Sequence record: MN158208.1
Reading direction: 5' to 3' (one strand)
Source: Escherichia phage BEK6
Length of the DNA: 46,736 bases
Shown here one piece after another: positions 1 through 46,736 of this stretch; positions within the stretch are counted from its first letter, which is position 1; every line of letters begins with the position of its first letter. The notes beneath the pieces were generated by a model, which was given only the letters and a program-made list of their open reading frames with translations, ran no database searches and was not told the DNA's origin. The translations under genes and the position numbers were made by a program.

Positions 1-507
1 ATGAGCAAAGAAGCATTAAAGATGGGTGAGGGAAATTTCAAGGCGCTATACAACAAGAAGTATGGCGATATTGCTATGGTGGCAATCAATCGCAAGTACA
101 CGCCTGAGGAAGTTTTCGATTTCGCTGTTCGATACTTCTCATGGGCTGAGAGTGAGGCAATCAAAGCTATTGAGACGGCAGCTTTCCGGGGCGTTGTTAG
201 TGAAAACCTTGTACACAAGCCGCGAGTGTTCACATTAACCGGGCTGGCGCTATTCATGGGTGTTAACATCAATAGATTCGCACGCTGGCGTACAGAGGCT
301 GGGTACTCTGACGTGATGGAATTCATTGATAACGTAATCTACGAGCAAAAATATCAACTTGGCGTTGCAGGTATTATAAACTCCACAATCGTTGGTAAAG
401 AACTTGGCATTGATAAGCCGCAGGAGATTACCATTAGCAACAACTCCACAGCTAACGACGTTGATAGCATGAAGGAAGCGTTGGAATCCGTTATTAGTAA
501 GCTGTAA
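1..507 (+). CDS. putative terminase small subunit
   Basis: 168-aa ORF beginning at window position 1, directly upstream of the large terminase gene; assigned by position and size only. Confidence 0.5.
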   Translation: MSKEALKMGEGNFKALYNKKYGDIAMVAINRKYTPEEVFDFAVRYFSWAESEAIKAIETAAFRGVVSENLVHKPRVFTLTGLALFMGVNINRFARWRTEAGYSDVMEFIDNVIYEQKYQLGVAGIINSTIVGKELGIDKPQEITISNNSTANDVDSMKEALESVISKL

Positions 508-676
508 CAATACGATGGTATAACAATGATTGACGCAAAACTTAGCACATCAATGGTAGCTGGAGAGCCATTTTACACGCTTGAGGTCTTCAAGGATGGT
601 GAGTTAATTCATATTGAAGGATTTTTTGATATCTACAAAGCAAAATCAGCACAACGAAAGTGGTGGAGAAACTAAC

Positions 677-2242
677 ATGTCATTAGTATGGGAACAAATG
701 ACCATTCAGGAAAAGATGGCCGTCAAGGCGATATCAGAACACAGCTTCGAGGGTTTCCTTCGTTGCTGGTTCCAAATCACGCAGGGTGAGCGATACATCC
801 CTAACTGGCATCACAAGTACTTGTGCAGAATCATTGACGAGATTATTGCGGGTGAGCGCAAGGACACTATCATCAACATAGCTCCAGGTAGCGGGAAGAC
901 GGAAATAACATCAATCCACTTCCCCGTCTACTCGATGCTGAAGCTGAAGAAGGTTCGCAACCTGAATATCTCGTTCGCAGACTCAAACGTTAAGCGAAAC
1001 TCAAAGCGTGTCCGAGACTTGATATCATCAAAGGAGTTCCAGGAGCTCTGGCCTTGCAAGTTCGGAACAAATAAGGGTGACGAGATTCAGATCGTTGACG
1101 ACAGTGGAAAGGTTAGATTCGAGTCCATATCAGCATCAAAAGGAGGCAGGATTACTGGTACGCGTGGTGGATATATCACTGACACATACAGTGGCGCGGT
1201 AATGCTGGATGACTTCGACAAGCCAGACGAGATGTTTTCACCTGTATACAGAGCAAAGAGTCACACCCTACTTGGTAATACCATCCGTTCACGTCGCGCA
1301 AGTTCGGTAAGAGGTAAAGCAACTCCAATTATTCAGATTCAGCAGCGACTTCATGTCAATGACTCGACATGGTTCATGCTTAGCGGTGGTATGGGTATTG
1401 ATTTTGATTTGGTGAAGATACCTGCGCTTGTTACTGAAGATTACGTCGACACACTACCTGACTGGATTAAGCAGCAATTCATTGATGATGTATTATCAAG
1501 CGAATACGTTGAGCGTGACGGGGTGAAGTACTACAGCTACTTCCCAGGAAAGGAATCTGTGCATGATCTGGTTGCGATGTGGGATAGTGATCCGTACACT
1601 TTCCTCAGCCAGTATCAACAAGAACCTGTAGCTCTAGGCGGCAACCTGATTAACGTGGATTGGTTCCAGCGCCTTAGCGATACATTCAGACCTCCAGCTA
1701 AATACGACTATAGATTCATCACATGCGATACTGCGATGACTACAAAGAGTTATAGTGACTTCTCTGTACTTCAGTTGTGGGGATATAAGGATGCTAAGAT
1801 TTACCTCATAGACCAGCGGCGTGGTAAATGGGAAGCGCCAGATTTGGAAGCTGAACTGCTGGACTTTGAGAAGAAATCAAGGGCAACCAGTCAGACAGAT
1901 GGAATCCTCCGAAAGATTGTCATCGAGAAGAAAGCCTCTGGTATCGGCCTGATTCAATCAGCTGGCAGGGTTATGCGAACACCGATAGAGCCATACGTTC
2001 CGGATAACGACAAGCTAACCAGGGTGATGAGCGCCATGCCGCAGATTAAGGCTGGTAACGTGGTTCTACCGGAGTCTGCGCCGTGGCTAAATGGATTGCT
2101 TACGGAGATTGCGGCTTTTACTGCTGACGACTCACACAAACACGACGACCAAATTGATACCATGACAATGGCAATAAACCTGGTGCTTAACATTGCGGAT
2201 GATCCTAAGGCGCGACTAATGCGCATAGCGGGAATTAAATAG
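677..2242 (+). CDS. terL: terminase large subunit
   Basis: Walker A-like IAPGSGKT near the N-terminus, ~520 aa; GGAG RBS 8 nt before ATG 677 (track ORF opens at TTG 614). Confidence 0.85.
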   Translation: MSLVWEQMTIQEKMAVKAISEHSFEGFLRCWFQITQGERYIPNWHHKYLCRIIDEIIAGERKDTIINIAPGSGKTEITSIHFPVYSMLKLKKVRNLNISFADSNVKRNSKRVRDLISSKEFQELWPCKFGTNKGDEIQIVDDSGKVRFESISASKGGRITGTRGGYITDTYSGAVMLDDFDKPDEMFSPVYRAKSHTLLGNTIRSRRASSVRGKATPIIQIQQRLHVNDSTWFMLSGGMGIDFDLVKIPALVTEDYVDTLPDWIKQQFIDDVLSSEYVERDGVKYYSYFPGKESVHDLVAMWDSDPYTFLSQYQQEPVALGGNLINVDWFQRLSDTFRPPAKYDYRFITCDTAMTTKSYSDFSVLQLWGYKDAKIYLIDQRRGKWEAPDLEAELLDFEKKSRATSQTDGILRKIVIEKKASGIGLIQSAGRVMRTPIEPYVPDNDKLTRVMSAMPQIKAGNVVLPESAPWLNGLLTEIAAFTADDSHKHDDQIDTMTMAINLVLNIADDPKARLMRIAGIK

Positions 2243-2253
2243 CCGTGATAAAC

Positions 2254-2278
2254 TAGCCCCGTATATGGGGCTTTTTTA
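2254..2278 (+). terminator. hairpin + T-run between terminase and portal genes
   Basis: AGCCCC-gtatat-GGGGCT followed by TTTTTT, then TTGGAGAAAAAC-ATG. Confidence 0.5.
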
Positions 2279-2290
2279 TTGGAGAAAAAC

Positions 2291-3559
2291 ATGGTCAAGA
2301 CAGACAGCTACGCCAATATCTTTCTAGGCGGCAGTGATGGTAGTGAGATTTACGGGAGCTTGCAGAACCAAGACCCTACAATTCTGGCTTCGATTTATGC
2401 GGATAATGCGCTGGTGCGTAGAATTATCGACACAATCCCAGAGACAGCGCTAGCGGCAGGATTCCACATTGATGGCATTGATGATGAACCTGCATTCTGG
2501 TCTCGATGGGATGATTTAGAAATGACGCGGAATATTAACGATGCCTGGTCATGGGCCAGATTGTTCGGCGGAGCTGCTATTGTAGCTATCGTTAAGGACA
2601 ATAGGGCGCTAACAAGTCCAGTCAGAGAAGGTGCTGAGCTTGAAACCGTTCGCGTTTACGACCGTACGCAGGTAAAAGTACAAACTCGCGAGGAGAACCC
2701 ACGCAACGCACGCTTTGGTAAGCCGTTAACCTATCGCATCACCACAAATGAGAGCGATATGTTCTACGATGTGCATTACAGCCGCATTCACATTATTGAC
2801 GGAGAGCGAATCCCTAACGTAATGCGTCGACAGAATGATGGCTGGGGCCGCAGCGTTCTCTCTAGTGATATTCTTGACTCAATCAAGGATTACACCAACT
2901 GCGAACGACTGGCCACCCAACTGCTGAAGCGAAAGCAGCAAGCGGTGTGGAAAGCGAAAGGACTGGCTGAGTTGTGTGATGATAGCGAAGGATTCGGCGC
3001 GGCTCGATTACGACTTGCGCAGGTTGACAACAATAGCGGCGTTGGCCAGGCAATTGGCATTGATGCGGAATCTGAAGAATATAGCGTTCTGAACTCTGAT
3101 ATTGGCGGGATTGATGCGTTCCTGGATAAGAAGTTTGACAGAATCGTCGCACTGAGCGGCATTCATGAAATCATCCTGAAGAACAAGAACGTTGGCGGCG
3201 TATCCTCAAGCCAGAATACAGCGATGGAGACATTCCACAAGCTAATTGACCGCAAGCGTAACTCTGAACTGCTTCCTGTTCTTGAGTTCCTAATCCCGTT
3301 CATTGTTAACGTTGACGAATGGTCAGTTGAGTTTTATCCCCTAGCGCAGGAATCAAGTAAGGATAAAGCTGAGATTTTGCAGAAGAACGTAAGCAGCATC
3401 GCGGCGCTAGTTGCATCTGGCGTTATGGATATTGATGAGGCGAGAGATACATTGCGTGCAGTCGCTCCAGAGGTTAAGATTAGTGATGGTTCAGTAGAGA
3501 CAGAGGTGACGATTAGTGAAACCAGTAGCGACCAGCTGGAAGTACCCGCAGACAATTGA
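2291..3559 (+). CDS. portal protein
   Basis: ~420-aa ORF immediately after terminase; GGAGAAAAAC-ATG start preceded by hairpin plus T-run; assigned by position and size. Confidence 0.7.
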   Translation: MVKTDSYANIFLGGSDGSEIYGSLQNQDPTILASIYADNALVRRIIDTIPETALAAGFHIDGIDDEPAFWSRWDDLEMTRNINDAWSWARLFGGAAIVAIVKDNRALTSPVREGAELETVRVYDRTQVKVQTREENPRNARFGKPLTYRITTNESDMFYDVHYSRIHIIDGERIPNVMRRQNDGWGRSVLSSDILDSIKDYTNCERLATQLLKRKQQAVWKAKGLAELCDDSEGFGAARLRLAQVDNNSGVGQAIGIDAESEEYSVLNSDIGGIDAFLDKKFDRIVALSGIHEIILKNKNVGGVSSSQNTAMETFHKLIDRKRNSELLPVLEFLIPFIVNVDEWSVEFYPLAQESSKDKAEILQKNVSSIAALVASGVMDIDEARDTLRAVAPEVKISDGSVETEVTISETSSDQLEVPADN

Positions 3560-4244
3560 GAGCCAGGTTAACCGCAATCTAAGTATTGCGGTAACTGAGT
3601 TAATTTCAGCAATGAAGGAGTCAGCAACAAGGCTTAAAATTGATAGTGCAGATGACCTTGAGGAGGAGGATGGATACCTTGACGGGGTAATTGCGGCATT
3701 GGTAGCGTCCTTTATATCAAAAATCCCAGCCATAGGGGCGGCGATATACAGATACAATAGCTCGCAATTTCTTGTGCTTGCAATAAAGACCGGAGGAAGG
3801 TCCAATCCTAGCGTTCTGAACCTTGAGGTTAACGGCATCAATGGTGATGAGCTGTGGTATAATGATGACCTAAATCAGTGGATTTACACCACTAATAAGT
3901 CAGCGATTAAATTACTGAATAACATTAAAGATGATTTCTTGCAGACGGCTGCAACAATGCAGAATGGAGATTACGTAAATCTATCTGACAGGTACAAGGT
4001 CTACAGAAAGAGAACAGCAAACATTGCTTCCGGTATTGTTTCAAGTCTGAATTCGACACTTATGAGACGCAGGCTTGAAGATGCTGGTGTTAGCCGTTAC
4101 ATCTGGCATGGCATGCTGGACGATAGGGAGCGCCAATCGCATATAGCGAGAGAGGGCCTTAGCTTTAAACTAGGTGGTAACGATATATTTCCAGGTCAAG
4201 AATACGGTTGTCGTTGCTGGTCGGTTCCAGATTGGGAATCATAA
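3516..4244 (+). CDS. head morphogenesis protein (Mu gpF / SPP1 gp7-like)
   Basis: C-terminal signature DDRERQSHIAREG...GQEYGCRCW typical of Mu F-like minor head proteins; GTG start with GAGGTGA RBS overlapping the portal 3' end (ATG 3612 is an alternative). Confidence 0.65.
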   Translation: MKPVATSWKYPQTIESQVNRNLSIAVTELISAMKESATRLKIDSADDLEEEDGYLDGVIAALVASFISKIPAIGAAIYRYNSSQFLVLAIKTGGRSNPSVLNLEVNGINGDELWYNDDLNQWIYTTNKSAIKLLNNIKDDFLQTAATMQNGDYVNLSDRYKVYRKRTANIASGIVSSLNSTLMRRRLEDAGVSRYIWHGMLDDRERQSHIAREGLSFKLGGNDIFPGQEYGCRCWSVPDWES

Positions 4245-4256
4245 TAGGAGTATTAA

Positions 4257-5342
4257 ATGAGTAAAATCCGCTATGACAGCGCAAAGTTTAAAGCAACAAT
4301 CGACGAGAATGGATTCTTAGTCGACACGCCAGTAGTCGCACGCATCGGTGTGCAGGTCTACTACACCGAGGATGGTCGCACCGTTCGAGAGTTTCGCCCA
4401 GCAGAGGAGGTTTTCAAGGATGAATCACTCTCCAGCTACCAGGGTAAGCCAATGACTCTGGAACATGTTTTCGTTAACTCAGAGAACGCTAAAGAGGTGG
4501 TGGTAGGTTCCGTTACTGGCAAAGCTGAGCCATTGGGTAGCTCAGTGGTTGCTCCGATTGTTGTTTACGATAACACAGCCATTCAGGAAGCTATGGCAGG
4601 TAACGCCAAGGAGTTATCCGTTGGTTACTCTGCAATTCTTGACGAAACCCCTGGCTGGGGTGACCCCATTACTGGTGAGTACGTACTTAAATCTGATGGT
4701 GATCAATTCGATGCGCCAGAGGGTTGGCAGGAGTTCGACGCAATTCAGCGTGACATTAAAGTGAACCATATCGCAATGGTATATCGAGGTAGAGCAGGCA
4801 TTGCCAAATTGAATATGGACGGTGAGCAGGAAAACCCGTATACTACTGACGTTGATATCAATAAAGAGGATAAACAGGAAATGATTAAAATTAAACTCGA
4901 CGGCGCGCAGGAATTCGAAGTCGCCCCAGAAATCGCTTATCACATCGAAGCACTGAACGCAAAGGCTGACACCGTAATTGCTGAGCGCGATGCACTGAAA
5001 GCTAAAGTTGATGCAATGCCTGCTGAAATCGAAGCTGCCGTGGCTAAAGCGAAAGCTGACGCTGATGCCCTTGCCGCCCTGGTTGCTGTTGCTGCTGAAG
5101 CTGGTGTTAAAGCTGATGGTCTGGATGCTAAAGGCATTAAAGTTGCTTACGTTAAAGAAGTCTCCGGCATTGATGTTTCCGAGAAGTCTGACGCGTACAT
5201 CGACGCAGCGTTCGACATTGCCAAAGAATCTGATAAAATGGCTGAAGTACGTAAAGCGACTACCGCTTCCGACAAATCTGACAGCGCCAATGAGCCTAAG
5301 AAATTAGACCCGCGTGCTCGTTTAGCTAAAATTAAGAAATAA
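4257..5342 (+). CDS. putative head scaffolding protein (possibly protease-scaffold)
   Basis: 361-aa ORF with AGGAG RBS; Ala/Lys/Glu-rich coiled-coil-like C-terminal half (AEIEAAVAKAKADADALAALVAVAAEAG); position between minor head and capsid genes. Confidence 0.5.
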   Translation: MSKIRYDSAKFKATIDENGFLVDTPVVARIGVQVYYTEDGRTVREFRPAEEVFKDESLSSYQGKPMTLEHVFVNSENAKEVVVGSVTGKAEPLGSSVVAPIVVYDNTAIQEAMAGNAKELSVGYSAILDETPGWGDPITGEYVLKSDGDQFDAPEGWQEFDAIQRDIKVNHIAMVYRGRAGIAKLNMDGEQENPYTTDVDINKEDKQEMIKIKLDGAQEFEVAPEIAYHIEALNAKADTVIAERDALKAKVDAMPAEIEAAVAKAKADADALAALVAVAAEAGVKADGLDAKGIKVAYVKEVSGIDVSEKSDAYIDAAFDIAKESDKMAEVRKATTASDKSDSANEPKKLDPRARLAKIKK

Positions 5343-5354
5343 GGAGTTATAAAC

Positions 5355-5849
5355 ATGGCAATTCGTTCCGTAGCACTGGCTGGTATGGTTTCTGATACCT
5401 CTCTGTACAACATCGATGGCGCTTGTGTAGTTGGCGGCGCAGCACCAATTCCGGCTGGCACTGTTGTTAAATTCACAACCGCTCAGTCTGTAGATGGTCA
5501 CAAGATTGTGGAGGCAACTGGCCTCACTGCGGGTAATGCTCTCGGTGTGGTTGTTCGCTCTCATTATCAGACCCCGGATGGAACTGCTCGCGTAAATGAA
5601 GCGGTTAACGTAATGACTCACGGTAGAATCTGGGTTCGCTCAAAACTTACTTCTGCACCAACGTTTGGCCAACCAGTTAAAGTTTCTACCACTGGATTGG
5701 TTGAAGATTCAGGCACGATTGACACTGGATGGACTTTTGCGGGTGGTTACATCAAAAACACTGGCACAGACCCGCAAGGCCTTAGCGTTGATGGCGCACT
5801 AGTTGAAGTTCAGCTTACTCAATCCGCAAAATCAACTGCTGCAGCTTAA
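5355..5849 (+). CDS. capsid-associated structural protein (possible decoration protein)
   Basis: 164-aa ORF with AAGGAG RBS and a strong hairpin/T-run terminator at 5866-5889; function from position only. Confidence 0.4.
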   Translation: MAIRSVALAGMVSDTSLYNIDGACVVGGAAPIPAGTVVKFTTAQSVDGHKIVEATGLTAGNALGVVVRSHYQTPDGTARVNEAVNVMTHGRIWVRSKLTSAPTFGQPVKVSTTGLVEDSGTIDTGWTFAGGYIKNTGTDPQGLSVDGALVEVQLTQSAKSTAAA

Positions 5850-5865
5850 CAATTAAGATATATAA

Positions 5866-5889
5866 AGCCTCCTTCGGGAGGTTTTTTTT
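5866..5889 (+). terminator. rho-independent terminator
   Basis: CCTCC-ttcg-GGAGG followed by TTTTTTTT. Confidence 0.6.
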
Positions 5890-5916
5890 GTAATCAAATT
5901 ACGCCTATGTTATATT
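5888..5916 (+). promoter_or_regulatory. candidate sigma70-type promoter
   Basis: TTGTAA (5888-5893), 17-bp spacer, TATATT (5911-5916), upstream of the gene at 5946. Confidence 0.4.
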
Positions 5917-5945
5917 CAATTCTCACTTAGAAAAGGAGACTAAAC

Positions 5946-6635
5946 ATGGCTTACACCGAAGTTAAGGCTATCAACGCAGATAGCGGACGATTCAATGCAC
6001 TATTGCAAGCAGCTATCACAGCAGGCTTTCAGCCAGTAAGTAAAATCACGGTAAATGGCTCTCAGTCATATTCAATAGTTGTGGCTAAAGGCGCTGATAG
6101 TTCAATCACTGAAGCCAAGGTGATTACTTCAACCAATATGCGCAAGTTGTTCAAAGATATTGAGGCCGCTTCTGATGACGGATTCACCATTGATACATCA
6201 AGCCTGAGCCTGTCGCCAGGCCAGTTCTTTGCTTACGCATATAAAGGAAGTTCAGGTGGTGCTGTTTCAGTATCTTGGGCTGACGTAACCGGAAAACCAG
6301 CCACTTTTGCCCCGATTGTTGGCACTGGTGCAAACCAAGCTATGCCTGGCAATAAGACGCTAGCTAACATTGGTGGCGTAGTTCCTGTATCTGGACTTCC
6401 CGCCGCAAGCACCTCAGCGGCTGGAATTATCCAGATTGGCGCTGAAGCTAATAACGCGATGCCTGGAAACAAGTTTGTTGCAGGCGCAGCTGTCGCTGAC
6501 ATTGTGAGCCAGACCGTGACCGGCACTGAAGCCTCAGAGGTAGCCGCATCAGCTACCACTGCAGTTAACGCAGTTGCCACCAAATTAAATAACCTCTTGG
6601 CGCAGCTTCGCGTAGCTAAGATCATCGCGAGCTAA
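5946..6635 (+). CDS. structural protein, Gly/Ala-rich with fiber-like C-terminus
   Basis: 229-aa ORF with AAAAGGAGA RBS and its own sigma70-like promoter (TTGTAA-17-TATATT); C-terminal VNAVATKLNNLLAQLR resembles fiber trimerisation helices. Confidence 0.4.
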   Translation: MAYTEVKAINADSGRFNALLQAAITAGFQPVSKITVNGSQSYSIVVAKGADSSITEAKVITSTNMRKLFKDIEAASDDGFTIDTSSLSLSPGQFFAYAYKGSSGGAVSVSWADVTGKPATFAPIVGTGANQAMPGNKTLANIGGVVPVSGLPAASTSAAGIIQIGAEANNAMPGNKFVAGAAVADIVSQTVTGTEASEVAASATTAVNAVATKLNNLLAQLRVAKIIAS

Positions 6636-6661
6636 CGAATTATGGGTGACTAACTTATCTG

Positions 6662-6689
6662 TTGATTTGCGGTCGCCCTACTGTATAAT
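6662..6689 (+). promoter_or_regulatory. candidate sigma70-type promoter for the major capsid gene
   Basis: TTGATT (6662-6667), 16-bp spacer, TATAAT (6684-6689). Confidence 0.45.
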
Positions 6690-6727
6690 AAGCTCGTAGA
6701 CACCTAACTGAAAAGGAACAATAAAGA

Positions 6728-7669
6728 ATGGCCATTAAATTTGACGCAGAACAAGCAAAAATCACTGCTCACCTCGAGCAAATGGGCGTAGATAAAGCAG
6801 ATGCCGCTGGTATCTGGACTGTTAGCCAGCTTACCGCTGCTCTGAAACGTGCTTACGAAAAAGAATACGCAGAAAACTCAGTTGTTAATATCTTCCCTGT
6901 AACAAATGAAATTCCTGGTCACGCGAAGTATTTCGAATACCCAGAATTTGATGGTGCTGGCATTGCTCAGATTATCGCTGATTACTCTGACGACCTTCCG
7001 CTGGTTGACGCTTTCATGACTGAGAAACAAGGTAAAGTGTTTCGTTTTGGTAACGCATTCCTGATTTCTATTGATGAAATTAAAGCAGGTGCCGCAACTG
7101 GTCAGCCTCTGTCGACTCGCAAGCAAGCCCTGGCTTTCGAAGCGCACGATAACCTGCTGGATAAACTGGTTTGGTCTGGCTCCACCCCGCACGGTATCCC
7201 TAGCGTATTCAACCATCCGAACATCAACAACGTTGTTGCTGGTACTTGGAACTCAGCAGCTGCTGCCATGACTGACATCACCGCGCTTATTGATGCAATC
7301 GAGACTTCGACCAATGGAACTCACACCGCAACTGATATCTTGCTGCCTGCTTCCGCTCGCCGCCTGATGCAAGAGCTGGTTCCTAACACCTCTATCAGTT
7401 ACGCGCAGTTGTTTGCTACCAACAACTCGGGCATCAATCTGCGTTATCTTCAGTTCCTGGATAACTACGACGGCGCAGGCGGCAAGGCTGCTCTGGCGTT
7501 TGAAAAGAATCCACTCAATATGTCTATCGAGATTCCGGAAGCTACCAACGTTCTTCCAGGACAACCTAAGGACTTGCACTTTAAGTACCCTGTAACATCA
7601 AAAGCTACAGGTTTGATCGTTTATCGTCCACTGACGATGGCTGTAATGAAAGGTATCAAATTCTCGTGA
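6728..7669 (+). CDS. major capsid protein (putative)
   Basis: 313-aa ORF with upstream TTGATT-16-TATAAT promoter and strong terminator 7676-7698; position and size typical of a major capsid protein. Confidence 0.6.
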   Translation: MAIKFDAEQAKITAHLEQMGVDKADAAGIWTVSQLTAALKRAYEKEYAENSVVNIFPVTNEIPGHAKYFEYPEFDGAGIAQIIADYSDDLPLVDAFMTEKQGKVFRFGNAFLISIDEIKAGAATGQPLSTRKQALAFEAHDNLLDKLVWSGSTPHGIPSVFNHPNINNVVAGTWNSAAAAMTDITALIDAIETSTNGTHTATDILLPASARRLMQELVPNTSISYAQLFATNNSGINLRYLQFLDNYDGAGGKAALAFEKNPLNMSIEIPEATNVLPGQPKDLHFKYPVTSKATGLIVYRPLTMAVMKGIKFS

Positions 7670-7675
7670 TAAATC

Positions 7676-7698
7676 GCCCTCTTCGGAGGGCTTTTTTT
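7676..7698 (+). terminator. rho-independent terminator after the major capsid gene
   Basis: GCCCTC-ttcg-GAGGGC followed by TTTTTTT. Confidence 0.65.
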
Positions 7699-7762
7699 AC
7701 GTCTGTACCAAATGGAATTGTTGGGTTATAATCACTCAATAAGATAAACAAAGGAGACAAAA

Positions 7763-8008
7763 ATGATTCGTTTAGAACACACTGGCGCTTGCCTTATCGT
7801 TTACAAGGGTGAGAAATATTTGCCTGGTGACACTTTCGAGGTTGATGTAATTTGCGACGGACTCAAGCGTTTAATCGCAGAGGGTAAACTCACTATTGAA
7901 GGTGACGCTAAAGCAACCAAGCAAATCGCGCAAGAAATTGTTAGTAAGAAAAAGCGCAAAGAACCGAAAACCATCTCCGAAGCTGAGACTGGTAACGAGT
8001 ACAAATAA
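7763..8008 (+). CDS. hypothetical protein, lysine-rich C-terminus
   Basis: 81-aa ORF with AAAGGAGA RBS, flanked by terminators on both sides. Confidence 0.5.
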   Translation: MIRLEHTGACLIVYKGEKYLPGDTFEVDVICDGLKRLIAEGKLTIEGDAKATKQIAQEIVSKKKRKEPKTISEAETGNEYK

Positions 8009-8013
8009 CAAAC

Positions 8014-8036
8014 AGGGCGCTTCGGCGTCCTTTATT
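8014..8036 (+). terminator. rho-independent terminator
   Basis: AGGGCGC-ttcg-GCGTCCT followed by TTTATT. Confidence 0.5.
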
Positions 8037-8049
8037 GTATGGAGCTAAT

Positions 8050-8451
8050 ATGAATGATGCAATTTTGGCGTTTATGCGCTCGCTTGTTCCGGCGCTCAAA
8101 GCGGTGGATGACGAATCAATTAATGTATGGATTGATTTGGCACGCCTATACGTATGCGAAAGCAAATTTGGTGCAGACAAAGACAAGGCTGTCGGGCTTT
8201 ATGCACTACACTTGATGCTCGCCGATGGCGCCTTTAAGGGCGAGAATGAAGGCCTGGAAACATACAGCCGTAGAATGGCAAGTTACGCACTGAGCGGTGA
8301 ATTCTCTGTCACCTATGATAACCAATCAGCAGCATCTGGCGACTTATCATCTTCTCAATTCGGTAGGATGTACAAGGCGCTTCTCCGCAAGAAAGGCGGC
8401 GGCTTCGGTTTAATTACTTCCGCTGGTGGCGGTGGGTGCGGTTGCCGATGA
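8050..8451 (+). CDS. putative head-tail connector / head completion protein
   Basis: ATG 8050 with GGAG RBS (track ORF opens at TTG 8035); position between capsid and tail genes; Gly-rich C-terminus. Confidence 0.4.
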   Translation: MNDAILAFMRSLVPALKAVDDESINVWIDLARLYVCESKFGADKDKAVGLYALHLMLADGAFKGENEGLETYSRRMASYALSGEFSVTYDNQSAASGDLSSSQFGRMYKALLRKKGGGFGLITSAGGGGCGCR

Positions 8452-8819
8452 ACTACAACGAAATCGAATCAATCACTCGCTCTGGCATTAACTTCTTTAG
8501 TGATGCCAATGGCGTTTATGAAATGAGTACTGGTGATGGATATGTTGAAATCGTTAACGGCGTTGAAGTTGAAGTTCCTTCGCAAACATTTCAGCTAAAA
8601 GGCTTGGTGCGAGAAATCAAGACGCGAGATATCGATGGCGAGTTTATCCAGTTTGGCGATAAGCGCGGAATCTTCACGGCACAGGTGGAAATTAAGCATG
8701 GTTATCAGATTAAGGTTGATGGTGAGACTTTCGTTGTTGTTGACCCGCGACCTGTAAAACCAGCCGGCACAGTTGTTGGTTATAGACCGATTCTTCGTAG
8801 GGTGGCTACTTATGGCTAG
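8448..8819 (+). CDS. putative head-tail joining protein
   Basis: ORF overlapping the upstream stop (start ATG 8448 or earlier at 8436); function from position only. Confidence 0.35.
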   Translation: MNYNEIESITRSGINFFSDANGVYEMSTGDGYVEIVNGVEVEVPSQTFQLKGLVREIKTRDIDGEFIQFGDKRGIFTAQVEIKHGYQIKVDGETFVVVDPRPVKPAGTVVGYRPILRRVATYG

Positions 8820-9261
8820 TTTTATACCGAAGGCTAATGGCGGGGTTATTGAATTTAGCCGCTCTATCTCTGAGTGGATAGATAAGGTTGAGTCTGGAGT
8901 TGAAGAGGTTGTTGCAGGAACCATTATCAATACAGCCAAGGGTCTGGTAGATCAGTCACCGGTTGACACTGGTAGATTTAAAGCCAACTGGCAAATAACA
9001 GCAAACTCACCGGCGCAACAATCAGTAATTGATTATGATAAGGTCGGGACCGAGACAAAAAGAGCTCTTGCAAGACAGGCTAGAGCAGTGGCTAGAGCAA
9101 AGGGAACGAAAGTTATTTACATAACAAACAGGCTTGATTACTCAATACATCTTGAGTATGGCGGATCAGGTCAGGCGCCGAACGGCATTATTAGGATTGT
9201 TCAGATGCGGCTTGGTAGATACTTCCAGGAAGCGGTAGAGGAGGCTAAACGTGCACTATGA
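8812..9261 (+). CDS. HK97 gp10-like neck / tail-component protein
   Basis: Motif PVDTGRFKANWQ characteristic of HK97 gp10-family proteins; ATG 8812 overlaps the upstream stop. Confidence 0.55.
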   Translation: MASFIPKANGGVIEFSRSISEWIDKVESGVEEVVAGTIINTAKGLVDQSPVDTGRFKANWQITANSPAQQSVIDYDKVGTETKRALARQARAVARAKGTKVIYITNRLDYSIHLEYGGSGQAPNGIIRIVQMRLGRYFQEAVEEAKRAL

Positions 9262-9652
9262 ATTATCTATAGCTGCCAGAAAATATGTTAATGATTTACT
9301 GGTGAACAAGTTCCCTGTCAGATATCCTATCTCTTGGGAAAACGTTGCTTTCACCCCTCCAGCAGACGGCTCTATCTGGCTAAAGTATGACTACATAGAG
9401 GTTGACACCGTAACCTACGGACTAAGCAGAAAGTGCAAATACTATGTAGGAATGGTGCAGGTTTCTGTTTTCTTCAGTCCAGGCACTGGCATTGATAAGC
9501 CTAGACAAATCGCTAATCAATTGGCAGAATCTATCGTTGATGGTACAATGCTTGACAGCGGGACCATTTACGAGTCTGGAGTTGTTAACCCGGTTATCAA
9601 ATCCAAGTCTGGGTGGTTTATCCCGGTTCATTTTTATGTTCGTCTAGACTAA
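9251..9652 (+). CDS. putative tail terminator / tail completion protein
   Basis: 133-aa ORF, GTG start with GAGGAGG RBS; position immediately upstream of the major tail gene. Confidence 0.4.
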   Translation: MHYELSIAARKYVNDLLVNKFPVRYPISWENVAFTPPADGSIWLKYDYIEVDTVTYGLSRKCKYYVGMVQVSVFFSPGTGIDKPRQIANQLAESIVDGTMLDSGTIYESGVVNPVIKSKSGWFIPVHFYVRLD

Positions 9653-9667
9653 CAAAAGGAAAAATAC

Positions 9668-10324
9668 ATGGCTCATTTATCAAATGGCACGCAGGTCTTC
9701 GTAGAAGGATCTCGCGGAACTGCAATTAACGTAACTGCAATCTCTAACGCAGATAAACCAGTTTTAACCGTATCTAGCGCATCTGACCTGGCTAAGGGTG
9801 ACTACCTTCTGTTTACCGCCTCCAGCTCAACCCTACTTAGCGACAAGCACGTGAGAGTAACTGAAGTTTCTGGCACTTCGGTAACAGTTGAAGGTATTGA
9901 TACCTCCAACACCACTAAGTTCCCTGCTGGCTTAACTGGTGAAGTTGTTAAGATTACTTCATGGTTCGAAGTCCCGTGTGTTCAGTACGTATCTACTGAC
10001 GGCGGCGAACAGCAGTTTGTTAACTTCCAGTGCCTTTCTGATGACCGCGAACAGCAGATTCCGACTTATAAATCTGCGGTAACAAACACCTTCACCTTTG
10101 CTCACGAGTACACCAACCCGGTCTATCCGGTTCTGCGTAAGTACGATGAGTCTGGCCAGGTTGTTGCAATTCGTCTGTTCGTACCTCGCGCTCAGGAAAT
10201 GCGTTTGCAGTCCGGCACTATCGCTTTCAACGACACCCCTACCATTGGTGTTAACGAAATCGAAACGGTATCCATCGCTGTATCCATTCGTGGCCGCCTG
10301 TCATCTGTGGCAGCTGAAGTTTAA
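9668..10324 (+). CDS. major tail protein
   Basis: 218-aa ORF with AAAAGGAAAAA RBS followed by a strong terminator (10331-10356); located before the chaperone/tape-measure genes. Confidence 0.6.
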   Translation: MAHLSNGTQVFVEGSRGTAINVTAISNADKPVLTVSSASDLAKGDYLLFTASSSTLLSDKHVRVTEVSGTSVTVEGIDTSNTTKFPAGLTGEVVKITSWFEVPCVQYVSTDGGEQQFVNFQCLSDDREQQIPTYKSAVTNTFTFAHEYTNPVYPVLRKYDESGQVVAIRLFVPRAQEMRLQSGTIAFNDTPTIGVNEIETVSIAVSIRGRLSSVAAEV

Positions 10325-10330
10325 AACACA

Positions 10331-10356
10331 AACCCTCTTCGGAGGGTTTTTTATTG
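10331..10356 (+). terminator. rho-independent terminator after the major tail gene
   Basis: CCCTC-ttcg-GAGGG followed by TTTTTTATT. Confidence 0.65.
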
Positions 10357-10357
10357 C

Positions 10358-10375
10358 ATAGCACTTTTTGATAAA
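10358..10375 (+). promoter_or_regulatory. gene-boundary palindrome copy (ATAGCACTTTTTGATAAA) with -10-like TATAGT 22 bp downstream
   Basis: TTGATA ends 10373, TATAGT 10396-10401, CATCGAAACGAAA 10407-10419, ATG 10435. Confidence 0.5.
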
Positions 10376-10434
10376 GCACTTATTCAGTTTTGCTGTATAG
10401 TTAACTCATCGAAACGAAATGGGGGAATTAAGAG

Positions 10435-10683
10435 ATGAATAACGTTAAAAACATTATCAAACTTACTGCGGTTCTGGTTGCTTTTTATGCGGTAGTTCAG
10501 ATTGTTAACCCAACTGGCGAGGCTGATGCAAATAGCAAGGCAAACAAATATACTGTTGAATTTTCCAAGGCTTATCGAGCATGTCAGGAGCTTGTGGGTG
10601 GTAAGGTTGACCAAATAATGAAATATGGCAAAGAGGTTTGTAAGGACTCAGCCGCTAAGATTGCAAAAGAAAACACTAAGTAA
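10435..10683 (+). CDS. small secreted/membrane protein (moron)
   Basis: 82-aa ORF with hydrophobic N-terminus (IIKLTAVLVAFYAVVQIV); preceded by its own palindrome / -10-like / CATCGAAACGAAA leader module. Confidence 0.5.
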   Translation: MNNVKNIIKLTAVLVAFYAVVQIVNPTGEADANSKANKYTVEFSKAYRACQELVGGKVDQIMKYGKEVCKDSAAKIAKENTK

Positions 10684-10721
10684 TAGAATACATACTCATA
10701 AACAATAAGGGGATCAACAAA

Positions 10722-11036
10722 ATGGCTAAATTCAAACTTTCACTGTCGGCACTTCCTGACTTTAAGCTGCCGGTAAAATTCAAGCTGGCTAACGACCAGG
10801 ATGTAGAGGTTATCTTTACAGTAAAGCATAAGAAAACATCTGAGCTTCAGGAATTGCTTAATAAAGAAGGACTGAGCACCAAAGAACTCATCATGGCAAT
10901 TGCTTCTGATTGGGATTTGGAGGAAGAATACAACGAGGATAACGTTAATGAGTTCTCCGACCTGTTCCCGGCCTCAACCGTTGCACTTACTACCGCTTAT
11001 ATGCAGGCACTGGCAGGCCAGCGGGTAAAAAACTAA
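10722..11036 (+). CDS. tail assembly chaperone (gpG-like)
   Basis: 104-aa acidic ORF directly upstream of the tape measure gene, ending at a slippery A_AAA_AAC. Confidence 0.6.
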   Translation: MAKFKLSLSALPDFKLPVKFKLANDQDVEVIFTVKHKKTSELQELLNKEGLSTKELIMAIASDWDLEEEYNEDNVNEFSDLFPASTVALTTAYMQALAGQRVKN

Positions 11037-11356
11037 AGAGGGCGGTGTATCTACAGTACCAGTCAGAGCCAACTGATGCCGAACTGGAAGCTATTGGGAT
11101 GCGCCGCTCTGATTACGAAGACGAAGAGCCTGAAGTTTTACACTTCGACGACAACATGATGAAGGCTTGGGACATTTATTGTTCAATGGCCACGCAATGG
11201 AGGGTTGGAGCTAACGGACCTACAGGGTTAGATTACAACGTGCTAAATTTCCTCTTTAGAGTGTATAATGTCTCAGAAGAAGAATTGGTGCTCAGTGATT
11301 TACGCATCCTTGAAGCTAAGGCTCTCGAGATGATGGATAATCTGAGAAAAAAATAA
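10722..11356 (+). CDS. tail assembly chaperone, predicted -1 frameshift product (gpGT-like)
   Basis: Heptamer A_AAA_AAC at 11027-11033 in the zero frame, 1 nt before the G stop; the -1 frame is open through 11356. Confidence 0.45.
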
Positions 11357-11376
11357 CCCGCTTCGGCGGGTTTTCT
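11356..11376 (+). terminator. hairpin + T-run before the tape measure gene
   Basis: ACCCGC-ttcg-GCGGGT followed by TTTTCT. Confidence 0.5.
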
Positions 11377-11391
11377 ATTATGGAGGCTTAG

Positions 11392-14370
11392 ATGGCAACA
11401 AATGAATTAGCCGGAATTACACTAGCCGTAGACGTCTCGCAGGTAGATAGAGGTACACAGTCCCTGCAGAAGTTCAGACAGGCAAACCAGCAGGCCGCTT
11501 CCGGCATTAGTGAGTTCGTCAACGCCGAGCAGGTTGCAAAGAATCAAGCCAGAGACACAGCTCGCGCACTTGCTGAACAGCAAGCATCTTTAGCTAAATT
11601 GCAAACAGCTATTGACCCAACTGCGGCAAAGTTCCGTAAGCTGCAAGAGGCAGCGGTAGGTCTTGATAAGGCATTCGCGGCTGGCGTGGTTCCTGATGAG
11701 GAGTTTTTCCGCTTAGGTGAGGCGCTTGAAACGCAGAGCGCAAAGCTTGCTCGCTCACGTGCGGCGCTAACTGAAGAGGGAAGGGCGGCGGCACAGGCTG
11801 CAAAGGATAAAGCAAAAGCAAAGGCTGAAGCTGATAGATTCATTGCATCACTTGAGCGTCAGGCTCAGGCGGCGACATTGACGAGAGAGGAGTACCTAAA
11901 GCTACAAGCGGCCCAGCTTGGAGTTAGTTCCCAGGCTGCGCCCATCATTGACAGAATCGCCGATGCATCACAGAAGGCAAACACCCAGCTAATTGCTCAA
12001 AGCAAGGCCTTTCAACGCTCTGGCTTAAGCGCAGGTCAATACAAGGCTGCAATCTCTCAATTGCCAGCGCAGATTACAGATATTGGGACATCACTTGCTG
12101 GCGGCATTCCGATTTGGCTTATTGCAATTCAGCAAGGCGGACAAATTAAGGATGCATTTGGAGGTATTGGTAACACATTTAGGTTTGCGCTTGCTGCTTT
12201 AAACCCGTTCAACGTAGCAGTTGGTGTTCTCGGTGGCGCTCTTGTTGCTTTAGGCGTCGGTGCTGCGCAGGCTGAAAGTGAATTCAGGGCGTTAAACTCT
12301 GCCATTGCGTTCTCAAACAACTCCACAATCGCATCAATCTCGCAGGTTAGAGAGTTGGTTAGCTCTGTTTCTGATGCTACTGGCGCAACCAGAGGGCTTG
12401 TGACTAGCATCGCAACAAGCCTTATTGAGCAAGGGAACCTTACACTGACGCAGATTGACAAGATTACCAAATCAACCGCCAGATGGGCGCAGTTGACAGG
12501 TAAGGATGCGAAGGAGATTACTGGTTACTATAACCAGATTGCAAGCGACCCAATCCAGGGTTTAGTTGACTTGGATAAGCGATTTAACTTCCTCACGCAG
12601 GGGCAATTGACGACAATCGAAAGATTGAGAGAGACTAGGGGTGAGGTTGAAGCTGTTACCGCCGCGATTGATATTTTCAGCAAGTCACAGGAAGCTAACC
12701 TTAACGACATAGCTGCGCAGTTAACTCCACTTGAGTTGGCCTGGAATGATTTTAGAAAGTACATCTCTGATATCTGGGATGCAATTAGTCGTAGAACGGT
12801 TGGGGCGCTGAACTTGTTTGTTGACGTAATAGCAGGAACAATTGAGCAAATCAGGGTCTTCCTTAACAGCGGTGACGTGCTGATTGGTGAATTCGTAATT
12901 AGCTCAATTCAGGCGTTGCAGAACATACCTGGTCTTGATGGTGTCGGTGATGACGTTATCAAGGCTCAGCGGGAGATTATCGATGCAGCTAAGAAGAATA
13001 ACCTTGAGCTAGAAAAGTCTATCAGGGAGCGAGACGCTAGAATAAGAAAAGGAGAAATGGGTTACGTTACTCGCAGAGAGAATCAGAATACCAATGAGCA
13101 GCCAGGCACGGATGAGGAGTTTGCAAAGAGGAAGAAGGCGCTTCAGGATGAGCTTGACGCGATTAAGAAGAACAGGAAAGAGGAAAATGGGAGGGTTAAG
13201 GAGCAAAGGGATTTAACAATTGGTTACGAATCTGGCGTGCTGGCACTTCAGGCTCAACTCAAGGTTCTTCAGGAAAATAGGGATATTGGCGCATTAATAA
13301 GTAATGAGCGCAAGCAGTATCTTCAAGAGGAGGCTAAATTCAGGATTCTTGAGCAGAGGCAACTTGATGGCTCAATTACCAAAGAGCAGGCAAGACTTCT
13401 CATTGAAAAGGATAAAGTTCTTGCACTCGCAAGTCAGAAAGCTGAGTTAGGCGATCAGATTGTTTTGCAGGAGCGTGCCAATAAGTTAGCTGAAGATAAC
13501 CGCAAAAAGATTCTTCAGATTAACAATGAGGCAAGCAATATTAATTTTGGGGCTGGCCTGTCTTCTCGGGAACAGCAGAGGGCAAGAGAGATCCAGGCTC
13601 TTCAGTCAAATCAGGTTAATGCTGGCGGCTCTCTTGATGATGTTGATTTCCAGCAGTTACTTGAAGCGAGAAAGGAATACTACAAGCAGGAGGATAATCT
13701 TAGGTCAGACTGGCAATCTGGTGTAACATCCACTCTCGCCGACTTGACAGAGAAATATACAGACTACAACCAGATTGCTAAGGACTTAACCGTTGCGGCA
13801 TTTGACGGGATTACAGAGCAAATTACAAACCTTGTAACCACTGGTGAGACGAACTTTAGGGAGTTCACAACAAGCATCCTGAAAATGATTGCGAAGATTG
13901 CAACTCAATTGCTTTTAGTTAAGGCCATCGAATCAACACTAACTAGTTTTGGTGGTGGTGGAGGTAACGCGTTTGGCTCATTTGCATCTGCTATGGGGTT
14001 CGCTGGCGGCGGCTACACTGGTGATGGTGGAAAATATCAGCCAGCAGGAACGGTACACCGTGGTGAGTTTGTATTCACAAAAGAAGCGACTAGCAGAATT
14101 GGCGTGAAAAACCTTTATGCGCTAATGAAGGGTTACGCAAACGGCGGTGCTGTTGGTGGTCCATCTGGTTATGCTAATGGCGGCTTGGTTTCTGGTGGGT
14201 CAAATGTTAATGTTAGTGGCATCACCGTTAACGTAAGCTCGGGTTTTGGTAGCGACCCAGAACAGGCTAAGGCATTGCAAAGTGGAGTCAAGGCTATCGT
14301 AGCGGAAGAGATTGCTCAGTCTTTCCAGCAGGGCGGCCGTGCGTATGCTTACCTTCGCGGATTCAACTAA
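11392..14370 (+). CDS. tail tape measure protein
   Basis: 992-aa ORF, GGAGG RBS, long Ala/Gln/Glu-rich coiled-coil regions and Gly-rich C-terminus; canonical position after G/GT. Confidence 0.85.
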   Translation: MATNELAGITLAVDVSQVDRGTQSLQKFRQANQQAASGISEFVNAEQVAKNQARDTARALAEQQASLAKLQTAIDPTAAKFRKLQEAAVGLDKAFAAGVVPDEEFFRLGEALETQSAKLARSRAALTEEGRAAAQAAKDKAKAKAEADRFIASLERQAQAATLTREEYLKLQAAQLGVSSQAAPIIDRIADASQKANTQLIAQSKAFQRSGLSAGQYKAAISQLPAQITDIGTSLAGGIPIWLIAIQQGGQIKDAFGGIGNTFRFALAALNPFNVAVGVLGGALVALGVGAAQAESEFRALNSAIAFSNNSTIASISQVRELVSSVSDATGATRGLVTSIATSLIEQGNLTLTQIDKITKSTARWAQLTGKDAKEITGYYNQIASDPIQGLVDLDKRFNFLTQGQLTTIERLRETRGEVEAVTAAIDIFSKSQEANLNDIAAQLTPLELAWNDFRKYISDIWDAISRRTVGALNLFVDVIAGTIEQIRVFLNSGDVLIGEFVISSIQALQNIPGLDGVGDDVIKAQREIIDAAKKNNLELEKSIRERDARIRKGEMGYVTRRENQNTNEQPGTDEEFAKRKKALQDELDAIKKNRKEENGRVKEQRDLTIGYESGVLALQAQLKVLQENRDIGALISNERKQYLQEEAKFRILEQRQLDGSITKEQARLLIEKDKVLALASQKAELGDQIVLQERANKLAEDNRKKILQINNEASNINFGAGLSSREQQRAREIQALQSNQVNAGGSLDDVDFQQLLEARKEYYKQEDNLRSDWQSGVTSTLADLTEKYTDYNQIAKDLTVAAFDGITEQITNLVTTGETNFREFTTSILKMIAKIATQLLLVKAIESTLTSFGGGGGNAFGSFASAMGFAGGGYTGDGGKYQPAGTVHRGEFVFTKEATSRIGVKNLYALMKGYANGGAVGGPSGYANGGLVSGGSNVNVSGITVNVSSGFGSDPEQAKALQSGVKAIVAEEIAQSFQQGGRAYAYLRGFN

Positions 14371-14400
14371 TTAACGGGGCTTCGGCCCCTAAGGATTTTT

Positions 14401-14751
14401 ATGGCTATTGACACATTTACCTGGTGCACTCAGATACAAAATGGAGGTGCTGCATTTTCCAACACAAACAACGTGCGAATTGTTAGCTTCGGTAATGGTT
14501 ACGAACAGCGCGGAACGGGAGGATACCGCAGCAACAAGCGCAGTTATCAGATGACTTACACTAACGAGGACTGGCGCGATGTGATGGACTTTTGCTTCAA
14601 CCACATCATTACTCCATTTTTCTGGACTACGCCGCAGGGCGATACATCCATGTTTGTTATTCAGCAGGATAGCATTAGCGTAACACCGCTAAGCAAGCAG
14701 ATTCAGACTGTAAGCATGCAATTCGTAGAAGTATTTAGTTCAATGCGTTAA
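14401..14751 (+). CDS. minor tail protein (lambda gpM-like)
   Basis: 116-aa ORF immediately after the tape measure gene; size/position as lambda M. Confidence 0.55.
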   Translation: MAIDTFTWCTQIQNGGAAFSNTNNVRIVSFGNGYEQRGTGGYRSNKRSYQMTYTNEDWRDVMDFCFNHIITPFFWTTPQGDTSMFVIQQDSISVTPLSKQIQTVSMQFVEVFSSMR

Positions 14752-14755
14752 ACTA

Positions 14756-14776
14756 AGCCCCATTAGGGGCTTTTTT
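14756..14776 (+). terminator. hairpin + T-run between M-like and L-like genes
   Basis: AGCCCC-atta-GGGGCT followed by TTTTTT, then TTGGAGAAAATC-ATG. Confidence 0.55.
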
Positions 14777-14789
14777 ATTGGAGAAAATC

Positions 14790-15545
14790 ATGTTAAGTCC
14801 AAAGTTTGAAAATCAGCTGCAAAGCCTTTTCCCTGGCGAGATTGTGACACTAATCCAGGTTGACGGAACCTCCTTCGGAAGTCTCGTTTACAACTTCCAC
14901 AATGAGAACATTTCATACACGCCAGAAGAGATTATGCTGTCCCAGATGAATGGGGAGCCACTACCAGAGAAGACTATTACATTTCGCGGTGAAGAGTATG
15001 GTCCTAGACCTTTCGGTATCTCGGGCATCAATATGACTTCTGACGGCAAGGCAAACAAAGTAACGCTAACAGTATCAAACGTGGACCAGCGTATCAGTGC
15101 CTTGATTCGCACTTACAATGGATTAGTCAAGGCTAAGGTTACTATCTGGATTACCACACGTGATAACATCAATGAAGATGGAAGTATTGCTGATGGTGAC
15201 TATCGCCGATTTGTTTACTTCATTGAGCGACCTAAGCAGGTTGATTACAAAACTGCGTCATTTGAGCTTAGTAGCCCGATGGATATGGATGGCATTTATA
15301 TCCCGGCGAGACTTGTTCAGTCTGTTTGCTATTGGGCTTCACGTGGCTGGTATCGTAGCGGGAATGGTTGCGACTACGCTGGTAATCGTTACTTTGACAA
15401 GGATGATAACCCAGTATCAGACCCTTCATTAGACTTCTGCGCCGGAACGGTTAATAGCTGTAAAATTAGATTTGGTGAGAATAATCAGCTTTCATTTGGT
15501 GGATGCGCGGCAGCAAGCCTTCAAGCTAAAGCAAATCAGAGCTAA
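14790..15545 (+). CDS. minor tail protein (lambda gpL-like)
   Basis: Cys-containing C-terminal region (CYWASRGWY...GNGCDYAGN...DFCAGTVNSC) like the gpL Fe-S motif; GGAGAAAATC-ATG start after a terminator. Confidence 0.7.
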   Translation: MLSPKFENQLQSLFPGEIVTLIQVDGTSFGSLVYNFHNENISYTPEEIMLSQMNGEPLPEKTITFRGEEYGPRPFGISGINMTSDGKANKVTLTVSNVDQRISALIRTYNGLVKAKVTIWITTRDNINEDGSIADGDYRRFVYFIERPKQVDYKTASFELSSPMDMDGIYIPARLVQSVCYWASRGWYRSGNGCDYAGNRYFDKDDNPVSDPSLDFCAGTVNSCKIRFGENNQLSFGGCAAASLQAKANQS

Positions 15546-15563
15546 ATAGCACGAATTGCTAAA
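15544..15563 (+). promoter_or_regulatory. gene-boundary palindrome copy AAATAGCACGAATTGCTAAA
   Basis: Overlaps stop of the L-like gene; TATAGT at 15584-15589 exactly 22 bp after TTGCTA. Confidence 0.5.
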
Positions 15564-15618
15564 CGATGAAGCCATGGATGGCGTATAGTTACTTCACACA
15601 AACGAGAGGGGTTAAAAA

Positions 15619-15981
15619 ATGTTCTACATTAAATTTAACGGATACAAAAAAGATAAAGAAGAATGCGAAGGTTTATTTTCTGTTGGTGAAACTTACGCCT
15701 GCGATGTTGTTGACTCGGGTAGGTACTATCAGGTTAGGGATGATGATGGTAAAACTGTAAAATTTAGCAGCATGCTCCATGATAGTTATTACAGCTTTTC
15801 ACGAGTTCATATTGAGGAAGATAGCTTAACTTTGATCAAATATGCGCGTGATGGAGAAATGAAATATCGAATGAATGGTGTTGATGTTACTAAGTCATTC
15901 TTTGAGGATAAGCTTCGTGAAGTTGAGTTACTTAAATCAAGAGGTGTTTCTGTGTTTGTAGATTTTGAGGTTAGTTTTTAA
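15619..15981 (+). CDS. hypothetical protein (moron between L-like and K-like genes)
   Basis: 120-aa ORF preceded by palindrome (15544-15563) / TATAGT (15584-15589) / leader module and followed by strong terminator 16005-16030. Confidence 0.5.
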   Translation: MFYIKFNGYKKDKEECEGLFSVGETYACDVVDSGRYYQVRDDDGKTVKFSSMLHDSYYSFSRVHIEEDSLTLIKYARDGEMKYRMNGVDVTKSFFEDKLREVELLKSRGVSVFVDFEVSF

Positions 15982-16004
15982 TAAACGAGATTAGTGTTAA
16001 ACTG

Positions 16005-16030
16005 GGTCAATCGAGAGATTGACCTTTTTT
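16005..16030 (+). terminator. rho-independent terminator after the moron at 15619
   Basis: GGTCAATC-gaga-GATTGACC followed by TTTTTT, then TTGGAGATAAA-ATG. Confidence 0.6.
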
Positions 16031-16042
16031 ATTGGAGATAAA

Positions 16043-16801
16043 ATGTTAACACCAAAAGTTAAACTGGAAATCTTCCAGCACGCAAAGGAAGCTTACCCGC
16101 ACGAATGTTGTGGGGTAGTGACCCAGAAGGGTCGTGCCCAGAAGTATCACAGAATCACAAATGCCAGCAAAGACCCTGAGAATGAGTTCATCCTTGATTC
16201 GAATGAGTATGCCGACATTGCATTTAATCTGGTTGATAACGAGTCAATTGTTTATGTAGTTCACTCACACACTGGTGATGGTGCAACAACAAGACCTAGC
16301 CCTGCGGATACATGTAGCTGTAATGAATGCGAGATTCCTTATGTAATTGTCAGCATTCCAGAGGGCGATATGCGCATCCTTGAACCTTCAACCATGCCAC
16401 TGATTGGCCGCCCGTGGGGTCTTGGAAGCTTTGATTGCTGGGGGCTAGTGATGAGTTTTCACAAGAAATACGGTGTCAAACTGAATGACTACCGAGTTAA
16501 TTACCCGTGGTGGGAGAAACGGTACAATGAAAATATCTATGACGACAACTGGATTAAGGAAGGATTTGAGCTGGTAAAAACTTCAGACATCCCGGTTGGC
16601 TCAATGATTATGATGCAGGTGCAGAGTGAGGTAACAAACCACGCTGGAGTATACATTGGCAACAACAGATTCATTCACCATCTTTATGGTAAAATGAGTT
16701 CCATTGATATCTATTCCGATTACTGGCGAGAGCGTACAGTGCGGATCGTTCGCCATAAAGATTTACCAGAGGATGTAAATTATGACCCAGAAACTGATTG
16801 A
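16043..16801 (+). CDS. tail tip assembly protein (lambda gpK-like, MPN/JAB + NlpC/P60-type)
   Basis: HSHTGDGATTRPSPADT JAB/MPN-like metal motif plus C-terminal Cys/His hydrolase-like region; GGAG RBS before ATG 16043. Confidence 0.7.
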   Translation: MLTPKVKLEIFQHAKEAYPHECCGVVTQKGRAQKYHRITNASKDPENEFILDSNEYADIAFNLVDNESIVYVVHSHTGDGATTRPSPADTCSCNECEIPYVIVSIPEGDMRILEPSTMPLIGRPWGLGSFDCWGLVMSFHKKYGVKLNDYRVNYPWWEKRYNENIYDDNWIKEGFELVKTSDIPVGSMIMMQVQSEVTNHAGVYIGNNRFIHHLYGKMSSIDIYSDYWRERTVRIVRHKDLPEDVNYDPETD

Positions 16802-17354
16802 TATTAAGTTAGGCCTGTCTCTAGGCCGTAAGTTTGGCAAGATTCACCAGATGGCAGTGAATAGCGTTCCCGAGGCTATGCGAGCACTATGCTCACAGAT
16901 TCCAGCATTCAAAGAATTCATGAACAGTCATGTCGGTCAGAACACAAGATACGCCGTGTTCGTTGATGGCAAAAATGTGAATGAGCATCGAATCTCTGAT
17001 TTTAGTGCCGTTCAGGAGATACGCATCTTACCAATCCCTCAAGGCCGTAAGTCTGGCGGGCTTTTTCAGACTATTTTAGGCGCCGCTCTTATCACGGTTG
17101 GCATCTTTACCGGGCAGATTTATCTTGTTGGCGCTGGCGTATCTTTGGCAGCGGGTGGTATTGCCCAGCTACTTTCACCTCAAGCAACTGGATTAAAGAC
17201 TCAGGACAACCAAACAAGCAACAGAGCATCTTACGCATTCGGCTCCGCAGTAAACACGGTTGCCGCTGGATATCCAGTTTGCCTACCTTATGGTTATCGA
17301 ACGGTTGGCGGCTCTGTGTTTAGTGCTGGCAGTTATTCCGAGGATATCGCTTAA
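16782..17354 (+). CDS. tail assembly protein (lambda gpI-like)
   Basis: 190-aa ORF overlapping the K-like gene end, hydrophobic Gly/Ala-rich C-terminal half; position between K and J homologs. Confidence 0.55.
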   Translation: MTQKLIDIKLGLSLGRKFGKIHQMAVNSVPEAMRALCSQIPAFKEFMNSHVGQNTRYAVFVDGKNVNEHRISDFSAVQEIRILPIPQGRKSGGLFQTILGAALITVGIFTGQIYLVGAGVSLAAGGIAQLLSPQATGLKTQDNQTSNRASYAFGSAVNTVAAGYPVCLPYGYRTVGGSVFSAGSYSEDIA

Positions 17355-17362
17355 ATATCATA

Positions 17363-17384
17363 CCCGCCTAGTGCGGGTTTTTTA
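17363..17384 (+). terminator. hairpin + T-run before the J-like gene
   Basis: CCCGC-ctagt-GCGGG followed by TTTTTTATTT. Confidence 0.5.
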
Positions 17385-17395
17385 TTTAGTGTAGA

Positions 17396-20300
17396 ATGGC
17401 ACAAATGATCAAAACAAACATGAGGCTTTGTGATATGGCTGAAGATATTAAGATTTATGGTGCTAAAGGCGGTAGCCAGAAGCCGCACCAACCAGTGGAA
17501 CAAGAAGACAACCTGATTTCATTAAACAAGGTTAAGGTGTTACTTGCGGTTGCTGACGGCGAGGTGGATTCAAACTTCTCAATGAAGGATTTATACCTTG
17601 CTGACGTTCCTGTGCAGAACCAGGATGGTAGCTACAACTACGAAGGTGTTCGCGCTGAGTTCCGTGCTGGCACGCAGTATCAGGACTATATCGCTGGGCT
17701 TGATGGTGCCAACTCAGAGATTCAGGCATCCAGAGAGATCACGAACGATACACCGTATATCATCGCGGTTAACAATACTCAGCTATCGGCGATTCGTGTA
17801 AAGCTATACTGGCCTAGACTGGTTAAGCAAGAAAGCAATGGAGATCTGAACGGAACAACCTGCGAGTATGCAATTGACCTTTCTGTTAATGGTGGCGCTT
17901 ACCAGGAATATACTCGAGGAGTTGCTAACGGGAAGACAACTACAGGTTACGACCGCAGCATTCGTGTAAACCTTCCGGCTGAATTTGATAGCGCATTGGT
18001 TCGCATCAGAAAGATTACGCCAGATTCAACAAGTAGCACATTGGTTAACGGGATGCAGATTACAACCTATCAGGAAGTGATTGACGCTAAATTCCGCTAT
18101 CCGCTTACGGCTCTGGTTTATGTTGAGTTTGGATCTGACCTTTTCCCTAACGGAATACCGACAATCTCTATCAAGAAGCGCTGGAAGCTGATTCAGGTCC
18201 CAACCAACTACGACCCGGAAACAAGAACTTACAGCGGAACATGGAATGGACTGTTCAAAATGGCATGGTCAAATAACCCAGCCTGGGTTCTTTATGACTT
18301 AGTGACAAACCGTCGCTATGGCCTTGATCAACGAGAGTTGGGCGTGGAGATTGATAAGTGGGGATTGTATGAAGCCGCGCAATTCTGTGACCAGATGGTG
18401 CCAGATGGAAAAGGTGGAATGGAGCCGCGCTACCTGTGCGATATGGTTGTACAGAATAAGGTTGAGGCCTACACGCTAATTCGTGATATCTGCTCAATCT
18501 TCCGTGGCCTGACTTTCTATGACGGCGAAAAGATTGGTATTGTGGTTGATAAGCCACGCAACCCATCATACATCTTCACGAATGATAACGTTGTAAACGG
18601 ATTATTCAGCCGAACTTTTGCCAGTGATAAGAGCCTTTACACTACGGCAAACGTTCAGTTTGATGATGTGGAGAACAACTATCAGCAGGATGTTGAGCCA
18701 GTTTTCGAGCTCGAGGCTACTCGTCGATTCGGATTCAACCCAGTCGACCTTACGGCGATTGGGTGTACTCGCAGAAGTGAAGCAAACAGACGTGGCAGAT
18801 GGCTCCTGAAAACCAACCTGAGAAGCGAAACTATCAGCTTCACTACCGGGTTGGAAGGCATGATTCCGATGATTGGAGAGGTTATTGCGGTTAATGACGC
18901 GGCATGGTCCAGCAACTATCAGTTAAACCTTTCCGGTCGTATTGAATCAGTTCAGGGATTGCAGGTTTTTACCCCGTTTAAAGTTGACGCAGCGCCAGGT
19001 GACAGAATTCTTCTGAACAAACCCGACGGAAGTCCAGAAGCAAGAACTATTGCCAGCGTTTCGGAAGATGGTAGAACAATCAACCTGAATACTGCTTTTA
19101 GCTTTGTAGCTCAACCTGATACTGTGTTCGCAATTGATAAGGACAATCTTGCTCTTCAGCAATATGTTGTGACCGGGATTCAAAAAGCAGATTCTGATGG
19201 ATCGGATTCATTCCAGTATACGATTACAGCAGTGGAGTACGACCCGAACAAGTATGACGAGATTGATTACGGCGTTAACATTGTTGACCGCCCAACTTCA
19301 ATCGTAGAGCCTGACAGATTATCGCCACCAGAAAACCTGACGGTATCAAGCTACAGTAAGGTTGTTCAGGGTTTATCAGTTGAGACGATGGTTATCGGAT
19401 GGGATAAGGCTCCATACGCTAAAACATACAATGTTCAGTGGAGGAAAGAAAATGGCAACTGGATTAACGTACCAAGAACGGCAAGTACAGAGGTTGATAT
19501 CGAAGGTATTTACGCAGGAATCTATGACGTTAGGGTTCGCAGCGTATCAGATACTGAAAACGTGTCTGCCTGGTCTGATATTGTAACGGTATCGCTAACT
19601 GGCAAGATTGGCCGCCCATCGGCGCCTACGGTTATCACGGCGTCAGCTGATGAGGTATTTGGCATCCGTGTTAAATGGGGATTCCCTGATGGCTCTGGTG
19701 ATACTGCTTACACTGAGCTTCAGCAGGTTCCTGATAATGGCGATGGTACTTACAATCCTGATAACGCAAGTTTGCTGACTTTACTGCCTTATCCAGCCTA
19801 TGAATACTGGCACACGCCAATTCAGCCAGGAAAGGTTATCTGGTATCGCGCAAGATTGATTGACAGAATCGGTAACACATCTGATTGGTCTAATTTCGCA
19901 AGAGGCATGAGTACTGACGACGCCAACATTATCAATGATTACATCAAGGTTGATATTGAGGCTTCGGAAGGATTCAAATACCTCGAGCAGAATGCGATTC
20001 AAAAGAATCAGGACATTCAGAATCAGGCAGAGTCAATTCTTGAGAATGCATTAGCTAATGATGCAGACGTTCGCCGCATGACCAAGGAGAACGGCAAGCG
20101 TAAGGCTGAATATGTTCAGGCAGTTAATCTCATAGCCGATGAAACTCAGGCTCGTGTAGAGGCTCTAACAGCCCTTAAAGCGCAGATAGATGATGAAGTT
20201 GTAGCATCGATTACAGAAGTTCAGACAGCGCTAGCCACCGAGACAGAAGCAAGGACTACTGCAGACACTGCTCTATCAGCAAGATTGGGTGATAACGAGG

Positions 20301-20806
20301 CGGCTATAAACCAGAAATTAGACGCATTTTCCAATGCGACCTCTACTGGCGTGCAGTACGGAATTAGTCTTGGCCTTAAATACAATGGAAAGACTTATTC
20401 ATCCGGCATGAGCATGGAGCTAGTTGGCACTGGTGGAAACGTTCGCAGTCAGTTCATTTTTGACGCAAACAGATTCGCAATCAGTAACGGCATTGGTTCT
20501 GGTTCCGGTCAGTGGCAACTCCCCTTCGTTGTAGAGAACGGAAACGTAATCATCCAAAGTGCGGTAATTGGCGATGGCTCAATTACTAACGCGAAGATTG
20601 GTGACTTTATTCAGTCCAGCAACTACGTGGCAGGAAGCACAGGCTGGAGGATTGATAAGTCTGGTAACGCTGAGATTCGCGGCAAACTGTACGCCAACAG
20701 TGGTGAATTCGCCTTTAACGGAACAAACAATACGGTACAGATTAACGGAAACGGAATCACGGTTAACTTGCCTGGAGGAGGAAGAGTTGTGGTAGGTACT
20801 TTCTAA
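17396..20806 (+). CDS. central tail fiber / host specificity protein (lambda gpJ-like)
   Basis: 1136-aa ORF at the end of the tail module; fibronectin-III-like segment (YNVQWRKENGNWINVP...YDVRVRSV); exact start uncertain (ATGs at 17396/17405/17435). Confidence 0.8.
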   Translation: MAQMIKTNMRLCDMAEDIKIYGAKGGSQKPHQPVEQEDNLISLNKVKVLLAVADGEVDSNFSMKDLYLADVPVQNQDGSYNYEGVRAEFRAGTQYQDYIAGLDGANSEIQASREITNDTPYIIAVNNTQLSAIRVKLYWPRLVKQESNGDLNGTTCEYAIDLSVNGGAYQEYTRGVANGKTTTGYDRSIRVNLPAEFDSALVRIRKITPDSTSSTLVNGMQITTYQEVIDAKFRYPLTALVYVEFGSDLFPNGIPTISIKKRWKLIQVPTNYDPETRTYSGTWNGLFKMAWSNNPAWVLYDLVTNRRYGLDQRELGVEIDKWGLYEAAQFCDQMVPDGKGGMEPRYLCDMVVQNKVEAYTLIRDICSIFRGLTFYDGEKIGIVVDKPRNPSYIFTNDNVVNGLFSRTFASDKSLYTTANVQFDDVENNYQQDVEPVFELEATRRFGFNPVDLTAIGCTRRSEANRRGRWLLKTNLRSETISFTTGLEGMIPMIGEVIAVNDAAWSSNYQLNLSGRIESVQGLQVFTPFKVDAAPGDRILLNKPDGSPEARTIASVSEDGRTINLNTAFSFVAQPDTVFAIDKDNLALQQYVVTGIQKADSDGSDSFQYTITAVEYDPNKYDEIDYGVNIVDRPTSIVEPDRLSPPENLTVSSYSKVVQGLSVETMVIGWDKAPYAKTYNVQWRKENGNWINVPRTASTEVDIEGIYAGIYDVRVRSVSDTENVSAWSDIVTVSLTGKIGRPSAPTVITASADEVFGIRVKWGFPDGSGDTAYTELQQVPDNGDGTYNPDNASLLTLLPYPAYEYWHTPIQPGKVIWYRARLIDRIGNTSDWSNFARGMSTDDANIINDYIKVDIEASEGFKYLEQNAIQKNQDIQNQAESILENALANDADVRRMTKENGKRKAEYVQAVNLIADETQARVEALTALKAQIDDEVVASITEVQTALATETEARTTADTALSARLGDNEAAINQKLDAFSNATSTGVQYGISLGLKYNGKTYSSGMSMELVGTGGNVRSQFIFDANRFAISNGIGSGSGQWQLPFVVENGNVIIQSAVIGDGSITNAKIGDFIQSSNYVAGSTGWRIDKSGNAEIRGKLYANSGEFAFNGTNNTVQINGNGITVNLPGGGRVVVGTF

Positions 20807-20836
20807 AACAAAAGCCCCGAAAGGGGCTTTATATTT
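20805..20836. terminator. bidirectional terminator between convergent J-like and 314-aa genes
   Basis: GCCCC-gaaa-GGGGC flanked by an A-run upstream and T-rich sequence downstream. Confidence 0.6.
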
Positions 20837-21779
20837 AATACATATCAGGAAGGTAAGGAAGTGGCGTTGATATTGTTACGTCAGGCCTATTTCCTATCTC
20901 GTATCTGACAATCCTTGAGCCCGTGCCAGATCTAACATACCCGTTGCTCATTACAATTCCTTTGTTTCTCAACTCCTTATATGCTCGTATTGCCCTTGTG
21001 TTAAATCCACATCTGAGTATTGGGAAGTAGGATTCGCCAATGTATTGATTGCTACCTGATAGGTTTATGAATCCAGAAACAACCAATGGCCTTGTTAAAG
21101 TTGAAAGCGTGCAAATCCCATTAGAGTTAAATATGTTCAAGCCTGGGCCCGGAGTTGGAGCGACCATCTGGAAGATAATCAAATCCATAGTGACGCTTCC
21201 TGGTGTATCACCAGTATCTTCAGTATTTATGTTTGTACATATCAGTTGGTTGCTACCGTTGTATTCAACTGAAACGCCTGGGTTGCTCCACTTTCCAAAT
21301 GGTATACCATAAATTGGCAGTGTGTATGTGTTGGTGAAAGATATTCTCTGAGCAAACTTGCATACTAATAGCCTGTCAGTGGTGGTTATAGAAGTAAAGT
21401 CAGTACTGTCAGCAACGTAAATACCCTGGCCTGTAGATGCTCTTAGTACCTCAACAACAGTACCAGAAAATTGAGTTATACGGTCAGAATATCCATTCTC
21501 ATAGCCAATCGATATTGTTCCGCTTGATGCCGTTGATGAGAATCCATTTATGTAGTAAATCTCAACGCCCCTATCAAGTTCGAATGAGTATGCGCCATTG
21601 TTAGGGATAAGGAATCTTGACGCTCCCTCATTGCCCTGAATTGGAAAAGTCTTGCTAAACCCACCGCTAGAAACGTTGAAATTGCCAGCGAAATTCAATG
21701 CCCGCATCCCTGCGGTTATTGTCATTGGCTTCCTTCCGTCATTTAGGTCTATATAAATACCCTGAGCCATTAATTCCAC
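20835..21779 (-). CDS. hypothetical protein, candidate receptor-binding / tail-associated protein
   Basis: 314-aa Gly/Ser/Thr/Asn-rich ORF, GGAG RBS, co-oriented with and overlapping the upstream lipoprotein gene; function inferred by analogy with RBP-lipoprotein pairs. Confidence 0.4.
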
Positions 21780-22000
21780 TCCTTAGAGCCATGATCACGA
21801 ACAGAGCCACTGGGGCCTTTAATACCATCGTAGCGCACGTCAATTTCACCAGCTGGTACAACCATGCCACTTTTCCATTTAGCTACGCACACGCCGTTTG
21901 AGGACGTTGCACACCAACCATCCGGGCGAGGACCAGAAGAACAACCAACTGCCATGATTACTACTAATGCGATGATTGCCGATTTGATTAAGTTATTCAT
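21770..22000 (-). CDS. small lipoprotein, Cor/Llp-like superinfection-exclusion candidate
   Basis: 76 aa; N-terminal signal peptide ending IMAVGC (lipobox-like) then Cys-containing mature part; AAGGA RBS and its own palindrome/-10/leader module. Confidence 0.5.
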
Positions 22001-22066
22001 TTTTAAATCCTTAGTAAGTATGTTTCGTTTCGATGAAGTAATAGTATCGCATCCCTGCGATCAGTG

Positions 22067-22086
22067 TTTAGCAATTAGTGCTATTT
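22067..22086 (-). promoter_or_regulatory. gene-boundary palindrome copy (AAATAGCACTAATTGCTAAA on minus strand)
   Basis: Overlaps stop of the Rha-like gene; minus-strand TACTAT 22 bp downstream and CATCGAAACGAAAC leader before the lipoprotein gene. Confidence 0.5.
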
Positions 22087-22734
22087 CTTTTCCAGCAACA
22101 TCTTAATGTCAATGCCTAGCTCATTCTCAATTAATCCAGTCAGTGCATCGGCTTTTTCTTTAAGGGCAAAACACTGCGCTTCATACTTAAATCTTTCCTC
22201 CATCTCATTCGAGCGACTAGCCCAACACTGGCGAGCCTCACAAGCCAGCATATCGAGTTTTTCATCGGTATTCTTATCCATGAGTAAGATCTCATTTATT
22301 CTTTGCTCTGCAACAATGCGCTGGCTCAGGTGTGCATTTTGCGCATTAGCCACACCAAGCATCATTCGCGCCTCTTTTAACTCATCAATGCTTACCATCT
22401 GGCTGATCACTTCTGCTTGTTTTTTAACTAATGCCTCAAGCTCATGAAGTCGACGGATAACCCTGTGACGAAGAGCGACACTGTAGCCAGTGATTAGCGT
22501 TTCGGTGAGTTCCTTGTTGAGTAAAACCTCAGATGTATAGCCGCGACTGTCCGTAAGTACTTGATAATCATCATGACCCAAATCTGGGGCATCGTTATAA
22601 TGTAACAATTCATTGATCATTTCCTTTGTGTCGCGAACTACGTGATCATGACGCTTACCTGTCAATTCAGCAATTTCCTTCGTGCTCATCATGGTTTTTT
22701 GCTGTTCTTTGTACACTTTAATGTTCATTTTCAT
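22081..22734 (-). CDS. Rha-family regulatory (antirepressor-like) protein
   Basis: N-terminal motif STKEIAELTGKRHDHVVRD matches the Rha signature; first gene of the minus operon leaving the 22.7-23.3 kb control region. Confidence 0.5.
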   Translation of the reverse strand: MKMNIKVYKEQQKTMMSTKEIAELTGKRHDHVVRDTKEMINELLHYNDAPDLGHDDYQVLTDSRGYTSEVLLNKELTETLITGYSVALRHRVIRRLHELEALVKKQAEVISQMVSIDELKEARMMLGVANAQNAHLSQRIVAEQRINEILLMDKNTDEKLDMLACEARQCWASRSNEMEERFKYEAQCFALKEKADALTGLIENELGIDIKMLLEKK

Positions 22735-22825
22735 CTCTCTTTGTTTTTGCGCTACCGATTTTCGGTATCACAAGCAGCACCATTGCCGCCATGCGCCTAA
22801 ATATACCTAAAGATATCCAGTTGTC

Positions 22826-22845
22826 TTTAGCAAATAGTGCTATTT
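22826..22845 (-). promoter_or_regulatory. palindrome copy (AAATAGCACTATTTGCTAAA on minus strand) upstream of the Rha-like gene
   Basis: Minus-strand TATATT (forward 22800-22805) 22 bp downstream; about 70-nt leader to ATG 22734. Confidence 0.45.
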
Positions 22846-22966
22846 ATAGCCAATTTCACCACAAATCACAGTTACACGTAACCGATGTAACTCGATGTAT
22901 ACAATCTCATCCGCGGAAAATGATATACGCCCTGTTACGCCAATTTACGCATTAGTTACATTAAAA

Positions 22967-23030
22967 TATCTATATATATCAACATTTTACTCTTATTATT
23001 ATTATTATATATATTACTGTGTATATCATG
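22967..23030. repeat. AT-rich repeat element with (TTA)n tract, copy A
   Basis: ATATCTATATATATCAACATTTTACTCTTATTATTATTATTATATATATTACTGTGTATATC; near-identical copy at 41828-41896. Confidence 0.7.
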
Positions 23031-23255
23031 TAACTACTTCTATAGAGTGTTCCGGTTATAATTTTAATATCATGTGGATTTATACAGTATTGCGTGACAG
23101 CTATACCAATGCACCCCCCCCTGCAAGAAACGGTATACACGATATACACGATGGTTACATTGAGCTATGGCTGGGCTGAGATGCCATTTTACGTAACTAG
23201 TGGCAACACCTACACGGAATTACAAGGATTCACGCGTAAGTTTAAATCAATCTGC

Positions 23256-23284
23256 TTGACATCAATGCGGATTAGTTGTACTAT
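23256..23284 (+). promoter_or_regulatory. candidate sigma70-type promoter for the HNH gene / plus-strand early operon
   Basis: TTGACA (23256-23261), 17-bp spacer, TACTAT (23279-23284). Confidence 0.5.
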
Positions 23285-23314
23285 CAATTAAACAAAACAG
23301 CGGAGGGCTTATTT

Positions 23315-23806
23315 ATGGAATGGGGAGACATCTTTGAATACAGCAACGGAAAGCTTTACTGGAAGATAAGACCAGCAATGAGGATGAGGGTTGGCGACCT
23401 TGCGGGGACGGAATGTAAGGGTTACATTCAAGTTAACTGCAAAGCCAAATCGGGGGTAAATAAACTATATAGGGCGCATAGGATTGTATGGGAAATGCAT
23501 CATGGACCAATACCAGAAGGGGTAGTTATCGACCACATTAATGGGAATGGTCTAGACAACAGGATTGAGAACCTAAGAGTGGTTACGCAAGCAGATAATC
23601 AGAAGAACAAGAAGGTTGGTAAAAACAATGAAAGTGGTGTTCTTGGTGTTGCTTGGTATAAGCCTAGTTCGAAGTGGGTCGCTAGAATATCTAAGGATGG
23701 GAAGTGGTCACATATTGGGTATTTCGATAATTTCGAGGATGCCGTAAGAGCTAGGCGAGAAGCTGAATTAGAATTCAAATATCACGAAAATCACGGGAGA
23801 CGTTAA
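23315..23806 (+). CDS. HNH homing endonuclease with AP2-like DNA-binding domain
   Basis: HNH motif (YRAHRIVWEMHHGPIPEGVVIDHINGNGLDNRIENLR) followed by GVLGVAWYKPSSKWVARI...GYFDNFEDAVRARREAE; GGAGGG RBS, TTGACA-17-TACTAT promoter upstream. Confidence 0.7.
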   Translation: MEWGDIFEYSNGKLYWKIRPAMRMRVGDLAGTECKGYIQVNCKAKSGVNKLYRAHRIVWEMHHGPIPEGVVIDHINGNGLDNRIENLRVVTQADNQKNKKVGKNNESGVLGVAWYKPSSKWVARISKDGKWSHIGYFDNFEDAVRARREAELEFKYHENHGRR

Positions 23807-23807
23807 A

Positions 23808-24002
23808 ATGACCTACTACATTATCAAAGAGAAAAACAACGCACTATTCGGCGACTGCTACTTTGGTGGCCCTGCCGGATACACAACGAATAAGAACGAG
23901 GCAGACCGATTCGAGACTAAAGAAGAAGCCAGAGATGTACTGACCGGTTACTTCACTGAGGAAGATTTGAAATCGTTTAAGATTGTTAAGGTTAAGGATT
24001 GA
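23808..24002 (+). CDS. hypothetical protein
   Basis: 64-aa ORF tightly packed after the HNH gene. Confidence 0.4.
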   Translation: MTYYIIKEKNNALFGDCYFGGPAGYTTNKNEADRFETKEEARDVLTGYFTEEDLKSFKIVKVKD

Positions 24003-24007
24003 TTGAG

Positions 24008-24226
24008 ATGAAAACATGTGAAGAGAATTTTATATCACTAAATGATTTTATTGGTGATGATTTTGACTATTCTGATGTAATTGTTACATGGACTGCTGGA
24101 GGAGACGTTTTTTCAGATATGCTGATTTATAGTACAGACTATAGCAACTACCATTGGGAAGAAGACGAAGAATACGAAGAGGCTAGACTTTATTATTCTG
24201 AAATCATTAACGTTAAGAGAGTTTAA
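24008..24226 (+). CDS. small highly acidic protein
   Basis: 72 aa, very Asp/Glu-rich (WEEDEEYEEARLYY); AAGGA RBS; sits upstream of the exonuclease/ERF/SSB genes. Confidence 0.4.
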   Translation: MKTCEENFISLNDFIGDDFDYSDVIVTWTAGGDVFSDMLIYSTDYSNYHWEEDEEYEEARLYYSEIINVKRV

Positions 24227-24230
24227 GAAA

Positions 24231-25196
24231 ATGACATTTACCGTATACACACGAGAAGAGTTAACCAACGATGCTTATCACTCAGAGACTGACCACATTT
24301 CCGGTAGCTCACTTGTCGAGATTATCCAGGGTTCGCCAGCTAAGTGGAAGTTTAAACAGCGCAACAATGATAGCAAGGCGCTCAAGTTTGGAACACTGAG
24401 TCACACGTACATCCTCGAAGGTGACATGTTTGATAAAGAATACCTTCGAGCTACAGACCTTGACGCGATTGAAGGATTAATTACAAGCCAGACCGGATTA
24501 TCTGCAGCGCTGAAAAAAGTTGGCGTAGCTGGCACGTCCGGGAAGAGCTATAGCGAACTCGTAGAGATGATGTATCGATCTGGTGAGGATTGGCCTGTTA
24601 AATGGCTAATTGAGCAGCAGGAGAGCGCTCAAGCGCTTGTGGATGGTAAGGAGCTAGTTAGTGCCGCTGACTACGATAAAGTTGTGGCTATGCGTGAGGT
24701 TCTTTGCAATATACCGGCATATAATGCAATCGTGAATAGTGAGACAGCGCAAAAAGAGCTATCAATCTTCGGTGAAATTCTCGAGGTTGGGGTTAAGATT
24801 CGAATTGACCACGTAGATGTTGTTGATGGCGTTGTTCGGATCACAGATTACAAAACTACCGCAGACGCTAGCCCAGAAGGCTTTGGCAAGTCAGCATTCT
24901 CGCACGGATACCTTGCAAAAATGGCGCTTCAGCGAGATCTTTTTGTGAAGGCATTCAACGAGAAGCGAAAGGTTGTTGTAGGATTGCTGGCACAAGAGAA
25001 AGTGGAGCCATACCTCCCCATGCTTTACACCTTGACGGATGAGCAGCTAAGAATCGGCCGATTGCAGTATCTTGAGGCTCTTGCCACATATAAGAAGTGC
25101 AAGGAGCTTGATATCTGGCCTGGCTACTCAAATGGCATTACAGAGCAAGAGCTATTGGTTCCTGATTGGGCATTAAAACAATACAAAGAAATCTAA
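24231..25196 (+). CDS. PD-(D/E)xK family exonuclease (recombination nuclease)
   Basis: RIDHVDVVDGVVRITDYKT core resembling the D...(D/E)xK nuclease motif; adjacent to ERF and SSB genes. Confidence 0.6.
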   Translation: MTFTVYTREELTNDAYHSETDHISGSSLVEIIQGSPAKWKFKQRNNDSKALKFGTLSHTYILEGDMFDKEYLRATDLDAIEGLITSQTGLSAALKKVGVAGTSGKSYSELVEMMYRSGEDWPVKWLIEQQESAQALVDGKELVSAADYDKVVAMREVLCNIPAYNAIVNSETAQKELSIFGEILEVGVKIRIDHVDVVDGVVRITDYKTTADASPEGFGKSAFSHGYLAKMALQRDLFVKAFNEKRKVVVGLLAQEKVEPYLPMLYTLTDEQLRIGRLQYLEALATYKKCKELDIWPGYSNGITEQELLVPDWALKQYKEI

Positions 25197-25214
25197 ATAG
25201 CACTAATTGCTAAA
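25195..25214 (+). promoter_or_regulatory. palindrome copy AAATAGCACTAATTGCTAAA in the ERF gene leader
   Basis: Overlaps exonuclease stop; followed directly by TACAAAAT, RBS and ATG 25236 (no -10-like hexamer). Confidence 0.45.
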
Positions 25215-25235
25215 TACAAAATTAAAAGGTGGTGT

Positions 25236-25919
25236 ATGATTACCCCATCAACGACGAACGAGGTTAATATGCAAATTTCAGAATCATGCAAATCAATTTT
25301 AAACGCGCTGCACACTGCCAAATCGCTATTTGCGAAGGCTGAAAAGTCTAAGCAGAACTCACACTTAAAGAACAAGTACGCTACCCTAGAAGACGTTTTG
25401 GCGGCCGTTGAGCCTGGTTTAGATGAGTGTGGGCTTGTTATGTTCCAGAGTGTACTTGATGATGAACAAACCAATCGCATGAAGGTTGAGACAAAACTGT
25501 TTCATGCTGAATCTGGAGAGTGGGTTAGCTTCTTGATGATCGTACCAATCAGTAAGAATGATGCACAAGGTTACGGCTCAGCTTTAACATACGCTCGACG
25601 TTACGGAATCACAGCGGCGTTAGGACTTAGCCAGGCAGATGATGATGGTAATCTCGCAGCGAAAGGTGTTAAGGACTTTAAGCGAGAGCTAGAGAAATGC
25701 AATACTCTTGATGAGCTTCGCAATGTCTGGAAGGAGGCTAAGCAGTCACTTGATGCGGCAGGATGGAAGGTTTTCGAACCCCACATCATAGAGCGAAAGG
25801 CAGAGATTGAAGCAAATGCAGCAACTGGCTTCAACCCAGCAGAACCAAAGAAAGTTGCAGAAAAAAGTAGTCCTGAAGAAAAGATTAAAGTAGAATCAAA
25901 ACAAATCGACACATTCTAA
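25236..25919 (+). CDS. ERF-family single-strand annealing protein
   Basis: Conserved ERF-like segments (KYATLEDV..., GSALTYARRYGITAALG); ATG 25269 is an alternative start. Confidence 0.65.
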   Translation: MITPSTTNEVNMQISESCKSILNALHTAKSLFAKAEKSKQNSHLKNKYATLEDVLAAVEPGLDECGLVMFQSVLDDEQTNRMKVETKLFHAESGEWVSFLMIVPISKNDAQGYGSALTYARRYGITAALGLSQADDDGNLAAKGVKDFKRELEKCNTLDELRNVWKEAKQSLDAAGWKVFEPHIIERKAEIEANAATGFNPAEPKKVAEKSSPEEKIKVESKQIDTF

Positions 25920-25960
25920 TTTAAGAGATGCTTCGGCCCCAACAATAGAGAGATAAAAAC

Positions 25961-26365
25961 ATGCACATAATTACTGGTCAGATTCGCCGCGCTCCATTCA
26001 CCAAAGAAGGCGTAAACGCCAATGGTAACTGGAAAATGTTCGCAGTTGATTTGAGTGAGCGCTACAAAGATAAAGATGGTCAATCACAGTACACAAATTA
26101 TCGTGCCGTCTTCTTCGCTAAAGAATCTATGTTAGATTGGTACAATGATGCATTTCAAGAAGGTAAAGTTGTTAGTGTTAGCGCTGAAAGCTTGGCTGTA
26201 GATGTTAGGGATAAAGATGGTAAGACTTACGTAACCATTAACATGAATAATCCTCGGCTTGAGTTTAGTCAGCGAGGTGAGAGTGGAGGTCAACAACAAC
26301 AGCAACAGCGTCAACAGCCACAGCCACAGCAGCAACAGCAGTTCAATGACGACATTCCATTCTAA
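25961..26365 (+). CDS. ssb: single-stranded DNA-binding protein
   Basis: OB-fold-like N-terminal domain, Gly/Gln-rich linker and canonical acidic tail ...FNDDIPF. Confidence 0.8.
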   Translation: MHIITGQIRRAPFTKEGVNANGNWKMFAVDLSERYKDKDGQSQYTNYRAVFFAKESMLDWYNDAFQEGKVVSVSAESLAVDVRDKDGKTYVTINMNNPRLEFSQRGESGGQQQQQQRQQPQPQQQQQFNDDIPF

Positions 26366-26380
26366 TACTGAAACAAATAA

Positions 26381-26403
26381 GGAGCCTTGCGGCTCCTTTT
26401 TTT
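26381..26403. terminator. bidirectional terminator between SSB (+) and fiber-like (-) genes
   Basis: GGAGCC-ttgc-GGCTCC followed by TTTTTTT. Confidence 0.65.
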
Positions 26404-26404
26404 A

Positions 26405-28912
26405 TCATGCTCCGTAAGCAACGGAGCCATCTGCTTTTAACCATGAAGTTCCGTTGTACCACACAGGAATCCCAAGGTTGGTATCGAAAGTTGTGAAACC
26501 TACAGGCTGAAAAGCCCTTTTGGCTTTGATTTCGGCAGTTGTTCCATAGCTGTACTCTTTAAGCCTATGCGAAACCAAGTCAGAATTCCTGTTCCATAAG
26601 ATTTCATGCTCTTCAATCTTACCCCCAGAAGTTATTGAGTTAACCTGGTAGATACACCTAATCGTAGACATAGCACCAGAGTAATAATGTCCAAAAATAG
26701 AAATGAATCCAGTATCGTCCTGTATTTCATTTAACCACGGTTGAAAAACAGATCGAATATCACCCGTTGCTTCTGAAAGTGATAGCCTGAACTCAAAATC
26801 ACTCTTAACATTGTTTGATACACACCATGCGTTTACTGCATTAAAGGCTTCCAGTACCGTCATGGAAGGCTTCACATTTGAAAAGTAAAGGTACTTTGCA
26901 ATCTCAGAGCTACTATTAACAATGACATTGGAATCCTGAATGGTGCTGCTGAAATTCTTTACAGGAAAAAGAGATGCATTAACAACATTTAAAGCCCTTG
27001 TTAATGGATATGAAAGTCTTTCCAGCGTGTTTGTGTAATGATTTCCGGTTGTCGCGTCTACTATCCCAGCCCTGTATTTTATAAGATTAGGGTCCCATAT
27101 GGTTAAGTCAAAAAAGCAACCATCCATAAAACCAATGCCGTTTGATATCTTCACAACCTTTTGCATCATTGCGTGTGGTTGTGACTTGAGTCTGACTCTT
27201 ATGTCACCAATTCCACCTGCCACATTTCCACCAGACTTCGGCAAGCTATTGTCAACAAAATGATTCGTACTAAGCCACGCAACAAGATTCAAGTCCATTG
27301 ATGAAATAAAGTTTAACTTATTTGATCCAACGCTGATTGCGTGAGCGTTAGTAAAACCAGTTGACGAAACATCTATATCATTCCATATCAATACCTCTTG
27401 ATCTTTTGAGTTGCAGTCAATTGAGAATCCATAACCCTCATCATTAACTGGTGATGCTGCGGCCTCTTGCTTGATGGCTCCTTGCTTGTTGAATACGTAG
27501 AAATTACCAAAGAATGTTCGCTGGCTAAGTCTAGAGAAGTTTTGCGGCCCAGTATAGTAATTAGAACCCCTTAAAGTAAGAGCTACGCGCGAGTAACCGC
27601 CACCAGGTATGTCAACCTCAATTCTCATTCCATTAGCATTAAAGTTTGCTATAGGGTTTTTAAAGACAAATCCGTCAATGTCAGTTTTTATTAAAAAAAC
27701 AACATCTTCCGAAATGCTTACTTCCTTTAAACGTCCAATATCAATAGTCTTCGTACTAGAAATTAGATAAACACCAGATTTTACAACAAACCTGCCATCT
27801 GAAATCATAGCGTCAAAGCTAGAATCTACTGGCGTAGCTCCGGTATTATCTGCTCCGTAAGAAACTAAATCACCAATGAACCTTGATGTTGATTCCTCTT
27901 TTGAGTAAACATCAAGATTAGTTCTTGCTGCGGCTTTATCTTTAACGTCAGAGAAATTCAATGATTTTTGAAAAGTCTCATTTTTTGAATAAACATCAAG
28001 CAACCCCCTAACCCTTAAAGCAGAAGCTCCACCAGTAGCACCATCTCCACCAGGAACGCTTAGAAGTTCCCTTACATAAAAATTCCTAGAACCAGTAGCT
28101 CCAGTAAAGGTAATTTCCGCAACCCTAAAAGCTGCGTTTGAGGTTGTAGAAGGAGAAATTCTTACTACGTTACTTCCATTAATACCACTCGTTGCAAGAA
28201 CATCAATACAAATGGTGGTGTTTGTCGCCGGGAACATTGAACTTAAGTCTGCCGGAATGTTAACCATGTTGTCAATTCTGCACTGGTAACTACCACCTGA
28301 ATAAAATTGCATTGTCTGCCAATCAAGAGATGTTAAAAGTGGTGTTGTAGTACTTCCTATACCGTGTTCTGCAAAGTAAGCCACTGCGGCGGTATTCCCG
28401 GCTGCATTTATTACGGCAACGGTTCTCTTGTATGAGTTCTGTGCATTATTGCTAGCACCAACGGCAGTAGCGGCGCTCTCTGCGGCAGCAATCTGGCTAG
28501 CAAGAGCCTCAGCAGCTCCAGTGGTGGATTGTTTTGCAAGTTTCTCGAAGCGAGGCCAGTCGAAAGTGTCTTGACCAATAAATTGCAGCAATCCTTCGAT
28601 GGATGTCTCCTTTGACTGGTAGTATCGTAAAGTCTCCGCAACATCCTGAGCCAAACCCTGAACGGTAATACCATCGTGAGCAAGAATCGCATAACCCGTA
28701 CCGGCCGGAACTGTTTCAGAATTAGGATTGTAAACATTAATCTGCGTATCACTGATGATTTCAGAGATGGTGTAAATTTTTAGTGGGTTAGTTTTAAAAA
28801 TGATAGTGGCACCAACCCTGATCAGTGTAAGAGGTGCTTTCCATACTGTCCCCGCGCCAGTTACCTCGCCATTTGCGGCCAGCGAGGCGGTTCCTAAGTC
28901 ATAAATTGCCAT
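26405..28912 (-). CDS. putative tail fiber / tailspike-like protein
   Basis: 835-aa ORF rich in Gly/Ser/Thr/Asn; GC-richer 5' portion and AT-rich central/3' portion; GGAGA RBS; palindrome copy in the 5' leader. Confidence 0.5.
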   Translation of the reverse strand: MAIYDLGTASLAANGEVTGAGTVWKAPLTLIRVGATIIFKTNPLKIYTISEIISDTQINVYNPNSETVPAGTGYAILAHDGITVQGLAQDVAETLRYYQSKETSIEGLLQFIGQDTFDWPRFEKLAKQSTTGAAEALASQIAAAESAATAVGASNNAQNSYKRTVAVINAAGNTAAVAYFAEHGIGSTTTPLLTSLDWQTMQFYSGGSYQCRIDNMVNIPADLSSMFPATNTTICIDVLATSGINGSNVVRISPSTTSNAAFRVAEITFTGATGSRNFYVRELLSVPGGDGATGGASALRVRGLLDVYSKNETFQKSLNFSDVKDKAAARTNLDVYSKEESTSRFIGDLVSYGADNTGATPVDSSFDAMISDGRFVVKSGVYLISSTKTIDIGRLKEVSISEDVVFLIKTDIDGFVFKNPIANFNANGMRIEVDIPGGGYSRVALTLRGSNYYTGPQNFSRLSQRTFFGNFYVFNKQGAIKQEAAASPVNDEGYGFSIDCNSKDQEVLIWNDIDVSSTGFTNAHAISVGSNKLNFISSMDLNLVAWLSTNHFVDNSLPKSGGNVAGGIGDIRVRLKSQPHAMMQKVVKISNGIGFMDGCFFDLTIWDPNLIKYRAGIVDATTGNHYTNTLERLSYPLTRALNVVNASLFPVKNFSSTIQDSNVIVNSSSEIAKYLYFSNVKPSMTVLEAFNAVNAWCVSNNVKSDFEFRLSLSEATGDIRSVFQPWLNEIQDDTGFISIFGHYYSGAMSTIRCIYQVNSITSGGKIEEHEILWNRNSDLVSHRLKEYSYGTTAEIKAKRAFQPVGFTTFDTNLGIPVWYNGTSWLKADGSVAYGA

Positions 28913-28924
28913 TGTGTAGAGTCT

Positions 28925-28944
28925 CCATTTTGTAGAATAGCACG
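28925..28944 (-). promoter_or_regulatory. palindrome copy in the 5' leader of the 835-aa fiber-like gene
   Basis: Minus-strand reading TTAGCAATTCGTGCTATTC then TACAAAAT-GGAGA RBS; candidate extended -10 TGaTACAAT just upstream on the minus strand. Confidence 0.45.
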
Positions 28945-28968
28945 AATTGCTAAGTTGGATTGTATCAT

Positions 28969-28992
28969 CTTTCAGGCATAAAAAAACCTCCC
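28969..28992 (-). terminator. rho-independent terminator after the primase gene (minus strand)
   Basis: Minus-strand AACCTCC-ttcg-GGAGGTT followed by TTTTTTT. Confidence 0.6.
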
Positions 28993-29000
28993 GAAGGAGG

Positions 29001-29924
29001 TTAGTCTAGTAATTCGCTTGCCTTGTATATCCTCTTCCTTATGCCTGACTTAAAAAATTTATCATCATTTGGCATTACCACATCAAGATTGCGATCGTCA
29101 GCAACGGCGAGTAAATCAAAATCGTGGCGAGCACAAGCGACGCGTAACTTGTAGTTTCTAAGCGCGTAAGCAACCATTTCCATGTTGTAGCTGGAGTAGC
29201 AAACAAACACGCAGCGGTTGCCAGTAGCAATATGAACGCGAACACCATCAATCCAATTATCGACCAGATAAGCGTACTCATCACTTTTAAAGGCACCAAT
29301 AACAGCAATAGACTGGCGAGTGTAATCTTTTGCAGCATAACTAACATCTCCCTCTTCATTAATAAACATTACATTGCACATCTCATCGGACAATCCATCA
29401 CTATAGGCCATAAAACAAGGCACTGCGTGTATTAGTTCTCCTGATTTTGTCCTGCCGACATCAAAACCAAACTCGCTATAGATACCCTCGTATATACTTA
29501 GTGGAGTTGATTCTACTCTTTCCGTCCTTTCCATTATCTCTAAGCATCTTTCGTGGTCAATCTGAGCGCCCATTTTGTACAGCTGAGTCCTTGATGCTTG
29601 CTTGTTTGCCTTATTAACCACTTCTACAGGGATAAGGTTTAACCACTCACCGAGAACATCGACACATTCACTGAATGACTCCCCTCGCATCTTCTGAACC
29701 CAGACAATTCCATCTCCTGAGCCACACTGGTTGCAGATAATGCCACCATCACCTTCTTCGCTAACCTTGTTGGTCCATCGTGCTCGGTCTTTTCCTCCAC
29801 AATAAATACATGGCTGATGCTTTTTGGTCTGGAAGAATTTTGGGTCTGCGCCGCAAATGTTTATAAGCGCCTTATCCCACAGTCCGCGCATTCTTGGTAG
29901 AACCTCTTTCTTATCGTAGTGCAT
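29001..29924 (-). CDS. putative DNA primase (zinc-ribbon containing)
   Basis: CIYCGG...CNQCGSG paired CxxC zinc-ribbon near the N-terminus; divergent from the helicase gene; strong terminator downstream on the minus strand. Confidence 0.45.
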   Translation of the reverse strand: MHYDKKEVLPRMRGLWDKALINICGADPKFFQTKKHQPCIYCGGKDRARWTNKVSEEGDGGIICNQCGSGDGIVWVQKMRGESFSECVDVLGEWLNLIPVEVVNKANKQASRTQLYKMGAQIDHERCLEIMERTERVESTPLSIYEGIYSEFGFDVGRTKSGELIHAVPCFMAYSDGLSDEMCNVMFINEEGDVSYAAKDYTRQSIAVIGAFKSDEYAYLVDNWIDGVRVHIATGNRCVFVCYSSYNMEMVAYALRNYKLRVACARHDFDLLAVADDRNLDVVMPNDDKFFKSGIRKRIYKASELLD

Positions 29925-29982
29925 ATCAATCTATCTCTTAACAAATAAAAAAGGATGTACCGATTATGGCACATCCAATTAT

Positions 29983-30456
29983 TTACTCTTTAGCTTTTCG
30001 TGCTGCTTCGTTAGCGGCCTTAATTTTGCGCCAGGAGCGACACTCCGGCTTGGTGGCTAACTCAGCCTCAGTAACCACACGCAGCATGTGGCGTTTTTTG
30101 CATCGTAGAGTTAGCGGCTTTCCGTTGCCATCGAATTGTAGATCTGGTCGGCAGAATGTAGCTCGAAAACCTTCTCCGGTTCGTTTGTAGTAGTTGTGCG
30201 ACAACTGAGCGCCACGCGCAGAAATCATACCACGCTTAAACCATTCTTCTACAGCCTGTGGTGTTACCTTTAACTGCTTTGCGATATTAGCCTTTGTGCC
30301 AAAGAAATCAAGGAGCATCTCAAGACGTGCTCGTAGCCCGGCCCTTACTTCATCTTTTAAAACGTAGTAACCTGAGGGTCGTTTTCGCTGTTTTTTGTCT
30401 TCAGTGCGGACTGTTCCGTTGTTGCCGTTAATGGTTCGCTTGTCTACTTCATTCAT
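29983..30456 (-). CDS. putative HTH DNA-binding protein
   Basis: 157-aa basic protein with helix-turn-helix-like segment GTKANIAKQLKVTPQAVEEWFKRG; first gene of the minus-strand primase operon. Confidence 0.4.
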   Translation of the reverse strand: MNEVDKRTINGNNGTVRTEDKKQRKRPSGYYVLKDEVRAGLRARLEMLLDFFGTKANIAKQLKVTPQAVEEWFKRGMISARGAQLSHNYYKRTGEGFRATFCRPDLQFDGNGKPLTLRCKKRHMLRVVTEAELATKPECRSWRKIKAANEAARKAKE

Positions 30457-30466
30457 TTGTCACCTC

Positions 30467-30486
30467 AATAGCATTTATTGTTAAAA
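30467..30486 (+). promoter_or_regulatory. degenerate palindrome copy (AATAGCATTTATTGTTAAAA) in the primase/helicase divergent region
   Basis: TGgTATTAT extended -10-like element about 20 bp downstream, upstream of helicase ATG 30557. Confidence 0.4.
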
Positions 30487-30556
30487 GTCATCCTGATTTG
30501 ATGGTATTATTGTACTCAATTAAACGCTACAAGACAATTTTTATAGGAATTTAGAT

Positions 30557-32551
30557 ATGTTGCCTATCGAGAAGCTGGTTGCCAACTTTGATAAAGAAAG
30601 AATTAAACAGATTCAGAAAGATTACCAGTTTGGCGAGATAACCCCTTACGAGTTCCAGTGCGTTACATTTGACGCAATTGGGAAGGCTATTGGCAAGTAC
30701 GAAGCGCCATTTATCGCAGACCTTTCCGTATCGGCTGGTAAGACAATCATTCTCGCTATGATTGGGAAGCGTATGGAGCAGCTTGGCCTTCCTTATATGG
30801 TGCTTTCTCGCCAGTCAGAGATAATCAGTCAGAACTCAGAGGAGCTTCGTAATTTCGGAATCCGTAACAGCGTCTATTGCGCTGGTCTTAACGTTAAATC
30901 AGTTTACTACCCAACTATAGTGGCTAGTGAGGGTACAGCAGCCAATGGCTTGTTTAAGGGGCTTGGTGACTATGTTCCGGCTGTTATAGCCATCGACGAG
31001 TGTCACATGCTTGATCCTATGGATATCGTTGAAGCTGAGGAGAACGAAGAAACATTTGAGCAAATGAGCACAAAGAAAGGCGAGGTGGTTTTTAAGGATG
31101 GCGTAAACACCGGATTGCTTGGCACTGGTCGCGCGCAATACACGCTAATTATCACCGAGATGAAACGTCGTTGTCGTGAGAAGTATGGGCGTGAGCTTCG
31201 TATATTTGGCCTTACTGGTAGCCCTTATCGAAACAATGACCATATCGTCGTTAGCAATCCAAACATCCGTGGGTTCTGGCGAAAAACTGTGATTCAGGTT
31301 CCAACAAATTACCTTGTTGATTTGGGATTCGTGGTTCCTACTGTTTATGGCGAGGTTGGCGATTTAGGCTATGACCTTAGCGAGTTTGTTCCAGACGGTA
31401 GTGATGGCGTGAAAGACTTCAGCAAGAAAGAGATGGATGCAATGGCTGCAAAGATTCACGACAACCAAACCATGACACAAAAGATAATGCAGTTTGTCGT
31501 CAAAATACTGGAAACTCGTAACGCCGCATTGGTAACGTGTGCTGGTAAACTTCACTGCGAAGAAGCTGCTGCAGCGCTACCAGATGGATACCCTTATGCC
31601 ATCATCACCGACTCCACGGGAGAGAGGAAGCGCAGAGAGATTCTTGCTGATTGCCAGACAGGTAAGTACAAAATCATATTTCAGATTGGTTGTCTAACCA
31701 CGGGCGTAAACCAACCGCTGTGGGATACTAGCGTAATACTACGAAAGATTGGAAGCCTAACTCTTATGATTCAGCTTCTTGGCAGGGGAATGCGCAAACT
31801 TAAGAGAGCGCATATTGATGCTGGTTTTCATAAAGAAGATCATCTTGTGTTGGATTTTGCTGGCGCACTGGATGACATGGCTGAACTTTACTTTGACCCA
31901 ATTATTGAAGAGATTCAGGCCGAGAAGTTTAAGTCGTCAAGGAAGGGTGGCGACGAGGTTCGCAAGTGTCCGAAATGTGGATATGAGAACTCACCATTTG
32001 CAAGGCGCTGTGGTAATAAGATCGATGAAAAGCGCTGTGAGCACTTCTTTAGCTTCGCTTTATGTGAGGATATTACCGACCCTCAGACGAAAGCTGTTAT
32101 TAAGAAGGGTTGCGGAACTAAAAATGACATAGCGGCAAAGGTTTGCCGAGAGTGCGGAGAGATGCTTAAAGACCCGAATGCTAACCTGACTGGCAAGATG
32201 TATCGTCGTGGAGATTACCTGCGTGTTTATGATTTCCAGGTTGGTTTAAGCAAGGACCAAGCGGGCATTGTAGTTAAGTACAACATCATGGCTCATAACG
32301 GAGAGAGATTTAACGCTTGGGAGTTCTTTAATCCTGAATCTGACCATCGAGTTTGCAGAGTTCTATGGAAAAACTTCTGCCTGGCTCACATTGAGAATCG
32401 CACGGAAGCAGCAAGAATTGGCAGACTGAAGAATGCCAGAATGATTATGACTAACGTAGATAAGTTCCGTGCGCCAGTGCAGGTAACGCACCGCAAGAAT
32501 GGAAAAGGAAAGGACGTGATCGCTTTTAAGAATTTTGGAGAATTGTTATGA
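30557..32551 (+). CDS. SF2 DEAD/DEAH-box-type ATP-dependent helicase
   Basis: Motif I SVSAGKT, motif II DECH, C-terminal Cys clusters (CPKCGY...RRCGNK; CRECGEM) suggesting zinc ribbons. Confidence 0.8.
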   Translation: MLPIEKLVANFDKERIKQIQKDYQFGEITPYEFQCVTFDAIGKAIGKYEAPFIADLSVSAGKTIILAMIGKRMEQLGLPYMVLSRQSEIISQNSEELRNFGIRNSVYCAGLNVKSVYYPTIVASEGTAANGLFKGLGDYVPAVIAIDECHMLDPMDIVEAEENEETFEQMSTKKGEVVFKDGVNTGLLGTGRAQYTLIITEMKRRCREKYGRELRIFGLTGSPYRNNDHIVVSNPNIRGFWRKTVIQVPTNYLVDLGFVVPTVYGEVGDLGYDLSEFVPDGSDGVKDFSKKEMDAMAAKIHDNQTMTQKIMQFVVKILETRNAALVTCAGKLHCEEAAAALPDGYPYAIITDSTGERKRREILADCQTGKYKIIFQIGCLTTGVNQPLWDTSVILRKIGSLTLMIQLLGRGMRKLKRAHIDAGFHKEDHLVLDFAGALDDMAELYFDPIIEEIQAEKFKSSRKGGDEVRKCPKCGYENSPFARRCGNKIDEKRCEHFFSFALCEDITDPQTKAVIKKGCGTKNDIAAKVCRECGEMLKDPNANLTGKMYRRGDYLRVYDFQVGLSKDQAGIVVKYNIMAHNGERFNAWEFFNPESDHRVCRVLWKNFCLAHIENRTEAARIGRLKNARMIMTNVDKFRAPVQVTHRKNGKGKDVIAFKNFGELL

Positions 32552-32781
32552 ATGCACTAGGCTTTGCTATAAAAGAAATGATTGAGGAAAGGATAAGGAA
32601 AAGAAACCATGACATTCTAATGTCCGTCTCTGATAATGTTTTTGAACATATACTATACCACGGAGTAACGAGCGAGAATTCACATTGTGCAGGTATGGTG
32701 TACAACGGTATTTACTTTAGTGAGCATGAGATAATCTCAGCTTACTTTTCTAGAAATGAAGAAGCGGAGCCATTATTTTGA
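32548..32781 (+). CDS. hypothetical protein
   Basis: 77-aa ORF, ATGA overlap with the helicase stop, GGAG RBS. Confidence 0.4.
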   Translation: MNALGFAIKEMIEERIRKRNHDILMSVSDNVFEHILYHGVTSENSHCAGMVYNGIYFSEHEIISAYFSRNEEAEPLF

Positions 32782-33197
32782 ATATTACAGACAAAGGTGA
32801 TTACGTTGAGTTTTACCCAGGCCCAGTTAAGTCATGCCCTAAAGAGGACGACGAACAAATCTTTTGCTCTGACTGGGTTAAGTATAACTATCCAGAGATG
32901 GTATTTTTCCACTGCGTGAATGAGGGTAAGAAAACCATTGGCCAAGCAAGAAAGGATCAGTCTAAGGGGTTGCTTAAGGGTGTGTCAGACTGCATGTTTT
33001 TGATACCTGAATCGCTGCGAGGCAAATACCCTTTTGGCGCCATAGAGCTCAAGAGGGCAGGAAAAACTCAGGCTAGCCCAGTCAGTGTCGAACAGAAGTC
33101 TTTCCTTAAAAGCGTAAGAGAATCGGGCGGTTTCGCTGCTGTGGCATATGGGCGTGAGGGCTTTCTGGCAGCATTTGAAGAAATGATTTCAAAATAG
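32778..33197 (+). CDS. VRR-NUC domain nuclease
   Basis: VSDCMFLIP...GAIELKRAGK pattern (D...E.K) typical of VRR-NUC; TTG start with GGAG RBS; stop codon lies inside a palindrome copy. Confidence 0.6.
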   Translation: MNITDKGDYVEFYPGPVKSCPKEDDEQIFCSDWVKYNYPEMVFFHCVNEGKKTIGQARKDQSKGLLKGVSDCMFLIPESLRGKYPFGAIELKRAGKTQASPVSVEQKSFLKSVRESGGFAAVAYGREGFLAAFEEMISK

Positions 33198-33211
33198 CAC
33201 GAATTGCTAAA
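33192..33211 (+). promoter_or_regulatory. gene-boundary palindrome copy AAATAGCACGAATTGCTAAA
   Basis: Contains the TAG stop of the VRR-NUC gene; TATTAT at 33232-33237 (22-bp spacing); CATCGAAACGAAAC 33243-33256. Confidence 0.5.
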
Positions 33212-33275
33212 GACGAATCTGTGGGGTAGTGTATTATCACTTCATCGAAACGAAACATCAAAACAGGAATCGGAA

Positions 33276-33458
33276 ATGAAAAAGTTAACATCAAACACAA
33301 AATATGAAATTATTGACGGTGAAGCTATTATTTATGCTCGCGCGAAAGGATCAAATAAACTAACAGCCGCATTCAAATGCCACCCAGCGACAATTGATCT
33401 CATCAAAGAGTATGGATTCAAGTCGGCCATAAACAAGTCGTTATTATGCAAGGCTTAA
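33276..33458 (+). CDS. hypothetical protein
   Basis: 60-aa ORF downstream of palindrome/TATTAT/CATCGAAACGAAAC module; track ORF 33204 start would include the leader. Confidence 0.4.
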   Translation: MKKLTSNTKYEIIDGEAIIYARAKGSNKLTAAFKCHPATIDLIKEYGFKSAINKSLLCKA

Positions 33459-33525
33459 CGCTTTGGGTAAAAATATAAACAATGACACACAATACTATAA
33501 GTGGGATCGCGTAAAATATTTATCA

Positions 33526-33545
33526 AAATAGCACGAATTGCTAAA
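33526..33545 (+). promoter_or_regulatory. gene-boundary palindrome copy AAATAGCACGAATTGCTAAA
   Basis: TATAGT at 33566-33571 (22-bp spacing) inside hairpin GGAGTAtagtTACTCC; leader CATCGAAACTAAAC. Confidence 0.5.
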
Positions 33546-33607
33546 GATGATTTTAAAAGATGGAGTATAGTTACTCCATCGAAACTAAACTCAGAGAGAG
33601 AAACAAA

Positions 33608-33802
33608 ATGAATACCATATATACTGCTAAATTCTACGAGTCGCGTAAAACTGGTTACGAGTATGAATTAGTAATTACAGGTGACGGTTATTTTCTTGAT
33701 GATGGTGAGGGATACTCATTCGAAGTTAGCCCGACCTACAAAGATGATCTGGAAGTCGTTAAAAACGCATTCGGCGAAAAATTTGATGAGGTATCAGAAT
33801 AA
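33608..33802 (+). CDS. hypothetical protein
   Basis: 64-aa ORF downstream of palindrome/TATAGT/CATCGAAACTAAAC module. Confidence 0.4.
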   Translation: MNTIYTAKFYESRKTGYEYELVITGDGYFLDDGEGYSFEVSPTYKDDLEVVKNAFGEKFDEVSE

Positions 33803-34023
33803 TGGCAATTTTTACATTTGAGAATCAATGGGAAGTATTTAAGTTAATGGCGGTTCAGGAACTCAAGAAATCTGGATATAAAAAAAACCCGTGGGACTTA
33901 GCATTTTGCCTGGACATGAGTTTTGAGGAGGACTACCTGAACACTGATGTTGAAAAATGGCGCGACCGCATGGTTGCTGATATCGAAGAAATGAAAAAAG
34001 ATTGCCCGGAGGATTTTGAATAA
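33802..34023 (+). CDS. hypothetical acidic protein
   Basis: 73-aa ORF, TAATG overlap with the upstream gene. Confidence 0.4.
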   Translation: MAIFTFENQWEVFKLMAVQELKKSGYKKNPWDLAFCLDMSFEEDYLNTDVEKWRDRMVADIEEMKKDCPEDFE

Positions 34024-34148
34024 TGAAAATTGTAGACAAAGAGATGTTTGAAATTGCGCAATCTTACGCAAATGACGCATTTAACACTGGCTCAGAATAT
34101 TGCTGGATGTGTGCTAAAGAATACCTAAAAATGGCTTACGGCTTATGA
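34023..34148 (+). CDS. hypothetical small protein
   Basis: 41-codon ORF (below track cutoff) with TAATG and ATGA overlaps to its neighbours. Confidence 0.3.
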   Translation: MKIVDKEMFEIAQSYANDAFNTGSEYCWMCAKEYLKMAYGL

Positions 34149-34393
34149 TAGTTGAAACAGGACGCGCCGCAGTGTGGGCGCATTGTGGAGAGGCGGGATT
34201 GCAAGATGATATTAAACAGATATCTCGCTTCTTTGACATAAAAGATATAAGCGTTGTTTTCAATGGTAAATTCTCTTACATGGATGATCGACCAAGAAAA
34301 TACGTAAGAGTTAAACCAGGTGTCAGGATTGATGTTAATGAGTTCCTCAAAGCTGAGGGATACAAGTTTAAGATAACGAAGCCTAAGGATTGA
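34145..34393 (+). CDS. hypothetical protein
   Basis: 82-aa ORF translationally coupled to neighbours. Confidence 0.4.
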   Translation: MIVETGRAAVWAHCGEAGLQDDIKQISRFFDIKDISVVFNGKFSYMDDRPRKYVRVKPGVRIDVNEFLKAEGYKFKITKPKD

Positions 34394-34395
34394 GT

Positions 34396-34647
34396 ATGTT
34401 GGGTTTGGATTTTCAGCCAGAGCATTACGATTTAGTGTATGGACAAAGTGGAAATAAGTTTAGGGCGATACCTATTTCTGACTGGTTTCCTCCAGATTAT
34501 GTGGATGTGAACGCAAAAACTAAAGACGGAAAGTGGGTGCAGATTTACTACTCTCCAGCATGCGGAAAACTTTGCATGACTGACCTTGGCCAGAAGTTAA
34601 CAATTAGTGATGATTTGATTGACTACTGGTTAAAAGAAGTTGAATGA
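34396..34647 (+). CDS. hypothetical protein
   Basis: ATG 34396 with AAGGA RBS (track opens at TTG 34390). Confidence 0.4.
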   Translation: MLGLDFQPEHYDLVYGQSGNKFRAIPISDWFPPDYVDVNAKTKDGKWVQIYYSPACGKLCMTDLGQKLTISDDLIDYWLKEVE

Positions 34648-34730
34648 GAGCTCTAACACTAGTAGCATTAGTCCCACTGTTTAGCTTTACTATCTTATAC
34701 TTTATCGTAATGAATTAAGGAACTTATATA

Positions 34731-35861
34731 ATGGCAACTGCAAAGATTAGCAACGAACAGCTTCGCGAAGAACTTGAAAATGGCATGACCAACAAGGCAA
34801 TCGCAGAGAAGTACGGAATGAACATTCGCAACGTTGAATTACGTCGTAGTAAATTGGCTAAGAGTGGAGAATTGCACGGAAATCCGGGTGTCAAGAGGCT
34901 AGTTCCTGACGGTTATATGGTTAAAGGAACTTCAACGATGATTGACGCTAGAGGTAACGAAAAGCTGCGCTGGGTTAAAACATCTGTAGATAATGAGCGC
35001 CTTGAGGTTTTAATGGAGAAAGCTCGAGAAGCATTCTGCTCTGATTTGCCAAAGGCAGATTCGGTAATCCACTCAGGCAATGAGGTCAATTCTGAATTAA
35101 TGACTCTTTACCCGATTTTCGATATCCATATCGGCATGATGGCTCATCGACATGAGTCTGGTGAAAATTATGACACCAATACCGCAGAGAAATTAATGGA
35201 ATCATATTTCGATCATGCAATTTCTGTATCGCCAGCCTCAGAGAAAGCCGTGATTTTAGTTGGTGGCGACTTCCTTCACTCTGACGGACTGGAAGCGGTA
35301 ACTCCAGCAAGCGGACACTGCCTTGATCAAGATAGCCGATATGCTAAGTTAGTTTATGTTGCTATTCGCTCAATTCGTGGCGCCGTAGAGAAGATGCTTA
35401 AGAAGCATAAGAATGTAGAGATTCAGATTATAGAGGGAAATCATGACCAAAGTGGTATGATTTGGCTTCGTGCGGCAATGGCTGCATTTTATGAAAATGA
35501 GAATCGGGTTTTTGTTGATACCAGTCCGGCAATCATGCACAAAACACGATTTGGCTCAACACTACTTGGTTACACGCACGGTCACACGATGAAGAAAGCC
35601 GAGGGTCGACTCGCAGCAATGGCGACAGACTACCGCAAAGACTTTGGTGAATGTGAGTTTGTTTACTGCCATTCCGGGCATTTTCACCACGCAACTGTCA
35701 CAGAGTGCACGCTTGGTATTGATGAAGTGCACCCTGCACTTGCTAGCAAGGACGCATATGCGGCGAGGGGAGGATGGCGATCATACCGCCAAGCGGCTGC
35801 AATTGTTTACCACAAGAATTTTGGCGAGGTTGGTCGACACATTTATCGCCCTGGTATGTAA
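34731..35861 (+). CDS. metallophosphoesterase (calcineurin-like) with N-terminal HTH-like domain
   Basis: Phosphoesterase motifs DIHIG, GGDFLH, GNHDQ, GHTHG, HSGHFHH; N-terminal ~60 aa resemble a helix-turn-helix (MTNKAIAEKYGMNIRNVELRRSK). Confidence 0.65.
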   Translation: MATAKISNEQLREELENGMTNKAIAEKYGMNIRNVELRRSKLAKSGELHGNPGVKRLVPDGYMVKGTSTMIDARGNEKLRWVKTSVDNERLEVLMEKAREAFCSDLPKADSVIHSGNEVNSELMTLYPIFDIHIGMMAHRHESGENYDTNTAEKLMESYFDHAISVSPASEKAVILVGGDFLHSDGLEAVTPASGHCLDQDSRYAKLVYVAIRSIRGAVEKMLKKHKNVEIQIIEGNHDQSGMIWLRAAMAAFYENENRVFVDTSPAIMHKTRFGSTLLGYTHGHTMKKAEGRLAAMATDYRKDFGECEFVYCHSGHFHHATVTECTLGIDEVHPALASKDAYAARGGWRSYRQAAAIVYHKNFGEVGRHIYRPGM

Positions 35862-35879
35862 ATAGCACTTTTTGCCTAA
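35860..35879 (+). promoter_or_regulatory. degenerate palindrome copy (AAATAGCACTTTTTGCCTAA)
   Basis: Overlaps stop of the phosphoesterase gene; hairpin TGCCGtagaaatGCGGCA and CATAAT at 35900-35905. Confidence 0.4.
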
Positions 35880-35935
35880 CCTATGCCGTAGAAATGCGGC
35901 ATAATTGCCATATCAAAACAAACGAGGATTCAATC

Positions 35936-36109
35936 ATGGTTAAATTATTTTGCATTAAGAACACATCCAAGACACTGCCATTTGCAGTCAATCAGCCGTA
36001 CAATGCAGAGTACCGTGGTGACGGATATTACAAGATTTACGGCGACGATATGACGCACATCTTAGCGCCGATTGATGGTTCGTTGGTTGAATTTATTATC
36101 GCTGACTAG
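35936..36109 (+). CDS. hypothetical protein
   Basis: 57-aa ORF with AGGA RBS after a degenerate palindrome module; the longer track ORF 35774 overlaps the upstream gene. Confidence 0.4.
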   Translation: MVKLFCIKNTSKTLPFAVNQPYNAEYRGDGYYKIYGDDMTHILAPIDGSLVEFIIAD

Positions 36110-36135
36110 CGCAGCAAAAACATAGCGTTACGAAC

Positions 36136-36161
36136 GGGGAGCCTTTTGGCTCCCTTTTTTT
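36136..36161 (+). terminator. rho-independent terminator before the lysis cassette
   Basis: GGGGAGCC-tttt-GGCTCCC followed by TTTTTTT. Confidence 0.65.
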
Positions 36162-36239
36162 ATGCTTCTTTTCCGAGCGGTGCTAATGTATCATTATTTT
36201 ATTAACTTAAACATTGACAAATACATAAAGGTGGATCAC

Positions 36240-36455
36240 ATGAGGGAAGTAATCAACGCCGCTACGGCATCAACCGGCGGGGCTGCGGTAACTGGCGCAG
36301 CAACTGGTCAAATGACTATAGCAATAATCAGCCTTATCGCTCTAATCATTTTTGGAGCCTGGGGTGCTTACTGGAAGTATAAGGATAGCCAGGCTATTCG
36401 CAGAGCGCTTGAATCGGGAGACTTGAAGGCAGCAATCAATATAAGGAGTAAATAA
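36240..36455 (+). CDS. holin (pinholin-like)
   Basis: 71 aa; Gly/Ala-rich first hydrophobic segment then strongly hydrophobic TMD (MTIAIISLIALIIFGAWGAYW), charged C-terminus; AAGGTGG RBS; immediately upstream of the endolysin. Confidence 0.5.
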   Translation: MREVINAATASTGGAAVTGAATGQMTIAIISLIALIIFGAWGAYWKYKDSQAIRRALESGDLKAAINIRSK

Positions 36456-36941
36456 ATGAAGCAGAAGCTGCTAATTAGCGCGGCTACGGCTGCGGCGATA
36501 TACATCGCAGCGCCGCTTATTGAGCTCGTTGAGGGTGTGGAGAATAAGCCTTACATGGACATTGCCGGAATCCCTACAGTTTGTTCCGGTATTACCGGTC
36601 CAGATGTGGTCTGGGGTAAAGCGTACAGCAACAGGGAGTGCCGTAACCTGCTGGAGAAACACATCCAGATTCATGCCAAGTATGTTCAGGATGCGGTTAC
36701 CTACCCAATCGCACCGCAGACAAGGGCAGCGTTAATTAGCTTTAGCTACAATGTTGGTGGTTCTGCCATGAGGAAATCTACTGCCGTTAAGTTAATTAAC
36801 CAGGGTAAGATTGAGCAAGGTTGTAAGGCTTTGGGTCTTTGGAATAAAGTTACCGTTAATGGCAAAAAGGTTGTCGTTAAGGGGTTAGTGAATCGCAGGA
36901 ATGAGGAGATTAAGTTATGCTTAAGCGGATTGCAGCGTTAG
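36456..36941 (+). CDS. SAR endolysin (T4-lysozyme-like muramidase)
   Basis: N-terminal weakly hydrophobic signal-anchor-release-like segment (LLISAATAAAIYIAAPLI) followed by E-x8-D-x5-T catalytic pattern (ELVEGVENKPYMDIAGIPTVCSGIT). Confidence 0.75.
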   Translation: MKQKLLISAATAAAIYIAAPLIELVEGVENKPYMDIAGIPTVCSGITGPDVVWGKAYSNRECRNLLEKHIQIHAKYVQDAVTYPIAPQTRAALISFSYNVGGSAMRKSTAVKLINQGKIEQGCKALGLWNKVTVNGKKVVVKGLVNRRNEEIKLCLSGLQR

Positions 36942-37306
36942 TAATGTGCGTAGCTTTATCTGGATGTTCGGCAACATCTGCTCTGACTGGTTTAATTGGC
37001 AGTAAGCCAGAGATTAGCGCTCAAGCTGGTGCAGAGAACAATAAGGTTGGTGTCGGGTTAACGAACAAGGTTGACTCCAGTAACTCCAGCGATGCTTCCG
37101 TTAAGGATTCTAGCGTAGGCTCTCTGGATAGCTCGAGCGGAAAAAAGACTGCTGACAACTCGATTAAGGCCTCAACAATCACTGCCGAAAAGATTGAAAT
37201 TACCAATAACGAATCATCAGCGCTTCCGTGGGTTGGAACGGGAGCTATGGGTGTGCTGGTTTTAATTCTCATGGCATTAATCTTAAGACGTAAAAAAGCC
37301 TCCTAA
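36917..37306 (+). CDS. unimolecular spanin (T1 gp11-like)
   Basis: N-terminal lipoprotein signal with LSGC lipobox plus C-terminal transmembrane helix (GAMGVLVLILMALIL) and basic tail; overlaps the endolysin 3' end. Confidence 0.65.
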   Translation: MLKRIAALVMCVALSGCSATSALTGLIGSKPEISAQAGAENNKVGVGLTNKVDSSNSSDASVKDSSVGSLDSSSGKKTADNSIKASTITAEKIEITNNESSALPWVGTGAMGVLVLILMALILRRKKAS

Positions 37307-37320
37307 TGGAGGCTATTTCT
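37292..37320. terminator. bidirectional terminator between spanin (+) and minus-strand gene
   Basis: AGCCTCC-taat-GGAGGCT with A-run upstream and T-rich downstream; spanin stop codon lies in the loop. Confidence 0.55.
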
Positions 37321-37501
37321 ATTGCTTGATCCTAACTTCAACATCAATATCAGACATTAGGGCGAACAACTGAGCTTTTCCATTTACTCGAATGGTCAGA
37401 ATGTTCTCTTTTACGTTATTCTCCATGACCAGACGGAACTTTCCAGCAAACTTAACCATCATGCCTTTTTTAACTTGGCTCATCTTCATAGTCTTATCCA
37501 T
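37319..37501 (-). CDS. hypothetical protein
   Basis: 60-aa ORF downstream (minus strand) of a palindrome/TATAGT/CATCGAAAAC module; bidirectional terminator 37292-37320. Confidence 0.4.
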   Translation of the reverse strand: MDKTMKMSQVKKGMMVKFAGKFRLVMENNVKENILTIRVNGKAQLFALMSDIDVEVRIKQ

Positions 37502-37558
37502 TTTAAAATCCTCTTTGTTTTCGATGAAGTAACTATACTATTTTTGTTTTTTCTTTTA

Positions 37559-37579
37559 TTTAACAATTCGTGCTATTAG
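37559..37579 (-). promoter_or_regulatory. palindrome copy (TAATAGCACGAATTGTTAAA on minus strand)
   Basis: Overlaps stop of micro-ORF 37576-37653; minus-strand TATAGT about 22-23 bp downstream, CATCGAAAAC leader before ATG 37501. Confidence 0.45.
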
Positions 37580-37653
37580 TACACGCCAAGATAAAGAGCT
37601 ACGTTATCAATGATTGCAACAGCAGTCAGCATACCAGCGAAGAACTTAACCAT
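37576..37653 (-). CDS. hypothetical hydrophobic micro-protein
   Basis: 25-codon ORF (MVKFFAGMLTAVAIIDNVALYLGVY) preceded by its own palindrome/-10-like/CCATCGAAACGATAGAC leader; below the ORF-track cutoff. Confidence 0.3.
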   Translation of the reverse strand: MVKFFAGMLTAVAIIDNVALYLGVY

Positions 37654-37716
37654 TTTATTTTCCTTTCATGTCTATCGTTTCGATGGATTAAATATAACAA
37701 TTAACCCACAAGATGT

Positions 37717-37736
37717 TTTAACAAAAAGTGCTATTT
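37717..37736 (-). promoter_or_regulatory. palindrome copy (AAATAGCACTTTTTGTTAAA on minus strand)
   Basis: Overlaps stop of gene 37735-38037; TATATT and CCATCGAAACGATAGAC leader before the micro-ORF. Confidence 0.45.
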
Positions 37737-38037
37737 ACTTGGATTCACTTCTCGCTATGTATTCGCGTATTGTTTTCGCCGTTTCGATTGCCGACCCGAA
37801 GTCACCGTGAACATGACGGCTGTCTCGGCAATCCTGGTAGAATTTTCTTGCCACATTTGAAAACATAGCTCCAGTTACTCTAGCATCACCAAGTTTTGTT
37901 TCTATCTCGTAACTAATGCCGTCCCGAAACTCATTACCACTCATAAACATTTTTGCTATTTCAGCGGTTTCGAAAAGGTCTGCAAGTTTTGATAAATTTT
38001 CATGGTCATCTTTGGTAAAGAGGTTAATGTTAATCAT
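37735..38037 (-). CDS. hypothetical protein
   Basis: 100-aa ORF preceded by a palindrome module containing terminator hairpin AGCCCATTATGGGCT. Confidence 0.4.
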   Translation of the reverse strand: MININLFTKDDHENLSKLADLFETAEIAKMFMSGNEFRDGISYEIETKLGDARVTGAMFSNVARKFYQDCRDSRHVHGDFGSAIETAKTIREYIARSESK

Positions 38038-38099
38038 CTTATTTTCCTTTGTTAATCTCGTTTCGATGAATTAATAATAACAAAAGCCCATAATGGGCT

Positions 38100-38119
38100 T
38101 TTAACAAAAAGTGCTATTT
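38100..38119 (-). promoter_or_regulatory. palindrome copy (AAATAGCACTTTTTGTTAAA on minus strand)
   Basis: Overlaps stop of gene 38118-38453; followed by terminator hairpin AGCCCATTATGGGCT and CATCGAAACGAG leader. Confidence 0.45.
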
Positions 38120-38453
38120 AAGAAAAAAGATCGTCATCCGTCATGTTGCATATGTTCATCATATCCTTAATATATTTACTTTCATAACCGTTAAGTGCCT
38201 CGAAGCTGAAATTAAATGGCCTCCTCAGGCTACCCTTGCTAACAAACTTACCGCACTTACCATCAATGTATCCAGCACTCAACATCTTTGCGCAGAACTC
38301 CTTTGAAGCAGCGCTGCAAAACTCTCTATGCGATAACCCTGCCGCCTTGCTAAATCTCTTAGAATCCTTATGTTGGTAGATGAATCGCGCCAAATGCTGG
38401 CGCGTGAAAAAGCTATAAGATTCGCAAAAACGATACATATCCAAAATGAACAC
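38118..38453 (-). CDS. hypothetical protein
   Basis: 111-aa ORF immediately downstream of the 527-aa gene (GTG start in track; internal ATG 38438 possible). Confidence 0.4.
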   Translation of the reverse strand: MFILDMYRFCESYSFFTRQHLARFIYQHKDSKRFSKAAGLSHREFCSAASKEFCAKMLSAGYIDGKCGKFVSKGSLRRPFNFSFEALNGYESKYIKDMMNICNMTDDDLFS

Positions 38454-38456
38454 TTA

Positions 38457-40040
38457 TCACCCCAGCAGTCGTGGATTAATGTAAACTTTATCACCAATCA
38501 GGCACGTGTAGTTTTTCTCATCAAGCATTGGCAGCAAGTGGTCTTTAATCTTCGTCATTACTCCCGCTTGAGCCTCGAACGGCTTAACCTTGCGAGCCGC
38601 TTCATATAGCGAACGAATACCTACTACTCCTTTCCCGTTTTTGCCTTGCTTAATCAGGATATCAATCAGCTTATTCATCTCTGCATTGTCGCCAGCGTGA
38701 CCCGCGGCGTTAGCGGATGACAGATAAGTTTTGCTCAACTCCTGGAACATAATTACAGCTTCCTGCATTGTATCAAGCTCAATTTCTCTCGACTTCTGAG
38801 GGCTACCGCCATTTGGGTTGAACCAGTTACGCACAGTGTGAAGGACAGCCGCAATCCTTATTGCCTGCTTATCAAACTTACCAAGCGCGCCGCGCAACAT
38901 TGTGTGTGAATACTTGCCGCCGTCCGCAAGGTGAGGTTCCATTTCCTGACGCGCACGGTTGAGATACTTCATTGCTGAGTTACTAACCGTTAGTTTTACA
39001 TCCTGCTCATTCATGATTTCATGAACAAGACGGAAGTAATCAGCCTTCAACCCTGCATCAATTGGTTCATAAGTCGATTCGCCATTTTCATCAACGAATA
39101 CACGCTCGCCCAGGAATGACTTTTCACGTACAAGCAGGAAACGCTCAGATACACCGATACCACGCGCGCCAGCGTTCATGATAGCGTTGATTGTCTCATC
39201 CTGCGCAATTACAGAGATGCAACCCATAGCGACGAAGCTCATGTTGTTTTCAGCGTTAGCACGAGCGATAGATACGTTGCCAGCATCCCATGCCTTCAGT
39301 ACCAGTTCGCTGTTCGTTTTCTTTGATCCGTCACCATAGGTCATGCCAAGTAGTGAGTTTACACTCGTTGCCTCATCCGAGATTACTGCAAAGTTACCCT
39401 GACGATTGTTTATTCGCGCAAGACCTTCCGGTGTGGTATCTGAAACCGGGAAAACGATATCGCATAGTTTCTCGAGTTTTTCCTCCAACTCCTCTTTCTC
39501 CTCGAAAAGAGAAGCCATCTCTGACGGGGATTTTTCCTGCTTCATCTCTTTGGATAACGCAGATAGTTTAGCCATAATCTTTTTGCGCTCACGCTTTCGC
39601 ACTTCATTCAGTCGAGCAGTTTCAGCAATCATCGGAGCAATTGAAAGTGAGTTGATTGCTGATTTACCAGTCGATGGTGGCTGGCTTGTTACAACATAAA
39701 GCGAAGTCGGTTGCTGCGTTCCGTGATACTCAACAGTAAAACGGCCTAGCATCGCAGCGGAAATACACCCAAGGAAGTGCATGTAAGCTGAAGACTCGGG
39801 GAACTGAACTGAGCGAGCAATATTAGCTGACAGTTTACCAACAACATCAATGTCATTGCCGAGTGAGATCACGGGATACTTGTCATTAGCCGCATCAATC
39901 TCCACCGGTGCTTTCCAGAATGATTGAGACTGGCGATAGCCATTGGCATTAATAGCGACGCGCAGGGGTGGGAGGTTGTCTGCGGCAGCAATTGCCATAA
40001 CCTGTTCAACAGATAGTTTATCTTCGTTGAAATCAAACAT
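38457..40040 (-). CDS. P-loop NTPase-like protein (Walker A/B-like motifs), function unknown
   Basis: 527 aa; Walker A-like QPPSTGKS and Walker B-like FAVISDEAT in the central region; N- and C-terminal segments shared with the 175-aa ORF at 42714-43241. Confidence 0.5.
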   Translation of the reverse strand: MFDFNEDKLSVEQVMAIAAADNLPPLRVAINANGYRQSQSFWKAPVEIDAANDKYPVISLGNDIDVVGKLSANIARSVQFPESSAYMHFLGCISAAMLGRFTVEYHGTQQPTSLYVVTSQPPSTGKSAINSLSIAPMIAETARLNEVRKRERKKIMAKLSALSKEMKQEKSPSEMASLFEEKEELEEKLEKLCDIVFPVSDTTPEGLARINNRQGNFAVISDEATSVNSLLGMTYGDGSKKTNSELVLKAWDAGNVSIARANAENNMSFVAMGCISVIAQDETINAIMNAGARGIGVSERFLLVREKSFLGERVFVDENGESTYEPIDAGLKADYFRLVHEIMNEQDVKLTVSNSAMKYLNRARQEMEPHLADGGKYSHTMLRGALGKFDKQAIRIAAVLHTVRNWFNPNGGSPQKSREIELDTMQEAVIMFQELSKTYLSSANAAGHAGDNAEMNKLIDILIKQGKNGKGVVGIRSLYEAARKVKPFEAQAGVMTKIKDHLLPMLDEKNYTCLIGDKVYINPRLLG

Positions 40041-40097
40041 TACTTCTCTCCGTATTGTTTCTGAGCGGCCATTATATCAACGACCGCTTATAATTCA

Positions 40098-40117
40098 TTA
40101 TCAATTTGTGCTATTAG
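40098..40117 (-). promoter_or_regulatory. palindrome copy (CTAATAGCACAAATTGATAA on minus strand) upstream of the 527-aa gene
   Basis: Minus-strand TATAAT (forward 40071-40076) exactly 22 bp after TTGATA; overlaps the 3' end of micro-ORF 40114-40230. Confidence 0.45.
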
Positions 40118-40230
40118 TTGTTCTTAATCCACTTTAGACACATCCACAATCCAGCTCCATAGAATGCAATCTTAATAACTTCAACTAAGACAAGGATAAT
40201 AAGGTATCCACCACCAAGTAAATCAATCAT
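40114..40230 (-). CDS. hypothetical hydrophobic micro-protein
   Basis: 38-aa ORF (MIDLLGGGYLIILVLVEVIKIAFYGAGLWMCLKWIKNN) with ATGA overlap to the upstream gene; predicted single TM helix. Confidence 0.3.
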   Translation of the reverse strand: MIDLLGGGYLIILVLVEVIKIAFYGAGLWMCLKWIKNN

Positions 40231-40466
40231 TTTTTAATCTCCATTTCCACAACTTCATAACTTATGTAATTATTTATCATTCCAATAAGTGATTTTGGGT
40301 ATGTTTTCATATGCTTCTTGGCTGAATCTTCATCAAGATGCGCTGATATGTTGTGAAAATTGTATTCATAATCCATGCCCATTAGTATGTATATCTTATC
40401 GTGCGCATTAATGAAGTTATTTGATTTTAATCCCCCAATAGACCAGCCTTTTCCTTTTCTAATCAT
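40227..40466 (-). CDS. hypothetical protein
   Basis: 79-aa ORF starting at ATG 40466 (ATGA overlap with upstream stop); track ORF extends to 40499. Confidence 0.4.
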   Translation of the reverse strand: MIRKGKGWSIGGLKSNNFINAHDKIYILMGMDYEYNFHNISAHLDEDSAKKHMKTYPKSLIGMINNYISYEVVEMEIKK

Positions 40467-40816
40467 TTGTATTGAGCCTCGAAATGGTAAGTCTGGCAAA
40501 GAGTGTAAAATCCAACATCCTCGCTACGGTAGAGCTGCCAGGCATTACCATCTTCGTCGTAAATGTATCCGGCATTTTGCCCAAGGCCTGCATGCATGGA
40601 TACCTGGTAACGTTTCTCTTCTTTAAAGTCTTTTTTAACTCCGGATTTGTGGTTAACTTTCGTGCAATACAGAGTTTTGGTCTTGATATACTTACCGCGC
40701 TCTTCCAGGTTAACCCATTTCCCATCTTTCTTGATTTGTTCTACACCATCTTTAACGCGAGCTTTGTATAGTACGTTTTCGTTGCTAATCCAGTTTTTGG
40801 TAATCGTAGTAGTCAT
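40463..40816 (-). CDS. hypothetical lysine-rich protein
   Basis: 117-aa ORF starting at ATG 40816, downstream of palindrome/TATATT/CTCATCGAAACGAAAC module; track start 40861 would include the leader. Confidence 0.45.
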   Translation of the reverse strand: MTTTITKNWISNENVLYKARVKDGVEQIKKDGKWVNLEERGKYIKTKTLYCTKVNHKSGVKKDFKEEKRYQVSMHAGLGQNAGYIYDEDGNAWQLYRSEDVGFYTLCQTYHFEAQYK

Positions 40817-40878
40817 TTCTTTTGCCCTTCGTTGTTTCGTTTCGATGAGGTTAATATACATGAAAAGCCCCGAAGGAC

Positions 40879-40898
40879 TTTAGCAATTAGTGCTATTT
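40879..40898 (-). promoter_or_regulatory. gene-boundary palindrome copy (AAATAGCACTAATTGCTAAA on minus strand)
   Basis: Encodes the C-terminus/stop of ORF 40880-41041; minus-strand TATATT (forward 40853-40858) 22 bp downstream; CTCATCGAAACGAAAC leader. Confidence 0.5.
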
Positions 40899-41041
40899 CG
40901 TGCTTTTTCTATCGCCTTGAGCATAATTTCATGGCTCTCTAGCAAGTCCTCGCGAAACCAATCGCCGCAAGGCCAGCCCTTACCAGACATCTTTGACACA
41001 ACTTCAAAATCCCAATAACTCAAATCTGAAGGTAATAGCAT
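40880..41041 (-). CDS. hypothetical small protein
   Basis: 53-aa ORF, ATGA-type overlap with upstream gene; C-terminal residues NSTNC and stop codon are encoded by the palindrome itself. Confidence 0.3.
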   Translation of the reverse strand: MLLPSDLSYWDFEVVSKMSGKGWPCGDWFREDLLESHEIMLKAIEKARNSTNC

Positions 41042-41280
41042 CATTTCACCTCATCAAAAGTTGCAATCCCAGGAATAAACATCCCAACCTTCCAGCCAGC
41101 AATCGCAATCCAGCCAGAATCGTGCTTGTGCGGTCGCTCAGCGCCATTAATCAACCACTCGTTCGGGATTGTCTTCCCGTTAATGATTAGCGGCTCAGCT
41201 TCGTATACAGAGCCTTTTACGAATGGTGTTAATACTTTCTTGTCGGTGCTGGTGATACAGTTAGTGCAGCGAATTTTCAT
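41041..41280 (-). CDS. hypothetical protein
   Basis: 79-aa ORF with GAGG RBS, second gene of the minus operon from 41470. Confidence 0.4.
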   Translation of the reverse strand: MKIRCTNCITSTDKKVLTPFVKGSVYEAEPLIINGKTIPNEWLINGAERPHKHDSGWIAIAGWKVGMFIPGIATFDEVK

Positions 41281-41290
41281 ATCTCAATCC

Positions 41291-41470
41291 TCAAATAAAT
41301 GGTAGGCATTCGGCGCATCCAAGTCCATCACAGCACAGGAATTCATCCTCTGACTGGAATTGCTTAGCCAAGTCGATGTCCAGCTTTCCGCGCAACACAA
41401 GTTCTGTGTAATCTTCATTAAGCCCAATCAGTGCGCATTCGTGACGTAATTCATCTTTATCAATCTTCAT
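41291..41470 (-). CDS. hypothetical Cys-rich small protein
   Basis: 59-aa ORF (ends ...CCDGLGCAECLPFI) with GGGGAG RBS, preceded by palindrome/TATAGT/CTCATCAACAACGG module; below the track cutoff. Confidence 0.35.
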   Translation of the reverse strand: MKIDKDELRHECALIGLNEDYTELVLRGKLDIDLAKQFQSEDEFLCCDGLGCAECLPFI

Positions 41471-41524
41471 ACCAATCTCCCCGTTGTTGATGAGCTAACT
41501 ATAGCCTGGCCATCCACACATGTC

Positions 41525-41544
41525 TTTAGCAAAAAGTGCTATTC
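41525..41544 (-). promoter_or_regulatory. palindrome copy (AATAGCACTTTTTGCTAAA on minus strand)
   Basis: Minus-strand TATAGT (forward 41498-41503) about 23 bp downstream; first gene of the minus operon starts at 41470. Confidence 0.45.
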
Positions 41545-41827
41545 GTCAGATTTATGGATTGTTGCAGATATTGCAATGATTCACATGACTATTGCACATA
41601 CAGCAATATTGCTTCAGATGCAATGATGTTTTTGATTGTTGCGAAAAGTGAAATGAAGTGGGGAGTGAGTGAATGAAAGATTGATGGACTGCCATACAAG
41701 TTGACTTTACCACTCGATGAGCACCTCACGGATATACGCGTATCCTAAGTATACTCAGTGTCGTCACAAAAGTTAGTGACCACTAACCTACGTTTTTACG
41801 CGAGATATACACACGATATACAATATA

Positions 41828-41896
41828 ATATCTATATATATCAACCTTTTACTTTATTATTATTATTATTATTATATATATGTATACTGTGTATAC
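41828..41896. repeat. AT-rich repeat element with (TTA)n tract, copy B
   Basis: ATATCTATATATATCAACCTTTTACTTTATTATTATTATTATTATTATATATATGTATACTGTGTATACC; same orientation as copy A. Confidence 0.7.
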
Positions 41897-42102
41897 CGAT
41901 CATTGGTGAGATAGTTGATATGTTCCGCGCAGATATTCTGACACTTGTAGGAAAGGGATGACATTGTAGGAATGGATAGGCATGCATGGGGCCTGGTGGG
42001 TAAAAAAAGTGTATACACGGCGTACGCGCAATATACATATAGAGATGATGCGGTGCTAGAGGCAGATTTGCGTATTAGGTGAAAAATATACAAAGAAATA
42101 CT

Positions 42103-42131
42103 TTGACTAACGCGTAAATCTGATGCAATAT
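42103..42131 (+). promoter_or_regulatory. candidate sigma70-type promoter for the 42172 gene cluster
   Basis: TTGACT (42103-42108), 17-bp spacer, CAATAT (42126-42131). Confidence 0.35.
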
Positions 42132-42171
42132 ACCAATCAATGAAACGCAGTACACAACAACGAGGTGACAT

Positions 42172-42714
42172 ATGAATGAAGTAACGCTTGGTGAAGTAAT
42201 CAGGAATATGGTAAGTAAAGCCATGGAGTCCAGCAGTGGTGAGTTTAAGGTTCCTGTAAGGGAAATATTCAAGGTGCTTAGAGGTCGGGATTATCCTGAG
42301 CTCAGGTATGATGTTGAAACTGATGAGATCATCAACCTTAAGGAGCGGTCGATTCCAGAATTGAAGAACTCATACATTTATAATACGGTATCAAGGATGC
42401 CGCAGTTAAGAGCTGCAGGAAAGCATGCTAAGCACAAGATAATCTGGATTGATGATGATGGTGAGCAGACGAGCGCAAAGCAATTCGACGGTGACGGTGC
42501 AGATAAGTATCTTGTAATCCAGATCTGCGATGGTGAACATAAGAAGAGCGAGAGCGCCAGGAGGAAGAGAGATAGCGATGCTGCTGTTATTGAGTCATTC
42601 AAGTCAAGATTAATGAAGGTAGTACCGAGCGTTATGGACTTAGATGGTGAGCAGAAGGTTGGCGCAGAGATTGCTATCGGTAGATTTTATGATTTGATTA
42701 AGGATGCTAAATAA
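42172..42714 (+). CDS. hypothetical protein
   Basis: 180-aa ORF, first plus-strand gene after the 41.5-42.2 kb control region; candidate TTGACT-17-CAATAT promoter upstream. Confidence 0.45.
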   Translation: MNEVTLGEVIRNMVSKAMESSSGEFKVPVREIFKVLRGRDYPELRYDVETDEIINLKERSIPELKNSYIYNTVSRMPQLRAAGKHAKHKIIWIDDDGEQTSAKQFDGDGADKYLVIQICDGEHKKSESARRKRDSDAAVIESFKSRLMKVVPSVMDLDGEQKVGAEIAIGRFYDLIKDAK

Positions 42715-43241
42715 TGTTTGATTTCAACGAAGACAAATTGACTGATGAACAGATTATGAGCATTGCGAAGCAGGATGGAATTCCACCGCTACGGATTGCA
42801 ATCAATGCAAATGGTTATAGGCATGTTCAGCACCTCTGGGGCCAGCCTGACGCATCGGAAGTCTACAGAGATGAAGCGCTGGGAGTTATGATTAAGTTGA
42901 TCAGGAAAATGGCAAGGAACGGCAAGGGCGTGCTTGGCATCAGGTCTTTATACGATGGCGCTCGCAGGGGGAAAAGAATTAATGGTGGCAATGCCGTGCT
43001 GATGGCTCGCATTAAGGATGAGCTCATCCCCGCTCTAGAGGAAATGAATCTCGTTTGCCTAATTGGAGATAAGATTTATGTTCATCCGGCTATCATTGAT
43101 GAGTATTGGCAACCAAACTTCAAAACTTACGAAGGTGAGCACGCTAGTAGACCACCATACCACTTGCGGTACAGCGAGGAAGAGGTGGAGGTGGCGATTG
43201 AGTTCTACCGGAAAGCTAAATCACTCCTGAATGGTGAATAG
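42714..43241 (+). CDS. truncated paralog of the 527-aa NTPase-like protein (N- and C-terminal segments only)
   Basis: Starts MFDFNEDKLTDEQIMSIA...PPLRIAINANGYR and contains NGKGVLGIRSLYDGAR...IKDELIPALEEMNLVCLIGDKIYVHP, matching both ends of the minus-strand 527-aa protein; first 20 nt identical. Confidence 0.5.
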   Translation: MFDFNEDKLTDEQIMSIAKQDGIPPLRIAINANGYRHVQHLWGQPDASEVYRDEALGVMIKLIRKMARNGKGVLGIRSLYDGARRGKRINGGNAVLMARIKDELIPALEEMNLVCLIGDKIYVHPAIIDEYWQPNFKTYEGEHASRPPYHLRYSEEEVEVAIEFYRKAKSLLNGE

Positions 43242-43255
43242 CACGAATTGTTAAA
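43236..43255 (+). promoter_or_regulatory. gene-boundary palindrome copy (GAATAGCACGAATTGTTAAA)
   Basis: Contains the TAG stop of the 175-aa paralog; TATAAT at 43276-43281 (22-bp spacing). Confidence 0.5.
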
Positions 43256-43311
43256 AGGGGATTCATCCTGACTGGTATAATCCCCACATCAACCAAACGA
43301 AAGGAATTTGA

Positions 43312-43443
43312 TTGACCATATACGAACATAAATTCAGTAGCAGGGGCATTGATATGCTCCTGCACTATGTAGACGAAAAATACGCAAATCACATGCTTAA
43401 GACGCATGGCGGAACAATGACGAGGGTTAACATAAATGTCTAA
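43312..43443 (+). CDS. hypothetical small protein (TTG start)
   Basis: 43-aa ORF after palindrome/TATAAT module with AAAGGAA RBS; 3' end overlaps the kinase start; speculative. Confidence 0.25.
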   Translation: MTIYEHKFSSRGIDMLLHYVDEKYANHMLKTHGGTMTRVNINV

Positions 43444-44053
43444 AGTCATCATTCTCAACGGTCCGGCTGGTGTAGGCAAAGACACGATCGGCAACGCTCT
43501 TGCGAAAGATTACAACTGCATCCCGACGAGCTTTAAGCGCCCTATGTTTGAGATCGCAGCTTCAATCCTTGGCCCTCGGGCGTTCAGCAAATTCATCACC
43601 GCTTATCACGACCGCGATCAGAAAGAGATTCCTTATGGATTCCTTGGTGGCAAGACCTGCCGCGAGTTCATGATTTGGATTGGCGAGTCGGTGGTCAAGC
43701 CGCTATTTGGCAACCAGCAATTCGCAAAGCTGATGAGCGAACATATCCGGATTTGTGACGAAGGCTCATGTTTTGTTTGCACTGATGGCGGTTTCCCTGA
43801 TGAGGTTATTCAGCTAGTGGAAGATGGTCACGACGTTACCGTTGTGCGCCTGTTTATGGATGGCAAAACCTTCGCAGGCGATAGTCGTAATTACATCCGC
43901 ATCAAGGAATCTCACTTCCCTGATTATAAAAAGTATCAGGAGCACAGCATTCACCTGGTTAATGGCGACATTGAAGGTGGTGTTTTGGCGGTGGTTCTTG
44001 CCTGCGGCCTGCAACCTCAGATTGACGAATGGGCGGACGATATTCCCTGGTAA
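43436..44053 (+). CDS. P-loop nucleotide/nucleoside kinase-like protein
   Basis: N-terminal Walker A IILNGPAGVGKDT; ~200 aa, typical small-kinase size. Confidence 0.6.
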   Translation: MSKVIILNGPAGVGKDTIGNALAKDYNCIPTSFKRPMFEIAASILGPRAFSKFITAYHDRDQKEIPYGFLGGKTCREFMIWIGESVVKPLFGNQQFAKLMSEHIRICDEGSCFVCTDGGFPDEVIQLVEDGHDVTVVRLFMDGKTFAGDSRNYIRIKESHFPDYKKYQEHSIHLVNGDIEGGVLAVVLACGLQPQIDEWADDIPW

Positions 44054-44071
44054 ATAGCACGAATTGCTAAA
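44052..44071 (+). promoter_or_regulatory. gene-boundary palindrome copy AAATAGCACGAATTGCTAAA
   Basis: Abuts the kinase stop; hairpin CCCGCtcctGCGGG plus T-run, then TATAGT at 44092-44097 (22-bp spacing). Confidence 0.5.
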
Positions 44072-44126
44072 CCCGCTCCTGCGGGTTTTGTTATAGTTAG
44101 TTCACACCAAGAGATAGGTAGTAAAA

Positions 44127-44219
44127 ATGAAGCAATATCCATCAAGCAATCACCATAACGGTCACGTCATGCAGTTCTATCGCCACAACCTGAAGACTAA
44201 GGGAGTATTTGGAAAATGA
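44127..44219 (+). CDS. hypothetical micro-protein
   Basis: 30-aa His-rich ORF ([30 protein letters not shown]) between the palindrome module and the next gene, ATGA overlap downstream; speculative. Confidence 0.25.
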
Positions 44220-44434
44220 TTACAATTAACCTGTCAGAGAAAGACGCAGCAATGCTTAAGTCCATGCTGTCAATCTTTGAGAAGCCAAATGAACGAGCAA
44301 TTTCAAAAGAGGTGATTGCTCAGTTCAACAATCAGCAGTTCGACGTAAGTGACTTCGAGTCATCACGTCAGTACGAGGCGCTTAGCGTCAATGCGGCATA
44401 CCTGACTAACTGGGATAAGGCGACAAAGAAATGA
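44216..44434 (+). CDS. hypothetical protein
   Basis: 72-aa ORF, translationally coupled to neighbours. Confidence 0.4.
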
Positions 44435-44616
44435 TTTACGTTCACACGTACTACACAGGCAAGTTTAATAGCGTTAAGCATGTTCGGGTTTATGATACCT
44501 TCCTTAAGGCCAGTAAGCAGATGGATGTTTTAGGTGGCACAATCAAGGCTTGTGAAGTAATTAAAGAATACAAATTAGGGTATTACTATGAAGCGCGGAT
44601 GGGTGTTGGTGGTTAA
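44431..44616 (+). CDS. hypothetical protein
   Basis: 61-aa ORF with ATGA overlap. Confidence 0.4.
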   Translation: MIYVHTYYTGKFNSVKHVRVYDTFLKASKQMDVLGGTIKACEVIKEYKLGYYYEARMGVGG

Positions 44617-44716
44617 CGGAAAAGTTATAGGTTATTTCGAAACAGAGGATGCAGCATGGTTGTATTGCGCAACCCACTGCGTTGGTGAGTTTAAATGCGA
44701 GTCAATAGAAGTAACT

Positions 44717-44735
44717 AATAGCACTAATTGCTAAA
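44717..44735 (+). promoter_or_regulatory. gene-boundary palindrome copy (AATAGCACTAATTGCTAAA)
   Basis: TATAGT at 44756-44761 (22-bp spacing) within GGGGTA...TACCCC hairpin; CATCGAAACGAAC leader. Confidence 0.5.
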
Positions 44736-44791
44736 ACAGTATTGGGGTAATTTGATATAGTTACCCCATCGAAACGAACGAGGAAGCGGAA

Positions 44792-44971
44792 ATGAAATTT
44801 CAACAGGGCGAGCCCAAGCTACAAGCTAACCACTTCGATGGCTACACAACATTCATCATCGCCCAGGCGTGCGGTATGCGAGATGAGCCTCAGGTTCACA
44901 CCATTCACTTGACCGAGGAGCAAGCTCGAGAGATGGCGTATGAAATTATTGAGCAATTGAATAAGATTTAA
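44792..44971 (+). CDS. hypothetical protein
   Basis: 59-aa ORF downstream of palindrome (44717-44735) / TATAGT (44756-44761) / CCCCATCGAAACGAACGAGG leader; below track cutoff. Confidence 0.35.
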   Translation: MKFQQGEPKLQANHFDGYTTFIIAQACGMRDEPQVHTIHLTEEQAREMAYEIIEQLNKI

Positions 44972-45020
44972 CGCGCCTAAAACGCATTCTAGCAAACTAT
45001 AATTTAAGTAAGGTGATTCT

Positions 45021-45182
45021 ATGATTAAGGTTGTCTATGTAGGTGAGAGTGATTATGTGGCGCTAATTCAGCGTGGTGATGTGTTTTTCGCAGAGATGAG
45101 TGATGATGGTAGTTGCTACATCGTAAAGAACAAGAATGGCGAAGATATCTACCTTTCAGAAGATGATGTTATAATTTACTAA
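45021..45182 (+). CDS. hypothetical small protein
   Basis: 53-aa ORF with AAGGTGA RBS; first of three overlapping small ORFs. Confidence 0.3.
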   Translation: MIKVVYVGESDYVALIQRGDVFFAEMSDDGSCYIVKNKNGEDIYLSEDDVIIY

Positions 45183-45307
45183 TGGATAACTACGAATCAC
45201 CAAGCCAGTGGTGTAAGAGAATGCAGGATGAAGCTATAAAGGTCGAAGAGGCGATAGCTTATTACGAGCTGGCTAAAATGTGGATGGAACGGGAGAAGAA
45301 AGAATGA
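45182..45307 (+). CDS. hypothetical small protein
   Basis: 41-aa ORF, TAATG overlap upstream and ATGA overlap downstream. Confidence 0.3.
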   Translation: MDNYESPSQWCKRMQDEAIKVEEAIAYYELAKMWMEREKKE

Positions 45308-45447
45308 GCTTCACTGAATATGTGATCGCATGTGAACGACTCGTCTTCGATATGAAGACTTTCCACTGGTTCATCATTAAGGATTTAATTAAGCCTTACA
45401 AGCGTGGTGTAACACCTGAGGCTTTTGTTAATTCATTCTATAAATAG
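45304..45447 (+). CDS. hypothetical small protein
   Basis: 47-aa ORF whose TAG stop lies inside the palindrome copy at 45442-45461. Confidence 0.3.
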   Translation: MSFTEYVIACERLVFDMKTFHWFIIKDLIKPYKRGVTPEAFVNSFYK

Positions 45448-45461
45448 CACGAATTGCTAAA
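45442..45461 (+). promoter_or_regulatory. gene-boundary palindrome copy AAATAGCACGAATTGCTAAA
   Basis: Contains the TAG stop of ORF 45304-45447; hairpin GCCATgtATGGC; TACAAT at 45482-45487 (22-bp spacing). Confidence 0.5.
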
Positions 45462-45517
45462 CGCAGCCGCCATGTATGGCATACAATCACCACATCAACA
45501 CAACGAGAGATTGAGAA

Positions 45518-45706
45518 ATGAGTTATTCAAAGATTTATGTAGTTTATGGGTATAATATAGGTGACGAAGATTCTATAAGCGTCATCGCATTCCCTAAAAG
45601 GTGTGAAGCTGAGTCATTCGTAAATTCAATGAAATGTAATGATAAGAGAGCATTTGATGAATACGATTTCGAAGAGATTGATTTTGCTGATACAACGAGA
45701 GATTGA
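45518..45706 (+). CDS. hypothetical protein
   Basis: 62-aa ORF downstream of palindrome/TACAAT module; leader ACAACGAGAGATTGAGAAATG. Confidence 0.4.
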   Translation: MSYSKIYVVYGYNIGDEDSISVIAFPKRCEAESFVNSMKCNDKRAFDEYDFEEIDFADTTRD

Positions 45707-45709
45707 GAA

Positions 45710-45949
45710 ATGTTCGGACTAAATGAAGCGATGTTTAACGCGGTAAAGCGCCAGGCTAAAAAGCTCAACGATAAGTATGAGTCACTAAGCAAGCTGGACC
45801 GCAAGAATGATAAGTTGGTTGCTGGTATCATCACTGAGATTTGGCAGCCTGTTTCTACAGTTATCAGTAGGGATCGATTTGTGTGGGTAGCTGGTTACTT
45901 GCGTGGACGAGTGGGTCATGACGAGAATGGGAATAGTCTTTATGAGTGA
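45710..45949 (+). CDS. hypothetical protein
   Basis: 79-aa ORF whose start context duplicates the leader of the preceding gene. Confidence 0.4.
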   Translation: MFGLNEAMFNAVKRQAKKLNDKYESLSKLDRKNDKLVAGIITEIWQPVSTVISRDRFVWVAGYLRGRVGHDENGNSLYE

Positions 45950-46028
45950 GCTAACAATCTGGTTTGTCGCAGGGCTTATTACTTGGGCTTACTTTTTAAT
46001 CTTTTAGGTGTGGGTTGTTAAAAATAGC

Positions 46029-46057
46029 TTGCATCACTGAACGGAATTATCTAACAT
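46029..46057 (+). promoter_or_regulatory. candidate sigma70-type promoter upstream of the tRNA region
   Basis: TTGCAT (46029-46034), 17-bp spacer, TAACAT (46052-46057). Confidence 0.3.
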
Positions 46058-46223
46058 TAACCACGTAGACAAACGAGGCCACCAAGTGGCAACGGCGCAC
46101 GGAGCGCAACTACTAAGTCCGTTGCTAATTAAGTAGCGTATGCGGCATTAAGACCTAGCGCAAATAGGCAGATTAACCGGCTGTATCAGGCAGCCCCGGA
46201 GCCGTAACCGGGACTCATTCAAA

Positions 46224-46301
46224 GCTCTGTTAGCTCAATTGGATAGCAGCAACGACCTTCTAAGTCGTAGGTTACTGGTTCGAATCCAGTGCGGAGCGCC
46301 A
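46224..46301 (+). tRNA. tRNA-Arg (anticodon UCU), with encoded 3' CCA
   Basis: Hand-folded cloverleaf: acceptor GCTCTGT/GCGGAGC, anticodon stem ACGAC/GTCGT with loop CTTCTAA (anticodon TCT), T-arm ACTGG-TTCGAAT-CCAGT, discriminator G then CCA; resembles enterobacterial argU-type tRNA. Confidence 0.75.
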
Positions 46302-46308
46302 AATCAAA

Positions 46309-46410
46309 CGTCGCGTTGCTAATGCTGGCCAAAGGGTGGAGCTTATACCTCCATAAAGCAATCTCCAGATAAGAGATGTAACGCAGGTTCGATTCCTGCC
46401 GCGACGACCA
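46309..46410 (+). ncRNA. tRNA-like element (non-canonical length; possibly a class II tRNA or degenerate tRNA)
   Basis: Perfect 7-bp acceptor pairing CGTCGCG/CGCGACG, canonical T-arm GCAGG-TTCGATT-CCTGC, discriminator A and CCA, D-loop-like GGCCAAAGGG, but ~99 nt with two candidate anticodon hairpins. Confidence 0.3.
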
Positions 46411-46425
46411 AAAAAGGAGTTCATT

Positions 46426-46608
46426 ATGTGGGATGTGAAGTTGTCCATTCGCTTAATGGGCCGCTCGTGCAAGAATTGCACTCAAGATTATATCGCGTCA
46501 GTTGCCGCAATCAGCGCTGAGGATGCGGTAGAGAAAGTAAAAGAGATGTCAGGCGCTGACCCTGATACTCACAAATTCCTCGTCTGCTACGTTCGCAAGC
46601 AAGACTGA
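46426..46608 (+). CDS. hypothetical protein
   Basis: 60-aa ORF with AAAAAGGAG RBS, followed by strong terminator 46670-46694. Confidence 0.45.
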   Translation: MWDVKLSIRLMGRSCKNCTQDYIASVAAISAEDAVEKVKEMSGADPDTHKFLVCYVRKQD

Positions 46609-46669
46609 CGCCGAATGGCTAGAAAAAAGTGTTATACCCTCGTTAAGTTTCGTTTCTCTCGTTGTTTTT

Positions 46670-46694
46670 AGCCCTCGCTTGAGGGCTTTTTTTC
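46670..46694 (+). terminator. rho-independent terminator
   Basis: AGCCCTC-gctt-GAGGGCT followed by TTTTTTT. Confidence 0.65.
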
Positions 46695-46704
46695 GTCTGC
46701 AATA

Positions 46705-46713
46705 TGGTATAAT
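46705..46713 (+). promoter_or_regulatory. extended -10 promoter element (TGgTATAAT) at the window end
   Basis: TGGTATAAT followed by AAAGGGGG RBS running off the window; would drive the ORF at position 1 if the genome is circularly permuted. Confidence 0.4.
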
Positions 46714-46736
46714 CTGACCTCAACAAAGGGGGATTT

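What the first reader, a model, noticed from the sequence alone, without database searches (positions are those of the whole stretch)
26405..28912. 835-aa fiber/tailspike-like gene embedded in the replication module with a compositionally distinct distal part
A large Gly/Ser/Thr/Asn-rich ORF is encoded on the minus strand between the SSB and primase genes, far from the tail module. By eye its 5' approximately 450 nt (about 28450-28912) are GC-richer like the rest of the genome, whereas the central and 3' parts (for example 27600-28100) are markedly AT-rich. That pattern suggests a conserved virion-anchoring N-terminus fused to a horizontally acquired receptor-binding or enzymatic domain. The palindrome element sits in its 5' leader, and a candidate extended -10 (TGaTACAAT) lies just upstream.
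Basis: partly seen in the sequence, partly recalled or inferred. Interest (0 to 1): 0.55.

Follow-up and report, generated by a model that had tools for sequence, protein, structure and literature searches.

The report
T1-like phage lateral tail fibre/tailspike
This is the ordinary side tail fibre gene of a T1-like coliphage, sitting where that family always keeps it, with a conserved virion-attachment head joined to a swapped-in sugar-recognising beta-helix tailspike module that probably targets the E. coli O11 / Salmonella O:16 surface polysaccharide.

Summary
The 835-aa minus-strand ORF (26405-28912) is real. The window is Escherichia phage BEK6 (Drexlerviridae), where this exact protein is already deposited as "tail fibers protein". 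Its place between SSB and primase is the conserved, published layout of the family's lateral tail fibre locus, not an anomaly.

Residues 1-~160 are the family-wide anchor. Residues 1-~310/340 are 81-93% identical to close relatives. Residues 346-835 are a different cassette, unrelated to the relatives' distal parts. That cassette is shared (52-80% aa identity) with tailspikes carried behind T7-gp17, P22 head-binding, TSP1/gp66 and tail-collar adaptors.

The "palindrome" is the primase gene's terminator. The extended -10 is plausible and conserved.

New here: prophage versions of the module occur in Salmonella O:16 serovars and in E. coli genomes that are all O11 (3 of 3; O11 is 66 of 5426 genomes). 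This predicts an O11/O:16 O-antigen receptor.

Ordinary biology; low interest.

The parts
26405..28912 (-). Lateral tail fibre / tailspike gene, 835 aa (identical to Escherichia phage BEK6 'tail fibers protein')
   Evidence: ORF; 100% identical to P0001; PHROG 24092 'tail fiber protein' E 1.7e-129; the syntenic gene in JeanPiccard is annotated 'lateral tail fiber protein'.
28679..28912 (-). Residues 1-78: small N-terminal beta-domain, the core of the family-wide virion anchor
   Evidence: AF2 pLDDT 75-92. Carries most of the invariant columns in the 31-sequence alignment. Aligns to residues 1-158 of Depo32/DpK2, called the 'N-terminal anchor domain' in PMC10581125.
28367..28663 (-). Residues 84-182: Ala-rich long helices, probably a trimeric helical bundle; the GC-richest part of the gene
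   Evidence: Helices 84-112 and 119-182 in the AF2 model, at low monomer confidence. Depo32 has a helical-bundle domain up to residue 185. GC 0.52-0.53 here, and the change-point falls at codon 184.
28058..28345 (-). Residues 190-285: beta-sandwich middle domain shared only by a subgroup of relatives
   Evidence: AF2 strands with pLDDT 70-91. Only about 12 of the 120 listed homologues (of 180 found) cover this region. It is 93-97% identical at DNA level to FP and JeanPiccard.
27878..28051 (-). Residues 288-345: flexible linker with two copies of the LDVYSK motif (27983-28000 and 27899-27916); the zone of recombination breakpoints
   Evidence: pLDDT below 50. Motifs at residues 305 and 333. Similarity to JeanPiccard ends after residue ~309 and to FP after ~340. 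DNA identity decays across codons 320-345.
26993..27877 (-). Residues 346-~640: right-handed parallel beta-helix receptor-binding (probably glycan-processing) domain; starts at the IG(G)DL-x-SYGAD-x-TG junction motif
26408..26875 (-). Residues ~680-835: alpha/beta C-terminal domain ending in a short beta-hairpin motif (residues ~785-831) that recurs at the C-termini of unrelated fibre proteins
   Evidence: AF2 secondary structure with pLDDT 75-92. PHROG 20787 match to residues 785-831. PDB 9d83 Gp49 C-terminus matches 801-831. Short hits P0042-P0053.
28985..29002 (-).
   Evidence: Terminator scan; fold; identical 14-mer after another gene at 5868-5881; conserved in JeanPiccard and FP.
28959..28967 (-). 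Candidate extended -10 promoter element TGATACAAT, 46 nt upstream of the ATG
   Evidence: Sequence. TGNTAYAAT occurs 9 times against 4.1 +/- 1.9 expected, and 0 of 100 shuffles reach 9. Conserved as TG[A/C]TACAAT in relatives. No usable -35, and not called by the two-hexamer scan.
28923..28926 (-). Shine-Dalgarno GGAG, 10 nt before the ATG
   Evidence: Read directly from the sequence; invariant in the three-phage alignment.
26379..26398 (.). Bidirectional terminator-like hairpin between the convergent SSB and tail-fibre genes; also where similarity to relatives resumes
   Evidence: Called on both strands. DNA identity to relatives recovers in this flank.

Best explanation
The gene encodes the lateral tail fibre (functionally a tailspike) of a T1-like siphovirus.

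Proposed architecture. The protein is probably a homotrimer built from the following parts:
- an N-terminal beta-domain and helical bundle (residues 1-~182) that dock it on the tail;
- a beta-sandwich (190-285);
- a flexible linker (288-345);
- a right-handed parallel beta-helix (346-~640), followed by a C-terminal alpha/beta domain (to 835).

Proposed function. The beta-helix binds, and probably cleaves, a host surface polysaccharide. This lets the virion work its way through the O-antigen layer to the outer membrane. There a separate receptor-binding protein encoded downstream of gpJ engages the terminal protein receptor.

Origin. The distal 490 residues are an interchangeable cassette. It was swapped in by recombination in the linker, next to short conserved motifs (LDVYSK, IG(G)DL). 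The same cassette circulates among Drexlerviridae, Kayfunavirus, P22-like prophages and other phages behind different anchors. The most likely ligand is the E. coli O11 / Salmonella O:16-type O-antigen.

Expression. The gene probably has its own extended -10 promoter behind the primase terminator, so this structural gene can be expressed separately from its replication-gene neighbours.

Shown: the mosaic structure, the fold, the synteny, and the prophage-serogroup association. Inferred: trimer formation, virion attachment, enzymatic cleavage, transfer of O11 specificity to BEK6, and promoter use.
For: Identity and synteny. The protein is 100% identical to the BEK6 'tail fibers protein'. The same gene order (exoVIII-Erf-SSB, then tail fibre, primase and regulator on the minus strand, then helicase) is seen in JeanPiccard, where the gene is annotated as lateral tail fibre, and in FP. 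PMC8594841 describes this locus, its conserved flanks and its conserved 5' end for Drexlerviridae. It also describes the two-step recognition model with separate terminal-receptor proteins.

Anchor. PHROG tail-fibre families match residues 1-160/363. PDB Depo32 and DpK2 match residues 1-161 at E 1e-32, a region called the anchor domain in PMC10581125. There are 180 homologues carrying at least 7 kinds of distal domain.

Cassette. DNA identity to relatives falls from ~90% to background between codons ~310-345 and the stop codon. BLASTP breakpoints fall at residues ~309 and ~340. The module is 52-80% identical to proteins carrying PF03906, PF09008, PF18668 or PF12571 adaptors, and all converge at IG(G)DLxSYGAD.

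Receptor. The named Salmonella hosts of the prophage version are Saphra, Orientalis, Hvittingfoss, Redlands and Gaminara. Two are verified as O:16. E. coli O11 and S. enterica O16 O-antigens are published as closely related. The prediction was then tested: all 3 E. coli complete genomes with the prophage tailspike carry the O11 wzx/wzy genes. O11 accounts for 66 of 5426 genomes, giving a chance probability of 1.7e-6 if the three are independent. PMC10408124 reports that tailspike subtypes at >=30% identity over the binding domain keep their serogroup specificity, and that prophage tailspikes track the host O-antigen.

Expression signals..
Against: - No Pfam or NCBIfam family matches the protein, and no solved structure is related by sequence to the distal domain. 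The enzyme class and catalytic residues are therefore unassigned.
- Foldseek hits were not significant (best E 7.5e-3, TM 0.27).
- The models are monomers, so trimer formation was not examined.
- BEK6's module is only 52-56% identical to the O11/O:16-associated prophage modules, so its specificity could differ.
- The three E. coli carriers may not be independent, and three of the five Salmonella serogroup assignments rest on memory.
- BASEL notes that the role of Drexlerviridae lateral fibres in O-antigen binding 'has never been directly demonstrated'.
- The -10 element has no -35 partner, and there are no transcript data.
Confidence: 0.85

Rival explanations
1. The fibre binds its glycan without cleaving it. 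The beta-helix would act as a lectin-like scaffold for reversible attachment, and the fibre would not be a depolymerase.
Against: Three Asp residues (D570, D607, D619) are invariant and several more acidic residues are nearly invariant, down to 22% identity, as expected for a conserved active site. In P22-like and Kayfunavirus podoviruses the same module is the only tailspike, and in such phages the tailspike typically has to cut through the O-antigen (general knowledge of P22, HK620 and Sf6).
Confidence: 0.2
2. The module targets a capsule or another exopolysaccharide (K antigen, colanic acid, ECA) rather than the O-antigen, and the O11/O:16 association is a by-product of strain lineage.
For: The N-terminal anchor is shared with Klebsiella capsule depolymerases. 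PMC10408124 lists tailspike subtypes that cross serogroups and may target capsules. The three E. coli carriers could be clonally related.
Against: The association holds in two separate species (five named Salmonella serovars; E. coli O11). These are exactly the two serogroups whose O-antigens are published as closely related, a link predicted before the E. coli test was run. P22-like prophage tailspikes correlate with host O-antigen.
Confidence: 0.1
3. The GC contrast within the gene does not mark foreign DNA. It follows from protein composition: an Ala-rich coiled-coil head against an Asn/Ser/Ile-rich beta-helix.
For: GC3 is the same for residues 1-345 and the module (0.348 vs 0.353), while GC1 and GC2 differ (0.48/0.49 vs 0.43/0.40). 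A GC3-only change-point is not significant (p 0.24). Ala is 15.6% in residues 1-160 and 6.3% in 346-835. The step at codon 184 does not coincide with the recombination junction.
Against: The module is 3.7-8.5 GC points below its surroundings in all four carriers examined, including a 50%-GC podovirus. GC3 of the whole region after codon ~180 (0.33) is well below the genome's gene mean (0.447 +/- 0.049), with a trough of 0.18-0.27 at codons 255-430. A mobile, AT-leaning gene pool therefore also contributes.
Confidence: 0.5
4. The protein is not a virion component. It would be a free, secreted or lysis-released depolymerase, or a protein with a role in the replication module.
For: Only its genomic position among replication and recombination genes. 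No proteomic data exist.
Against: Strong homology of the head to tail-fibre families and to the anchor of virion-borne depolymerases. The position is conserved as the lateral-fibre locus across the family. The module serves as the tailspike in other phages.
Confidence: 0.03

Closest known systems
Lateral tail fibre locus of Drexlerviridae (T1-like phages), e.g. JeanPiccard/Bas02 bas02_0034, as described in the BASEL collection paper (PMC8594841)
   Same: Same gene position and strand between SSB and primase. Same flanking genes. The head is 81% (JeanPiccard) to 93% (FP) identical. Only the 5' part is shared between family members.
   Different: The distal ~490 residues are a different cassette with no detectable sequence similarity to those of JeanPiccard or FP. 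The sister isolates BEK2/BEK3 carry yet another one, PF18668 + PF03372.
Klebsiella Webervirus capsule depolymerases Depo32 (PDB 7VZ3/7VYV) and DpK2 (7LZJ)
   Different: Only 9% identity in the beta-helix. A different middle domain. No jelly-roll CBM could be identified by sequence. The Depo32 target is the K2 capsule, whereas an O-antigen is inferred here.
P22-type (Lederbergvirus) tailspikes with head-binding domain PF09008, in prophages of Salmonella O:16 serovars and E. coli O11
   Same: The receptor-binding module is 52-56% identical over the full 490 residues, with the same IGGDL-SYGAD start.
   Different: The anchor is the P22 head-binding domain rather than the Drexlerviridae fibre head. 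In those podoviruses it is the sole tailspike; here it is an accessory lateral fibre alongside a separate terminal-receptor protein.
Kayfunavirus tail protein (Baskent_phicoli_1, T7 gp17-type N-terminus PF03906) and TSP1/gp66-type 630-aa tailspikes (PF18668)
   Same: The module is 61-63% identical over 100% of its length.
   Different: Different virion adaptors and phage morphotypes.
Structurally characterised beta-helix O-antigen tailspikes (HK620, CBA120 TSP1-4, Det7, phi29 gp12, K5A lyase)
   Different: 6-12% sequence identity. No shared catalytic motif could be established. Foldseek similarity is not significant.

Membership tests
Drexlerviridae lateral tail fibre locus | Gene lies between the recombination genes (exoVIII/Erf/SSB) and primase/helicase, with conserved syntenic flanks | tested here: met
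   BEK6; JeanPiccard, FP; literature description.
Drexlerviridae lateral tail fibre locus | N-terminal ~100-160 residues homologous across the family | tested here: met
   PHROGs; 910 phage records, mostly Klebsiella and Escherichia; PDB Depo32/DpK2 residues 1-161; 180 homologues, most covering only the first 29-47% of the head.
Drexlerviridae lateral tail fibre locus | Distal part variable and non-homologous between family members | tested here: met
   at least 7 distal domain types.
Drexlerviridae lateral tail fibre locus | Protein is incorporated into the virion as a lateral fibre | not testable with these tools
   Needs virion proteomics or EM. Inferred from homology only.
Right-handed parallel beta-helix (pectin-lyase-fold) tailspikes/depolymerases | Beta-helix fold of the receptor-binding domain | tested here: met
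Right-handed parallel beta-helix (pectin-lyase-fold) tailspikes/depolymerases | Match to a curated sequence family (e.g. Pfam PF12708) | tested here: not met
   No Pfam or NCBIfam hit for BEK6. Only sub-threshold PF12708 hits (21.6-22.6 bits against a cut-off of 27) in two distant homologues.
Right-handed parallel beta-helix (pectin-lyase-fold) tailspikes/depolymerases | Homotrimeric assembly | not tested
Right-handed parallel beta-helix (pectin-lyase-fold) tailspikes/depolymerases | Glycanase active site (paired acidic residues) and polysaccharide cleavage | tested here: inconclusive
   D570, D607 and D619 are invariant across 26 sequences. Their spatial arrangement could not be examined, and no enzyme class is assignable.
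O-antigen serogroup-specific tailspike subtype (criteria of PMC10408124), here E. coli O11 / Salmonella O:16 | [quoted passage not shown] | tested here: met
   52-56% identity at 100% coverage. The hosts are O:16 serovars and O11 E. coli, 3 of 3. The criterion is quoted.
O-antigen serogroup-specific tailspike subtype (criteria of PMC10408124), here E. coli O11 / Salmonella O:16 | Experimentally shown binding or cleavage of that O-antigen, or a known BEK6 host serogroup | not testable with these tools
   No paper on BEK6 was found.
Fibres with a C-terminal intramolecular chaperone (Peptidase_S74, PF13884) | S74 chaperone domain at the C-terminus | tested here: not met
   Absent in BEK6, although present in many proteins sharing its head. 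No separate chaperone gene fits in the 39-nt gap to SSB.

The most novel reading that the evidence does not exclude
The 490-residue module defines an uncharacterised tailspike receptor-binding family with no Pfam model, no solved relative, and only ~10 representatives at E<=1e-10 among 1.84 billion clustered proteins. It would be specific for the E. coli O11 / Salmonella O:16 O-antigen. It has been moved between at least five different virion-anchor types, using short linker motifs (LDVYSK, IG(G)DL) as recombination joints. BEK6 would then be a ready-made O11-recognising siphovirus, and the motifs would be practical splice points for re-targeting T1-like phages.
Probability: 0.5. Interest if true: 0.3.

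Novelty: already known. Interest (0 to 1): 0.18.

Why it matters
The finding mainly shows that a gene which looks misplaced to a naive reader is textbook for its family. T1-like phages keep their lateral fibre gene among the replication genes and exchange its distal half freely.

The practical value is limited but real:
- It gives a specific, cheap-to-test receptor prediction (O11 / O:16 O-antigen) for a deposited phage and for a small tailspike family with no structure or Pfam model.
- It locates exact junctions (after LDVYSK, and at IG(G)DL-SYGAD) where modules have been exchanged in nature. These could guide host-range engineering of Drexlerviridae.

It does not open or resolve any long-standing question.

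Tried and rejected
- Pfam and NCBIfam scans of the whole protein gave nothing.
- A profile search of PDB sequences with alignment A1 hit only through other carriers' N-terminal adaptors, so it says nothing about the binding domain.
- The tblastn alignment to Acinetobacter phage AB4P2 appeared to start at residue 248. BLASTP shows essentially no identities before ~344, so I rejected the idea that the middle domain is shared with that phage.
- Literature searches for BEK6 and for PDB entries 9D80-9D84 found nothing usable.
- Text confirmation of the O:16 formula succeeded for Gaminara and Hvittingfoss only. For Saphra, Orientalis and Redlands it failed, and those three rest on my memory of the Kauffmann-White scheme.
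- I considered whether the GC step marks the recombination junction and rejected it: the change-point is at codon 184, the breakpoints at 310-345.
- I considered the palindrome as a gene-specific regulatory element and rejected it. It is a terminator-type hairpin with an identical copy behind another gene.
- The two-hexamer promoter scan did not call the proposed promoter. It stands only as an extended -10.
Full report
**What is there**

The ORF is exactly as described: 26405..28912 on the minus strand, ATG start, 835 aa. Gly, Ser, Thr and Asn together make up 33% of residues.

Its neighbours are exonuclease VIII, an Erf-type annealing protein and SSB on one side. On the other side are primase, a transcriptional regulator and a helicase. 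The tape-measure gene and the gpJ central-fibre gene lie at 11392-14370 and 17396-20806.

The protein is 100% identical to the deposited 'tail fibers protein' of Escherichia phage BEK6, on a 46,766-bp contig. The window is therefore essentially that phage genome. Its closest relatives are Drexlerviridae (Braunvirinae): vB_EcoS_FP, JeanPiccard/Bas02 and the vB_EcoS-xxxx series.

**The location is normal for the family**

JeanPiccard and FP have the same order and strands of all flanking genes. JeanPiccard's counterpart is annotated 'lateral tail fiber protein'.

The BASEL collection paper (PMC8594841) describes this locus for Drexlerviridae. Its flanks encode recombination and primase/helicase genes and are conserved and syntenic. 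[quoted passage not shown] The fibres are proposed to bind O-antigen as a primary receptor, while separate proteins encoded downstream of gpJ bind the terminal receptor. The authors note that the O-antigen role 'has never been directly demonstrated'.

**Mosaic structure**

There are three nested layers.

1. Residues 1-~160 are the family-wide head.
   - They match several tail-fibre PHROGs.
   - They match the first ~160 residues of the solved Klebsiella Webervirus depolymerases Depo32 and DpK2 at E 1e-32. This region is called the N-terminal anchor plus helical bundle in PMC10581125.
   - They match most of 180 homologues, which cover only the first 29-47% of a 345-residue query.
   - Behind this head, different phages carry Peptidase_S74, Phage_tail_C_2, PF21882, pectate-lyase-like, TSP1-N+GDPD, TSP1-N+Exo_endo_phos or PF27114 modules. 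The sister isolates BEK2/BEK3 carry one of these alternatives.
2. Residues ~160-345 are shared by only about a dozen proteins. They are 93-97% identical at DNA level to FP and JeanPiccard.
3. Residues 346-835 are the swapped cassette.
   - DNA identity to both relatives is 85-97% from the primase flank to codon ~310. It decays over codons 320-345, stays at background level (roughly 15-47%) to the stop codon, and recovers in the SSB flank.
   - BLASTP similarity ends after residue ~309 for JeanPiccard and ~340 for FP. Each end point falls directly after one of two LDVYSK motifs, at residues 305 and 333.

**Where else the cassette occurs**

The cassette is 75-80% identical to 829-846-aa proteins with Drexlerviridae-type heads. 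It is 61-63% identical to proteins with T7-gp17 (PF03906, Kayfunavirus Baskent_phicoli_1) or TSP1/gp66 (PF18668) N-termini. It is 59-60% identical to 763-aa proteins on ~154-kb contigs. It is 52-56% identical to 618-aa P22-type tailspikes with the head-binding domain PF09008. More distant relatives (33-34%) carry a tail-collar fibre N-terminus, PF12571.

All carriers converge at the motif IG(G)DL-x-SYGAD-x-TG. The family is small: 10 representatives at E<=1e-10 among 1.84 billion clustered proteins.

**Fold**

An AlphaFold2 model of residues 341-835, built from a 26-sequence alignment, has a mean pLDDT of 87.4.

- Short strands stack for ~300 residues.
- A lower-confidence linker follows.
- The model ends in an alpha/beta C-terminal domain.

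The fold is therefore established, but the enzyme class is not. D570, D607 and D619 are invariant across the alignment and are candidate catalytic or ligand-binding residues. No Pfam, NCBIfam or PDB sequence relative exists for this domain.

The N-terminal model (mean pLDDT 66.5) is usable only domain by domain:

- a beta-domain at residues 1-78;
- long helices at 84-182;
- a beta-sandwich at 190-285;
- a disordered linker at 288-345.

**Base composition**

A single change-point falls at codon ~184 (window ~28360), with 48.3% GC before it and 39.5% after it (permutation p~0.01). The 27600-28100 stretch is the AT-richest part of the gene.

The signal is modest. The distal part sits at the 5.5th percentile of same-size windows and ~2 SD below the mean gene GC. 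The step also does not mark the recent junction; it marks the end of the Ala-rich anchor and bundle.

GC3 is equal for residues 1-345 and for the module (0.348 vs 0.353), whereas GC1 and GC2 differ. Amino-acid content therefore explains much of the step.

Even so, the module is 3.7-8.5 GC points below its surroundings in every carrier examined. GC3 also has a trough of 0.18-0.27 at codons 255-430, straddling the junction. An AT-leaning mobile gene pool probably contributes as well.

**Leader region**

The 'palindrome' is AACCTCC-TTCG-GGAGGTT followed by a T-run, directly after the primase stop codon. It is called as a terminator-like site, and an identical 14-mer lies behind another gene at 5868.

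TGATACAAT (28959-28967) fits the extended -10 consensus. That consensus is enriched in the genome: 9 matches against 4.1 +/- 1.9 expected, with 0 of 100 shuffles reaching 9.

The hairpin, the -10 element and the GGAG are all conserved in FP and JeanPiccard. Those genomes are ~90% identical here anyway, so this conservation is weak evidence.

Each of the three minus-strand genes is followed by a terminator-like hairpin. This fits separate expression of the structural gene, which remains an inference.

**Receptor**

The P22-type versions of the module lie in typical P22-like prophages. The serovar names attached to them are Saphra, Orientalis, Hvittingfoss, Redlands and Gaminara. Gaminara (16:d:1,7) and Hvittingfoss (16:b:e,n,x) are confirmed as O:16 in PMC4777767. 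The other three are O:16 from my memory of the Kauffmann-White scheme.

S. enterica O16 and E. coli O11 O-antigens are published as a closely related pair (Li et al. 2011, cited in PMC7685785). From this I predicted that E. coli hosts of the prophage module would be O11.

Only three of 5426 complete E. coli genomes carry a detectable relative of the module. I located the O-antigen locus of one of them, strain EC187792. It is annotated with 'O11 family' wzx and wzy genes. That O11 wzy is present in 66 of 5426 genomes, and the list includes all three carriers. The chance probability is 1.7e-6 if the three are independent, and 1.2e-2 if they represent a single event.

PMC10408124 reports that prophage tailspikes track the host serogroup, and that subtypes defined at >=30% identity over the binding domain keep their specificity. 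BEK6's module, at 52-56% identity, therefore probably recognises an O11/O:16-type O-antigen. I put this at about 0.55, because specificity can drift and the sample is small.

**Verdict**

This is a known kind of gene in its known place, already deposited and annotated. What this analysis adds:

- the exact junctions;
- the fold;
- an explanation of the GC step;
- identification of the palindrome as a terminator;
- a testable receptor prediction.

Interest is low.

Noticed in passing
window 5868-5881 (+) and 28987-29000 (-): The identical 14-mer CCTCCTTCGGGAGG (a UUCG-loop hairpin) follows two unrelated genes, each time in the gene's own orientation. A 2-mismatch copy lies at 14869-14882. It looks like a reused terminator design (3 matches against 0.13 expected).
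   Followed up: partly
window 26379-26398, 28985-29002 (-), 29953-29976 (-): Each of the three consecutive minus-strand genes (regulator, primase, tail fibre) is followed by its own terminator-like hairpin. The one between the convergent SSB and fibre genes scores on both strands. This suggests the three genes are separate transcription units.
   Followed up: no
window 15619-15981 (+): The lowest-GC ORF of 120 aa or more in the window (34.7% GC, GC3 0.29) sits between minor tail protein genes. It matches PHROG 14592 'virion structural protein'. It is compositionally more deviant than the tail-fibre cassette.
   Followed up: partly
window 26420-26560 (-), residues ~785-831: The extreme C-terminal motif (GFTTFDT..IPVWYNG.SWLKADGSVAY) matches PHROG 20787 and the C-terminus of PDB 9D83 Gp49. 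It also matches both stand-alone 67-150-aa proteins and the C-termini of otherwise unrelated 350-840-aa fibre proteins. It appears to be a small mobile end-piece of unknown role.
   Followed up: partly
window 27899-27916 and 27983-28000 (-): The LDVYSK motif is duplicated in the linker. The similarity breakpoints to JeanPiccard and FP fall right after the first and second copy respectively. Similar L[DG]x[YF]S motifs occur at the head-module boundary in 53 of the 212 proteins fetched up to that point.
   Followed up: partly
window 27620-28150 (-), codons ~255-430: A deep GC3 trough (0.18-0.27 against a genome gene mean of 0.447) spans the conserved end of the head, the linker and the first rungs of the beta-helix. 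It therefore straddles the recombination junction rather than stopping at it.
   Followed up: no
window 40071-40079 (-), 43273-43281 (+) and others: The extended -10 consensus TGNTAYAAT is enriched genome-wide (9 matches against 4.1 expected). One copy lies 31 nt upstream of the start of the 527-aa helicase gene (38457-40040, -).
   Followed up: partly
window ~26282-26362 (+): The SSB has a Gln-rich C-terminal tract (GGQQQQQQRQQPQPQQQQQ) before the acidic tip DDIPF.
   Followed up: no
P0126 (Escherichia phages BEK2/BEK3): Sister isolates from the same series carry a 505-aa fibre with the same anchor but a TSP1-N + Exo_endo_phos (PF03372) distal part. The lateral fibre is therefore the variable element within this phage set.
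   Followed up: partly
L008 / L007 (E. coli EC187792, NZ_CP158112.1, 1875301-1876278): In this O11 lysogen, the O-antigen chain-length regulator gene wzzB is annotated as a pseudogene (internal stop).
   Followed up: no
L005 11555-13857 (Salmonella prophage): The Salmonella P22-like prophage carries gtrA/gtrB-type O-antigen modification genes downstream of the tailspike (beyond an IS110-family transposase gene). These could alter the very glycan the tailspike recognises.
   Followed up: no

What the first reader, a model, noticed from the sequence alone, without database searches (positions are those of the whole stretch)
36240..37306. Lysis cassette: pinholin-like holin, SAR endolysin and unimolecular spanin
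The 71-aa holin has a Gly/Ala-rich first hydrophobic stretch followed by a strongly hydrophobic helix. The lysozyme has a weakly hydrophobic N-terminal segment (LLISAATAAAIYIAAPLI) ahead of the E-x8-D-x5-T catalytic pattern, as expected for a signal-anchor-release endolysin. The third gene encodes one polypeptide with both a lipoprotein signal (LSGC) and a C-terminal transmembrane helix, the architecture of the T1 gp11-type unimolecular spanin. That architecture is rare and supports the T1-like assignment.
Basis: partly seen in the sequence, partly recalled or inferred. Interest (0 to 1): 0.5.

Follow-up and report, generated by a model that had tools for sequence, protein, structure and literature searches.

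The report
Ordinary T1-type phage lysis cassette
These three genes are the standard host-bursting module of a T1-like E. coli phage (membrane-hole protein, self-exporting lysozyme, one-piece outer-membrane disruptor), already described in close relatives, so the finding is correct but ordinary.

Summary
There are three tightly packed + strand genes: holin 36240-36455 (71 aa), endolysin 36456-36941 (161 aa) and unimolecular spanin 36917-37306 (129 aa). They sit between two intrinsic terminators.

Each gene is a clear homologue of phage T1 gp13/gp12/gp11 (58%, 46% and 37% identity) and shows the same synteny. The window is about 90-93% identical in DNA to known Drexlerviridae (Braunvirinae) phages such as DTL and BEK1-1.

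- **Spanin:** it has an LSGC lipobox (Cys17, Ser at +2) and a C-terminal transmembrane helix. Both are conserved across the family.
- **Endolysin:** it is a GH24 lysozyme closest to the solved SAR endolysin R21. E26/D35/T41 align to R21's catalytic triad, and the N-terminal segment is Ala-rich and Cys-free.
- **Holin:** it belongs to the T1-type family (phrog_2877). It shows no detectable homology to the phage 21 pinholin, so "pinholin" rests on architecture, on its pairing with a SAR endolysin, and on published prediction, not on experiment.
- **Rarity claim:** the statement that the spanin supports a T1-like assignment is only partly right. gp11-family spanins also occur in Autographiviridae podophages.

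Novelty: already known. Interest is low.

The parts
36136..36162 (+). Intrinsic terminator (8-bp GC-rich stem, T-run) that closes the upstream unit just before the lysis cassette
   Evidence: Terminator scan. A hairpin plus T-run sits at the same relative position in DTL, T1, AKS96, Sd1, SXFY507, GJL01, EcL1 and atuna. It is annotated as a terminator in AKS96.
36189..36194 (+). Candidate -10 element TATCAT, 46 nt upstream of the holin start (inferred, low confidence)
   Evidence: A TAnnAT element is conserved downstream of the terminator in 8 of 9 aligned relatives. There is no good -35, and the sigma-70 scan did not flag it.
36240..36455 (+). Holin, 71 aa, T1 gp13 family. Residues 4-22 are the Gly/Ala/Ser/Thr-rich stretch (nt 36249-36305), residues 25-45 are the transmembrane helix (nt 36312-36374), and the C-terminal tail is charged.
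   Evidence: phrog_2877 holin 8.7e-37, covering 1-71 of 71. 58% identity to T1 gp13. Hydropathy. Family alignment with invariant G14, F38, G39, G42. SD AAGGTGG at 36228-36234.
36456..36941 (+). SAR-type GH24 endolysin, 161 aa. The signal-anchor-release segment is residues 5-22 (nt 36468-36521). Catalytic residues are E26 (36531-36533), D35 (36558-36560) and T41 (36576-36578).
   Evidence: PF00959 2.4e-34. Best solved relatives are RrrD 4zpu and R21 3hde at about 1e-26, with the triad aligned. 46% identity to T1 gp12. E26/D35/T41 are invariant in the family and there is no Cys in the first 25 aa. Relatives are annotated 'SAR endolysin'.
36917..37306 (+). Unimolecular spanin, 129 aa, T1 gp11 family. 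The lipoprotein signal is residues 1-16 with lipobox LSGC; Cys17 is at nt 36965-36967. The periplasmic domain is residues 18-103. The C-terminal transmembrane helix is residues 104-123 (nt 37226-37285), followed by the basic tail RRKKAS. The gene overlaps the endolysin gene by 25 nt.
   Evidence: phrog_1804 5.3e-49. 37% identity to T1 gp11, E 2e-24. The lipobox Cys is invariant in 32 of 32 family representatives and the C-terminal helix is present in 30 of 32. SD GAGGAG at 36903-36908.
37297..37314 (.). Bidirectional terminator hairpin overlapping the spanin stop codon. It separates the cassette from the convergent minus-strand genes.
   Evidence: The terminator scan hits both strands. Terminators are annotated at the equivalent position in T1 and AKS96.
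35936..36109 (+). 57-aa DUF7244 (standalone SH3-like) gene directly upstream. It is a proposed but unproven accessory of the Drexlerviridae lysis module.
   Evidence: PF23896 6.6e-30. 47% identity to T1 gp14. Proposal made in PMC13164509.

Best explanation
This is the late lysis cassette of a T1-like (Drexlerviridae, Braunvirinae) coliphage. It works in three steps.

1. During late infection the endolysin is exported by the host Sec system through its N-terminal, Ala-rich signal-anchor-release segment. It accumulates tethered to the periplasmic face of the inner membrane, where it is inactive. The catalytic Glu26 lies only four residues from the membrane segment.
2. The 71-aa holin accumulates in the inner membrane and, at a set time, collapses the proton motive force. 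It probably does this as a small-hole 'pinholin' whose Gly/Ala-rich first segment leaves the bilayer. Depolarisation lets the endolysin slip out of the membrane, refold and cut the murein.
3. The unimolecular spanin is anchored in the outer membrane by its lipidated Cys17 (Ser at +2, so it is sorted by Lol) and in the inner membrane by its C-terminal helix. Once the murein mesh is gone it is free to act, and it destroys the outer membrane, most likely by fusing the two membranes.

What is shown here: gene order, homology, the motifs and their conservation.

What is shown for homologues in the literature: T1 gp11 complements a lambda RzRz1 defect, and T1 endolysin lyses E. coli without a holin.

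What is inferred: the SAR release mechanism, small-hole formation by the holin, and membrane fusion.
For: - **ORFs, ribosome-binding sites and motifs:**
- **Homology to T1 gp13/12/11 with the same neighbours** (DNA-repair exonuclease upstream, convergent helicase downstream).
- **Family assignments:** PHROG and Pfam.
- **Closest solved structures** are the SAR endolysin R21 and its prophage twin RrrD. The alignment runs into the SAR region and the catalytic triad is aligned.
- **Family conservation:** the triad; the lipobox Cys and C-terminal helix; the holin's compositional pattern.
- **Holin segment 1** is as weakly hydrophobic as the proven SAR-like TMD1 of S21 (summed dG +6.7 against +6.4). 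The endolysin N-terminus is +3.7, against -1.5 to -3.7 for true TMDs.
- **Literature:**
  - All but two members of the T1gp11 family sit in pinholin + SAR endolysin cassettes, and gp11 complements RzRz1 (PMC6139136).
  - T1 and TLS holins are predicted to be class II pinholins, and gp12 a predicted SAR endolysin (PMC11447400; PMC4319613; PMC13164509).
  - T1 endolysin expressed alone lyses E. coli within 2 h, whereas the T7 endolysin does not (PMC10954549).
Against: - No experiment exists on these proteins or, as far as the searched literature shows, on the T1-type holin's hole size or topology.
- The holin has no detectable homology to S21, and there is no loop between its two hydrophobic stretches.
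- T1 and AKS96 depositors annotate a single TMD.
- AlphaFold gave no confident fold for the spanin periplasmic domain (pLDDT <50 for residues 30-87). The published 'beta-rich' description could therefore not be confirmed.
- The window's endolysin N-terminus is more hydrophobic than T1's (+3.7 against +6.8), so release kinetics may differ.
Confidence: 0.88

Rival explanations
1. The cassette is as described, but the holin is not a two-helix pinholin. Instead it is a single-pass (N-out, C-in) holin of its own class. Its Gly/Ala-rich N-terminal 24 residues are periplasmic from the start, and its hole size is unknown.
For: - Only one segment passes a transmembrane threshold (best 19-residue hydropathy windows: KD19 2.28 at 25-43, at most 0.8 for residues 1-22).
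- The two stretches are separated only by 'GQ'.
- T1 and AKS96 records annotate one TMD.
- There is no homology to S21/PF04971.
- The family has its own Pfam and PHROG families.
- T1 holin alone is only weakly toxic (PMC10954549).
Against: - S21's TMD1 is just as weakly hydrophobic yet does insert.
- Rogunavirinae members have a polar 'SDN' break between the stretches.
- The partner enzyme is SAR-type, which needs only depolarisation.
- The Young lab and other annotators predict a class II pinholin.
- 3 of 10 family members weakly hit phrog_20, the PHROG that contains S21 (best E 2.5e-4).
Confidence: 0.25
2. The endolysin N-terminus is an ordinary cleavable Sec signal peptide, giving a secreted soluble lysozyme, rather than a signal-anchor-release domain.
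For: - There is a basic n-region (MKQK), a hydrophobic core, and an AAA run at residues 12-14.
- The segment is more hydrophobic than T1 gp12's.
- One relative (Citrobacter phage Sazh) is annotated 'putative soluble endolysin'.
Against: - Pro20 follows the only late Ala-Ala pair, which disfavours cleavage.
- No Ala-x-Ala site is conserved in the family alignment.
- The catalytic Glu26 is four residues after the hydrophobic stretch, so cleavage would leave little N-terminal structure.
- The alignment to R21 extends into its SAR domain.
- Close relatives are annotated as SAR endolysins.
- No signal-peptide predictor was available, so this rival was not formally tested.
Confidence: 0.06
3. The third ORF is a lipoprotein with another role (for example superinfection exclusion) rather than a spanin.
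For: Some depositors call homologues 'lipoprotein', 'putative membrane protein' or 'hypothetical'.
Against: - It is homologous to T1 gp11, which complements the lambda RzRz1 defect (PMC6139136).
- It occupies the last position in the lysis cassette in all Drexlerviridae relatives examined.
- The dual-membrane anchors are conserved.
- T1 spanin is strongly lytic when expressed.
Confidence: 0.02

Closest known systems
Phage T1 lysis cassette gp13 (holin) - gp12 (endolysin) - gp11 (u-spanin), NC_005833
   Same: - Same three genes, order, lengths (71/162/133 aa against 71/161/129) and neighbours.
- 58%, 46% and 37% identity.
- Same LSGC lipobox, the same E-x8-D-x5-T triad, and terminators in the same places.
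   Different: - The proteins are moderately diverged.
- The endolysin and spanin genes overlap by 25 nt here, against 1 nt in T1.
- The endolysin N-terminus is more hydrophobic here.
- There is no HNH endonuclease gene between the exonuclease and the cassette.
Lysis cassettes of Escherichia phages DTL (Loudonvirus, Braunvirinae), BEK1-1 and the vB_EcoS-12210I group
   Same: - 90-93% DNA identity across the cassette.
- The spanin is 94-97% identical.
- These are effectively the same genes.
   Different: - The sequences are not identical.
- DTL RefSeq annotates a 97-aa holin (non-conserved upstream start) and a 120-aa spanin starting at Met10, which removes the signal peptide's basic n-region. 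The starts used here are better supported.
Phage 21 pinholin S21-68 / SAR endolysin R21 system
   Same: - The endolysin is a true homologue of R21 (E about 1e-25, triad aligned, Cys-free SAR segment).
- The holin has the same size, the same weakly hydrophobic first segment and the same charged C-terminal tail.
   Different: - The holin is not detectably homologous to S21.
- It has no dual-start motif.
- It has no loop between its segments.
- Phage 21 uses a two-component embedded spanin (Rz/Rz1), not a u-spanin.
gp11-family u-spanins of Autographiviridae (Klebsiella phage KpV71, Dickeya phage BF25/12)
   Same: Homologous u-spanin, 33-50% identity over nearly the full length.
   Different: The gene order is spanin-holin-endolysin, the holin and endolysin partners differ, and the genome is that of a podophage.

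Membership tests
T1 gp11-type unimolecular spanin | N-terminal lipoprotein signal with a lipobox Cys | tested here: met
   The N-terminus is MLKRIAALVMCVALSGC, with LSGC and Cys17. The aligned Cys is invariant in 32 of 32 family representatives.
T1 gp11-type unimolecular spanin | Outer-membrane sorting (no Asp at +2 after the lipidated Cys) | tested here: met
   Ser18 is at +2. The family has S/A/N/G/T at this position and never Asp.
T1 gp11-type unimolecular spanin | C-terminal transmembrane helix followed by a basic cytoplasmic tail | tested here: met
   WVGTGAMGVLVLILMALIL has Kyte-Doolittle mean hydropathy 2.38 and summed dG -1.8, followed by RRKKAS. The helix is present in 30 of 32 representatives.
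T1 gp11-type unimolecular spanin | Sequence homology to T1 gp11 | tested here: met
   BLASTP 37% identity, E 2e-24. phrog_1804 5.3e-49.
T1 gp11-type unimolecular spanin | No periplasmic cysteine (unlike two-component spanins) | tested here: met
   Cys occurs only at residues 11 and 17. The criterion is from PMC6139136.
T1 gp11-type unimolecular spanin | Periplasmic domain predicted to be mainly beta strands | tested here: inconclusive
   AlphaFold2 with a 32-sequence alignment gave pLDDT <50 for residues 30-87 and called no strands.
T1 gp11-type unimolecular spanin | Complements a lambda RzRz1 lysis defect / disrupts the outer membrane | not testable with these tools
   Shown only for T1 gp11 (PMC6139136; PMC10954549).
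SAR endolysin, R21 type | GH24 / T4-lysozyme-like catalytic domain with an E-x8-D/C-x5-T triad | tested here: met
   PF00959 2.4e-34. E26/D35/T41 align to the R21 triad and are invariant in 6 relatives.
SAR endolysin, R21 type | N-terminal weakly hydrophobic transmembrane segment rich in Gly/Ala/Ser/Thr, preceded by basic residues | tested here: met
   The N-terminus is MKQK-LLISAATAAAIYIAAPLI, 47% G/A/S/T, with summed dG +3.7 against -1.5 to -3.7 for true TMDs in the same cassette.
SAR endolysin, R21 type | No cysteine in the SAR segment (this distinguishes the R21 type from the disulfide-caged P1 Lyz type) | tested here: met
   No Cys in the first 25 residues here or in 5 relatives. The four Cys positions match R21's.
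SAR endolysin, R21 type | Holin-independent export, membrane tethering, and release on depolarisation | not testable with these tools
   There is only indirect support: T1 gp12 alone lyses E. coli (PMC10954549).
Pinholin (class II holin, S21 / PF04971) | Sequence membership of the S21 family | tested here: not met
   No PF04971 hit at E<=0.1. BLASTP E 4.9. hhalign family-against-family probability 0.95%. Only weak phrog_20 hits, in 3 of 10 members.
Pinholin (class II holin, S21 / PF04971) | Two transmembrane segments, the first SAR-like and able to leave the membrane | tested here: inconclusive
   Segment 1 (dG +6.7, 79% G/A/S/T) matches S21 TMD1 (+6.4). It abuts segment 2 without a loop and falls below any TMD threshold.
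Pinholin (class II holin, S21 / PF04971) | Paired with a SAR endolysin | tested here: met
   The adjacent gene is an R21-type endolysin.
Pinholin (class II holin, S21 / PF04971) | Forms nanometre-scale holes that depolarise the membrane but do not pass proteins | not testable with these tools
   No experimental report on T1-type holins was found.
T1-type holin (phrog_2877; PF27028 in the precomputed annotation) | Full-length match to the family profile and to T1 gp13 | tested here: met
   phrog_2877 8.7e-37 over 1-71 of 71. 58% identity to gp13. Homologues carry PF27028. 817 phage records hold a homologue.

The most novel reading that the evidence does not exclude
The T1-type holin (phrog_2877/PF27028) is present in more than 800 Drexlerviridae genomes but is experimentally uncharacterised. 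It may be neither an S21-like pinholin nor a canonical holin. It could be a distinct single-pass class in which a periplasmic, conserved small-residue zipper (A7-S11-A15-G19-G23) and an invariant F38-G39-x-x-G42 hinge drive oligomerisation. The upstream DUF7244 SH3-like protein could be a genuine fourth lysis component.
Probability: 0.2. Interest if true: 0.35.

Novelty: already known. Interest (0 to 1): 0.1.

Why it matters
The finding matters little beyond correct annotation. It confirms that this genome carries the standard Drexlerviridae lysis module and fixes the likely true start codons: a 71-aa holin and a 129-aa spanin with a complete signal peptide. One RefSeq relative has both starts wrong.

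The only open biology it touches belongs to the whole family, not to this locus. The T1-type holin has never been shown experimentally to be a pinholin. How the u-spanin's periplasmic domain acts is also unknown.

Tried and rejected
1. **Homology between the T1-type holin and the phage 21 pinholin.** BLASTP, Pfam and hhalign, both family against single sequence and family against family, were all negative. Only weak phrog_20/phrog_1350 hits appeared in a minority of members. This is treated as no detectable homology.

2. **TatA-like reading of the holin** (a short TMD, an FG hinge and an amphipathic helix). Marginal hits appeared to Pfam TatA_B_E (E 0.019) and TIGR01411 (0.084). Only 2 of 10 family members hit, and a family profile found no TatA among solved structures. 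The idea was dropped as compositional.

3. **AlphaFold2 of the u-spanin with 32 family sequences**. Mean pLDDT was 58.9 and the periplasmic domain was unmodelled. No fold search was run because the model is unreliable.

4. **The longer 97-aa holin ORF from ATG 36162**, as annotated in DTL. It was rejected for three reasons: it has no Shine-Dalgarno sequence, it starts inside the terminator T-run, and the in-frame upstream region is not conserved and carries stop codons in Sd1, AKS96, atuna and GJL01.

5. **The sigma-70 promoter scan** found no convincing + strand promoter ahead of the holin. The best hit is on the minus strand and is probably chance.

6. **The J Virol paper on T1 gp11 localisation** (PMC6206483) is not held in the library.

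7. **No TMHMM, SignalP or LipoP was available.** Topology calls rest on hydropathy scripts and regular expressions.
Full report
**Observation**

The ORF list and the raw sequence show three abutting + strand genes at exactly the reported coordinates.

| Gene | Coordinates | Length | Shine-Dalgarno and junction |
|---|---|---|---|
| Holin | 36240-36455 | 71 aa | AAGGTGG, 5 nt upstream of the start |
| Endolysin | 36456-36941 | 161 aa | Its ATG immediately follows the holin stop; TAAGGAG 7 nt upstream |
| Third gene (spanin) | 36917-37306 | 129 aa | GAGGAG 8 nt upstream; overlaps the endolysin's last 25 nt in another frame |

- **Holin.** The Gly/Ala/Ser/Thr-rich stretch VINAATASTGGAAVTGAAT (79% small residues) is followed directly by MTIAIISLIALIIFGAWGAYW.
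- **Endolysin.** It begins MKQK-LLISAATAAAIYIAAPLI and carries E26-x8-D35-x5-T41.
- **Third protein.** It has the lipobox LSGC with Cys17, Ser at +2, and a C-terminal hydrophobic helix (about 104-123) followed by RRKKAS.

The unit is bracketed by an intrinsic terminator at 36136-36155 and by a bidirectional hairpin over the spanin stop codon at 37297-37314.

**Identity**

All three proteins match lysis families with very small E-values:
- phrog_2877 holin, 8.7e-37.
- phrog_7 endolysin, 6.3e-48.
- phrog_1804 'Rz-like spanin', 5.3e-49.
- Pfam Phage_lysozyme, 2.4e-34.

I fetched phage T1 (NC_005833) and compared gene by gene. The window's proteins match gp13, gp12 and gp11 as follows.

| Window gene | T1 counterpart | Identity | BLASTP E |
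|---|---|---|---|
| Holin | gp13 | 58% | 1e-31 |
| Endolysin | gp12 | 46% | 4e-45 |
| Spanin | gp11 | 37% | 2e-24 |

Synteny is the same as in T1. A DNA-repair exonuclease and a small ORF lie upstream, and a convergent hypothetical gene and a helicase lie downstream.

At the DNA level the cassette is 93% identical to Escherichia phages BEK1-1 and DTL (Loudonvirus, Braunvirinae, Drexlerviridae). It is about 90% identical to the vB_EcoS-12210I group, where the middle gene is annotated 'SAR endolysin'. The first 25 kb of the window is about 90% identical to the same phages. The window is therefore a T1-like siphophage genome and the cassette is orthologous to a described one.

**The spanin**

An exhaustive search of 50%-identity cluster representatives found a compact family of 42 clusters.

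In an alignment of 32 full-length representatives:
- The lipobox cysteine is invariant.
- A TAQ-GAEN-KQ motif follows it.
- 30 of 32 have a C-terminal hydrophobic helix with a basic tail. The two exceptions look truncated or frameshifted.
- No member has Asp at +2, so outer-membrane sorting is expected.
- The window protein has no periplasmic cysteine. Kongari et al. give this as a hallmark of u-spanins (PMC6139136).

The same paper reports that T1 gene 11 complements the lambda RzRz1 defect. It also reports that all but two members of the T1gp11 family sit in pinholin + SAR endolysin cassettes.

AlphaFold2 on the family alignment modelled only the signal peptide and the C-terminal helix. Residues 30-87 had pLDDT below 50. 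I could therefore neither confirm nor contradict the published beta-rich prediction.

**The endolysin**

- **Closest structures.** The closest solved structures are E. coli RrrD (4zpu) and the phage 21 SAR endolysin R21 (3hde/3hdf), at E about 1e-26. The alignment runs into R21's SAR region and places E26/D35/T41 on R21's catalytic residues.
- **Conservation.** In six diverse Drexlerviridae homologues the triad and four cysteines are invariant. The N-terminal segment varies in sequence but keeps its character.
- **Regulation type.** None has a cysteine in the first 25 residues. This fits the R21 type of regulation rather than the disulfide-caged P1 Lyz type. The distinction is from established knowledge.
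- **Hydrophobicity.** The true TMDs of the holin and the spanin score -1.5 and -1.8, R21's SAR segment scores +0.8 and T1 gp12's scores +6.8. 'Weakly hydrophobic' is fair.
- **Experimental support at the homologue level.** T1 endolysin expressed alone lyses E. coli within about 2 h, whereas the cytoplasmic T7 endolysin does not (PMC10954549). This is the behaviour expected of a self-exporting enzyme.
- **Cleavable signal peptide.** This alternative is unlikely. Pro20 follows the only late Ala-Ala pair, there is no conserved AxA site, and the catalytic Glu lies four residues after the segment. No dedicated predictor was available to test it formally.

**The holin**

This is the least secure part of the interpretation. 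The family is widespread, with homologues in 817 phage records of Drexlerviridae size. Its compositional pattern is conserved, with G14, F38, G39 and G42 invariant.

Evidence for a pinholin reading:
- The first stretch is as weakly hydrophobic as TMD1 of the experimentally defined pinholin S21-68 (+6.7 against +6.4). I confirmed the S21 sequence against the phage 21 record.
- Published annotations call T1, TLS, Stevie and KanT1 holins class II pinholins.

Evidence that keeps the question open:
- There is no detectable homology to S21. BLASTP gave E 4.9. There was no PF04971 hit, and homologues carry a separate family, PF27028. hhalign between family alignments gave probability 0.95%.
- Only a minority of members weakly hit phrog_20, the PHROG that contains S21.
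- The two stretches are separated by only Gly-Gln.
- Depositors of T1 and AKS96 annotate a single TMD.
- I found no experimental work on T1-type holin topology or hole size. T1 holin alone is only weakly toxic.

'Pinholin-like' is therefore a reasonable, published but untested functional prediction. The protein is not a member of the S21 family.

**Start codons**

- **Holin.** DTL RefSeq annotates a 97-aa holin from the upstream ATG that corresponds to window 36162. That holin start lies in the terminator's T-run and has no Shine-Dalgarno sequence. Its in-frame extension is not conserved and is interrupted by stop codons in several relatives.
- **Spanin.** DTL RefSeq also annotates a 120-aa spanin starting at the equivalent of Met10. 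That start would delete the basic n-region of the signal peptide, whereas ATG 36917 has a strong GAGGAG.

**The 'rare, supports T1-like' claim**

U-spanins are a minority type: 58 of 677 genomes in 2018. gp11-family homologues now occur in 1046 phage records. These include Autographiviridae such as Klebsiella phage KpV71 (Drulisvirus) and Dickeya phage BF25/12 (Stompvirus), where the order is spanin-holin-endolysin. The spanin alone does not diagnose a T1-like phage. The holin family and the DNA identity do.

**Mechanism (inferred from the families)**

1. Sec-dependent export tethers the endolysin to the membrane through its SAR segment.
2. The holin triggers and depolarises the membrane.
3. 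The endolysin is released, refolds and degrades the murein.
4. The spanin is lipid-anchored in the outer membrane and helix-anchored in the inner membrane. Once the murein is gone it is free to act, and it disrupts the outer membrane, probably by fusing the two membranes.

Only the anatomy and the homology are shown here.

**Surroundings**

The 57-aa ORF at 35936-36109 is a DUF7244 protein (6.6e-30) and is 47% identical to T1 gp14. A 2026 paper proposes this standalone SH3-like protein as an auxiliary lysis component (PMC13164509). It has no signal sequence and is separated from the holin by a terminator. With a pinholin, it would therefore not reach the murein before lysis. I regard its lysis role as unproven.

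An alignment of the terminator-to-holin spacer in nine phages shows a conserved TAnnAT element (TATCAT at 36189-36194). This could be a -10 box for the cassette. It has no good -35, and the scan did not flag it.

**Verdict**

The feature is already known, so interest is low.

Noticed in passing
window 35936-36109 (+): A 57-aa DUF7244 (standalone SH3-like) gene, homologous to T1 gp14, lies between the DNA-repair exonuclease and the holin. A 2026 paper proposes it as an accessory of the Drexlerviridae lysis module. It has no signal peptide, and a terminator separates it from the holin, which sits awkwardly with a murein-binding role before lysis.
   Followed up: partly
L001 (Escherichia phage DTL, NC_047893) 2563-2856 and 3345-3707, equivalent to window 36162 and 36944: The RefSeq annotation of the closest relative appears to mis-start two genes. 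The holin is extended to 97 aa from a non-conserved upstream ATG inside the terminator T-run. The spanin is shortened to 120 aa, losing the signal peptide's basic n-region.
   Followed up: yes
window 36156-36239, especially 36189-36194: Downstream of the terminator and about 46 nt before the holin start, a TAnnAT element (TATCAT here; TGgTATTAT in AKS96 and Sd1) is conserved in 8 of 9 Drexlerviridae spacers. It may be a -10 box for a dedicated lysis promoter. There is no convincing -35.
   Followed up: partly
L010 (Klebsiella phage KpV71) 2501-3741; L011 (Dickeya phage BF25/12) 2501-3690: gp11-family u-spanin homologues occur in Autographiviridae podophages with a different order (spanin-holin-endolysin). 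This implies that the spanin gene has moved between phage families independently of the T1-type holin.
   Followed up: partly
database hits H57, H59 (Campylobacter phages A113, A14a), H77 (Pseudomonas phage PsgS01F, PP134917): Records labelled as Campylobacter (21 records) or Pseudomonas syringae phages carry this E. coli T1-like cassette, with up to 96% holin identity. This suggests contamination by T1-like coliphages or mislabelled hosts in those deposits.
   Followed up: no
window 36917-37306 (spanin residues 30-87): AlphaFold2 with a 32-sequence family alignment gives pLDDT <50 and no secondary structure for the Ser-rich periplasmic domain. The literature predicts beta strands. The domain may fold only on oligomerisation or be intrinsically extended.
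   Followed up: partly
window 36240-36455 (holin residues 23-40): There are marginal matches to TatA/TatE models (Pfam E 0.019; TIGR01411 E 0.084), and an invariant Phe-Gly follows the transmembrane helix, reminiscent of the TatA hinge. Only 2 of 10 family members hit and no solved TatA matched the family profile, so this is probably compositional.
   Followed up: yes

Follow-up and report, generated by a model that had tools for sequence, protein, structure and literature searches.

Two unrelated small hydrophobic reading frames in a T1-like coliphage: a probable accessory gene and a lineage-restricted frame between promoter-like cassettes

Introduction

Two reading frames in the genome of Escherichia phage BEK6 (MN158208.1), both coding for short hydrophobic peptides, raise the question of whether such micro-ORFs are genes and what their products might do. 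The stretch analyzed here (46,736 nt, referred to as the window) belongs to a T1-like coliphage (Drexlerviridae, Braunvirinae). An earlier note had described both frames as unannotated, single-helix hydrophobic micro-proteins with their own expression signals. The coordinates and translations it gave for ORF1 (37576..37653) and ORF2 (40114..40230) were reproduced exactly; both frames lie on the minus strand, which the note did not state. Genes of this kind are already recognized in the family, since the small-gene arms of related genomes carry very short annotated coding sequences, including T1 ST73 and ST67 (36 aa) and TLS Gp05 (27 codons). ST73 and ST67 are hydrophobic and comparable in kind to ORF1 and ORF2, but none of the three has sequence similarity to either frame and all are likewise uncharacterized.

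The analysis shows that ORF1 and ORF2 are two unrelated objects. The best overall explanation, which we consider probable, is that ORF2 is a genuine accessory gene, whereas ORF1 is a lineage-restricted frame between two cassettes. Both are ordinary phage "dark matter" with no assigned function.

Genomic context of ORF2

ORF2 (40114..40230, minus strand) encodes a 38-aa helical hydrophobic peptide (MIDLLGGGYLIILVLVEVIKIAFYGAGLWMCLKWIKNN) and closes a three-gene operon extending from the ATAGCAC cassette at 40896 to the start of the cassette of a DUF3987 ATPase gene. The first cistron, located 80 nt downstream of the repeat at 40896, codes for a 117-aa T1 gp07-like protein (phrog_2684; 40463..40816, minus strand). 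It is followed by a 79-aa rtp68-like gene (40227..40466, minus strand), whose own ATG overlaps the stop codon of the preceding gene and which matched no PHROG or Pfam family, and then by ORF2, with all three cistrons translationally coupled. The ATGA coupling proposed for ORF2 was confirmed, as its ATG overlaps the TGA of the 79-aa gene and a GGAG Shine-Dalgarno sequence (40239..40242, minus strand) is present 8 nt upstream, within the 3' end of that gene; an equivalent ribosome-binding site is annotated in phage SU57. The frame terminates with TAA-TAG inside an ATAGCAC repeat (ATAGCACAAATTGATAATGAA; 40094..40114, minus strand), which heads the cassette of the 527-aa DUF3987 / T1 gp09-like ATPase ("helicase"; 38457..40040, minus strand), the constant downstream neighbor of ORF2. 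The claim of own expression signals fits ORF1; ORF2 has a Shine-Dalgarno sequence and translational coupling without a promoter of its own.

ORF2 looked unannotated because the track of the window had a 60-aa cutoff. The exact peptide is present in GenBank as a hypothetical protein of phage BEK6 (QGH76902.1), and orthologues at the same position are annotated in the T1-like phages SU57 (SU57_00073, QLF85009.1; ~87% identical) and OzMSK (CPTvBecoSOzMSK_068); the SU57 paper makes no mention of SU57_00073. ORF1, on the other hand, was found annotated nowhere.

Conservation of ORF2

An ORF2 profile retrieved 22 intact protein clusters with full-length similarity (E-values 1e-12 to 1e-21), and the frame is also kept in 11 intact DNA alleles. 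Orthologous frames free of internal stops are present in T145P1, SU57, OzMSK, Rtp, A110b and five metagenome contigs. The length is exactly 38 aa in 19 of the 22 intact clusters; loss of the TAA extends the product to 39 aa in the relative L016 and, by read-through of a TAA changed to CAA, to 52 aa in OzMSK. A twenty-third cluster is frameshifted by a 1-nt insertion, and this lineage is the one exception to the expectation that neither frame should be broken by stops or frameshifts in relatives, which otherwise holds for both ORFs. The overlap with the upstream stop codon is always kept (4-8 nt), even where the upstream gene differs: in L016 the 79-aa gene is absent and the gp07-like protein is coupled straight to ORF2. 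Downstream, the frame lies directly 5' of the DUF3987 ATPase cassette except in L012, where an extra 82-aa gene is found between ORF2 and the ATPase gene. ORF2 is missing from many relatives including T1, where its slot holds an HNH endonuclease gene, and is therefore dispensable.

Pairwise dN/dS ratios between close alleles are 0.09-0.27, and third-position variation shows no significant excess in this group (8/8/14, p = 0.30). When the three divergent allele classes are compared, synonymous variation is found at 7 of 10 degenerate invariant residues, with L10 encoded by CTT or TTA. In Rtp and A110b, nucleotide identity is just 42-46% in the N-terminal 24 codons but 94-99% in the flanks. Despite this divergence, ORF2 stays 38 codons long and retains E17, K/R20, Y24, A26, G27, W29, M30 and C31. 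These substitution patterns indicate that ORF2 is under purifying selection as a protein-coding gene, and we have little doubt that it is a genuine, expressed accessory gene. Of the two micro-protein genes proposed earlier, ORF2 is thus supported by frame, length, synteny and protein-level constraint; the standing of ORF1 is less settled, with cassette placement and hydrophobicity in its favor but three near-identical alleles to judge from.

ATAGCAC cassettes and ORF1

ATAGCAC direct repeats with the consensus aaATAGCACnnnTTGnTAAAA have been published for TLS, T1 and Rtp, and their function was left open between a stoperator, an enhancer site and an UP-like element (German, Kropinski and colleagues 2024, PMC11447400). 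It is this repeat that precedes ORF1 and that terminates both frames. The window contains 20 copies (5.5 expected), co-oriented with the genes, and the distance from repeat to start codon is ~72-84 nt, compared with ~76 nt reported for TLS (PMC11447400). Beyond the published repeat, we observed in the sequence a palindromic core, TAGCA-N5-TGCTA, in 12 of the 20 copies, a TATAGT-like -10 hexamer at a constant spacing of 22 nt and a conserved CATCGAAAC leader. From this layout we infer promoter activity of the cassettes, although a standard sigma-70 scan does not call them.

A third micro-ORF (44127-44219), located behind an ORF1-type cassette, encodes a 30-aa homologue of the T-even Stp peptide. 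T-even Stp (26 aa) is a characterized phage micro-peptide annotated as "activator of host PrrC lysyl-tRNA endonuclease"; being hydrophilic and having no sequence relationship with either ORF1 or ORF2, it serves as a precedent only. Since a cassette of this type drives the Stp homologue, micro-genes behind such cassettes are real in this genome.

The candidate micro-gene ORF1 (37576..37653, minus strand) is a 25-codon hydrophobic frame (MVKFFAGMLTAVAIIDNVALYLGVY) preceded by a complete cassette (37654..37734, minus strand). On the minus strand this comprises a consensus ATAGCAC repeat (37714-37734), the 22-nt spacer, a TGT-TATATT extended -10 (37691-37699), the CATCGAAAC leader (37677-37685) and an AGGA Shine-Dalgarno sequence (37661-37664) 7 nt before the ATG. 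The start codon is 81 nt from the repeat start (72-84 nt in the other cassettes), and the layout matches that of ~16 other cassettes preceding accepted genes. Of the palindrome, -10 and leader previously described upstream of ORF1, the TATATT hexamer with its TGn extension and the leader were recovered, but no inverted repeat of at least 6 bp is present upstream in the window; the hairpin is degenerate here and intact in the 12210I copy. Downstream, the next ATAGCAC repeat (37556..37576, minus strand) provides ORF1 with a TAA-TAG double stop and heads the cassette of a 60-aa gene (phrog_8121; 37319..37501, minus strand). No terminator was found between ORF1 and the 60-aa gene, and transcription from the upstream cassette would cover both.

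We propose that ORF1 is a lineage-restricted frame occupying the interval that separates two tandem promoter cassettes: it would take its start signal (repeat, extended -10, leader, Shine-Dalgarno sequence and ATG) from the first and its stop from the second. A frame that inherits a complete start signal and a stop is, as far as signals go, very probably transcribed and translated, and on balance we regard production of a short hydrophobic peptide from ORF1 as likely.

Possible selection on ORF1

Whether ORF1 is also a selected, functional gene is more doubtful, and we put this forward as a tentative possibility. Speculatively, and with low probability, ORF1 may have arisen as a young gene from the spacer separating two promoter cassettes. 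Slightly favored over selection, at somewhat below even chance, is that ORF1 is an unselected by-product of cassette shuffling, a spacer or leftover between tandem cassettes that is perhaps translated but functionless.

All three known alleles (the window, phage 12210I and metagenome contig OERD01001707) keep an open frame with a stop codon, which speaks against a by-product. The 12210I allele carries I15M, L20I and a change of the stop from TAA to TGA, and the contig carries V24M. These three near-identical sequences (~96-97% identity) differ by three nonsynonymous and no synonymous changes, which is consistent with neutrality and with a by-product. The distribution is also extremely narrow: ORF1 was not found in any other relative or in viral and metagenome scans. 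Compared with 12210I, ORF1 is more conserved than its flanks (3/78 differences versus 25/158, p = 0.009), an argument for selection, but compared with L008 it is no more conserved than they are (p = 0.5).

Chance tests were similarly divided. An open 24-codon frame alone is expected by chance with P ~0.27-0.35, which suits a by-product, but a frame both open and equally hydrophobic with P ~0.001-0.015. Hydrophobicity at the ORF1 level is seen in ~2% of open genomic 72-nt windows and in 0.5-5% of cases under composition nulls, making ORF1 atypical of open chance frames. The region is an indel hotspot, which again suits a by-product: 12210I lacks a 100-aa gene together with one cassette, its 60-aa gene is reduced by an in-frame deletion to a 30-aa remnant, and in other phages the identical cassette fronts unrelated genes. 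No longer parent gene of which ORF1 could be a leftover was found, and it shows no significant resemblance to the 60-aa gene (p ~0.12).

Helix prediction and hydrophobicity

AlphaFold predicted a single helix for ORF2 (residues 2-37, pLDDT 84). As a criterion for a single-pass transmembrane segment we used a hydrophobic stretch of ~19 or more residues with a Kyte-Doolittle mean above ~1.6 and predicted helicity. The window allele of ORF2 exceeds this threshold clearly (best 19-residue mean 2.25), and ORF2 is the sole small ORF in the window with an ATG and a Shine-Dalgarno sequence that has a strongly hydrophobic 19-mer. ORF1 passes nominally (1.79), with D16-N17 breaking the run in mid-helix. 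The description of both products as single-helix and hydrophobic is accordingly solid for ORF2 and weaker for ORF1. ORF2 falls below the threshold in Rtp (1.26) and in A110b (1.55), and because these alleles are much less hydrophobic, transmembrane character is not uniform across the family. Conserved residues showed no significant clustering on one face of the helix (P = 0.3-0.5).

Proposed membrane action of ORF2

ORF2 had no match in Pfam, PHROG or NCBIfam, and its functional reading is therefore based on composition alone. For both peptides a membrane-inserted helix appears to be the best reading, and for ORF2 insertion is somewhat more probable than not. Its helix may insert in the inner membrane with an N-out/C-in orientation, as suggested by the acidic N-terminus (MID) and the basic C-terminal KWIKNN tail. 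The invariant Glu17, putatively paired with Lys/Arg20, would be embedded in the membrane, and the invariant block Y-x-AG-x-WMC-x-KWI would take a juxtamembrane position. The most likely mechanism would be an intramembrane helix-helix contact, with ORF2 itself or with a host inner-membrane protein, in which the variable N-terminal half could set specificity while anchoring and orientation of the helix would fall to the conserved C-terminal block.

Single-helix peptides of 30-50 aa that bind a larger membrane protein within the bilayer are known among the small inner-membrane regulators of E. coli (AcrZ, MgrB, MgtS and PmrR), and the 37-aa single-gene lysis protein of the ssRNA phage M inhibits MurJ. 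The action proposed for ORF2 is the same as that of these proteins, but this is an analogy without claim of membership: Pfam and NCBIfam searches showed no sequence relation of ORF2 to any of them.

The three allele classes of ORF2 differ at more than half of the nucleotides of their N-terminal, putatively membrane-embedded halves, despite flanks of 94-99% identity and a fixed C-terminal Y-x-AG-x-WMC-x-KWI block. This could be the signature of a specificity module in an arms race, with ORF2 acting as a minimal anti-defense or superinfection-exclusion factor, a reading that we consider speculative and improbable as it stands. If it were true, the variable half would recognize a diversifying membrane target, such as a membrane-bound defense of the host or the entry machinery of a competitor phage.

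Alternative explanations

A membrane-perturbing role for ORF2 is unlikely, though several features of the divergent alleles would fit it. The product would be an amphipathic peptide that dissipates the membrane potential instead of binding a specific partner, possibly for host shut-off or superinfection exclusion, for which TisB-like type I toxins and peptides of the delta-lysin/PSM type are the models. The single long predicted helix is compatible with this, as are the charged mid-helix pair E17 and K/R20 (invariant or nearly so), the extra polar residues of the class II (A110b-type) and Rtp alleles (D3, H6, D13, E17, K/R20) and the hydrophobic moment of 0.50 of the A110b allele at moderate hydrophobicity. 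However, the window-type allele combines clear hydrophobicity with a low hydrophobic moment (0.19-0.31). No allele matched type I toxins (Hok, Ldr, Ibs, TisB, ShoB and similar) or other toxin families in NCBIfam (E up to 10) or Pfam (E up to 1), promoter-like sites on the antisense strand are not above chance (8 versus 8.3 expected), and a search for antisense RNA gave no Rfam match.

Somewhat less probable still is that ORF2 is a small hydrophobic helical subunit outside the membrane, packing on the gp07-like protein, the 79-aa protein or the DUF3987 ATPase. Translational coupling often goes with stoichiometric complexes, and the strictly conserved upstream overlap, the constant place before the ATPase gene and the weakly hydrophobic Rtp allele would fit such a subunit. 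But ORF2 persists in L016 without the 79-aa gene, is parted from the ATPase gene in L012 and is lacking in many phages that have the same ATPase and gp07-like genes, and the uninterrupted, very hydrophobic core of the window-type allele is typical of membrane helices.

The earlier suggestion that one or both peptides tune lysis timing in a holin- or antiholin-like manner is very improbable, and nothing ties either ORF to it. Both products are small and hydrophobic, and the lysis cassette (holin, SAR endolysin and u-spanin) ends ~270 nt from ORF1. Neither ORF is part of that cassette: they lie on the opposite strand, in transcription units convergent with it, beyond the bidirectional terminator (37297-37314) that ends it, and ORF2 is 2.8 kb away among replication and early-type genes. 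ORF1 lacks a charged C-terminal tail, and neither frame matched any family, whether of holins, toxins or other proteins, whereas in relatives the true holin belongs to PF27028.

That both frames are chance ORFs conserved only as regulatory DNA is hardly credible: each ends inside a conserved repeat element, T-rich sequence easily gives hydrophobic chance ORFs and the evidence for ORF1 is weak, but for ORF2 this is excluded in practice by the synonymous variation at invariant residues, the length kept through saturated divergence and the 22 intact clusters. In addition, the DNA of the ORF2 interior has diverged more than that of the flanks, whereas a DNA-level element would show the reverse.

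Gene layout and ATAGCAC cassettes

The phage matches E. coli siphoviruses of ~44-46 kb from the Drexlerviridae subfamily Braunvirinae (Veterinaerplatzvirus, Rtp, SU57 and OzMSK/Msk) at ~82-96% identity, and a T1-like gene order surrounds the two small hydrophobic frames ORF1 (37576-37653, 25 codons) and ORF2 (40114-40230, 38 aa). Both frames are present with exactly the translations claimed in the earlier note, and both lie on the minus strand. The plus-strand lysis cassette (holin, SAR endolysin and u-spanin) ends at a bidirectional terminator (37297-37314). Convergent with it runs a minus-strand arm of small genes, which includes the gene for a 527-aa DUF3987 ATPase similar to T1 gp09 (38457-40040).

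The heptamer ATAGCAC occurs in 20 copies in the window where 5.5 would be expected, each copy in the orientation of the genes (sites include 10358, 15546, 33194, 37570, 37728, 38111, 40108, 40890 and 44054). These copies head cassettes of common architecture, in which ATAGCAC-N3-TTG(C/T/A)TAAA is followed by a spacer, 22 nt long at 15 of 19 sites, and a TATAGT-like hexamer with a TGn extension at seven sites. Next comes, in most cases, a leader of the CATCGAAAC type, and then a Shine-Dalgarno sequence and, 72-84 nt from the repeat, a start codon. Twelve of the 20 copies have a perfect TAGCA-N5-TGCTA palindrome as their core. Its centre would lie ~40 nt upstream of the putative transcription start, which suggests a binding site for a dimeric DNA-binding protein. 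The repeat has been published for phage TLS (consensus aaATAGCACnnnTTGnTAAAA, ~76 nt ahead of start codons), as well as for T1 and Rtp (PMC11447400). A standard sigma-70 promoter scan did not recover the cassettes and returned promoters at chance level, so the cassettes are treated here as putative promoters. The stop codon of the preceding gene usually falls within or abuts the repeat (TAA-ATAGCAC or TAA-TAG-CAC, for example at 37576-37578, 37735-37737, 38118-38120 and 40114-40116); thus, the repeat acts as combined gene-end and gene-start punctuation.

The cassette upstream of ORF1 (37648-37738) also has blastn matches of ~76% over ~85 nt in the unrelated large Klebsiella phages Kpn35c1 (172 kb) and vB_KpnM_W8-4 (100 kb), and further matches in other Drexlerviridae, with different genes behind the matched cassette. 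This distribution hints at a promoter cassette that is mobile among phage lineages.

Conservation of ORF2

ORF2 is the third cistron of an operon, in which the cassette at 40896 is followed by genes for proteins of 117 aa (40816-40463) and 79 aa (40466-40227) and then by ORF2, with ATGA overlaps at both junctions. The proposed ATGA coupling is borne out: the TGA of the 79-aa gene and the ATG of ORF2 overlap, with a GGAG motif 8 nt ahead of this ATG. The suggestion that both frames have their own expression signals holds for ORF1, which shows every cassette element, but not for ORF2, which has no cassette of its own and whose TAA-TAG stop is part of the cassette of the ATPase gene. Likewise, ORF1 is annotated nowhere, but the description of ORF2 as unannotated does not stand, as GenBank QGH76902.1 (hypothetical protein [Escherichia phage BEK6]), which occurs on 45 contigs, has an identical sequence.

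The ORF2 frame is carried by T145P1, SU57, OzMSK, Rtp and A110b (tblastn and DNA alignment). It is annotated as a 38-aa CDS in SU57 and omitted from the Rtp annotation of 2006. Mutation of the TAA extends the frame to 39 aa in the metagenome contig L016 and to 52 aa in OzMSK, where the longer annotated CDS results from a change of TAA to CAA. Database searches with the 52-aa OzMSK form and alignments as queries revealed 22 intact clusters in three allele classes (window, A110b and Rtp types), with a length of exactly 38 aa in 19 clusters; Rtp was the sole return of this family from IMG/VR. On each of six metagenome-derived phage contigs, ORF2 and the stop of the gene before it overlap, and the ATPase gene lies downstream. 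L016 lacks the 79-aa gene, and ORF2 is there coupled directly to the gene of a gp07-like phrog_2684 protein; in another contig (L012) an extra 82-aa gene lies between ORF2 and the ATPase gene.

Close ORF2 alleles gave dN/dS values of 0.09-0.27, with an excess of third-codon-position changes that was not significant. The first 24 codons in Rtp and A110b share 42-46% nucleotide identity with the window, whereas the flanks (70 nt upstream and ~75 nt downstream) are 94-99% identical. These divergent codons contain neither indels nor stops, and both phages retain L10, E17, K/R20, Y24, A26, G27, W29, M30, C31, K33, W34, I35, N37 and N38. At seven of the ten degenerate invariant residues, the three allele classes use different synonymous codons (for example, CTT or TTA for L10); the constraint is therefore at the protein level and does not lie in the DNA of the neighbouring promoter element. 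Judged from these comparisons, ORF2 is a real, conserved gene.

The earlier note had proposed frame conservation in relatives as a check, and ORF2 is intact in 22 of 23 clusters and frameshifted in a single lineage, P0023 (two assemblies), by a 1-nt insertion at codon 22. The gene is also missing altogether from many relatives, including 12210I, CEB_EC3a, BEK3 and T1, and together with the frameshift this speaks against strict necessity. The P0023 carriers are the metagenome contigs L021 (1201-1308) and L022 (665-772), in which AAGATTGCA has become AAGATTTGCA; a second 1-nt insertion affects the neighbouring ATAGCAC repeat (TAATAGCAC to TAATAAGCAC). The double insertion reflects either a decaying locus in one lineage or a common assembly error.

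The divergent patch of ORF2 (40159-40227, codons 2-24) is sharply bounded relative to Rtp and A110b, and divides a locus that is otherwise conserved into the three allele classes. Such a pattern points either to recombination that replaced the allele or to diversifying selection. That the localised N-terminal hypervariability marks a target-specificity module in phage-host or phage-phage conflict seems improbable.

Predicted structure and possible action of ORF2

AlphaFold2, using a 13-sequence alignment, predicts ORF2 as one unbroken helix (residues 2-37, mean pLDDT 84). Its best 19-residue Kyte-Doolittle mean is 2.25, and it is the only small ORF in the window with an ATG, a Shine-Dalgarno sequence and such a hydrophobic stretch. 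Hydrophobicity is only partly kept in relatives: the hydrophobic single helix described in the earlier note holds for the window allele, but the corresponding means are lower in Rtp (1.26) and A110b (1.55), whose alleles are more amphipathic (moment up to 0.50). The acidic N-terminus (MID) and the basic C-terminal KWIKNN suggest an N-out/C-in topology by the positive-inside rule. No allele matched a Pfam, PHROG or NCBIfam family. A stripe of conserved residues on one helix face, as expected of an interaction surface, was considered and rejected, with clustering that was not significant (P = 0.31-0.48).

We propose that ORF2 would act as a single helix in the inner membrane through helix-helix contact, the partner being either a further copy of the peptide or a membrane protein of the host. 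Specificity would then come from the variable N-terminal half, and the invariant E17, K/R20 and Y-x-AG-x-WMC-x-KWI features would form the functional core. As a rival explanation, ORF2 could be a depolarising amphipathic peptide; the less hydrophobic, more amphipathic Rtp and A110b alleles indicate that a membrane-surface or pore-forming mode may apply, while the window allele has the more hydrophobic helix. Alternatively, it could be a small subunit in a complex with the products of neighbouring genes. Nothing supports the role in lysis timing suggested earlier for such peptides, since the lysis cassette lies on the other strand from ORF1 and ORF2, beyond the terminator, and neither peptide matches holin families.

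As a predicted inner-membrane helix, ORF2 represents a compact conserved family with an invariant Glu, presumably embedded in the membrane, and a variable half that is sharply confined, and is therefore a tractable candidate for phage-host membrane interaction. Its importance is modest. The family is already annotated as hypothetical proteins, the expression cassette is already published, and ORF2 is for now one among thousands of uncharacterised small phage proteins.

Status of ORF1

ORF1 is preceded by an ATAGCAC repeat, TGT-TATATT, a CATCGAAAC leader and an AGGA Shine-Dalgarno sequence. Its ATG lies 81 nt from the canonical repeat and its TAA-TAG stop belongs to the following repeat, which places ORF1 in the slot that an accepted gene fills behind ~16 other cassettes. 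The palindrome reported upstream of ORF1 was not found, as inverted repeats of at least 6 bp are absent there in the window; the 12210I copy of this cassette has an intact hairpin.

Outside the window, ORF1 was found in the 12210I group (43 near-identical records), with I15M, L20I and a TAA to TGA stop change, and on one 1.5-kb metagenome contig (OERD01001707), with V24M and a TGA stop. No further copy was detected in phage records or in scans of viral and metagenome contigs, nor do the fetched relatives carry it; three viral-contig patterns returned only the 12210I-type contig, and of two metagenome patterns the first returned nothing and the second one contig. All three substitutions are nonsynonymous and conservative, a number without power to show selection. 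Compared with 12210I, ORF1 differs at 3 of 78 positions versus 25 of 158 in the flanks (p = 0.009), but against the closer contig its conservation does not exceed that of the flanks (p = 0.5). An open frame of 24 codons is unremarkable (P = 0.27-0.35), whereas a frame both open and as hydrophobic as ORF1 has a chance probability of ~0.001-0.015; ~2% of open genomic 72-nt windows reach this hydrophobicity. Among 368 small ORFs, ORF1 ranks second by GRAVY and ~27th by best 19-mer, the latter because of D16-N17. It is absent from a collection of 15 billion proteins, an uninformative result because the usual gene-caller length limits exceed 78 nt.

The ORF1 region is an indel hotspot. A 100-aa gene (phrog_12926) and one cassette (37735-38117) are present in the window and absent from 12210I, apparently through exchange between repeated cassettes. 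The 60-aa gene downstream of ORF1 (37319-37501) is reduced in 12210I to an in-frame-deleted 30-aa remnant, which is annotated (L002 1440-1532), and elsewhere the ORF1-type cassette sits ahead of unrelated genes. From its signals, ORF1 is probably translated; it is about as likely to be a functional micro-gene, young or orphan, as to be a neutral by-product of shuffled cassettes, and is weakly supported as a gene.

A degenerate partial duplication of the 60-aa gene, considered for a common MVKF.AG..NV motif, was rejected as an origin of ORF1 (protein score p ~0.12, 11-nt identity only). Rfam gave nothing credible in the region, the best hit being ylbH inside the ATPase gene (19 bits against a 50-bit threshold).

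Other very short genes

Small proteins of phages and bacteria are well recognised as a class in the literature, in which our searches found no studies of the ORF1 or ORF2 peptide. The annotation of T1 itself contains two hydrophobic CDSs of 36 aa, ST73 (MNFNIIAFWSAVWFFCVGHVVVGIVIMLLLCAGAFE) and ST67 (1992-2102 and 4047-4157 of the T1 locus), which are unrelated to ORF1 and ORF2; hydrophobic micro-genes are thus recurrent in the T1 phage family. TLS Gp05 is another comparable annotated micro-CDS.

A third ORF below 60 aa (30 aa, 44127-44219, plus strand) starts 73 nt after the ATAGCAC repeat at 44054-44060, and an ATGA junction couples it to the gene that follows. Its residues 7-30 (24 residues) share ~83% identity with T-even Stp, represented by PP01 stp, which is annotated as activator of the host PrrC lysyl-tRNA endonuclease. 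This ORF matches 630 phage records, mostly of Tequatrovirus, and its version in the T1-like phage ZL19 (97% identity) is labelled hypothetical protein. Since the cassette with the repeat at 44054 drives this Stp-like ORF, cassette-driven micro-genes are real in this genome. The 60-aa annotation cutoff conceals at least two real genes of the phage, ORF2 and the Stp homologue, and the published ATAGCAC cassettes reliably point to the starts of very short genes in T1-like phages.

The homologue of the 60-aa gene in the Klebsiella phage Roth93 (L020 376-686) carries the annotation anti-RM protein stp1. The CDS directly downstream encodes a Stp-like 35-aa peptide (MSKKNPYSTSNYHNEHVMRWHWQKLKERYLARQGK), and the stp1 label may belong to this neighbouring gene.

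Follow-up and report, generated by a model that had tools for sequence, protein, structure and literature searches.

A stand-alone paralog of the terminal modules of an MCM-like helicase in Escherichia phage BEK6

In a 46,736-nt stretch of DNA from Escherichia phage BEK6 (MN158208.1; "the window" hereafter) a small gene encodes a 175-aa protein, here called the mini-paralog, which combines the two ends of the phage helicase with a new C-terminal tail. We are highly confident that the 527-aa helicase belongs to the DUF3987/superfamily-6 (MCM-like) AAA+ replicative helicases found in T1-like phages (Drexlerviridae) and carries a short helical module at its N-terminus and a basic winged-helix (WH) domain at its C-terminus. 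We are equally confident that the 175-aa protein is its paralog, which originated once, through duplication, in-frame loss of the core and acquisition of a new tail, in the common ancestor of those Drexlerviridae that share helicase identities of 90% or more. The gene for the mini-paralog is genuine. It is under selection, evolves rapidly and is dispensable, and its product probably modulates replication. We know of no earlier description of a paralog of this kind, encoded by its own gene, evolving independently and made of the terminal modules of a phage replicative helicase.

Table 1. Features of the helicase and mini-paralog region (positions refer to the window)
Feature	Position	Strand	Remarks
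Helicase gene, 527 aa, MCM-like (DUF3987, SF6) AAA+ replicative	38457..40040	-	Open reading frame
Helicase N-terminal module, residues 1-45	39906..40040	-	MFDFNEDKL peptide, helices 11-21 and 25-33, W42
Helicase AAA+ ATPase core, residues 81-430	38751..39800	-	Walker A 120-127, Walker B 217-225; Pfam DUF3987 envelope
Helicase C-terminal WH domain, residues 451-527	38460..38690	-	Basic, pI 9.3
Intergenic region between divergent early operons	41470..42171	.	Conserved block of ~180 bp, clustered TTGC-N7-GCAA palindromes, TAC(A/G)C short repeats, (TTA)n AT-rich tract
DUF7174 / PHROG 4841 gene	42172..42714	+	Stop overlaps mini-paralog start by 1 nt
Mini-paralog gene, 175 aa, PHROG 7327	42714..43241	+	Open reading frame; full-length PHROG match; homologs; dN/dS
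Mini-paralog N-terminal module, residues 1-45	42714..42848	+	Homologous to helicase 1-45
Mini-paralog WH domain, residues 55-128	42876..43097	+	Homologous to helicase 451-527; basic, pI 10
Mini-paralog-specific C-terminal tail, residues 143-175	43140..43238	+	Helix 155-172; no helicase origin

The positions and strands that an earlier note on this DNA had given for the two open reading frames were confirmed (Table 1). That note had recognised neither protein as a known replication or defence factor, which still applies to the mini-paralog, a member of a PHROG annotated as of unknown function, but not to the 527-aa protein, which belongs to a known helicase family. It matches Pfam PF13148 (DUF3987) over residues 81-430 with 142.9 bits (gathering cutoff 27) and PHROG 2373 'DNA helicase' with an E-value of 1e-258, and its predicted fold is that of an MCM-type AAA+ protein. 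The Walker A-like QPPSTGKS and Walker B-like FAVISDEAT motifs noticed earlier hold up across the family, K126 and E223 being present without exception in a set of 102 diverse homologs, among which Q120, P121, G125 and S127 are each at least 90% conserved; W42 is kept in 92 of the 102. The predicted C-terminal secondary structure (helix 451-467, strand 472-474, helices 475-482 and 494-508, strands 512-515 and 518-521) matches WH domains, and a C-terminal winged helix has been given as a feature of the DUF3987/SF6 family (PMC4889955). Hexamer formation and ATP-dependent DNA unwinding have been demonstrated for the homolog AgaPH (PMC11724360). By Pfam score, Walker residues, fold and WH domain, the 527-aa protein is one of the DUF3987/SF6 helicases of phages and mobile elements (for example AgaPH; the class of Kazlauskas et al. 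2016), whereas the mini-paralog is devoid of any ATPase core and has in common with them no more than the WH domain and the lineage-specific module at the N-terminus. Relatives with solved structures were found neither by single-sequence nor by profile search. In the helicase model, residues 11-30 reach a pLDDT of 95 and residues 1-4 remain below 50; the N-terminal peptide MFDFNEDKL is invariant yet poorly modelled.

The shared terminal segments are borne out by two separate significant BLASTP alignments, of helicase residues 1-73 with mini-paralog residues 1-69 (51% identity, E 6e-21) and of helicase residues 458-526 with residues 59-128 (49% identity, E 3e-20). Between these two blocks the mini-paralog holds nothing that matches the ~390-aa helicase core, and the absence of the NTPase core claimed earlier is thereby corroborated. 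With no Pfam match and no Walker motifs, the mini-paralog is, as far as its sequence tells, a paralog of the helicase termini that is missing the P-loop ATPase core and is not itself a helicase. The further claim that it keeps only the N- and C-terminal segments is correct for both blocks but not for residues 129-175, a separate conserved tail, which matches neither the helicase nor any other part of the window and for which no genomic source was found. There is also no third copy of either shared module in the window. The mini-paralog aligns over residues 1-175 with positions 1-179 of the 179 positions of PHROG 7327 (E 8.1e-73) and has 323 database relatives, the best 120 of which are 160-182 aa long. 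Its model (pLDDT 82.5 overall, ~92 for residues 11-40) comprises the N-terminal helices, the WH domain and the tail helix; residues 55-128 show an H-S-H-H-S-S topology with structural matches to the WH domains of ORC, Cdc6, kleisin and MCM8. An independent model from BFVD, of a 140-aa homolog, superposes on ours (TM 0.92, 2.1 Å), which suggests that N-terminal helices and WH domain form one reproducible unit.

Module trees place the mini-paralogs as sister to the helicases of their own clade, after the helicases of Tlsvirus, Webervirus and Tunavirus had branched off, and indicate that they arose a single time by duplication and internal deletion. The duplicated copy appears to have undergone an in-frame loss of codons ~46-435, which specify the N-linker, ATPase and lid, and to have gained a new tail of ~45 aa, in agreement with the in-frame domain deletion considered in the earlier note. 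Third codon positions are identical between the two genes at 16 of 69 sites in the C-terminal block, which is near random, and at 21 of 45 sites in the N-terminal block; this saturation supports the view that the duplication is not recent, as had been proposed. The identity of the first 20 nt of both genes, reported earlier, was also found, but it is confined to this genome and one relative. In other genomes the identical prefix measures 5-11 nt, and the 20-nt start is hence not a nucleotide-level element. We considered gene conversion or concerted evolution as its cause and rejected both, since the identical prefix is this short in most genomes and the mini-paralogs are no closer to the helicase of their own genome than to those of others, with a nucleotide identity of 0.58-0.70 throughout. 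Candidates for independent mini-paralogs in other clades were likewise discarded: P0243, of 97 aa, is a fragment at the edge of a contig, P0122 and P0157 are helicase sequences that are chimeric and scrambled, and the small matches in Salmonella phage 36 resemble a helicase annotation that has been split.

The mini-paralog is under purifying selection, yet its amino acid sequence changes about ten times faster than that of the helicase (dN/dS 0.13-0.30, or ~0.2, versus 0.01-0.04, or ~0.02, at equal dS, which reaches values above 2). It is also an accessory, non-essential gene, as it has been deleted, truncated or pseudogenised in several natural isolates; for example, it is missing by deletion from T145P1 and decayed by a stop codon and a frameshift in L012/IME542, and isolates with and without it exist whose helicases are 98% identical. 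In Webervirus mtp10 and Hanrivervirus A16a no mini-paralog was detected, even with their own helicase termini as queries. Decaying copies of this kind would be expected if the gene were a non-functional remnant of a partly deleted duplicate. This explanation is very improbable, however, as the selection data already contradict it, and as the family counts 323 homologs, with near-uniform length among the best 120, a conserved predicted translational coupling, a confidently predicted fold and a newly gained, conserved tail.

Dispensability and rapid change are equally compatible with a role in host interaction or anti-defence, and the mini-paralog might be a neofunctionalised accessory early protein whose N-terminal helices and WH domain serve as scaffold for a host or defence target, with the tail as effector or binding peptide, and which no longer acts on phage replication. 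Its rate of evolution and its repeated loss, truncation and decay in nature speak for such a role, as does its position among small, fast-evolving early genes, next to a DUF7174 gene that evolves still faster (28-60% identity). Within the family, moreover, the family-specific tail is better conserved than the other segments (mean pairwise identity 0.79, compared with 0.72 for the N-terminal module and 0.66 for the WH domain), and it has been exchanged for a different one in L009/P0227-type mini-paralogs. On the other hand, the N-terminal module is 67% identical to that of the BEK6 helicase, and over the first 42-48 residues mini-paralogs remain 64-79% identical to the helicase despite saturated synonymous divergence, which argues that a ligand is still common to both proteins; this identity includes the poorly modelled, near-invariant peptide, which has no obvious folding role, and is as would be expected of a shared docking motif. 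No match was found in PADLOC-DB, which covers defence but not anti-defence proteins, for the mini-paralog, the DUF7174 protein or a 111-aa neighbour, and none in NCBIfam for any of four proteins including these three. The papers searched on DUF3987, DUF7174, Drexlerviridae replication, MCM-like phage helicases and anti-defence yielded nothing on the mini-paralog family or on a link between PHROG 7327 and helicase termini. Taken together, we regard neofunctionalisation as somewhat unlikely.

The gene context ties the mini-paralog to its upstream neighbour. The 1-nt overlap with the DUF7174 gene, identical in phage JeanPiccard, predicts that the two genes are translationally coupled; DUF7174 occurs in every mini-paralog-bearing relative examined and is absent from the Webervirus and Hanrivervirus genomes without a mini-paralog. 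Upstream, between the divergent early operons, the intergenic region contains divergent promoter-like sites, a palindrome array and the (TTA)n tract flanked by inverted TATAC-type repeats, which makes it a candidate operator or origin region. A structured RNA in its conserved block was considered and rejected, with no Rfam family at threshold and folding z-scores of -1.2 and -0.6. The basic WH domain of the mini-paralog and the location of its gene beside the palindrome array and the promoter-like sites would suit a transcription regulator of the early operons, in which the WH domain was kept for operator binding and the similarity to the helicase reflects ancestry only. We consider this quite improbable, because the array is ~90% conserved among relatives whose mini-paralogs are only 42-80% identical and is also present in T145P1, the best structural matches are to WH domains engaged in protein interaction (ORC, Cdc6, kleisins), and a second predicted regulator is already encoded at 29983-30456.

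Our tentative preference is that the mini-paralog shares a ligand with the helicase termini and, by binding it, tunes the initiation of replication. It would be made early, together with DUF7174, from an operon divergent to that of the helicase, and would retain both ligand surfaces of the helicase, one formed by the near-invariant N-terminal peptide and the adjoining helices, the other by the basic WH domain, but neither ATP hydrolysis nor DNA unwinding. The ligand might be DNA of the neighbouring intergenic region, as an origin or operator, a partner within the replisome, for instance the primase, or the ring formed by the helicase. The mini-paralog could compete for this shared ligand or bridge it and so affect helicase loading or origin firing, and its tail may provide a second contact and turn it into an adaptor. 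Given its natural deletion, truncation and pseudogenisation, any such role must be dispensable, and the protein would be a non-essential modulator rather than a required loader. The earlier note's interpretation, which had included a dominant-negative regulator, a decoy or an adaptor, is in this respect partly supported.

A precedent for origin recognition by such a domain is SaPI Rep, an MCM-group self-loading helicase whose C-terminal WH domain reads iterons flanking an AT-rich core (PMC9371898). The arrangement of repeats and AT-rich tract between the two operons of BEK6 is comparable to the SaPI Rep origin, although in the self-loading initiators SaPI Rep/PriRep5 and SCCmec Cch the origin lies immediately downstream of the gene and the candidate region described here ~1.4 kb upstream of the helicase gene, with origin binding being putative. 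The short repeats beside the AT-rich tract vary from sub-clade to sub-clade, unlike the helicase, and they are thus probably not helicase iterons. Furthermore, mini-paralog WH domains are only ~45-60% identical to the helicase WH domain and vary within their family down to 34% identity, also at exposed positions in what is putatively the recognition helix, whereas the helicase WH domain is almost invariant, which is hard to reconcile with both proteins reading the same DNA sites. We know of no stand-alone WH paralog in SaPIs or SCCmec.

Alternatively, the mini-paralog might mimic the exposed helicase termini as a molecular decoy and absorb a host factor or immune sensor that attacks them. Such a decoy would pay, as the helicase is extremely constrained and could hardly escape by mutation, and the accessory status and patchy distribution of the mini-paralog would fit. 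Bacterial STAND sensors have been reported to recognise phage replicative proteins, although in that case a RecA-type primase-helicase, which belongs to a different family than DUF3987 (bioRxiv 10.64898/2026.01.04.697583). However, a decoy should track its model, and the divergence of the WH domains, with neither co-variation nor gene conversion, does not conform to this; in addition, no sensor of DUF3987 helicases is known and the extra conserved tail is left unexplained. We consider decoy activity improbable. Formulated more broadly, a "headless" stand-alone copy of a virulent phage's MCM-like helicase, made up of N-terminal docking peptide and helices, WH domain and new effector tail, may either influence helicase loading or origin firing in trans or shield the invariant helicase from a host factor targeting its termini, a possibility to which we give cautious, limited credence.

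Truncated initiator derivatives that regulate replication include HSV-1 OBPC (UL8.5, the C-terminal DNA-binding part of the UL9 helicase), papillomavirus E8^E2, Merkel cell polyomavirus 57kT and the short forms of R6K pi. Like regulators of the OBPC and E8^E2 type, the mini-paralog seems to keep the ligand-binding ends of the full-length protein alongside which it occurs, devoid of the enzymatic core. Those proteins, however, are produced from the same gene through internal starts or splicing and are identical in sequence, whereas the mini-paralog is encoded by its own gene, on the opposite strand; its identity is ~50%, its synonymous sites are saturated, and it has a tail and an evolutionary rate peculiar to it. 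Any inhibition of replication by the mini-paralog would be putative. WH-only or ATPase-less relatives acting on MCM loading or unloading are found among the archaeal WhiP/Cdt1-like WH proteins and eukaryotic MCM-BP, which resemble the mini-paralog in being small or core-less but belong to another domain of life and show no sequence relationship, so that this likeness is purely functional.

Drexlerviridae often contaminate laboratories, serve as BASEL model phages and are candidates for therapy. To our knowledge, T1-like phages encode an MCM-like helicase, a primase and an SSB, lack a polymerase and have neither an identified initiator nor an identified origin, and how their replication starts is poorly understood. 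By isolating exactly the terminal modules of the helicase, the mini-paralog marks these modules as a functional unit and represents a natural trans-acting probe for their ligand, be it origin DNA, primase or a host factor. If the mini-paralog is a regulator or a decoy, a function would be assigned to PHROG 7327 and perhaps also to its partner DUF7174, and the truncated-initiator principle of eukaryotic viruses and plasmids would extend to a separately encoded, fast-evolving phage gene. The natural isolates with and without the mini-paralog make the question directly testable, and if a headless helicase copy does act as outlined above, they would provide a genetic handle on the start of replication in T1-like phages.

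Pairwise BLASTP of the 527-aa helicase and the 175-aa mini-paralog returned two independent significant alignments and no further one: helicase residues 1-73 match mini-paralog residues 1-69 (51% identity, E 6e-21), and residues 458-526 match residues 59-128 (49% identity, E 3e-20). This bears out the two-block similarity described in the earlier note, which is significant at both ends, with the core missing from the short protein. Aligned as nucleotides, the two genes are 64% identical over the N-terminal block, matching at 21 of 45 third codon positions, and 54% identical over the C-terminal block, matching at 16 of 69, which is random. Third-position identity this low indicates that the similarity has been maintained by selection at the protein level and that the duplication is old, as the earlier note had held. 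The identical 20-nt gene starts, also reported there, occur only in the window and in one relative; 5-11 nt are shared in other genomes. No third copy of either module is present in the window, and residues 129-175 of the mini-paralog have no match elsewhere in the genome.

The 527-aa protein had been regarded as not recognisable as a replication factor, which was wrong: it belongs to Pfam DUF3987 (142.9 bits, cutoff 27) and to PHROG 2373 'DNA helicase' (E 1e-258) and is thus an already known kind of protein. Its motifs QPPSTGKS and FAVISDEAT lie at residues 120-127 and 217-225, and K126 and E223 are invariant among 102 diverse homologs. No relative with a solved structure was detectable by sequence; RavA and BchI were also among the matches, ranked after the first ones, and the last ~75 residues on their own match winged helices of ORC, Cdc6, kleisin and MCM8. 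DUF3987 proteins have been described as divergent members of the SF6 (MCM-like) helicases that carry a C-terminal wHTH, and have been proposed as phage replicative helicases (PMC4889955); for one of them, AgaPH, oligomer formation, ATP-dependent helicase activity and binding to its primase-polymerase have been shown (PMC11724360). Our identification agrees with this literature. The family comprises 2642 representatives, including proteins of 800-970 aa which carry the module as their C-terminal half. Constraint on the helicase is unusually strong in the window and its relatives L001-L018, with 91-99% amino-acid identity at 0.4 to >2 substitutions per synonymous site. Two database 'helicase' proteins, P0122 (451 aa) and P0157 (395 aa), are built from helicase segments that have been duplicated and put in a new order; they most likely reflect errors of assembly or annotation rather than natural variation. 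BFVD lists a 451-aa 'Helicase' for Shigella phage 2019SD1, which may be identical to P0122. The helicase is also carried by 21 'Campylobacter phage' records (MG065636, MG065688 and others; locus L024), being ~71% identical to that of the window in the four sampled. Their host label looks doubtful; the A16a record is marked UNVERIFIED and classified as Drexlerviridae, Hanrivervirus.

The mini-paralog belongs over its full length to PHROG 7327 (unknown function; E 8e-73), an existing, unannotated family, and has no match in Pfam, NCBIfam or PADLOC. Its database relatives number 323. All of the 120 listed are between 160 and 182 aa long, and many of these are located on 40-50 kb contigs. In the predicted model (pLDDT 82.5, pTM 0.67) residues 1-4 fall below a pLDDT of 50, three short helices at 11-41 are followed by a variable linker and a canonical winged helix (55-123), and a low-confidence linker (~140-150) leads to a final helix (155-172). 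A model in BFVD for the 140-aa homolog from phage DTL, computed independently, superimposes on it with a TM-score of 0.92 (2.1 A, 141 columns). The N-helices and winged helix are thus consistently predicted as one compact unit, and these models suggest that the two termini may likewise come together as one unit in the full-length helicase. The winged helices of both proteins are basic (pI 9.3 and 10.0). Mean pairwise identity within the mini-paralog family is highest in the tail (143-175; 0.79), followed by the N module (1-45; 0.72), the winged helix (59-128; 0.66) and the linker (46-58; 0.58).

The window represents a T1-like siphovirus (Drexlerviridae) whose closest relatives (BEK2/3, Veterinaerplatzvirus, BASEL phage JeanPiccard and vB_EcoS-12210I) show ~86-89% nucleotide identity; it carries the usual T1-type set of RecE-like exonuclease, Erf, SSB (25961-26365), primase (29001-29924) and SF2 helicase, with no DNA polymerase. 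We find the helicase in 906 phage records; in about 129 of these it is at least 90% identical to that of the window, and in the others 57-80% or ~37%. Full-length mini-paralogs occur in 106 records and, among the genomes examined, only alongside helicases at least 91% identical to the window's. Webervirus and Hanrivervirus genomes contained neither a mini-paralog nor DUF7174, the gene coupled to it, even with their own helicase termini as queries. In neighbor-joining trees of the N module, the winged helix and both combined, the mini-paralogs lie on long branches beside the helicases of their own clade, inside the Drexlerviridae helicase tree, whose helicase branches are very short. Eight of nine form a clade in the combined tree (bootstrap 87), where the ninth, from locus L009, branches beside the helicases; all nine group together in the N-module tree only, with weak support (25). 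In the mini-paralog of the type of L009 and database relative P0227, the alignment to the helicase still reaches back to residue 436, so the ancestral event probably removed roughly codons 46-435 with the frame kept, one of the options raised in the earlier note. We consider the paralogy, the domain content and the origin by internal deletion secure.

Over matched genome pairs dS is comparable for the two genes, dN is 0.008-0.065 for the helicase and 0.08-0.55 for the mini-paralog, and dN/dS is 0.01-0.04 and 0.13-0.30, respectively. Purifying selection acts on both genes, and the mini-paralog changes roughly 10x faster. Mini-paralogs are no closer to the helicase of their own genome than to those of other genomes, so gene conversion and co-variation are absent. 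In some phages the gene is damaged or lost. Veterinaerplatzvirus T145P1 (L025) has a helicase 98% identical to that of the window and an intact DUF7174, and codons 1 to ~143 of the mini-paralog are deleted; its last 32 codons remain directly after the DUF7174 stop codons (40841-40936), with no ATG start and just a 25-codon TTG ORF inside. The copy of L012 (and of IME542 in BFVD) has a stop and a frameshift. Two lineages have different in-frame stops at neighbouring positions of the linker that precedes the tail: codon 141 is TGA in the vB_EcoS-12210I group (L004, 9001-9531), and codon 142 is TAG in L005 (8671-9195). What is left is a 140-aa protein of N-helices and winged helix. Downstream of both, the tail codons stay conserved, and readthrough into the tail is conceivable. 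At synonymous sites the L005 tail is far closer to that of the window (pS 0.10) than is the remainder of the gene (dS 1.1), a difference that suggests recombination, with a joint near codon ~141. Given this natural deletion, decay and truncation, the mini-paralog is accessory, and an obligatory role in loading the helicase can be excluded. That it is a dead remnant is very improbable, purifying selection being evident.

Features of the helicase and mini-paralog region in the window
Feature	Coordinates	Strand	Remarks
111-aa gene (PHROG 2794, unknown function)	38118-38453	minus	starts 3 nt past helicase stop
Helicase ORF, 527 aa	38457-40040	minus	leftward operon
Intergenic region between operons (41470-42171)			~700 bp; layout conserved
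Conserved non-coding block	41525-41705		~180 bp; between divergent early operons
TTGC-N7-GCAA palindromes	41562-41576, 41592-41606, 41609-41623		within ~180-bp block
AT-rich tract with flanking inverted TATAC/GTATAC-type repeats	41795-41900 and 42005-42045
DUF7174 / PHROG 4841 gene	42172-42714		coupled to mini-paralog, 1-nt overlap
Mini-paralog ORF, 175 aa	42714-43241	plus	second gene of rightward early operon

The ATG of the mini-paralog overlaps the DUF7174 stop codon in the window and in JeanPiccard (Bas02), where the mini-paralog is gene 0063. All mini-bearing relatives examined also carry DUF7174, which evolves even faster than the mini-paralog (28-60% identity). It has no structurally solved relative and goes unmentioned in the literature searched. 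A small gene occupies the place of the 111-aa gene in Tlsvirus U136B, Tunavirus SH6 and Webervirus phage 13 (L019-L021) as well, a conserved position which makes it a candidate partner of the helicase. The ~180-bp block retains ~90% nucleotide identity even between phages whose flanking genes encode proteins of only 30-60% identity, and contains three to four palindromes with a fixed 30/17-bp spacing; three of the six matches in the window fall within 62 bp, a cluster kept in relatives. It matches no Rfam family and shows no unusual folding as RNA, so it is probably a DNA-level element, operators or origin, and probably serves a dimeric DNA-binding protein as an operator or ori array. Elsewhere in the intergenic region lie short TAC(A/G)C-type repeats, which vary between sub-clades, and a (TTA)n/(TA)n tract that is invariant; inverted GTATAC repeats come after this tract in the window and in the phages closest to it. 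The short repeats to the left of the tract become TTTACGC/GTTACA type in sub-clades L002, L005, L008 and L012, with the helicase unchanged; the repeat type seems to go with DUF7174, the neighbouring gene, and not with the helicase. The layout around the AT-rich tract is ori-like and may be compared with that of the SaPI ori. SaPI Reps are MCM-group self-loading helicases whose C-terminal winged helix reads iterons flanking an AT-rich core (PMC9371898), a precedent which makes an initiator role for the winged helix of T1-type helicases plausible. That the mini-paralog, with its basic winged helix, regulates transcription of the early operons seems improbable to us.

Truncated derivatives of initiators are known from HSV (OBPC), papillomavirus (E8^E2), Merkel cell polyomavirus (57kT) and the short forms of R6K pi. 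The mini-paralog resembles these conceptually, but it is a separate, anciently diverged and independently evolving gene with an added tail. In the searchable literature we found no account linking it to the helicase termini.

The best-supported reading, still a tentative one, is that the mini-paralog modulates replication. The main positive argument is its conserved N module, which over the first 42-48 residues is 64-79% identical to the helicase at saturated synonymous divergence and includes the poorly modelled, near-invariant peptide MFDFNEDKL, which looks like a docking motif. Against this reading, the winged helix of the mini-paralog is variable and that of the helicase is frozen. Moreover, dispensability and fast evolution fit host interaction or anti-defence equally well, and a neofunctionalised accessory or anti-defence role is a somewhat less likely possibility. 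We consider it doubtful that the protein acts as a decoy, though slightly less so than for transcriptional regulation. As a modulator of replication, the mini-paralog would keep the ligand-binding ends of the helicase with the motor missing and, early in infection, would occupy or bridge the ligand that the helicase itself uses, possibly with its tail as a second contact, and might thereby modulate helicase loading or origin firing.

What the first reader, a model, noticed from the sequence alone, without database searches (positions are those of the whole stretch)
41550..41650. Iteron-like clusters of short repeats inside the two control regions
Between 41561 and 41650 the pentamer TTGCA/TGCAA recurs at least 6 times in both orientations within about 90 bp (attgttgcagatattgcaatgattcacatgactattgcacatacagcaatattgcttcagatgcaatgatg). 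The other control region (22860-22960 and 23200-23220) carries repeated GTTAC(A/G)/TTACG units (gttacacgtaacc, gtaact, gttacgcc, ttacgc, gttaca). Such arrays are typical of binding sites for replication initiators or transcription regulators.
Basis: seen in the sequence. Interest (0 to 1): 0.45.

Follow-up and report, generated by a model that had tools for sequence, protein, structure and literature searches.

The report
Packaging start site of T1-like phage
The short TTGCA repeats are really four conserved 15-bp mirror-image sites lying 30-120 bp before the point where relatives of this T1/Rtp-like phage make the first cut for DNA packaging, so they most likely mark the packaging (pac) site, not a replication origin; this is an ordinary feature, here resolved to motif level.

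Summary
The window is a Drexlerviridae (Rtp/T1-like) phage genome. The quoted sequence is present, but the exact pentamer TTGCA/TGCAA occurs 5 times (4 loci), not 6 or more, and that count is not unusual (41% of simulated genomes). The real unit is a dyad, TTGCW-N5-WGCAA. Four copies lie at 41562-41653, spaced 30/17/30 bp. Across 13 phages of four lineages the half-sites are conserved and the spacer length never changes, while the spacer sequence varies. T1 has two such dyads 30 bp apart at position 1 of its record.

Four independent end determinations in relatives (PhageTerm for MSK, TR1 and UDF157lw; the Rao1 record boundary) map to window 41684-41692, 38 bp right of the last dyad. Packaging runs rightward towards terS (P22 gp3 family).

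Best reading: pac recognition array (confidence about 0.6). The rival is an operator array for the factor that binds the known 21-nt promoter repeat, which shares the GCA-N5-TGC skeleton.

The GTTAC cluster in the other control region is real (5 per 100 bp; 0 of 500 simulations) and recurs in T1. It flanks one of the two most AT-rich spots of the genome. The two regions are paralogous. Their function (origin or early control) is unresolved.

The parts
1..507 (+). terS, small terminase of the P22 gp3 family; candidate binder of the dyad array, 5.05 kb downstream of the cut in the packaging direction
   Evidence: PHROG phrog_606 E=4e-56. Pfam PF16677 GP3_package 49.5 bits against a cut-off of 29.4. 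tblastn to P22 gene 3 gives 27% identity, E=1e-11.
41498..41543 (-). Leftward promoter of the phage-specific type: the 21-nt repeat element (41525-41543 on the + strand, palindrome TAGCA-N5-TGCTA) and a -10-like TATAGT (41498-41503)
   Evidence: One of 18 copies found genome-wide. Promoter scan gives AAGACA-17-TATAGT. The same 21-nt element is described in TLS (PMC11447400).
41548..41555 (+). AGATTTAT, identical to 8 contiguous bases of the P22 pac core; conserved as GATTTAT in all Rtp-, Rogue- and Nouzilly-like relatives but not in T1
   Evidence: P22 pac sequence as quoted in PMC11447400. Only about 11 of 22 positions match overall, and my estimate of the chance of an 8-mer match is about 0.1.
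41562..41576 (.). Dyad D1, TTGCA-gatat-TGCAA
   Evidence: Conserved with a fixed 5-bp spacer in 13 phages.
41592..41606 (.). Dyad D2, TTGCA-catac-AGCAA
41609..41623 (.). Dyad D3, TTGCT-tcaga-TGCAA. D2 and D3 meet in the palindrome AGCAATATTGCT (41602-41613), the symmetry centre of the array. Position 1 of the Rtp record is 41602 and position 1 of the T1 record aligns to about 41608.
41639..41653 (.). Dyad D4, TTGCG-aaaag-TGAAA. The right half is degenerate in this phage; most relatives have AGCAA or TGCAA.
   Evidence: e.g. TTGCGGATTGAGCAA in Rtp and TTGCAGAATTTGCAA in TR1.
41557..41565 (+). GATTGTTGC, first of two direct copies; the second is at 41634-41642. T1 also has it twice, flanking position 1 of its record.
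   Evidence: 4 exact copies in the genome, 2 of them here..
41660..41679 (+). Conserved purine-rich block GGGGAGTGAGTGAATGAAAG between the last dyad and the cut. TLS has GAGTAGTGAGTGAGTAG in the same place.
41684..41693 (+). Predicted zone of the first (pac) cut, ATGGACTGCC, with packaging running rightward
   Evidence: Four determinations in relatives map here. TR1 PhageTerm site 3,615 (PMC10450929; the GenBank CDS note reads 'initial packaging site'). The Rao1 record ends one base before it. UDF157lw, whose record was re-ordered by PhageTerm, starts one base after it. MSK PhageTerm site 36,862, forward strand, lies 8 bp further on.
41731..42102 (.). Right-hand module of this control region, paralogous to the other control region. 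It has an inverted repeat GATATACGCGTATC, 14 TATAC/GTATA hits, and the genome's most AT-rich 80 bp (41816-41895, 12% GC) with (TTA)n(TA)n.
42103..42132 (+). Sigma-70-like promoter TTGACT-18-(TG)cAATATA for the rightward early operon, which starts with the DUF7174 gene at 42172
   Evidence: Read from the sequence. Not listed by the consensus scan. DUF7174 identified.
22871..23197 (.). GTTAC/GTAAC array of the other control region: 8 copies, including the inverted repeat GTTAC-ac-GTAAC at 22871-22882. It flanks the AT-rich core 22965-23026 (15% GC).
   Evidence: Conserved at 80-94% identity in 133 phage records. T1's equivalent gap has 8 GTTAC/GTAAC in 528 bp.
23256..23284 (+). Sigma-70 promoter-like site TTGACA-17-TACTAT for the rightward recombination operon
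   Evidence: 10 of 12 matches.

Best explanation
The cluster at 41557-41658 is the recognition part of the phage's pac site. Four 15-bp dyads (TTGCW-N5-WGCAA), with centres at 41569, 41599, 41616 and 41646, act as an assembly platform for a multimeric DNA-binding protein. That protein is most likely the small terminase, which is of the P22 gp3 family. It positions the large terminase to make the first, sequence-directed cut about 38 bp to the right of the last dyad, near 41684. From there headful packaging runs rightward through the early genes and the terminase genes.

Shown: the anatomy of the array, its conservation, its restriction to this control region, and the mapping of physical ends in relatives. 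Inferred: which protein binds the dyads, and that the dyads are required for the cut.
For: 1) The window is an Rtp/T1-like phage. T1-like phages package by pac-initiated headfuls (PMC11447400).

2) Four independent end determinations in relatives converge on window 41684-41692: TR1 3,615, the Rao1 record boundary, UDF157lw position 1 and MSK 36,862 on the forward strand. The older T1 and Rtp records start inside the array. T1 annotates 1-2800 as the terminal repeat.

3) The 41520-41645 block is the best-conserved part of the region, with 0.90-0.96 column identity against 0.6-0.8 further right. Motif columns score 0.967 and spacer columns 0.855. In many phages only this block gives a blastn match, while the flanks do not.

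4) Dyad spacer length is invariant and spacer sequence is free in 13 phages.

5) T1, otherwise diverged, has 3 of its 6 genomic TTGC-N7-GCAA matches in its first 180 bp. Two of them are 30 bp apart at position 1 (1.4 expected genome-wide).

6) The array is absent from the paralogous control region, which also has a leftward promoter of the same type. It therefore tracks the pac end, not the promoter.

7) The distance from the leftward promoter varies between lineages. T1 has about 85 bp of other sequence between them and a second promoter repeat on the far side.

8) terS is present and belongs to a pac-recognising family.
Against: No read-level end data exist for this phage itself, so the cut is placed by homology. 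No binding data exist. The homologous P22 small terminase recognises an asymmetric 22-bp site, not dyads.

The dyads share the GCA-N5-TGC skeleton and 4 of 5 half-site positions with the promoter-associated palindrome TAGCA-N5-TGCTA. A transcription factor could therefore be the binder.

In T1 the RTTGC density at the end is not the genome maximum. TLS has no TTGC dyads at its mapped end and carries other repeats there. Starts of GenBank records are partly copied from earlier records.
Confidence: 0.6

Rival explanations
1. The dyads are an operator or enhancer array for the dimeric factor that binds the 21-nt promoter repeat (palindrome TAGCA-N5-TGCTA, centred at -42 of 18 phage promoters). 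They would tune the leftward promoter at 41498-41543 or titrate the factor. Their position next to the packaging cut would be incidental.
For: Dyads and the promoter palindrome have the same GCA-N5-TGC skeleton and the same 5-bp spacer. The two best matches of the repeat profile in the region are dyads D1 and D4, within roughly the top 0.1% of genome positions. The array starts 35 bp upstream of the promoter's own repeat. Dyad symmetry is typical of helix-turn-helix dimers. Candidate regulators are encoded: a Cro-like helix-turn-helix protein, a Rha-like protein and a winged-helix protein.
Against: The profile scores are very poor: -2.5 bits against at least 25.3 for every true copy. The paralogous control region has the same type of leftward promoter and no dyads. 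The distance and the intervening sequence between promoter and dyads differ between T1, Rtp and this phage. None of the other 17 promoters has such an array.
Confidence: 0.2
2. The repeats are iterons of a replication origin bound by a phage initiator.
For: The origin of T1-like phages is unknown (PMC11447400; PMC7718038). The genome's most AT-rich stretch lies 160 bp to the right. A DUF3987 helicase with a C-terminal winged helix, and a winged-helix-only paralog, are encoded nearby.
Against: The units are inverted 15-bp dyads, not direct 17-22 bp repeats. The array is missing from the paralogous AT-rich region. The AT-rich core has its own, different flanking repeats (TATACA, GTTACA). Physical ends map next to the array, which a pac site explains directly.
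Confidence: 0.07
3. There are no binding sites. The conservation reflects a small protein-coding gene (41536-41676, annotated as a CDS in TR1) or a structured RNA.
For: A 46-codon ORF spans the array, and TR1 and Opt-79 annotate CDSs there. RNAalifold draws hairpins from the inverted motifs.
Against: The ORF is cut to 9-15 codons in Rtp, phiA2-1, JeanPiccard and AHP42. RNAalifold's covariation term is unfavourable (+0.98), and changes break pairs instead of compensating. There is no Rfam hit.
Confidence: 0.03

Closest known systems
pac region of T1-like phages (T1 left end; TR1 'initial packaging site'; PhageTerm starts of MSK and UDF157lw)
   Same: The sequence block is homologous at 77-96% identity. 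It has the same position between the leftward small-gene block and the rightward DUF7174 operon, about 5 kb upstream of terS. Packaging direction is the same.
   Different: None of those reports defines the recognition motif. TR1 places the site inside a doubtful ORF. The TLS paper proposes AGATTT by analogy with P22. A paper on the Rtp-like phage MSK, citing the Rtp genome paper, reports that ATATA repeats were proposed for T1. I could not read the T1 or Rtp papers themselves. The dyad array described here is a new level of detail.
Phage P1 pac site (clusters of short hexanucleotide repeats on both sides of the cut) and SPP1 pacL/pacC/pacR (from my own knowledge)
   Same: Several short repeated elements lie within about 150 bp of a defined first cut in a headful-packaging phage. 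The site lies outside the region of the cut itself.
   Different: P1 uses Dam-methylated TGATCA/G hexamers. SPP1 uses direct boxes and bent DNA, and its site overlaps terS. Here the units are 15-bp dyads with 30/17/30 spacing, all on one side of the cut and far from terS.
Phage P22 pac (22-bp asymmetric site inside gene 3)
   Same: The small terminase is homologous (PF16677). An 8-bp identity, AGATTTAT, lies at 41548-41555, next to the array.
   Different: The site is not inside terS. Only about 11 of 22 positions match. T1 lacks the octamer. The dyads have no counterpart in P22.
21-nt direct repeat of T1-like phages (aaATAGCACnnnTTGnTAAAA; PMC11447400)
   Same: It has a GCA-N5-TGC palindromic skeleton and the same phage family. 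One true copy (41525-41543) directly abuts the array.
   Different: The array units fail the profile of the 18 genomic copies. They are not followed by a -10-like element and are clustered, not spread one per operon.
Phage P4 ori/crr (two separate iteron regions bound by the winged-helix domain of the alpha primase-helicase; from my own knowledge). This comparison concerns the GTTAC and TATACA arrays, not the TTGCA array.
   Same: Two distant paralogous non-coding regions carry short repeats around AT-rich DNA. The phage encodes a P4-alpha-like primase and an SF3-type helicase with a C-terminal winged helix. TLS carries GTGAACA/TGTTCAC repeats in both regions.
   Different: No sequence or fold match specific to the P4 domain was obtained; only a generic winged helix was found. 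The winged-helix recognition helix does not vary in step with the repeat motif. No replication data exist.

Membership tests
pac site of a headful-packaging phage | The phage encodes small and large terminase of a headful type | tested here: met
   terS: phrog_606 E=4e-56 and PF16677 above its cut-off. The ORF next to it (614-2242, 542 aa) sits where relatives have the large terminase; I did not scan it. Relatives are shown to package by headful.
pac site of a headful-packaging phage | A preferred physical end of virion DNA maps at or next to the element | tested here: met
   Met by homology only. Four determinations in relatives map to window 41684-41692. No reads are available for this phage.
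pac site of a headful-packaging phage | The small terminase binds the element specifically | not testable with these tools
   Needs EMSA or footprinting.
pac site of a headful-packaging phage | The element is sufficient to direct packaging or transduction of foreign DNA | not testable with these tools
   Needs a plasmid transduction assay.
Replication-origin iterons (lambda or plasmid type) | Three or more direct repeats of about 17-22 bp in one orientation with regular spacing | tested here: not met
   The TTGCA units form inverted 15-bp dyads. The repeat finder reports no direct-repeat family there. The GTTAC units are 5-6 bp long and occur in both orientations.
Replication-origin iterons (lambda or plasmid type) | An AT-rich unwinding element directly adjacent | tested here: inconclusive
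   For the TTGCA array the AT-rich core starts about 160 bp away. For the GTTAC array this feature is met: the repeats flank the 15% GC core.
Replication-origin iterons (lambda or plasmid type) | A cognate initiator is identified and linked to the repeats | tested here: inconclusive
   A winged-helix domain is present on the DUF3987 helicase and on a paralog. No covariation with the repeat motif was seen.
21-nt promoter repeat of T1-like phages | Match to the profile of the genomic copies, followed by a -10-like element about 22 bp downstream | tested here: not met
   Best score in the array is -2.5 bits against at least 25.3 bits for the 18 copies. No -10-like element follows the dyads.
P22-type pac sequence | Match to the 22-bp P22 pac, located inside terS | tested here: not met
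   Eight contiguous identities, about 11 of 22 overall. The location is 5 kb from terS.
Operator array of a dimeric regulator | Dyad-symmetric sites with a fixed spacer and conserved half-sites | tested here: met
   This describes the architecture and does not identify the protein.

The most novel reading that the evidence does not exclude
The two paralogous control regions are the long-sought replication origins of T1-like phages, working as a pair like P4 ori and crr. Each contains one of the two most AT-rich spots of the genome, flanked by lineage-specific short repeats: GTTACA and TATACA in this phage and T1, GTGAACA in TLS. In addition, the pac dyads and the 18 promoter palindromes, which share a GCA-N5-TGC skeleton, would be read by one phage protein or by paralogous proteins. 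That would couple late transcription to the start of packaging.
Probability: 0.15. Interest if true: 0.6.

Novelty: new member of a known kind. Interest (0 to 1): 0.33.

Why it matters
T1-like phages are common laboratory and fermentation contaminants, candidates for phage therapy, and generalized transducers. Their pac site has so far been placed only to a region. Published motif proposals disagree: AGATTT for TLS and, as relayed by the MSK paper, ATATA repeats for T1.

A defined four-dyad array with a cut 38 bp away gives a directly testable recognition model. It also gives a rational anchor for ordering Drexlerviridae genome records, and a handle for building packageable vectors or predicting transduction hot spots.

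The by-product is a concrete candidate for the unknown replication origin of the family: two paralogous AT-rich modules with conserved GTTACA and TATACA repeats.

Tried and rejected
1) Literal pentamer enrichment. The count of 5 is reached in 41% of simulated genomes, so I rejected it as evidence.

2) Coding ORF 41536-41676. It is broken in four relatives.

3) Structured RNA. No covariation and no Rfam family.

4) The array as copies of the 21-nt promoter repeat. It fails the profile.

6) Covariation of the winged-helix recognition helix with the GTTACA or GTGAACA repeats. No simple pattern.

7) Search of lambda 38.0-45.5 kb for a T1 pac-like site, the 'esp' site that I recall only from memory. 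One 13-nt exact match lies in gene P (39898-39910), but there is no dyad and no array. I treat it as probably chance.

8) RTTGC density as a universal marker. It is not the genome maximum in T1, and TLS has no TTGC dyads.

9) The original T1 and Rtp genome papers could not be read.

10) GC-skew analysis was uninformative, because both regions are points where the transcribed strand switches.

Full report
**What the window is.** Megablast places the window in Drexlerviridae, subfamily Braunvirinae (Rtp-like). It is 83-91% identical over long stretches to the BEK, vB_EcoS-12xxx, 2725-N35 and T145P1 phages. The window starts at the small terminase gene: ORF 1-507, phrog_606 at E=4e-56, Pfam GP3_package above its cut-off, and 27% identity to P22 gene 3.

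The finding lies in a 630-bp non-coding gap (41544-42171). On its left is a block of small leftward genes. On its right is a rightward operon that begins with a DUF7174 gene at 42172. The 'other control region' is a similar 470-bp gap (22845-23315). It lies between a leftward Rha-like gene and a rightward operon that, as annotated in the relative BEK3, carries the exonuclease and recombinase genes. The two gaps are paralogous over about 400 bp. They share AATATCTATATATATCAAC-TTTTACT-(TTA)n(TA)n-TACTGTGTATA, GTATACACG and ACGCGTAA. The TTGCA block has no counterpart in the other gap.

**Checking the observation.** The quoted string is there. The exact pentamer TTGCA/TGCAA occurs 5 times at 4 loci, not 6 or more. 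This is the genome maximum for a 90-100 bp window, yet 41% of 500 first-order Markov genomes reach 5.

A better unit emerges from the alignment. RTTGC/GCAAY occurs 8 times in 100 bp, and 0 of 500 simulations reach that. These resolve into four 15-bp dyads, TTGCW-N5-WGCAA:
- 41562-41576
- 41592-41606
- 41609-41623
- 41639-41653

The right half of the fourth dyad is degenerate in this phage. The centres are 30, 17 and 30 bp apart, symmetric about the palindrome AGCAATATTGCT. TTGC-N7-GCAA has 6 matches in the genome against 2.05 expected, and three of them are in this array.

The GTTAC claim holds: 5 GTTAC/GTAAC in 100 bp (0 of 500 simulations) and 8 in the 472-bp gap, seven times the genome rate. 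The units lie at 23154, 23189-23197 and 23235.

**Conservation.** The block 41515-41700 is found in 133 phage records at 76-96% identity. In many of them it is the only part of the gap that gives a match. I aligned 13 phages from Braunvirinae, Rogunavirinae, Nouzillyvirus and T1.
- Column identity is 0.90-0.96 across 41520-41645 and falls to 0.6-0.8 further right.
- Motif columns score 0.967 and spacer columns 0.855.
- No phage has an insertion or deletion inside any dyad, while spacer sequences differ. For D4 the spacers include GGATT, CAGTT, AGAAT, GAAAT and GAAAA.

This is the signature of a site read by a symmetric protein. T1, which is otherwise diverged here, has TTGCAtggtgTGCAA at 2-16 and TTGCTtagaaTGCAA at 32-46, again 30 bp apart, and a third dyad at 165. 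That makes 3 of its 6 genomic matches, against 1.4 expected genome-wide and 0 of 100 shuffles reaching 6.

The ORF across the array is truncated to 9-15 codons in four relatives. RNAalifold shows no supporting covariation. The conservation is therefore at the DNA level.

**What it sits next to.** Several GenBank records of relatives begin or end inside or just after the array. Four of these can be tied to end determination.
- The TR1 paper reports a PhageTerm headful packaging site at 3,615. The GenBank record labels the overlapping CDS 'the initial packaging site of the headful packaging mechanism'. It maps to gtgg|ATGGAC.
- The Rao1 record ends at exactly that junction.
- The UDF157lw record was re-ordered according to PhageTerm and starts one base later.
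- The MSK paper reports a forward-strand start at 36,862, 8 bp further on.

In window coordinates all four fall at 41684-41692, 38 bp right of the centre of the last dyad.

The older T1 and Rtp records start inside the array, at about 41608 and at 41602. T1 annotates 1-2800 as the terminal repeat. The TLS paper mapped its pac site by restriction analysis to the same kind of gap and proposed AGATTT by analogy with P22. This window has AGATTTAT at 41548-41555, directly left of the first dyad. That is an 8-bp identity with the P22 pac core, but only about 11 of 22 positions match overall.

**Mechanism proposed.** The dyad array, perhaps together with the AGATTTAT octamer and the conserved purine block 41660-41679, is the recognition part of pac. 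The small terminase, or a factor that recruits it, assembles on the four dyads. The large terminase then cuts near 41684. Packaging proceeds rightward through the early genes, the tRNA and the terminase genes, followed by headful cuts.

Shown: anatomy, conservation, restriction to this control region, and end mapping in relatives. Inferred: the identity of the binding protein, and that the dyads are necessary. Confidence is about 0.6 that the dyads are the pac recognition element, and higher that this block is the pac region.

**Main rival.** The phage has 18 copies of a 21-nt element (AAATAGCACGAATTGCTAAA). Each lies about 22 bp upstream of a -10-like TATAGT, in the direction of transcription. 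TLS authors described the same element and left its function open. Its core is a palindrome, TAGCA-N5-TGCTA, centred at about -42. This is the position typical of an activator that replaces the -35 element; that reading is my inference.

The pac dyads share its GCA-N5-TGC skeleton and 4 of 5 half-site positions. The same factor, or a related one, could therefore bind them and control the leftward promoter at 41498-41543. Four points argue against this:
- The dyads score -2.5 bits on the element's profile, against at least 25.3 bits for every true copy.
- The paralogous gap has the same type of leftward promoter and no dyads.
- No other promoter of this type has such an array.
- The promoter-to-dyad distance differs between T1, Rtp and this phage.

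**The other cluster.** GTTAC/GTAAC units (GTTACA is the most enriched hexamer) flank the AT-rich core of the other gap. The same motif is enriched in T1's equivalent gap, with 8 GTTAC/GTAAC in 528 bp and GTTACA 7 times against 0.19 expected. Yet T1's gap was not among the blastn matches to this one. ESCO41 has 9 copies and AHP42 has 6. TLS has none and instead carries GTGAACA and GGAACA in both of its gaps. TATACA is the top enriched hexamer in the right-hand part of the pac-side gap in both this phage and T1 (8 against 0.23 expected; 7 against 0.10). The AT-rich cores of the two gaps are the two most AT-rich 80-bp windows of the whole genome, at 12% and 15% GC.

This fits an origin-like or early-control module present twice. 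The origin of T1-like phages is reported as not found.

**Novelty and verdict.** That T1-like phages start packaging in this gap is known. The motif-level anatomy was not described in any paper I could read. This includes the four fixed-spacer dyads at 30/17/30 spacing, the cut 38 bp away, the counterpart at position 1 of T1, and the similarity to the promoter palindrome. Published motif proposals differ (AGATTT; ATATA repeats as relayed). I file the finding as a new member of a known kind.

Noticed in passing
window, 18 sites, e.g. 15544, 25195, 33192, 33526, 44052, 45442 (+); 22066, 22825, 37558, 38099, 40878, 41524 (-): A 21-nt element AAATAGCACGAATTGCTAAA (palindrome TAGCA-N5-TGCTA) lies about 22 bp upstream of a -10-like TATAGT. 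It is always oriented with the downstream genes, and its centre is at about -42. Small GC-rich hairpins often sit in the spacer. The element is known from TLS as a repeat of unknown function. The geometry suggests an activator site that replaces the -35 element.
   Followed up: partly
window 22965-23026 and 41816-41895: The two most AT-rich 80-bp windows of the genome (15% and 12% GC) are paralogous cores with a (TTA)n(TA)n microsatellite of different length in the two copies. T1 and TLS have matching pairs with their own lineage-specific flanking repeats.
   Followed up: partly
window 42714-43241 (+) versus 38457-40040 (-): The 175-aa ORF is a truncated paralog of the 527-aa DUF3987 helicase. 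It keeps the first ~45 residues (the DNA of the two genes is 83% similar over 58 nt) and the C-terminal winged-helix domain, and lacks the ATPase core. It is the second gene of the operon next to pac, and 323 homologs were found. It could regulate or compete with the helicase's DNA binding.
   Followed up: partly
L026 (lambda NC_001416) 39898-39910, inside gene P: There is a 13-nt exact match (TTGTTGCATGGTG) to T1 positions -2 to +11, the first half-dyad plus spacer at the start of the T1 record (E about 0.02 in a 7.5-kb search). From memory, T1 can start packaging lambda DNA at a site mapped between P and Q. There is no full dyad or array here, so the match may be chance.
   Followed up: partly
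L020 760-830 (TLS 49759-49829): TLS has a tandem pair of perfect 14-bp palindromes (AGACCGATTGGTCT twice) directly after its leftward promoter repeat. It occupies the position that the TTGC dyads occupy in Rtp-like phages. Runs of GATTG/GATTT follow, up to position 1 of the record.
   Followed up: no
window 71-85: One of the three TTGC-N7-GCAA matches outside the array (TTGCTATGGTGGCAA) lies inside terS. P22-type phages carry their pac site there. This is probably chance.
   Followed up: no
window 46224-46407: tRNA-Arg(TCT) lies at 46224-46301. Rfam reports a second tRNA-like match at 46309-46407 (39.3 bits, 99 nt) that ARAGORN does not call. It could be an intron-containing or degenerate tRNA.
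   Followed up: no
window 45500-45520 and 45692-45712: A perfect 21-nt direct repeat ACAACGAGAGATTGAGAAATG, 192 bp apart. It looks like a duplicated ribosome-binding site plus start codon of neighbouring small genes.
   Followed up: no
window 22871-22882 and 41731-41745: The left edges of the two paralogous modules carry related inverted repeats: GTTAC-ac-GTAAC in one and GATAC-gc-GTATC (within GATATACGCGTATCC) in the other. Relatives have TACACGTAAC at the second position. The sites look like paired operators with slightly different half-sites.
   Followed up: no
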